DNA of 20,000 bases, from the IMG/VR virus record IMGVR_UViG_3300012956_000003, positions 49,035 to 69,034 of that record, one strand, 5' to 3'. Made by a program: the position numbers and the translations under genes. Positions 1 to 20,000 of this stretch are shown here, piece after piece. Source of the stretch: an uncultured virus (IMG/VR IMGVR_UViG_3300012956_000003) (taxonomy: Duplodnaviria > Heunggongvirae > Uroviricota > Caudoviricetes). Position 1 is the first letter of the stretch. Each line of letters opens with the position of its first letter. Under the pieces are notes generated by a model, which saw only the letters and a program-made list of their open reading frames with translations, was not told the DNA's origin and made no database searches.

Positions 1-1566
1 CTCCTGAATACCTTGCCCGAAGGTGAGGCACGGCGCGTCCTCGTCGTCTGCCCGGCATCCCTGCGGGTGAACTGGCAACGCGAGCTACAGCGGTGGAGTA
101 TCCGCCCTCTTCGGATTGGTATCGTGGAGGGCTCGAGATTCCCCGAGGGTGACCTCGACGTGGTCATCATCAATTACGACGTGCTCACCCGGCACTTGCC
201 GGTGCTATCCGCCCGTCAGTGGAATGTGCTGATCGCGGACGAGGCACACTACGCCAAGAACAGCAAAGCCCAACGGACCAAGGCACTCCTCGCCATCCCG
301 GCACGGCGGAAGGTGGCTCTCACCGGCACGCCGATATGCAACCGCCCGAGCGAGTTCTGGTCCCTGGCCCACTGGCTCGCCCCCGCCGAGTTCACTAGCT
401 GGAAGCGGTACGGCGACAGGTACTGCGCACCCACGGCAGTGTGGACTGGCTCAGGCATGGTTACGACGTATACCGGCGCGGCGAACCTGGAAGAGCTACA
501 GGCCAGGGCCAGGGGCTCGTTCATGGTGCGCCGCCTCAAGTCCGAGGTACTCACCGAGTTGCCCGCCAAGAGGCGCCAGATCATCCCGCTGGCCTGGAAT
601 GGTGCGAGTGCCGCCGTCAAAAGGCTCAACGCCGAATGGGAAGCCAGGGAAGCTAAAGTCGCGACCCTCCGGGTTGCTGCTCTCGGGGCGGCAACGGACG
701 AGGAGTACAAGGAAGCCGTCAAGGCCCTCTCGGACGCCGAGAAGATCGCGTTCGAGGAGATCTCCACGGCGCGGCGAGAGCTGGCTATCGAGAAGTGCCC
801 GAAGGCTATCGAACATATCTCGGACCTCTTGGACGAGGAACGCAAGGTATGCGTGTTCGCCCATCACCATGCCGTGGTCAAGCTTCTGGCCGAGGGGCTC
901 GCCGAGTTCAAGCCGGTCGTTCTGACCGGCGAGACCTCGATGCGTGACCGCCAGGCGGCAGTCGACAGCTTCCAGAACGACCCGAACGTCCGGGTGTTCA
1001 TCGGGAGCATCATGGCCGCCGGAGTCGGCTTGACCCTCACGGCAGCCTCGACGGCAGTCTTTGTGGAACTGGATTGGGTGCCGGGCAACGTCACCCAGGC
1101 CGAGGACAGACTGCACCGGATCGGGCAGACGGCTCCCGTGCTGATTCAGCACTTGGTGTTCGATGACAGCCTTGACTCCCACCTGGCGAAGGTACTCGTC
1201 GAGAAGCAGGAAGTCATCGACCGTGCCCTCGATAAGGGCCTGGTCCTGCCGGAACTGGCAGCCCTGGCCGCCGATCCGCTCCCCGCGAAGGTGGGCGTTC
1301 CCCGAGCGTTCCCCAGCGTTTCCCCGGACCTCCGGGCAGCGGTCCACGAGGCACTCGCGTTCCTGGCCGCCCACTGCGACGGGGCACGCACCCAGGACGG
1401 CATGGGCTTTAACCGAATGGACGCAGCCTTCGGGCGGCAGCTAGCGCTTCTTTCGACCCTCACCGACCGACAGGCCCTCGCCGGCCAGCGGGTGATCCGG
1501 AAATACCGCGCCCAGTTAGGGGCGGAACTCGCGGCCCGCGCGGGAGTCGCGGGGAAAGAGGAGTAA
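1..1566 (+). CDS. SNF2-family helicase, SMARCAL1/HARP (annealing helicase)-like; 5'-truncated by the window edge
   Basis: The frame is open from base 1 (LLNTLPEGEARR...) and lacks a Walker A motif, so the true start lies upstream. SF2/SNF2 motifs are visible: VLVVCPASLRVNW (Ia), LIADEAHYAKN (II), LTGTP (III), FMVRRLKSEVLTELP, VFAHH, AAGVGLTLTAA (V), QAEDRLHRIGQ (VI). Motif V-VI wording matches the SMARCAL1/ZRANB3-like subgroup from my knowledge of the family. Stop TAA at 1564-1566. Confidence 0.92.
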   Translation, partial: LLNTLPEGEARRVLVVCPASLRVNWQRELQRWSIRPLRIGIVEGSRFPEGDLDVVIINYDVLTRHLPVLSARQWNVLIADEAHYAKNSKAQRTKALLAIPARRKVALTGTPICNRPSEFWSLAHWLAPAEFTSWKRYGDRYCAPTAVWTGSGMVTTYTGAANLEELQARARGSFMVRRLKSEVLTELPAKRRQIIPLAWNGASAAVKRLNAEWEAREAKVATLRVAALGAATDEEYKEAVKALSDAEKIAFEEISTARRELAIEKCPKAIEHISDLLDEERKVCVFAHHHAVVKLLAEGLAEFKPVVLTGETSMRDRQAAVDSFQNDPNVRVFIGSIMAAGVGLTLTAASTAVFVELDWVPGNVTQAEDRLHRIGQTAPVLIQHLVFDDSLDSHLAKVLVEKQEVIDRALDKGLVLPELAALAADPLPAKVGVPRAFPSVSPDLRAAVHEALAFLAAHCDGARTQDGMGFNRMDAAFGRQLALLSTLTDRQALAGQRVIRKYRAQLGAELAARAGVAGKEE

Positions 1567-1570
1567 GACC

Positions 1571-1822
1571 ATGGCGCTCTATGCAGTCTGGAGAAGTGAC
1601 GACAGGCGAGGGAAGGTATCTCTCGCACTGGCAAACGGCCCCGCTGAAGCAACGGAAGTGGTGGCTCGGAGGGAAATGTCGAAGTGCCTCGATCGTGGGT
1701 ATGTCAACTTGGACCACTTGAACGGCGTGTACCTCGCGGCAAGGATCGAAACCGAGCCCCCGGAGAAGGTCACCGTCGAGGAGAACTATGGGCACGTCAG
1801 CGTGCGGAGAGAGGAAGAGTAA
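1571..1822 (+). CDS. hypothetical phage protein (83 aa)
   Basis: ATG 4 nt after the helicase stop, preceded by AGAGGAG; fits the operon packing. No recognisable motif. Confidence 0.7.
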   Translation: MALYAVWRSDDRRGKVSLALANGPAEATEVVARREMSKCLDRGYVNLDHLNGVYLAARIETEPPEKVTVEENYGHVSVRREEE

Positions 1823-1824
1823 CC

Positions 1825-1935
1825 ATGAACGGAATCCACGTCTTCGGAATCTTCTTCGCCACCTTCGCCCTCGTCTTCCTGGACGAGACCGGTTTTTGGA
1901 ATCTCCGGGTCACCCGGACGGGAGGCAAGCCGTGA
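1825..1935 (+). CDS. small putative membrane protein (36 aa, MNGIHVFGIFFATFALVFLDETGFWNLRVTRTGGKP)
   Basis: ATG 2 nt after the previous TAA with GAGGAAGAG upstream. One hydrophobic stretch (VFGIFFATFALVFL). Its TGA overlaps the next GTG start (GTGA). Confidence 0.6.
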   Translation: MNGIHVFGIFFATFALVFLDETGFWNLRVTRTGGKP

Positions 1936-2456
1936 AGTGCTACACGTTCTCACCGGCAAATCACGAGTTGACCGAGGGCATCGCGGTCTTCCATCACCCG
2001 GACTTCGGCTGGAGCGTCAAGCTCGGGGCCGAGGGGCGCGGCAACATCCGCACCCACATCAGCGTTGACAAGAAGTTCCCGCCGAAGGTCCGCGAGAACA
2101 CGGACGGCGACTTTTACCTGGCTCACTCGGGCCATAAGACCATCACGCTGCCGCCTGACGCTCAGTACAAGAACGGCAAGCGGTTCAACGTGCTCTCGAA
2201 CGTCAACGAGAACCGGGCTGGTGCCATCGTATGGGTGAGGGGTGCGGCTGACGTGGTCCCGACCCTCTGGTGTCAGGTCCTCGCATCCGGGGAGTTCCAC
2301 GTTGAGCGGCGCGGCTATACCGATGCAGTCATCGCGATGGACGACCTGGGCGAGGTGGAGGTGATCTTCTACGGCAAGGATGGCGAGAGTAGGGTATCCT
2401 TGCTGGTGGACGGTGACGAAGTCACCCTTAAGGAGAACACATGGAAGAGCAACTAG
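1932..2456 (+). CDS. hypothetical phage protein (174 aa, probably beta-rich)
   Basis: Re-called start: GTG at 1932 with GGGAGG RBS and GTGA overlap, instead of the ORF-track start at 1788. GC3-rich codons; protein MKCYTFSPANHELTEG...KENTWKSN. Confidence 0.75.
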   Translation: MKCYTFSPANHELTEGIAVFHHPDFGWSVKLGAEGRGNIRTHISVDKKFPPKVRENTDGDFYLAHSGHKTITLPPDAQYKNGKRFNVLSNVNENRAGAIVWVRGAADVVPTLWCQVLASGEFHVERRGYTDAVIAMDDLGEVEVIFYGKDGESRVSLLVDGDEVTLKENTWKSN

Positions 2457-2770
2457 AGCCGATGCCGCTGGAACCCTGGCTCAAGCCAACCGAAGCCGCC
2501 CCGGAGCCGGTCGTCGAGAAGAAAGAAAAGGTGAGGCGCGGGCCACGCAAGAAGAACGCGACCACCGAGACGGCCACTGCCGGGAAGCTGATCGAGTTCG
2601 AGGCCCAGACCCTGGCCCTCATCAAGCAGGTCGCGAAGGCCTACGGCTGGAGCGACAGTAAGGTCATCAAGCAAGCGGTCAAGGCAAGCCTCGAACCGCT
2701 GGTCGTCAACGGGAAGATCGACACGGACTCGCCGGGCGTCGTCGCCTTCTGGAAGAAGGCAATCCAGTAA
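2441..2770 (+). CDS. putative ribbon-helix-helix (Arc/CopG/MetJ-like) DNA-binding protein with disordered basic N-terminus
   Basis: AAGGAG RBS before ATG. KLIEF-EAQTLALIKQVAKAY-GWS-DSKVIKQAVKASL fits the RHH strand/helix/G-x-S/helix pattern (pattern recognition, not searched). Confidence 0.65.
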   Translation: MEEQLEPMPLEPWLKPTEAAPEPVVEKKEKVRRGPRKKNATTETATAGKLIEFEAQTLALIKQVAKAYGWSDSKVIKQAVKASLEPLVVNGKIDTDSPGVVAFWKKAIQ

Positions 2771-2798
2771 ACCGGACCACGGGAGAAGGAGGGAAGGG

Positions 2799-2984
2799 AT
2801 GATTAGTAGGGATTCCATGGGGTTCACCCTCGTCTGTGACGTGTGCAACACGGAAGCCGAGGAAACTTTTGACGAGTTTCAGGACGCCGTTGACTTCAAG
2901 AAAGAGAACGGGTGGAGGTCACGGAAAGCTGCCGACGGGTGGCAGGACCTCTGCCCGGACTGTGTCAAGAGAGGCGGGCAGTGA
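2799..2984 (+). CDS. small phage zinc-finger protein (CxxC...GW...CxxC, 61 aa)
   Basis: AAGGAGG RBS. Motifs CDVC and GW...DLCPDC, a common small phage Zn-ribbon architecture. Stop overlaps the next GTG (GTGA). Confidence 0.75.
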   Translation: MISRDSMGFTLVCDVCNTEAEETFDEFQDAVDFKKENGWRSRKAADGWQDLCPDCVKRGGQ

Positions 2985-3187
2985 TTGACCTCCTGGCCCG
3001 GCCCTGCGGCCACTGGCCTGTGGGTGCCGCCATCCTCGCCATCGTCCTCGGCCTGCTCTGGATCCAAGCCTGCTTGATGCAGGCCCGGTACGAGGCCAGG
3101 CTGAAGCGGTGGCTGGAGTGGAGGGCGGACGAGCAGGGCTCGGCCAGCGTCAGGGACTTTCAGGAGTATCTTAGGGGCAAGCGGTAA
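2981..3187 (+). CDS. small putative membrane protein (68 aa)
   Basis: Re-called GTG start at 2981 (GTGA overlap, GAGAGG upstream). One predicted TM segment (VGAAILAIVLGLLWIQACLM) followed by a charged tail. Stop TAA at 3185-3187. Confidence 0.65.
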   Translation: MIDLLARPCGHWPVGAAILAIVLGLLWIQACLMQARYEARLKRWLEWRADEQGSASVRDFQEYLRGKR

Positions 3188-3201
3188 GGCCCGAACAAGC
3201 C

Positions 3202-3238
3202 ACGTCACGGTTTCCGTGGCGTTCCGCCCTTGTGGCGG
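3202..3238. terminator. tandem hairpins at the convergence point of the two operons (possible bidirectional terminator)
   Basis: ACGTCACGG-TTT-CCGTGGCGT (3202-3222, 9-bp stem with one G-U on +) and CCGCC-CTTGT-GGCGG (3224-3238) lie in the 83-bp gap between convergent stops. No U-tract on either strand. Confidence 0.35.
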
Positions 3239-3270
3239 TGACACGGCCCCGGGGTGCGGGGGAAGGGAGC

Positions 3271-6200
3271 CTACTTGGGCTCCCTTTTCTTTTCTCTGTC
3301 GTTCGTCAGGATGATCACCCGTCGCTGGAAGCCCCGGATCTGGTTTGTCAGGTCGTCGAGGATGCGCTTCCGCTCTGCCGGGTCCTTGGTCATCATCTGG
3401 GAGATCTTGGCCCGCTTCTGCTGAAGGTCGTCGATCTTTGCCTTCAGCTTGGTGATCGCCGTGGCGAAGCCGATGTCCCGCTTCTCGATGTACTCACGGA
3501 GCATGAGCGGGTCGGTCCTCTTGAGTTGCTTCTTCGAGGAGACCGCAGTCTCGGCCTTCTCGGCAATCTCGCTGAAGGTCTCGGAGGCGAACCCGGTCCC
3601 CCGGTTCTCGGGCGGGAAGAACCGGCGGCGCCCGAGGAGGTCCTGGGCCGGGTGGTACTCGCCCTTCGGCATCTCCCGCTTGGTTCCCTCGCTGTAGGCA
3701 CGGTCGGCCAGGTTGTAGAAGTCTCGGAGCCCGACCTGATTTGCCAGGAAGGCGATCTGGTCCGGGCCGGGCACGGCACCTTTGACGTTGGTGCCGAGGG
3801 CTTCCGCCGCCTTCGTGTCGTCGATCTTCTCGGCGGCGCTGAACATCCCCTGCGACAGGTCTTTCGAGAGTTGCCCGGTGCGGTAGCCCTGCCTCAACGG
3901 AGCGTCCATCTTCCGCTGGTACTCCATCTCGATCTTCCCGCCGTAGAACGGGTCGGTATTGAACTTCAGGCCGAGGTAAGCGTTGATCCAGGGGGAGAGC
4001 CCACCCGCCTTCAGTTCGTTGCCGAGACCCTTGGCGACCCGGCCCAGCGGCTTGTAGTCCACTTCCTTCTGGGCGTCGTAGACGTGCGGGTCTTTGTTGA
4101 ACATGGCCCGAACGGGCTTGATCAGGTTCTCTTCCAAGTACTCGGGCTTCTCCTCGTACAGGGCGTCGAGCATCGCCTCGGGGATCGTGGAGAAGACCGT
4201 TGACCAGGTGAATGCTTTGGGCTGGGCGACCACCTTGCCCCGGATCGCCTCGGGAAGCTCAGGGATGTTCGGGGTGCGGATGTAGTTGTAATACAGCCCG
4301 TTCTTCCCCTTGCGCTGCTCCTCGATGGTGTCGTCACCCTTGTTTAGGGCCCAGAGAATCATGGTCGGGACGGTCTGCCACAGGAAGGCCTTTGCCATGA
4401 CCTCGGCGGCTGCCTTCGGGTTCCTCTTCCCGCTGATCGGGTCGTACCCGGTCATCGTGAGGTAGAACTTCCGGCTGGACTGGAGCCCGGCGTTGAGGAA
4501 GGGCAGGAAGCGGTTCGCATCCCTGATCCACTTGGCTGACCCGAAGGTCGCGAAATTGGTGGTGTTCTCCCGGGCGTAGGTTCCGGCGACGAGGTCGTTC
4601 CGGCCAGCCTTCAGGGTCTGCCGGGCGACAGCCTTCCTCGTGGCTGACTCGAAGGGGGCCTTCCCCTTCTCGATGATCTCCAGCCAGTTGTCGAGGAAGT
4701 GTCCCCACTTGAGTTGGCCAGGCTTGAGGTAGTGAATGACCCCGCCGGCCTTAGTGCCGTGGGCAATGGACTCCCGGATCTGGTCAAAGACAGCTTCCTT
4801 GGTCTCGAAGTCGTGAGCCGACATGTTCGAAAACATCCCGGCGGACCTCTGGTACATCGCCTGGAAGCGGGCCTCGTCGATGCTCGGTGCCTTCCCGAAA
4901 GCGGAGCCGATGGCTCGGCCAGCGTCCCGTGCGATCTCGACGAGGGGAAGGATTCGTCCAGTGAACGGCTGCGCCAGTACACGCCTGGCTAGCCCGCCGG
5001 TCCCCCTGGTCTGCATGGTGCCGGTTGCGGGGTCGCGGACCATCTGAGCCATCTGGAACGCGGGCATCCCGGTCACCATCCACTTCAAGAACGAGGTGGG
5101 GTGGGTCGCCAAGGCAGTCAGTGCCCGGACGGTCTTGCTGTTCGAGGGCGCGTCCGGCACCCGGTTGAGGGCAGTCAGAAAGTCTCGAACGACCCCGTCG
5201 ACCTTGAGTTCCTTGACCTTGCCGTCGACGACGACGCTCACGACCGAGGTGCTCTTGTCGAAGTCATGGCGTGGTTCGATGAGCACACCGAGTTGATTCG
5301 CCTCGTCGACCGAGAGCGTCTTGCCTTGGGCCTTCGCCCGGCGCGTGACGATCTCACCCTCAGGGGTGAGCCCTTGGGCCGGAGCCAACGGGGTGTGCTT
5401 CTTCTTGGCCGGCTCGGCGATGCCACCGAGGGCACCCTCGATGGAGTTCTGCATCCGCCAGAGGTTGGCGGCTGCCATATTGCGGTCCACCTGGCTGATC
5501 CAGCGATGGGTGCGGTCGATGGCTTGCCAGATCTCGTCGACGACAGGGCGCTTGGAGCCTTTGATGTTCCGGAGGGGCGACCCGGTCCCGGCTTTGTTAC
5601 CGGCACCGTCGCCGCCCGTCTCCTGCTCAAAGAGACGCTCCATCGGGGAGAAGTGGGGCCACCGTTTCTTCAGGGCAGCCCAGACTCCTGCGTCGATGGC
5701 TCCCTTGGAGACCGCGTAGTCACCGAGGGAGTTGAAGTACGCCGTGAGTTGCTCGGACTTCTTGACGATGTCCGCCTGTCTCGGGTCGTTCCTGACCGCA
5801 TCCACGAAGGCCTGCATCTCGGCTCGGGTGTAGCCGGTGCCGTGCTCGACTCCGGCTGCGTCGAGGTCGAGTGCGTGCTGGAACTGCCGAAAGTCATTCA
5901 GACGGTTCGCCTTGTCCTTACCCATACCAGAGAGGATGGACTTGAGGCTGGAGACGTACTCGGTCTGGCCTTGGCTATTGACGTAGGTCGCGAACTCAAA
6001 CTTCCCGGTCTGCCGGTTAAGGATGATAGGTCCGACCTCTACCTCCTGGCCGTTCGAGAGCTTGACTTTGCTGCCACCGGAGCCGACTCCCTTGATGAAG
6101 AGGTTCTCGGTTCCGGCGGACTTGGCATCCTTGGCCACGAGGACGGGGGAATCCCACTCGTCCTTGTAGATGAGGTCGGGATTCGTTCCGATCGGGAACT

Positions 6201-9200
6201 TGTCGTACCCGCGCTCGCGCCAACCGGTCTTGCGCTCAATCTCCGCCATCTCCCAGGTCTCGTCGAAGAGAGCATCGGTTACCCTGGTGGCCTCGCCGAG
6301 GTCCGCACGTTTACGCGGGCCGGGGATGCCGCGACGACGCTGGAGGTCGTCGGCCATGGCTTGGAGGTGCGGCGGGAGCTGGGCTGCACGGGAGGCGAAC
6401 CTGATGTCCGGGTTCTCCGGGTCGAACGTCCCACGGTTGCCGGTCGCGGACTTGATCTGGGCGGGGTCGAAGGCGATGTAGGAGGTCCCGCCCTCCACCT
6501 CGTTCTGGTAAACAACCCCATCGTGGCCGGCTTTCACTAGCCTCCGTTTGAAACTGTCTGCCATCTCCTCGGCGAGTTCGTACCAAGGGGCGCCATCGCC
6601 GGAATCGGCTGTCCTCTCTAGTTCAAGGGCCTCCTCGTTGACCTGTTTCCTGAAGTCAGAGTCCTCTGAGTACCGGGCTCCATCTTCGTCGCCCCTCCGG
6701 TACAGCACGTCCTCGATAACCGGGGCGTTGTACTCGCCACGCATCATCTCGTCTCGCATCGCGGAGTCGGACGATTCGTACGGCTTCCTGATCTTGAGCC
6801 ACGCCCCGTAGACCCGTCCGTTTTCCGGTACTCCAGAGCGTTCCCCGTAAAGGCCAGAGGCAAACTTGCCCGCCACGTTTGGTTCCGCCGCGAAGTGGCT
6901 GCCGAGATACGTGGTCGGGTCGGGTCCGCTTCCAACCCGATCATCAGCCACCCGTCGCCCGGTGGCGAACTTACCGAAGTCCTCTGGGGCGGTCGTCCCA
7001 TGGTAAACAACCAGCGGCTTCCCGTCCTTGTCGACGACCTTGGAATCTCCGAACCACTTCTTGAACTCGGGAGTCTCGGCTTGCCGGGAGGCGAACAGCG
7101 GCAGCCCTTGCTTCGCTACCTCGCGGGCCTTCGGGGTGAGGTCGATGGAGTGAACGTCGACGAGGCCTTCGCCCGTGTCGATCTTCGACATCCCAACCTT
7201 CATTGAGGGGTCCAGCTTCTTGGCGAGGTCCTGCACCTTGGTCGGCAGCATCGCGTCGTAGAAGCCCTTCATGCCCTCGCCACCGACCTTGAGGTCGAGG
7301 CCAGAGAGGGTCTTCGCGCCGGACATGTGCCTGTCCCCCGCCGGGAACCCATCCCCACGCACTATTTTCTCGGCGACCTCCTTACCGAGGAAGTCAGGGA
7401 GAGCGGACTCAGCAAGGGTCTGGCTAGCTATGTTCCTGCCACTTAGGTCAGCGACGGACACGGAGTACTTGCCAGTTCGTTCGTCACGAAGGTAGGTGAC
7501 CTCGCTGACCTGCTTGGACAAATCGTATCTCTCCGCTTGGGTGGCTCCAGTTGCCCACGTCACCTTGTCGAATCCGTTGTCCGCAGCCCAGCGGACGATT
7601 CGTTTGAGAGCAAGCTCGGGCCAGGTCTTCTTGAAGGGGGCGTCGGGGACAGCGTCCCTGTCCTTGAACCCGGAAGCGAGACGGATGGCCTCGGCTGGGG
7701 AGTTTGCCGATCGCTCCGTACTGACAACATTCCCGACAGAATCCCTTACTTCATATTCTGGTAGTCCAGTAATCGGTGATTTTGGACGAACGACGTTAGC
7801 CACCCAGCCGGTTGTGTCGGTGGGCCCAGTAGCGTACCCCTGCTTCCTCCCCTTCTGGTGCCAGTCGCTCTGGATCTCCTCGACGTGCAGGATGCGCTCG
7901 CCGTTGGGCCCAGTGCGCTCGTTCAGACGGACGTGGGCGAGGACGTTGGGCTCACTGAAGTGCTGGGACTGGAAGCCGTGGCCCTTGTTTTCCAGGGCGG
8001 CAAGTTGGTTCTCTAGTTCCCGTAACTTGTCGCTGGCTTCAGTGCGTATCTCTGACATTCGGTCGGCATGCTCCGGATGTTCTCTCCCGTACCTCTCTGC
8101 TTGGCGGAACATTTCCTTCTGAGCGGTCCTCTCCTCTTCTAGCCTCTTGCGTTCTGGAACAGTCGCGTCTGGGAGGGTGAGTAGAAGTTCACGGTAGTTC
8201 TTGCCACCGGGGAGGGTGTAGTTCTCGTACTTGGTGCCGCCCACAGAAAGACCGTGTTTGTCGACGTGTGTCAGCACGTACGCCTGCGCCTCTTCCAGCG
8301 AGTGGAACCTTTTGTTCTGCCCACGGGCTGGGTCCGAGAAGATGTAGGTATCCTTTTTCTTCTCTATTTGGGCCCAGCGACCATGGCCGAACTTGGCCAC
8401 CCAATGGTTTGGCCCATCTGGTTCCCATTCGGGAACACCCCCCTTGATTTTCTCCTCAACCTTCACCTCGTTCTGGTCGAGGTGATCGAGGATCTCTTGC
8501 TTGGTGACCGACTCCTTACCCTTGAGCAGGTCCTCGATCCGGGACCACTCCATTTCCTCGGGCTTGACTCCCTTGGCTTTGAGGGCACGGAGGAGTTCGC
8601 CAGTGCGCCACTTACCCTGGCCAGCCTCGATCTCCCTGCGAAGCTTCGAGTAGTAGACCGGGGCTTCCTTCTCTACGCCTTCGGCCCCTCGGGAGGAGTA
8701 CTTGGGCGCTCCCACGACATCTTGTACGGGCTGCGCGCCCTCCACTCCTGCACTTCCTGCTCGCTCGCCACCGGCTCGTCCGTCCTGTACCCCTTCGCCT
8801 CCGGGTCGTAAACCATCCCAGGAATATCCTTCTCCGCCATCTGGCGCCTCCCTCGTGGGAGCGAACTCCTCACCCGCATATCGTAACGCAGTTTTACCTG
8901 ATGGGTCTATACCATACTGATGTCGCACCCTATCCATCTCTGCCATATGGATAGCAAACGATTCCGGGGAGTGTGCATTCTGTTCGGCGAACAGGTCGTT
9001 GAACCCCTTCTTGATCTCGGCGAGGGTGAGGTCGCGCCCGGCCCGGGAGTCACCTTCCTGATAGGTGACCTTGCCAACGAGATCGGCTGGCTTCCTGGCC
9101 CACTTCCTGAAGAGTTCCATGCTCTTCTGGTCCGGGGTGAAGAGGTCGACGTTCCGCCTGCCGTAGTAGGTAAAGCTCCCATGCGGTAGGTTCCGGCGGA

Positions 9201-12200
9201 CTCCCTGCTCGGCCAGGGCTGCGTGCGCCCTGCGCTGGATGGAGCCGCGCTCCGTGTGAACCATCAGCCGGTCGACCGTGTCTTCACGCGAACGGTCAGT
9301 GGGCTTCTTCGTTTCGTCGATCGAAGTAATCTTCGGGTTCCATGCTCCGAGAACGTGCCCCCGTTCGAGTTCGTAGAGCAGGGCGGGCGTTCCGTCCGGG
9401 TTGGCCACGATGAGCACGCCTGTCCTCTTCCCGCTACCCGGAACCCACTTAGTCAGGGTCTTCTTGTCGAGCCCCTCGACCTTCTTCCCTGCTTCGATCC
9501 CGACTCTCTGGGCGGCTGTCTTGCCACGGTCGATGACTCCGGCGGGGCCGGTCCTGGCATCGGCCACGTTCAGCCACCAATCGCCCGGCGCCATGTCCCG
9601 CTGGAGATCCCCGGTTGCCGTCCGCATCGAGAACTTGGGTTCAGAGGCGGGCTTGATCCCAGTCCTCTCGATGGTCTCCGCAAGTCGCTGCCGCCTAGCC
9701 GCCAGTTCAGCCCTCACCCCGTCGAGTCCACTGCGTAATCTGGTTGCCTCGGCCACCCCATCCAGATCCAGGGGAAGTTTCTTGATGCGCGCCTCCATGC
9801 GCGCCTCGTATTCCTTGGCAGTTTTCTCCACCTTGGCCAAGGACTTCTCGGCGTCCGCAACCGCTGGATCACTGGCGTTGTACCGGGTCTTCCTGAGTTC
9901 CGTCAGTCGATCCTGCCATGTCGGAGCTGGCGCACGCAACTCGTTGATACGCCCAGCCGCTTCCTTCTCTGCGGTCAGACGTTCGGCCTTTTGTTTCTCC
10001 CATTCCTGGGTATCCGACTTGCGCTGTTCGTCTGCCTGCCTCTCGGCTTCCTCCCACTTCTTGACATCAGCATCTTGCTGGGCCTCGGCAGCGGATCTCA
10101 GATCTTCCGGGCTCCCCGGCACCGGAGGCGGCGGAGCAGGTTCAGGCCCAGCAGGCTTCTTCATCAGCCCACGAAGCTCTTCCAGTTCCTTATGGATCGT
10201 CTCGGCTTTTTCCTTGAGTTCCCGGGCCTCCAGTTTCCCGACGTTCGTCGACTGATCCACGGCTGCAATCTGTTTATCGAGGTCAGCCAGTTGTTTGGCC
10301 GCTGTCTCCTCGTGCTGCTTCATCTGCTCGGCGGCATCCGCCTGCACCCGATGAAGGTCACGCTCGGACTGGTCGAGGGCCTCAGCTACCGGCTTCATGT
10401 CCGCGACCGGCGTCTTCGCCTTGTCCATCTCGGCGTACTGCTTCTTCAGAGCAGCGTTCTGGGTGGCTACCTCGCGCAGCTTGCCCACCGCATCCACGGG
10501 GGCTGGGGCCGGGGGTGCCTCGGCTGCGGGCTCCTTGCCTCGGGCGATCTCCTCCGCCGTGTACAGCGGGTTCGGTGGCTTCGCCCCAGTCATATCGAAC
10601 CTGCCCTCGGCGATGTCCCGCGCCACGTCAGCGGCAGACTTCTTCCCGGTAAGCAGGAACTTCGCGGTCTCGAACCACTGGTTCCGACGAGCCTTGGCCA
10701 CCTGTTCCGGCGAGCCAAGGATCATGGTGTCCGTATAGAGGCGGCCCAGCCCACGGTCCTTGATCTCGGCCATCGCTTCCCGGTCGCCCTTCTTCGCCTT
10801 CTCGAAGACATCGAGGATGTTCGGCATTGGACCGTTCTTGATTCTGTAGATCTGCTCGATCGACTGCTCGTAGCTACTCGACGTTCCGAGCGTCCGCTCC
10901 ACCAGTTCCGGGAAGGCCTCGATCCCCTTGGCTGCCTTGTCTAGGCGTCCGATCTGGTCGGCAATGTTCTTCTGCGCCTCGGGCGGGGCTGTCGCCTGCC
11001 GTTCCACGAGTTCGGCCCTGAGCTTCGCGATGCTCGCCGTGTCTTGGATCGCCCCGTGTTCCAGCCCGAGTTCCTTCTCGATGTCCCGGAGTGAGCCAGT
11101 GAGTGCGCCCATGTCCGTCAGGAGGTGGGTCTGCTCGTGCTTGATCAGGCCCATGTCCGTCTTGGCCACGAGGTGGATCGTCGGGGGCGCTCCTGCCGCA
11201 GGCGGGGTGATCCAAGCGTCGTGCGCCTTCTTCTCCCCGGTGGCCGGGTCGACTTCAACCTTGACGTCCTCGGGCTTGACGAACTTGACGCGAGCCAGGT
11301 CGAGGCTATTGCCCTGCCGGATTCCATAGAGTCCGTCGCCGTGGTCGACAACCCGCTTCCCGATGAAGGCTTCCTTTACGAAGTCCTTCTGAATCTTCGC
11401 GTCCGTCAGGTCGTACGCTGGCATCCGGGTCCGCTGCCGGTACTGGGCAATCCCAGGCTTGGTTCGCCAAGCTTCGCCACTGAGGCGCCCGCCCCTGTGG
11501 ATGTCCGGCAGGGAGATATCCCCTCTGGACTGCCCAAGTTGGTGCTTGGCCATCATGAACAGCATCGCCGCGCTCGTGATGTCCGGGAGGATCTCCTGGA
11601 GTTTCTTCTGGTCACCTGTCCGGAAGAACTCCTCGCCACCCTGCGTGATCCGGTCGAAGTTCTGCGGTAGTTCCTTTGCCATCTGGTACGTGTAGTACGC
11701 ACCCACCGCCCGGTGCATCAACGGCTCGTTGACCACGGTCTTCGCCGCTGTGCCCAGGATATCTGCCTTGATACGCTTGGTCGTCGCCGTGCGTGCCGGG
11801 CTATCCCACCAGCCCTTTCCGGGGATCAGCCCTGGGTTCACGTCAGAAGTCAAGAGGTTTCTGATCCCACCCCAGGCGCCCTCGACAGCTTCTGGCGTTT
11901 CAAGTCCCGCTTGCTTCACAGCAGACGAGGTCGCCGCATCCTTCAGGGTCTTCGCCTCGGCGAGAGCAGCGTTGTGTTCCGCACCAGCCCTTGCCGCCCC
12001 TTCGCGCCACCGCTGGGCCACGCTCGTCTCACCGAGCCCGGTGATCGAACTGACCTCGCCGCCACGTTTGGCTGCCTTGACGATGGCACCCGGCGCTTTC
12101 ATCAGGGCCAAGTTCGTTGGCGTGATGAGTGCCTCGGCCAGCCCCGCTCCCGCTTGGTGCGCTGTGTTGATTCCCTCAGCGACGTTCTCCACCACCTTGG

Positions 12201-13191
12201 CTCCGGTATCGAATATCTTGGCCTGCCGCATCGTCCGGGCGTGTGTGTCCGGCAACTTATACGGGGCGGTCTCACCCGTCCGCTTCGCCTCCGCCCGCTG
12301 CCGTTCGATGTCCTCCGCGAAGTCGGCGTTGATCCCCTGCCGAACCTTACCTATGCCCTCTCTGGCCAACTCCACACCGTAGTCGCCGATAGCTTTCGTA
12401 GCCTCGACGGCTCGCGGAGTAAAGAGCGTTTCGCCGTACTCGTAGAGGGCTTTCGGAAGTGAGCCAGAGGCTACCGCGAACTTCTTGCCGGCCTGATACA
12501 GGCGTCCCGGCATGGTCTGCTTCACGGCTGCGTCGATGAACCCACCGGGGGTTGTCGGCTTCTCGTCGATGGTCCCACTCAGGGAGTTCGCCACCCCTTG
12601 GAGTTCTTCAAGACTTGGGAACTTCACCCTCTTCTCGGACGGGTCTTCGAGGCCCCGGGCGAGGATTGGGTTCGCTCGGCCACCGATGGCCGTGCTGAGT
12701 CGAGGACTCTGAACACCGAGGAATCCGCCCTTCTCGATCCACGGTTCGTCTTCTCTGGGCAGAGTGAGTCCTGCCTCGCGCTCGTCAAGGTGGGCTACCT
12801 GCTGGTCAGCCTTGGCACCGATGGCACCGCCACGGTACTCGGGCGTGCTAGGCAGGTGCCTCTTGGCTTCCTGCGCTACGGCTCCGTACTTCCGGACAGC
12901 CTTCTCCAACACGTCCTGATCCGGCACTTTGAGTGGGGCCCCACCCCACTCCTCCTCAACCGGCTTGACGTTCGTGGCCCGAGGGATCGAGAGCCCCTTG
13001 TTCTTGTCCTTGCCGGGGCCCTCGGTCAGATACCACTGGCGAGCGGTTCCCTTGGAACGCATCGCTTCCGGGGGAACCCGGATAGGCTCCGTCAGGCTGG
13101 GGTCCAGTTTGCTGAAATCAACCAAGGCCCCTTGGTTCGTGTCGACCAGGACATCATCCTCGTCAGTCAGGGAACCCCAGTACTTGGGCAT
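3271..13191 (-). CDS. giant polyvalent protein / internal virion (ejection) protein, 3306 aa: HExxH metallopeptidase, coiled coil, unknown module, EEIQSDWHQ module, ART-PolyVal ADP-ribosyltransferase, LPD38-like C-terminus
   Basis: Uninterrupted 9.9-kb ORF with GGAG RBS, starting 3 nt after the upstream TAA. HEQTH at 11125-11139. TPEFKKWFGDSKVVDKDGKPLVVYHGT...GHDGVVY...YIAFDPAQIKSATGNRGTFD (about 6394-7077) is the typical ART-PolyVal signature. ARENTTNF...NRFLPFLNAGLQ...NTDPFYGGKI (about 3850-4600) resembles LPD38-region sequences. Confidence 0.9.
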   Translation of the reverse strand: MPKYWGSLTDEDDVLVDTNQGALVDFSKLDPSLTEPIRVPPEAMRSKGTARQWYLTEGPGKDKNKGLSIPRATNVKPVEEEWGGAPLKVPDQDVLEKAVRKYGAVAQEAKRHLPSTPEYRGGAIGAKADQQVAHLDEREAGLTLPREDEPWIEKGGFLGVQSPRLSTAIGGRANPILARGLEDPSEKRVKFPSLEELQGVANSLSGTIDEKPTTPGGFIDAAVKQTMPGRLYQAGKKFAVASGSLPKALYEYGETLFTPRAVEATKAIGDYGVELAREGIGKVRQGINADFAEDIERQRAEAKRTGETAPYKLPDTHARTMRQAKIFDTGAKVVENVAEGINTAHQAGAGLAEALITPTNLALMKAPGAIVKAAKRGGEVSSITGLGETSVAQRWREGAARAGAEHNAALAEAKTLKDAATSSAVKQAGLETPEAVEGAWGGIRNLLTSDVNPGLIPGKGWWDSPARTATTKRIKADILGTAAKTVVNEPLMHRAVGAYYTYQMAKELPQNFDRITQGGEEFFRTGDQKKLQEILPDITSAAMLFMMAKHQLGQSRGDISLPDIHRGGRLSGEAWRTKPGIAQYRQRTRMPAYDLTDAKIQKDFVKEAFIGKRVVDHGDGLYGIRQGNSLDLARVKFVKPEDVKVEVDPATGEKKAHDAWITPPAAGAPPTIHLVAKTDMGLIKHEQTHLLTDMGALTGSLRDIEKELGLEHGAIQDTASIAKLRAELVERQATAPPEAQKNIADQIGRLDKAAKGIEAFPELVERTLGTSSSYEQSIEQIYRIKNGPMPNILDVFEKAKKGDREAMAEIKDRGLGRLYTDTMILGSPEQVAKARRNQWFETAKFLLTGKKSAADVARDIAEGRFDMTGAKPPNPLYTAEEIARGKEPAAEAPPAPAPVDAVGKLREVATQNAALKKQYAEMDKAKTPVADMKPVAEALDQSERDLHRVQADAAEQMKQHEETAAKQLADLDKQIAAVDQSTNVGKLEARELKEKAETIHKELEELRGLMKKPAGPEPAPPPPVPGSPEDLRSAAEAQQDADVKKWEEAERQADEQRKSDTQEWEKQKAERLTAEKEAAGRINELRAPAPTWQDRLTELRKTRYNASDPAVADAEKSLAKVEKTAKEYEARMEARIKKLPLDLDGVAEATRLRSGLDGVRAELAARRQRLAETIERTGIKPASEPKFSMRTATGDLQRDMAPGDWWLNVADARTGPAGVIDRGKTAAQRVGIEAGKKVEGLDKKTLTKWVPGSGKRTGVLIVANPDGTPALLYELERGHVLGAWNPKITSIDETKKPTDRSREDTVDRLMVHTERGSIQRRAHAALAEQGVRRNLPHGSFTYYGRRNVDLFTPDQKSMELFRKWARKPADLVGKVTYQEGDSRAGRDLTLAEIKKGFNDLFAEQNAHSPESFAIHMAEMDRVRHQYGIDPSGKTALRYAGEEFAPTREAPDGGEGYSWDGLRPGGEGVQDGRAGGERAGSAGVEGAQPVQDVVGAPKYSSRGAEGVEKEAPVYYSKLRREIEAGQGKWRTGELLRALKAKGVKPEEMEWSRIEDLLKGKESVTKQEILDHLDQNEVKVEEKIKGGVPEWEPDGPNHWVAKFGHGRWAQIEKKKDTYIFSDPARGQNKRFHSLEEAQAYVLTHVDKHGLSVGGTKYENYTLPGGKNYRELLLTLPDATVPERKRLEEERTAQKEMFRQAERYGREHPEHADRMSEIRTEASDKLRELENQLAALENKGHGFQSQHFSEPNVLAHVRLNERTGPNGERILHVEEIQSDWHQKGRKQGYATGPTDTTGWVANVVRPKSPITGLPEYEVRDSVGNVVSTERSANSPAEAIRLASGFKDRDAVPDAPFKKTWPELALKRIVRWAADNGFDKVTWATGATQAERYDLSKQVSEVTYLRDERTGKYSVSVADLSGRNIASQTLAESALPDFLGKEVAEKIVRGDGFPAGDRHMSGAKTLSGLDLKVGGEGMKGFYDAMLPTKVQDLAKKLDPSMKVGMSKIDTGEGLVDVHSIDLTPKAREVAKQGLPLFASRQAETPEFKKWFGDSKVVDKDGKPLVVYHGTTAPEDFGKFATGRRVADDRVGSGPDPTTYLGSHFAAEPNVAGKFASGLYGERSGVPENGRVYGAWLKIRKPYESSDSAMRDEMMRGEYNAPVIEDVLYRRGDEDGARYSEDSDFRKQVNEEALELERTADSGDGAPWYELAEEMADSFKRRLVKAGHDGVVYQNEVEGGTSYIAFDPAQIKSATGNRGTFDPENPDIRFASRAAQLPPHLQAMADDLQRRRGIPGPRKRADLGEATRVTDALFDETWEMAEIERKTGWRERGYDKFPIGTNPDLIYKDEWDSPVLVAKDAKSAGTENLFIKGVGSGGSKVKLSNGQEVEVGPIILNRQTGKFEFATYVNSQGQTEYVSSLKSILSGMGKDKANRLNDFRQFQHALDLDAAGVEHGTGYTRAEMQAFVDAVRNDPRQADIVKKSEQLTAYFNSLGDYAVSKGAIDAGVWAALKKRWPHFSPMERLFEQETGGDGAGNKAGTGSPLRNIKGSKRPVVDEIWQAIDRTHRWISQVDRNMAAANLWRMQNSIEGALGGIAEPAKKKHTPLAPAQGLTPEGEIVTRRAKAQGKTLSVDEANQLGVLIEPRHDFDKSTSVVSVVVDGKVKELKVDGVVRDFLTALNRVPDAPSNSKTVRALTALATHPTSFLKWMVTGMPAFQMAQMVRDPATGTMQTRGTGGLARRVLAQPFTGRILPLVEIARDAGRAIGSAFGKAPSIDEARFQAMYQRSAGMFSNMSAHDFETKEAVFDQIRESIAHGTKAGGVIHYLKPGQLKWGHFLDNWLEIIEKGKAPFESATRKAVARQTLKAGRNDLVAGTYARENTTNFATFGSAKWIRDANRFLPFLNAGLQSSRKFYLTMTGYDPISGKRNPKAAAEVMAKAFLWQTVPTMILWALNKGDDTIEEQRKGKNGLYYNYIRTPNIPELPEAIRGKVVAQPKAFTWSTVFSTIPEAMLDALYEEKPEYLEENLIKPVRAMFNKDPHVYDAQKEVDYKPLGRVAKGLGNELKAGGLSPWINAYLGLKFNTDPFYGGKIEMEYQRKMDAPLRQGYRTGQLSKDLSQGMFSAAEKIDDTKAAEALGTNVKGAVPGPDQIAFLANQVGLRDFYNLADRAYSEGTKREMPKGEYHPAQDLLGRRRFFPPENRGTGFASETFSEIAEKAETAVSSKKQLKRTDPLMLREYIEKRDIGFATAITKLKAKIDDLQQKRAKISQMMTKDPAERKRILDDLTNQIRGFQRRVIILTNDREKKREPK
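6389..7096. repeat. 12-bp direct repeat CGGGAGGCGAAC (6389-6400 and 7085-7096) bracketing the ART domain; 10/12 copy at 8690-8701
   Basis: Read directly. The copies are 696 bp (232 codons) apart and both encode FASR on the - strand. The third copy, CGGGAGGAGTAC, encodes YSSR. Confidence 0.8.
8673..8840 (-). CDS. nested alternative-frame small ORF (55 aa, MAEKDIPGMVYDPEAKGYRTDEPVASEQEVQEWRARSPYKMSWERPSTPPEGPKA); candidate immunity/antitoxin protein
   Basis: GAGGGAGG RBS 6 nt before ATG. By hand count 46/55 codons end in G/C in this frame, versus about 28/56 in the host frame over the same bases, which encodes a G/E/R-rich linker. Confidence 0.6.
   Translation of the reverse strand: MAEKDIPGMVYDPEAKGYRTDEPVASEQEVQEWRARSPYKMSWERPSTPPEGPKA
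8847..8909 (-). promoter_or_regulatory. candidate internal sigma70-like promoter (TAGACC-N18-TACGAT) and RBS (GAGGGAGG) for the nested ORF
   Basis: On the - strand: -35-like TAGACC at 8909-8904, -10-like TACGAT at 8885-8880 (each 4/6 of consensus), RBS at 8854-8847. It lies in a local AT-richer patch (8881-8940: 28/60 GC). Confidence 0.35.
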
Positions 13192-13194
13192 CGG

Positions 13195-14610
13195 TTACTC
13201 CATCACAAGGACTTGTTGGCCGGTGTTTTTTGCGGCGGGATCTTGTGGCGCAGGCGCCCCCCCGCTTCCTTGCCGTGCCTTCCGGGCCGCCTTCAGTTCG
13301 TCGGCCTTCTTGATCGTAGCTTCGGTCAGCATGTCAACACCCTTAGCCCCAGACGATACGAGGAAATCCACGTCGTTGGCGTAGGCTGCCTGCACCAGCC
13401 GACTAGCGGCTGGGATGTCATTCGTGAGATCGGCGCGCAGACGGATCGCTTCTTTACCGGCATCGATGCCCATCTGCTTGAGGGTGGCCTGGTTCCTGAA
13501 TCGCTGGGCCTCGTTCGTTGCCCTGTTCGCTTGGGTATCTTCGGCTCTCCCGGTAAGAGCGTTCTGCGTGAGCTTCGTCCGGTAGGTTTGCGCATCGTAC
13601 GTAGGAATCCGTTCCTTGCGCGTGACCCCCTCCATCGGCGAGTCTTCGTACGTGTAGTAGGGGTCGTCGGTCGAGCCCTTCCGTATCTGGTGGAGAACCG
13701 TCTCTCCCCCGGGCAACTCTCCGTAGCGAATTTCGGTTTCAACGGACTTCGGGTCCAGCGGGAGTTGCTTGATCTCCCCGTCGATCGAGTAGTAGCCACC
13801 GTCGAGGTTCCGGACATCGTGCTTCGGTGTGCGCTGCGACTTGAACGCCGTGTCGTACTTGTCCATCGCCGCCCGGTACTTGTTGCTCTTCATGTTTCCG
13901 ATCAGGTTCAGCGCGCTCCCGTACTGCGGGAACATCGCCGCAAGAAGCACACTCCACCACTTCCCGGCGGAGTCGGAGAAGGAGCCGAGTTCTTTCTGGG
14001 CCGTCTTGACCTCATTCCACGAGTCGACGAGGTCACCGCCACCGAGTGTGGCGAAGGAGTCCTTCGTGACGTTGGATACGTCGGCAACCTGCGGCTCCTC
14101 CTTGATGATGTTGTCCAGCGGTGCGAGAGAGCCAAGATCGAACGTCGAGGAGAGGTCGGGGTTGGGAGACTTCTCGTGGTAGGAGGTCGCCTGCGAGAGG
14201 AGCCTATTGATGGACGGCTCGCCACCCTCAAGGTTGGTAGGCTGGGCGTTCCCCCTCATCGGAAGGATGGCACCCGGACGCATCCGAGCGATCGGCGGGT
14301 TGGACTGTGGCCTTGGCGGGAGAGTGGCCGAGTCCATCTTGGAATTCTGCGGGCCTGCGTCCATGGGGTCAGGAGGCCCCATCGGTTCGGGCGGGGCGAT
14401 CGACTCGGGGCGCACCGAGGGCGGAGGCGCAGCCTCGGCGGTCTGGCCCAGTCGACCAGCGACATCGCTGAACCCACCGCCGATTGCATTTGCGATAGAA
14501 CCAGCCGTGTCCTTGCCTATACGCGCCGCACTCTCACCGGCTCCCTGCAACGAGGCGAGAGCCTGCTCAAGCAAGCTACGCTTCCGACGTTCCTCTTCTG
14601 GTGTCGGCAT
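13195..14610 (-). CDS. putative internal virion / DNA ejection protein (471 aa)
   Basis: GAGGTGA RBS then ATG at 14610 (GTG at 14613 is the alternative start). Pro-rich disordered N-half, hydrophobic segment WWSVLLAAMFPQYGSALNLIG, helical C-terminus. Lies directly upstream of the giant gene, as in podophage ejection modules; function inferred from position and composition. Confidence 0.65.
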   Translation of the reverse strand: MPTPEEERRKRSLLEQALASLQGAGESAARIGKDTAGSIANAIGGGFSDVAGRLGQTAEAAPPPSVRPESIAPPEPMGPPDPMDAGPQNSKMDSATLPPRPQSNPPIARMRPGAILPMRGNAQPTNLEGGEPSINRLLSQATSYHEKSPNPDLSSTFDLGSLAPLDNIIKEEPQVADVSNVTKDSFATLGGGDLVDSWNEVKTAQKELGSFSDSAGKWWSVLLAAMFPQYGSALNLIGNMKSNKYRAAMDKYDTAFKSQRTPKHDVRNLDGGYYSIDGEIKQLPLDPKSVETEIRYGELPGGETVLHQIRKGSTDDPYYTYEDSPMEGVTRKERIPTYDAQTYRTKLTQNALTGRAEDTQANRATNEAQRFRNQATLKQMGIDAGKEAIRLRADLTNDIPAASRLVQAAYANDVDFLVSSGAKGVDMLTEATIKKADELKAARKARQGSGGAPAPQDPAAKNTGQQVLVME

Positions 14611-14619
14611 CACATCACC

Positions 14620-15111
14620 TCACGCGCCGTAGAGCGAGGCAAGGACCTCGATCATCCACGAGTTGTCCTGGATCTTCGGCTGTTCTTGCTTCCCGAAATC
14701 CATCGGCTTGTTCATCTCGGCACCCGCCTTCTGGATGTTCTGCTGCGTCATGTCCGTGCTCTGCTGCGCCGCTGGTGCTGGTCCCGGTGCCATCGGCGGC
14801 TGCACGTTGTTCCCGAACACCGACTGCCCGACCTGATTCAGTTTGTCCTGATACCCGGAACCGTACTGCCCTGGGTCCTCCGGCGGACCCGTGAAACTGG
14901 GTGAGCCAGGAGGAGAAGGTGGGCCCATCTCGTCCTGCGTCCCGGTTGTCTTCGGCCTGTTCCCTGCATCGATCGCTCGGCCCAAGGCACCGTAGTCCTG
15001 CTCGTACCCGTTCTTGTACTGAAGGTTGCCCGCGTCTCCGAGGAGGTTCCCCCAGTCGGTTCCGCCCGAGGAGGACGTGTACCGCTGGCTGAGGTCATCC
15101 CAGAAGCTCAT
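14620..15111 (-). CDS. low-complexity G/P/Q-rich putative virion protein (163 aa)
   Basis: ATGA overlap with the upstream stop (15108-15111), GGAGGA RBS, GC3-rich codons. Amphipathic C-terminus SWMIEVLASLYGA. Confidence 0.7.
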   Translation of the reverse strand: MSFWDDLSQRYTSSSGGTDWGNLLGDAGNLQYKNGYEQDYGALGRAIDAGNRPKTTGTQDEMGPPSPPGSPSFTGPPEDPGQYGSGYQDKLNQVGQSVFGNNVQPPMAPGPAPAAQQSTDMTQQNIQKAGAEMNKPMDFGKQEQPKIQDNSWMIEVLASLYGA

Positions 15112-17207
15112 ATCGAGAATCCTCCTGCGGAACCAGACGTACCCGTGTCACCCCTCCCCCAGCTAGAAACCGGGATCGAGGAGATCATAGAGATCAGGCT
15201 CCCGAGTGACTGCGCCGCCCCGGACTGCTGCCCGAGGAGCTGCTGCATCATCTGAATCCGAGCCATCTCGCCCTGGGTCTGCTTGTTTCCGAGCCCGGCC
15301 TGAAGGTTTGCGCCAGCCAACGTGTTCGCGTTGTTCCGCTCGATCGCCCGTTCTTGAGCAGTGAGGGCCTGCTGCTGCCTACCCCTGGCCTGCTCGTTCA
15401 TCGCCATCTGGGTTCCGAGCTGGGTCTGGTAGCGCGAGTCAGCCATCCCCTGCTGCTGCTGGTAGCCAGACAGGGCAGCCTGTTCCCGCTGGCGAGCCTG
15501 GTTTTCCATCGTCATCCGGTTCTGGATCGCCTGCTGCGCGCTGGCATCCTGCTCCCCCTGGAGTTGGCCAAGGTTGTTGAAGGCCTGCTGCTGGTAGCCA
15601 CGCTGCTGGCCGAGCATTCCTTGCTGGGCACCGAGCCCAAGTTGTTGGGCCGTGAGTTTGTTCTGCCCCAACTGGTTATACTGGTTGAAAGCTGAATTCC
15701 ACCGCTGATCGGACTCCTGAGCCATCTGCCCGTACATGTTGGCAGCGTCCCGTTTCATCGCGGTACTCTCGTTCGCCATTTGCCCGTAGAGCCCAGCCGC
15801 CGCCTGCTTTCTGGCGTCTCCTGCTTGGCTCATCTGCCCGTACATGTTGGCAGCCTGGGCCTGCCTGGCCCTATCCGCCGCGTTCTGGTTCTGCTGGGCG
15901 TTGAGTGCGTAGGTCGTCCGCGCGTCCCCCTCGCCCTGAAGCTGCCCAAGTCCCTGGAGACCCGTTGACTGGTCCGCTCGCTGGGCGTCTGCCATTTGAA
16001 TCTGGGCCTGGTTCAGGTTCCGGGAGACCTGGTTTGCTGCGTCGAGTCGGCCAGAGACGAGGGCCCCCGCCGCACCGGCGGCGTTGCCCGTCCGAGCTAC
16101 GCCACGGTTGACAGCTTGCTCGATCCCGCCGAGTTGAGACTGGATGGGAATTGCGGCTGTCTGTTTGAGTGCCTGTTTCGTCGGGTCGTCGTGCCCACCA
16201 CCACCACTGGCAAACCGGCGGAAGGTATCCTCTCGCTGCCCCTCGTACTTCCCCGGGTTGTAGCCGAACTGGTTGACCTGTCCCATGGTCGAGGATTCGT
16301 CAGCATTTCGACCGCCGGCCATGGTCCCGACAAGTCCAGCCTGCGGGTCCTCGTACATCCCGCGCCCGCTCTGAAACTCAGTAGCGAGAGCACCTCGCTG
16401 GGGCTCGAATCGCTGGACCCCGCCCTGGAACTCGGTCGCGAGTGCGCCTCGCATAGGTTCGTAGCGCCCCTCGCCTCGTCCGTTCTGGGCAGCAAGGTAT
16501 TCCATCGGGTCCTGGTACGGATTTCCGCCACCGTTGGCAATGTTCCCGTATTGGTCGTAGATCCTCTGCTCTTCGTCCCAGACTTGGTTGCCGTTGTTTG
16601 TGATCCCCTCGCGCTGGGCCCGGTAGCGGGGGTCATCCCAACCTTCCTGGTCGATGACCTGTGCCGTGTTCGCTTCGCGCTGAGACCAGCCCATGTTCCA
16701 GGGATCCCAAGATGCACCCCGGTAAGCGTTGCCGCTCATCCGGTTGAGCATGTCGTTGGAGTAGGGGTCATATCGGCCCGGGTCCTGACCATACCGGTCA
16801 GCCCCTTCGGCAGTCTGCATCTCGCGGAGGTTCCAGCCCATGTTGTAGGGGTCGTCGAACCCGTCACTCGCCTGTCCCGTGTAGCCACCGTACTGGCCCC
16901 AGCCCCCGGCGTTTGCATCATCCTGCCAGGTGCGGTTACCGGTCCTCCGGAAGTAGTCTGCGGTTTCGTCGACGTCCCGGTCGAAGTCATTGATTCCGTT
17001 AAACCCAGTGGTTAACCCGTAGAGACTGTAGTCGTCGCCCCAGACGGGCCCTGAAGTATCTGGCTGGGTGTAGAAGTCCGAGTCTCCCGTGTCGTAATCG
17101 TAGTTGGGCCCAGCAGCAGCCCCGCCGCTACGCACTTGATTCCGGGGGTTCTCCATTCCGAGGGGAACTCCCCAATCGGAGTAGTCGATATCTGCGTAAA
17201 ATGCCAT
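15108..17207 (-). CDS. Q/G/A-rich putative DNA pilot / ejection tube protein with 18-residue repeats (699 aa)
   Basis: AAGGGGG RBS, ATG 3 nt after the upstream TAA. D/Y/G/W-rich N-terminus followed by two blocks of 18-aa periodic helical repeats (see repeat features). No Cys. Confidence 0.75.
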   Translation of the reverse strand: MAFYADIDYSDWGVPLGMENPRNQVRSGGAAAGPNYDYDTGDSDFYTQPDTSGPVWGDDYSLYGLTTGFNGINDFDRDVDETADYFRRTGNRTWQDDANAGGWGQYGGYTGQASDGFDDPYNMGWNLREMQTAEGADRYGQDPGRYDPYSNDMLNRMSGNAYRGASWDPWNMGWSQREANTAQVIDQEGWDDPRYRAQREGITNNGNQVWDEEQRIYDQYGNIANGGGNPYQDPMEYLAAQNGRGEGRYEPMRGALATEFQGGVQRFEPQRGALATEFQSGRGMYEDPQAGLVGTMAGGRNADESSTMGQVNQFGYNPGKYEGQREDTFRRFASGGGGHDDPTKQALKQTAAIPIQSQLGGIEQAVNRGVARTGNAAGAAGALVSGRLDAANQVSRNLNQAQIQMADAQRADQSTGLQGLGQLQGEGDARTTYALNAQQNQNAADRARQAQAANMYGQMSQAGDARKQAAAGLYGQMANESTAMKRDAANMYGQMAQESDQRWNSAFNQYNQLGQNKLTAQQLGLGAQQGMLGQQRGYQQQAFNNLGQLQGEQDASAQQAIQNRMTMENQARQREQAALSGYQQQQGMADSRYQTQLGTQMAMNEQARGRQQQALTAQERAIERNNANTLAGANLQAGLGNKQTQGEMARIQMMQQLLGQQSGAAQSLGSLISMISSIPVSSWGRGDTGTSGSAGGFSI
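15261..15962 (-). repeat. 13 degenerate 54-bp / 18-aa repeats (e.g. AANMYGQMSQAGDARKQA, AAGLYGQMANESTAMKRD, AANMYGQMAQESDQRWNS)
   Basis: Manual alignment keeps register without indels from GLQGLGQLQGEGDARTTY (starts 15962) to GANLQAGLGNKQTQGEMA (ends 15261). Confidence 0.75.
16158..16517 (-). repeat. about 6.5 degenerate 54-bp / 18-aa repeats (YEPMRGALATEFQGGVQR, FEPQRGALATEFQSGRGM...)
   Basis: Units start YQDP, YEPM, FEPQ, YEDP, DESS, YEGQ, HDDP at exact 54-nt spacing (16517 to 16193). Confidence 0.7.
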
Positions 17208-17210
17208 TGG

Positions 17211-18317
17211 TTACCCCCTTAATCCAGCGAGAAGCTTGGCGAAGGTTTGCTCGGCGGCTTCTTCCTCGGGCTTGCGTGTTTGCCGAAGAACCTCTCCGCC
17301 GGCGAAGGGTTCCTTGAAGGCATTCGGATCTTTGTAGTATTCACCACCGGACTCACCGATCCGGTCCATCGCTTGCTGGAAGGTGGCTGGGTGCTGGCTG
17401 GCGAGGTCGCTTGTTTCGACACTCTTTCCTGGCACATGGTCGTATACCGGTCGGCGGCCCGAGTCAACGGTTCGCCCTCTCTGCCCCGGAGCCAGTTCAC
17501 CTGACCCTGGCTCTGCCCACATATCACCATGAAGTTCCGTATCACTACCCCCCGTCGTCGGCGACTCCGTTCGAGCTCCAAGCCCGGTGAGCCCCTGCTC
17601 GTCAGCCCGTCCCACGCCCGGGACCCTACGAGTGACGCCCCATGGGCGGCCAGTCTGTGGGTTTACCGAACCGCTGGGAGCACTAACCCCAGGGGTATCG
17701 TTTCGAGGTCCGCCTCCACCACCACTACCAACGGTGCTCCCGCCGCTACCACCCCCAGGGCTGTTGCCGGTGTCGTTTCCAGTCCCAGTCCCAGTCCCAG
17801 TTCCAGTTCCCGTTCCAGTTCCAGTTCCAGTTCCGGTCCCGGTCCCAGTAGGTATCGGACCGGTGGGGCCGGGGGGAGGAGGCGAGGGGGGTTGGGCACT
17901 CTTCCACGGGGGAGTCGTATTGTTCTTGTCCCAAGGCGACCAAGCCCCAATCTTTTCGGTGTACCTATTGTCTTTGTCCGGTCCATACCCGACGTAGATA
18001 TTGCTCTTGCTGTCCCATTCCCAGATGTTGCCGGAAGAGTCCTGGTAGGACGGCATCTTTTGCGTCGCCTGATTCGTGTTACCCGCAGTGATCACAGACT
18101 GAGCCTGCCTGGCGTCCAGGTCCCTGTACTCGTCGCCAAGAAACGTTCGGGCCTTCCCGTACTGTTTCCCACCAAAGATCAGGTCAGCCGCCGCCTGCTG
18201 CGTCCCGTACTGATTCGCAAGCTGTTTCAGGAGTGGACCGAATATGTCGTTTCCGACGTACGCCGTCTGGTTTGTGTGGTCCTGCTGCGCGGTTTGATCC
18301 GTTACCTGGTAGCCCAT
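17211..18317 (-). CDS. G/T/P-rich putative virion protein with (TG)12 linker (368 aa)
   Basis: GAGGTGA RBS, ATG 3 nt after the upstream TGA. Aromatic beta-hairpin-like segment YQDSSGNIWEWDSKSNIYVGY, poly-Pro, (TG)12, Gly/Ser run, C-terminal helix TFAKLLAGLRG. Confidence 0.75.
   Translation of the reverse strand: MGYQVTDQTAQQDHTNQTAYVGNDIFGPLLKQLANQYGTQQAAADLIFGGKQYGKARTFLGDEYRDLDARQAQSVITAGNTNQATQKMPSYQDSSGNIWEWDSKSNIYVGYGPDKDNRYTEKIGAWSPWDKNNTTPPWKSAQPPSPPPPGPTGPIPTGTGTGTGTGTGTGTGTGTGTGTGNDTGNSPGGGSGGSTVGSGGGGGPRNDTPGVSAPSGSVNPQTGRPWGVTRRVPGVGRADEQGLTGLGARTESPTTGGSDTELHGDMWAEPGSGELAPGQRGRTVDSGRRPVYDHVPGKSVETSDLASQHPATFQQAMDRIGESGGEYYKDPNAFKEPFAGGEVLRQTRKPEEEAAEQTFAKLLAGLRG
17778..17849. repeat. 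hexanucleotide tandem repeat, 12 x (T/C)CC(A/C/G)GT, encoding (Thr-Gly)12 on the - strand
   Basis: Read directly: tccagt cccagt cccagt cccagt tccagt tcccgt tccagt tccagt tccagt tccggt cccggt cccagt. Variation occurs only at synonymous positions of the - strand frame. Confidence 0.95.
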
Positions 18318-18320
18318 GCG

Positions 18321-19385
18321 TCACCTCGTCACTTCAAAGGGTTCGACGCCACCGGGCCCGTGGAAGAACTGGATAGCGTCGTCTAAAACTCGCTTTGCGT
18401 GCTCGTGCCCACCAACGAGGAACGCGACCTGCCGGACATACATGATAGCCGCATCCTTCATTGAGTAGGCCAGAACCTGCCTCGTTTTGTCGGGGTCGTC
18501 CTCGTGCTCGTTGCTCCATTCCCAGCAATCAAGAACCTGGGCAAGCGTCGCCGTGAGCACGTCCGCATGGGCCCGGAAGAATGGGTTCCTCGGCATCTCT
18601 ACGCCGAGGGCTCGCATCACATCGGCGACCCGATCAGGCTTTTCATCGCAATCCGCGATGTCATCAGCCAGTTGGGAAGCCTTATAGAGGGCCAAGAGGA
18701 GGGCAGTTGCTGCCGGGTCGCCAAGAGCGTACTCTTTCAGCTTCACGTCAACCGGCGGCGGGATCTTCTGGAGGGAACCGGGCGGAACGAACTCGATGAA
18801 CCCCTCGTAGCCATCCCCCCTGATGGGGTACTCCTCGTACCGGAACCCGAATTCGGCATCAGAGACGAAGTGGTCTCGGCAGGCATCTTGGATCAGCACA
18901 TCGGGGAGACTGGTCACGTTCCCTTTCCATCCGCTCCGCCTGAACTCAAGGCAAAGTTCCATGTCCCCGGAGAAGTACCGGAGCCAAGCTCTATCACCTC
19001 TCCGGATCGCCGTCCACTTCCAGCCGTCCTCAAGCATGATCGGGCCCTTCTCGAACTCGTGCCAGACGGAGACGGGAGCATCCTCCGGATTCAGGCCGAA
19101 CTGAATGACGGCTTCCGCGAACGGGTCAACCCAGTACTTCCTCCCGATGGCCCTCGGGATCTCGTGCCCCCCGCCGGGGCACACCATGAGTTCCTTGACC
19201 CTGAAGAGCGAAGACGAGTACCCAGTCTGCGAGTTCTCAGTGACGACCTTCCGTTCCTTCGTCTCGAAGTTGTAAGTCGTCGCATGGACTCGCCATGCAC
19301 CCCTCCAGGTGAAGGCCGCATGGGAGAACGCAAGGTCCCCAATGAACCCGTGGATGTACCACCACCGCGCTTCAGCCTGGCTCAC
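18321..19385 (-). CDS. two-domain protein: unknown N-terminal domain plus helical C-terminal domain with DDxxD motif (isoprenoid synthase / prenyltransferase-like) (354 aa)
   Basis: GTG start overlapping the upstream TGA (GTGA), GGGGGAG RBS. The C-terminal ~135 aa look all-helical: ALLLALYKASQLADDIADCD...EMPRNPFFRAHADVL...W...SN. DDIAD is at 18651-18665. The fold call is inference from motif and helical pattern. Confidence 0.6.
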   Translation of the reverse strand: MSQAEARWWYIHGFIGDLAFSHAAFTWRGAWRVHATTYNFETKERKVVTENSQTGYSSSLFRVKELMVCPGGGHEIPRAIGRKYWVDPFAEAVIQFGLNPEDAPVSVWHEFEKGPIMLEDGWKWTAIRRGDRAWLRYFSGDMELCLEFRRSGWKGNVTSLPDVLIQDACRDHFVSDAEFGFRYEEYPIRGDGYEGFIEFVPPGSLQKIPPPVDVKLKEYALGDPAATALLLALYKASQLADDIADCDEKPDRVADVMRALGVEMPRNPFFRAHADVLTATLAQVLDCWEWSNEHEDDPDKTRQVLAYSMKDAAIMYVRQVAFLVGGHEHAKRVLDDAIQFFHGPGGVEPFEVTR

Positions 19386-19795
19386 TTCTCCCCCTTACCG
19401 TACTGCGTCAAGTTGACCATCAGCCGAATCCGATCCTCCGGGTAGAACCCGGCTTGCTTTTCGAGCAATCTTGCGTATCCGTCGAGTTCCTGCGGGATGC
19501 AGATATGCGCCTCGCCAACCCCGGTCTGCTGGTGAATCCACGGGAGCCCGACACCGATGAGTTCCTTGATGGTTCGCCACCTCTTCAGCGGCGGCACCCT
19601 CGGGTCCACCATCAAGAAGCCCTCGACGCAGATCCGGCCGGAAAGTGCGCCGATGAAGGCGCCCTCTTCCTCCTGGACGACGGTCGAGTGTGTCGGCCAG
19701 AGATCTGGGTCCGAGAAGAAGTACTGCTCCCCATGCGCCTGCCGGAGGGCGAGGATTCGCTCCCTGTCCTCCGGCATGTAGAGGCGAACCGGCAT
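19382..19795 (-). CDS. GNAT-fold (acyltransferase-like) protein (137 aa)
   Basis: MPVRLYMPEDRERILAL (strand 1/helix 1), VVQEEEGAFIGAL (beta hairpin), LMVDP, YARLLEKQAGFY (motif B-like). Its position ahead of internal virion genes parallels GNAT-like genes in podophage morphogenesis clusters. ATG lies 1 nt after the upstream TGA. Confidence 0.65.
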   Translation of the reverse strand: MPVRLYMPEDRERILALRQAHGEQYFFSDPDLWPTHSTVVQEEEGAFIGALSGRICVEGFLMVDPRVPPLKRWRTIKELIGVGLPWIHQQTGVGEAHICIPQELDGYARLLEKQAGFYPEDRIRLMVNLTQYGKGEK

Positions 19796-19796
19796 C

Positions 19797-20000
19797 TCAG
19801 TACGAGTAGTTCGGACCTAGATCAGGTCCCATCTCGCCGCCGAGCCCCTGCTGCTGGGGACCACCTTGCTGCTTGTACGGGTTCCGGTAACCACGACGAT
19901 ACGGCGGCTGCATCTGCCCCAACGGCTGGCTCACCGAGCCGCCCTGCATCGTCCCACTTGCTGAGGCCTGCACCCTGGATGGGTCGATTCGCTGCTGCGC
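19797..20000 (-). CDS. 3' end of a Q/G/P-rich protein running off the window (not in ORF track)
   Basis: Manual translation of the - strand is open from 20000: AQQRIDPSRVQASASGTMQGGSVSQPLGQMQPPYRRGYRNPYKQQGGPQQQGLGGEMGPDLGPNYSY*. TGA at 19799-19797 abuts the next ATG. Confidence 0.7.
   Translation of the reverse strand, partial: AQQRIDPSRVQASASGTMQGGSVSQPLGQMQPPYRRGYRNPYKQQGGPQQQGLGGEMGPDLGPNYSY

Follow-up and report, generated by a model that had tools for sequence, protein, structure and literature searches.

The stretch of DNA analysed here (the window, 20,000 nucleotides) makes up the final 20 kb of a phage genome that is complete at 69 kb and bears terminal repeats. It carries a giant gene (3271..13191, minus strand), on the same strand as a long late-looking block, whose 3306-aa product is placed among the large polyvalent phage proteins by its size and by a polyvalent-type ART-PolyVal domain (host aa 2054-2256; 6424..7032, minus strand; E 4.3e-18). 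An LPD38-like stretch at host aa 2986-3121 (3829..4236, minus strand) scores 20.2 bits, under the Pfam cut-off of 27, whereas the LPD38 match of P0002, the relative discussed below, reaches 34.6 bits and is over it. As far as the available text of the paper describing this class goes, the host protein resembles its members in being giant and multidomain, with ART-PolyVal and an LPD38-like end; the main text contains neither the word "overlap" nor the word "linker", and no nested gene is associated there with polyvalent proteins (Iyer et al., 2017; PMC5512222). Unlike the polyvalent domains treated there, the module with which we are concerned here matches no LPD family in Pfam. Comparison of the neighbours of the giant gene with Pfam and PHROG gave no structural annotation, and the giant protein is likely, by prediction, delivered with the virion. 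Elsewhere in the window, a gene for an SNF2-type helicase (Pfam; 13-1566, plus strand) converges on the giant gene's block, and a Gly-Thr dipeptide repeat (17587-17997) is found within a 368-aa gene at 17211-18317 on the minus strand.

Inside the giant gene, over host aa 1451-1507, a second reading frame, +1 to that of the host, opens with an ATG at 8840 and closes with a TAG at 8675-8673 (8673..8840, minus strand), specifying an acidic peptide of 55 aa (pI 4.8). Position, frame and peptide are exactly as first described in a sequence-only reading of this DNA, and its further observations were borne out as well: 46 of the 55 nested codons end in G or C, the host frame falls to about 50% GC3 over the same stretch (29/57, vs 0.78 for the whole host gene), and the host codons TTA, GTA and CGA do occur there. 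The Shine-Dalgarno-like GAGGGAGG (8847..8854, minus strand), equally as noted before, stands 6 nt ahead of the ATG. Its anti-SD duplex energy of -11.4 is the third of 100 alternative-frame starts (same-strand ORFs of at least 20 codons within the host gene) and is comparable to the energies of the window's best real starts, which run from -5.1 to -12.5, with one gene at 0.1. In codon score the nested ORF is the first of the same 100 and, when 40-codon windows are moved along the host gene, the shifted frame is favoured only at the nested ORF (three windows) and, weakly, at aa 1801. Lying wholly within another gene, in a shifted frame and with its own start and ribosome-binding site (RBS), the ORF has the constitution of an embedded gene. 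A second patch of low host GC3 (0.40-0.50) occurs at 7726-7845 (host aa 1783-1822), in the domain that follows the nested gene; it holds no scoring nested ORF and looks like a recent insertion.

Such a pattern could be a chance product, if a Gly-rich and relaxed linker placed G at first codon positions and this was read as a high +1 GC3. Under gene-wide synonymous shuffling, with the host protein kept, none of 300 shuffles matched the nested codon score. When local GC3 was also preserved, the score was matched by 16 of 300 shuffles and, in a second run, by 33 of 400, figures that speak in favour of chance. This latter null is conservative, since the host residues that it holds fixed would already bear the imprint of a real nested gene, and codon score and RBS together were matched in none of the 400 shuffles of its second run.

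Furthermore, strain variants are informative on the frame that is being maintained. Contigs from three other studies (X2, X3 and X4, X6 repeating the rows of X4) span the nested ORF at 90-99% identity, with no indels among the differences listed, the variant sites being drawn from 40 of 72 match rows; among the data sets listed as carrying the sequence, none was of RNA. At least six sites vary within the nested ORF. Four of them, in codons 10, 13, 38 and 44, fall on the third base of a nested codon and leave the peptide unchanged; three of these four replace an amino acid of the host protein (G>R, V>I, A>T). In the tail, past a KYSSR motif, the two listed sites (codons 52 and 55) are silent in the host and change the peptide. 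Among the flanking sites listed, 34/38 are at host third positions and 35/38 are host-silent. The sites inside and outside the nested ORF thus differ both by codon position (Fisher p 0.007) and by silence (p 0.025), in a test that comprises six sites at a contig depth below 5, and that covers differences away from the contig ends and not the invariance of RBS, start and stop. The per-frame selection that had been proposed as a check is therefore found, on few sites and at low depth, as a switch of frame over the nested ORF. The nested frame is under selection in its own right, with a constrained core of approximately codons 1-44 and a tail past KYSSR that is not constrained in the nested frame.

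These variants bear directly on the idea that the nested frame is an untranslated fossil of a gene that formerly stood by itself, with codon pattern and RBS left over from that time. As could be expected of a relic, the peptide is without homologue in our searches, either in IMG/VR, among proteins of 30-97 aa or in phage records (eight records at E 0.9-8, none credible); it falls in no Pfam, PHROG or PADLOC family and shows little sequence conservation with its counterpart in L001, the locus of P0002. Nevertheless, a fossil would drift towards host-silent changes, and the listed core variants count against it: 4/4 are nested-silent and three change the host protein, when only 21% of all possible single changes would be silent in the nested frame. 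We therefore consider a fossil improbable.

A comparison with the only close relative adds another layer of evidence. An exhaustive search with host aa 1185-1510 over 1.84 billion proteins returned five: the window's own, P0002, two distant stand-alone proteins (P0003 and P0004) and a plant repeat protein, P0005, which was dropped as a spurious match. P0002 (3529 aa, with L001 as its DNA) is 48% identical to the window module and is the only full-length relative found; searches for others in IMG/VR beyond L001, in a metagenome scan, among proteins of 316-2000 aa and among proteins of 1818-5786 aa (the last by a word-based search that missed P0002 too) gave none. Behind the same module, L001 keeps an ATG, an RBS-like site and an open +1 frame, which is the result that had been sought from homologues. 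Its nested ORF has 64 codons, its ATG aligns with that of the window, no gap intervening between module and start, and AGAAAGGGG precedes it at 6 nt. The nested GC3 is 0.80 vs 0.42 in the host frame and the codon score is first of 95, values that are weak alone, as 41/400 local-GC3 shuffles match the score and 22/400 match it together with the RBS. In P0002 the module (aa 2224-2490) is followed directly by the C-terminal block, whereas in the window it is followed by another domain and then by ART-PolyVal. Since the aligned ATG is the same despite the different next domain, the nested ORF goes with the module upstream of it, as had been supposed earlier; a small gene lies directly behind the module and moves with it in 2/2 phage copies, and the coupling rests on these two phages. 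Between the two nested peptides, BLAST gives no local alignment. On these sequence data, it is very probable that the 55-codon frame is a real translated gene.

The reading that gave the frame its own promoter has fared less well than its claim of a real nested gene that travels with the module, which stands. The proposed TAGACC-N18-TACGAT (8909-8880) is indeed present, with 8/12 consensus bases, and the promoter scan calls no site between 8600 and 9200; the scan for promoters and terminators called none. Directly ahead of the nested start, the last 50 codons of the module (8841..8990, minus strand) form a patch of low GC3 (0.50, against 0.74-0.86 further upstream), and a dip is also seen in L001 (0.64 in the last 50 module codons); the patch is possibly a cis element. 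In this same region the +1 frame is open upstream of the ATG, from 8906 in the window and for at least 19 codons in L001, as would be needed if it served as an alternative C-terminus, reached through programmed frameshifting and yielding a truncated giant protein that terminates behind the module. For such an event neither an ATG nor an RBS is required, yet the two phages have both of them at matching places in the alignment, and RNA structure is not above that of shuffles at either start (z -0.79 in the window and -0.33 in L001), which makes frameshifting a decidedly improbable explanation.

At its other end, the nested ORF had been described as stopping at a PKYSSR module boundary. A KYSSR boundary-like motif, recognized by motif likeness, is indeed there in the host frame (aa 1497-1501; 8689..8703, minus strand), but the ORF extends five codons beyond it. 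Motifs of the form [FY]-[ST]-x-R are found at module boundaries at aa 1187, 1498, 2033 and 2265 of the window's host protein and at aa 1320, 2225 and 2529 of P0002, and in L001 a KYSSR-like motif comes after the nested start. They are possibly processing or recombination marks.

The upstream module itself (host aa 1186-1450; 8842..9636, minus strand) begins with a boundary-like KFSMR and finds no match in Pfam (E up to 1), PHROG, PADLOC or the sequences of the PDB. The ESM Atlas likewise offers no usable match for it, and for P0003 only unnamed clusters under 0.8. Its C-terminal subdomain (aa 1302-1447; 8851..9288, minus strand) is marked by the conserved motifs F-x-P-D, W-x3-P-x2-L-x-G-x-V, D-S-R-x-G-x2-L-T and P-E, and these C-terminal 146 aa also exist as stand-alone bacterial proteins (P0003, P0004 and L093-L095), P0004 containing them twice. 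A structure model of the whole module (pLDDT 36) is unusable for a fold search; that of the subdomain (pLDDT 64, core 72-90) is mainly helical, and a complex prediction for the module with the nested peptide yields no verdict (score 0.01). In two bacterial loci (L093:3497-4240 and L095:2720-3487) the subdomain gene is divergent from a two-ORF pair and another gene, which we take, from labelling by eye, to be a ribbon-helix-helix and PIN pair plus an AAA ATPase; the pair looks toxin-antitoxin-like. Behind the stand-alone subdomain gene no small gene is found in L095, the sole locus that reaches that far. We infer that the module is a candidate effector only from its place in a polyvalent protein. 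It is internal, 1850 aa from the C-terminus of the host protein, and not at the terminal position expected of a toxin.

Is the arrangement peculiar to these two phages? From IMG/VR, 80 loci with ART-PolyVal were collected, and 75 giant genes (610 kb, the window and L001 included) were scanned. Nested ORFs scoring above 5 amount to 23, in 19 loci, all of them in the +1 frame, against 0.2 and 5.6 expected under two nulls; without the window, L001 and one duplicate, 20 ORFs in 16 loci are left. In the other long ORFs of the same loci, taken as a control, 15 nested ORFs were found in 374 kb before filtering and three in 262 kb after it, none of these coding-like in the shifted frame; the filter dropped minus-strand ORFs and matches in the first 60 or last 20 codons, mostly overlaps of neighbouring genes. 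The nested ORFs are also better equipped for initiation, with ATG starts in 16/23 (vs 581/1527) and an RBS in 8/23 (vs 142/1527; rank test p 0.024). Nested +1 ORFs are a general arrangement in polyvalent genes. Chance might still be invoked here, as 1349/1550 candidate ORFs are in the +1 frame regardless; against it stand the 23 ORFs where the stricter null expects 5.6, the joint failure of the shuffles to reproduce codon score and RBS, the switch of frame among strain variants and the shared start in L001. Chance is largely refuted, and is the least probable of the explanations considered.

In 10/25 stretches upstream of nested ORFs a Pfam domain is found above cut-off (InPase, GGDEF, PRTase, ART-PolyVal, ddrB-ParB or DUF7178), and in about four it ends near the nested start. 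The nested peptides of 26 plus nine other ORFs have no PHROG match better than E 0.018, and just two Pfam families appear among them, both under cut-off (TnpV, E 0.0016; DUF3106, E 0.0024). A pairwise DNA test among nested copies found no diverged pair that spanned an ORF. Homologous upstream domains with differing nested ORFs were also observed, at L014:1701, L035:5980, L062:10479 and L058:6498, and likewise at L029:1827 and L042:6423, and at L049:6726 and L053:6720; this is the same pattern as that of the window and L001.

In two families of nested genes, A and B, conservation is higher in the nested frame than in that of the host, and a single member is a stand-alone gene. Family A comprises five nested ORFs of about 60-70 aa (L004:9639-9851, L049:3330-3509, L010:4763-4978, L087:5001-5192 and L088:5001-5204) with the motif L-P-x-W ... 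L-P-x-H-L ... E-R-L, and its members are 29-52% identical in the nested frame vs 13-45% in that of the host. It often adjoins an InPase domain and is present in 4/26 InPase loci, two of which were fetched with the peptide itself. Family B (66-87% identity in the nested frame vs 36-71% in the host frame) is nested in L066, L089, L090 and L085, the last being the cultured Pseudomonas phage 8P, and has a stand-alone member in a bacterial genome, L091; with the latter included, 437/857 differences lie at nested third positions. The domain behind family B is presumably the start of a DarB-like methylase; of the loci matching its profile, all six have a nested ORF ahead of it, and three of them were found independently of the peptide. 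In phage 8P, the nested +1 gene (about 90 aa; L085:8001-8270, record 31545-31808) is unannotated inside 8P_023, the annotation over it being only "structural protein"; its peptide is 68% identical to that of L066 and better conserved than the host frame. Moreover, two TnpV-like nested ORFs (L029:3000-3251, with TnpV at E 0.0016, and L076:2970-3158) lie ahead of a methylase-helicase-like block.

Immunity genes of polymorphic toxin systems are small, acidic and fast-changing, and are located directly behind the toxin. Being small, acidic, fast-changing and right behind its module, the nested gene fits this habit. It is somewhat more probable than otherwise that its product is a partner of the upstream module, and we put at roughly 0.4 the probability that it is a candidate inhibitor of that module, which is the main reading proposed here. 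Ribosomes would initiate internally, at the RBS of the nested gene, on the late mRNA of the giant gene, and the nested product would serve the module just upstream as a cognate partner, most probably by inhibiting it. Module and small gene might once have been a two-gene unit, swallowed when the giant ORF read through, upon which the other frame of the small gene would have come to encode linker sequence rich in Gly; bounded by two [FY]-S-x-R motifs, the unit would move as one cassette. The peptide, made in the cell where virions are built, would keep the module quiet there, and would not accompany the giant protein into the next host.

A real nested gene could also encode something other than an inhibitor, such as a chaperone, a packaging adaptor, a regulator of the module or an independent small phage protein engulfed together with it, and this is almost as probable. 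Every line of evidence for a real gene applies to it to the same extent, and the peptides of the window and L001, behind the same module, are unrelated. The class as a whole also lends itself to such roles: family B and the TnpV-like genes precede a methylase-helicase-like domain, one B member is stand-alone, and family A is found behind InPase in three loci, ahead of it in one and in its absence in another. The expectation that immunity follows toxin consequently fails as a rule for the class, in which the other nested genes precede the downstream domain or loosely flank one. On the other side, the start is kept at exactly the same position behind the module while the next domain has changed, which argues for coupling to the module, and fast divergence would suit a partner in conflict better than a chaperone. 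The reading as a candidate inhibitor is the one that we carry forward.

Several known systems share parts of this arrangement. Embedded phage genes such as Rz1 in Rz of lambda and E in D of phiX174 are same-strand genes in a shifted frame with their own RBS; Rz1 and E are lysis genes, whereas the nested gene of the window occupies the linker between two domains and comes after a module that is mobile. In polymorphic toxin-immunity pairs, including the MuF toxins of phages, a small and variable gene stands right behind the effector. The window is alike in having a small variable gene immediately behind a candidate effector, and differs in that its module is internal and that toxicity and neutralisation are predictions. 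Intragenic antitoxins exist, and in the Rpn proteins, in the available text of their description, a small variable protein is made from an internal start within a larger gene, and the antidote reading is patterned on this case; RpnS forms, in frame, the C-terminal tail of its host PD-(D/E)XK nuclease and was shown to block it (Zhong et al., 2023; PMC10400941). The nested gene of the window, in contrast, is +1-shifted, unrelated in sequence to its host protein and part of a phage gene, its inhibition is predicted, and no PD-(D/E)XK or other Pfam match is found for its module at E up to 1. In phage P1, by the accessible part of the report, iddB is an annotated ORF without assigned function nested antisense within the polyvalent-protein gene ddrB (PMC9024508). 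As a direct precedent iddB was ruled out, as it lies on the opposite strand and ddrB gives no same-strand nested codon signal (best score -10). In the literature outside subscription journals and supplements, no paper was found on same-strand nested genes in the linkers of polyvalent proteins. Thus, embedded phage genes and in-frame intragenic antitoxins were known already; the present case contributes selection at the level of strains, together with a nested gene whose location behind a new module stays fixed as its sequence changes.

In a wider perspective, polyvalent proteins may hold a second, unannotated layer of genes. Many linkers rich in Gly, Arg and Ala would arise from the reading of small cognate genes in their other frame, and these genes would silence or regulate the adjacent effector domain in the producing cell. 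Each module would then be a self-contained effector-antidote cassette, and the window would present an effector family that is new, paired with a hypervariable antidote in a shifted frame. We advance this broader proposal tentatively, as one that is rather doubtful. Gene callers drop ORFs nested in longer genes, and such genes are therefore missing from annotation; about a quarter of the scanned polyvalent genes (19/75) have a nested ORF. The nested ATG can be abolished by a one-base change that is silent in the host frame, which opens the idea to a direct test in a cultured phage, and the nested gene of 8P is the most tractable case of the class. Should the nested products act as cognate inhibitors or as regulators, this would account for the ability of phages to produce and reshuffle giant multi-effector proteins while sparing the cell that makes them; the nested products would also mark which of the uncharacterised domains are effectors, and they would supply the antidotes needed for cloning and studying effector domains.
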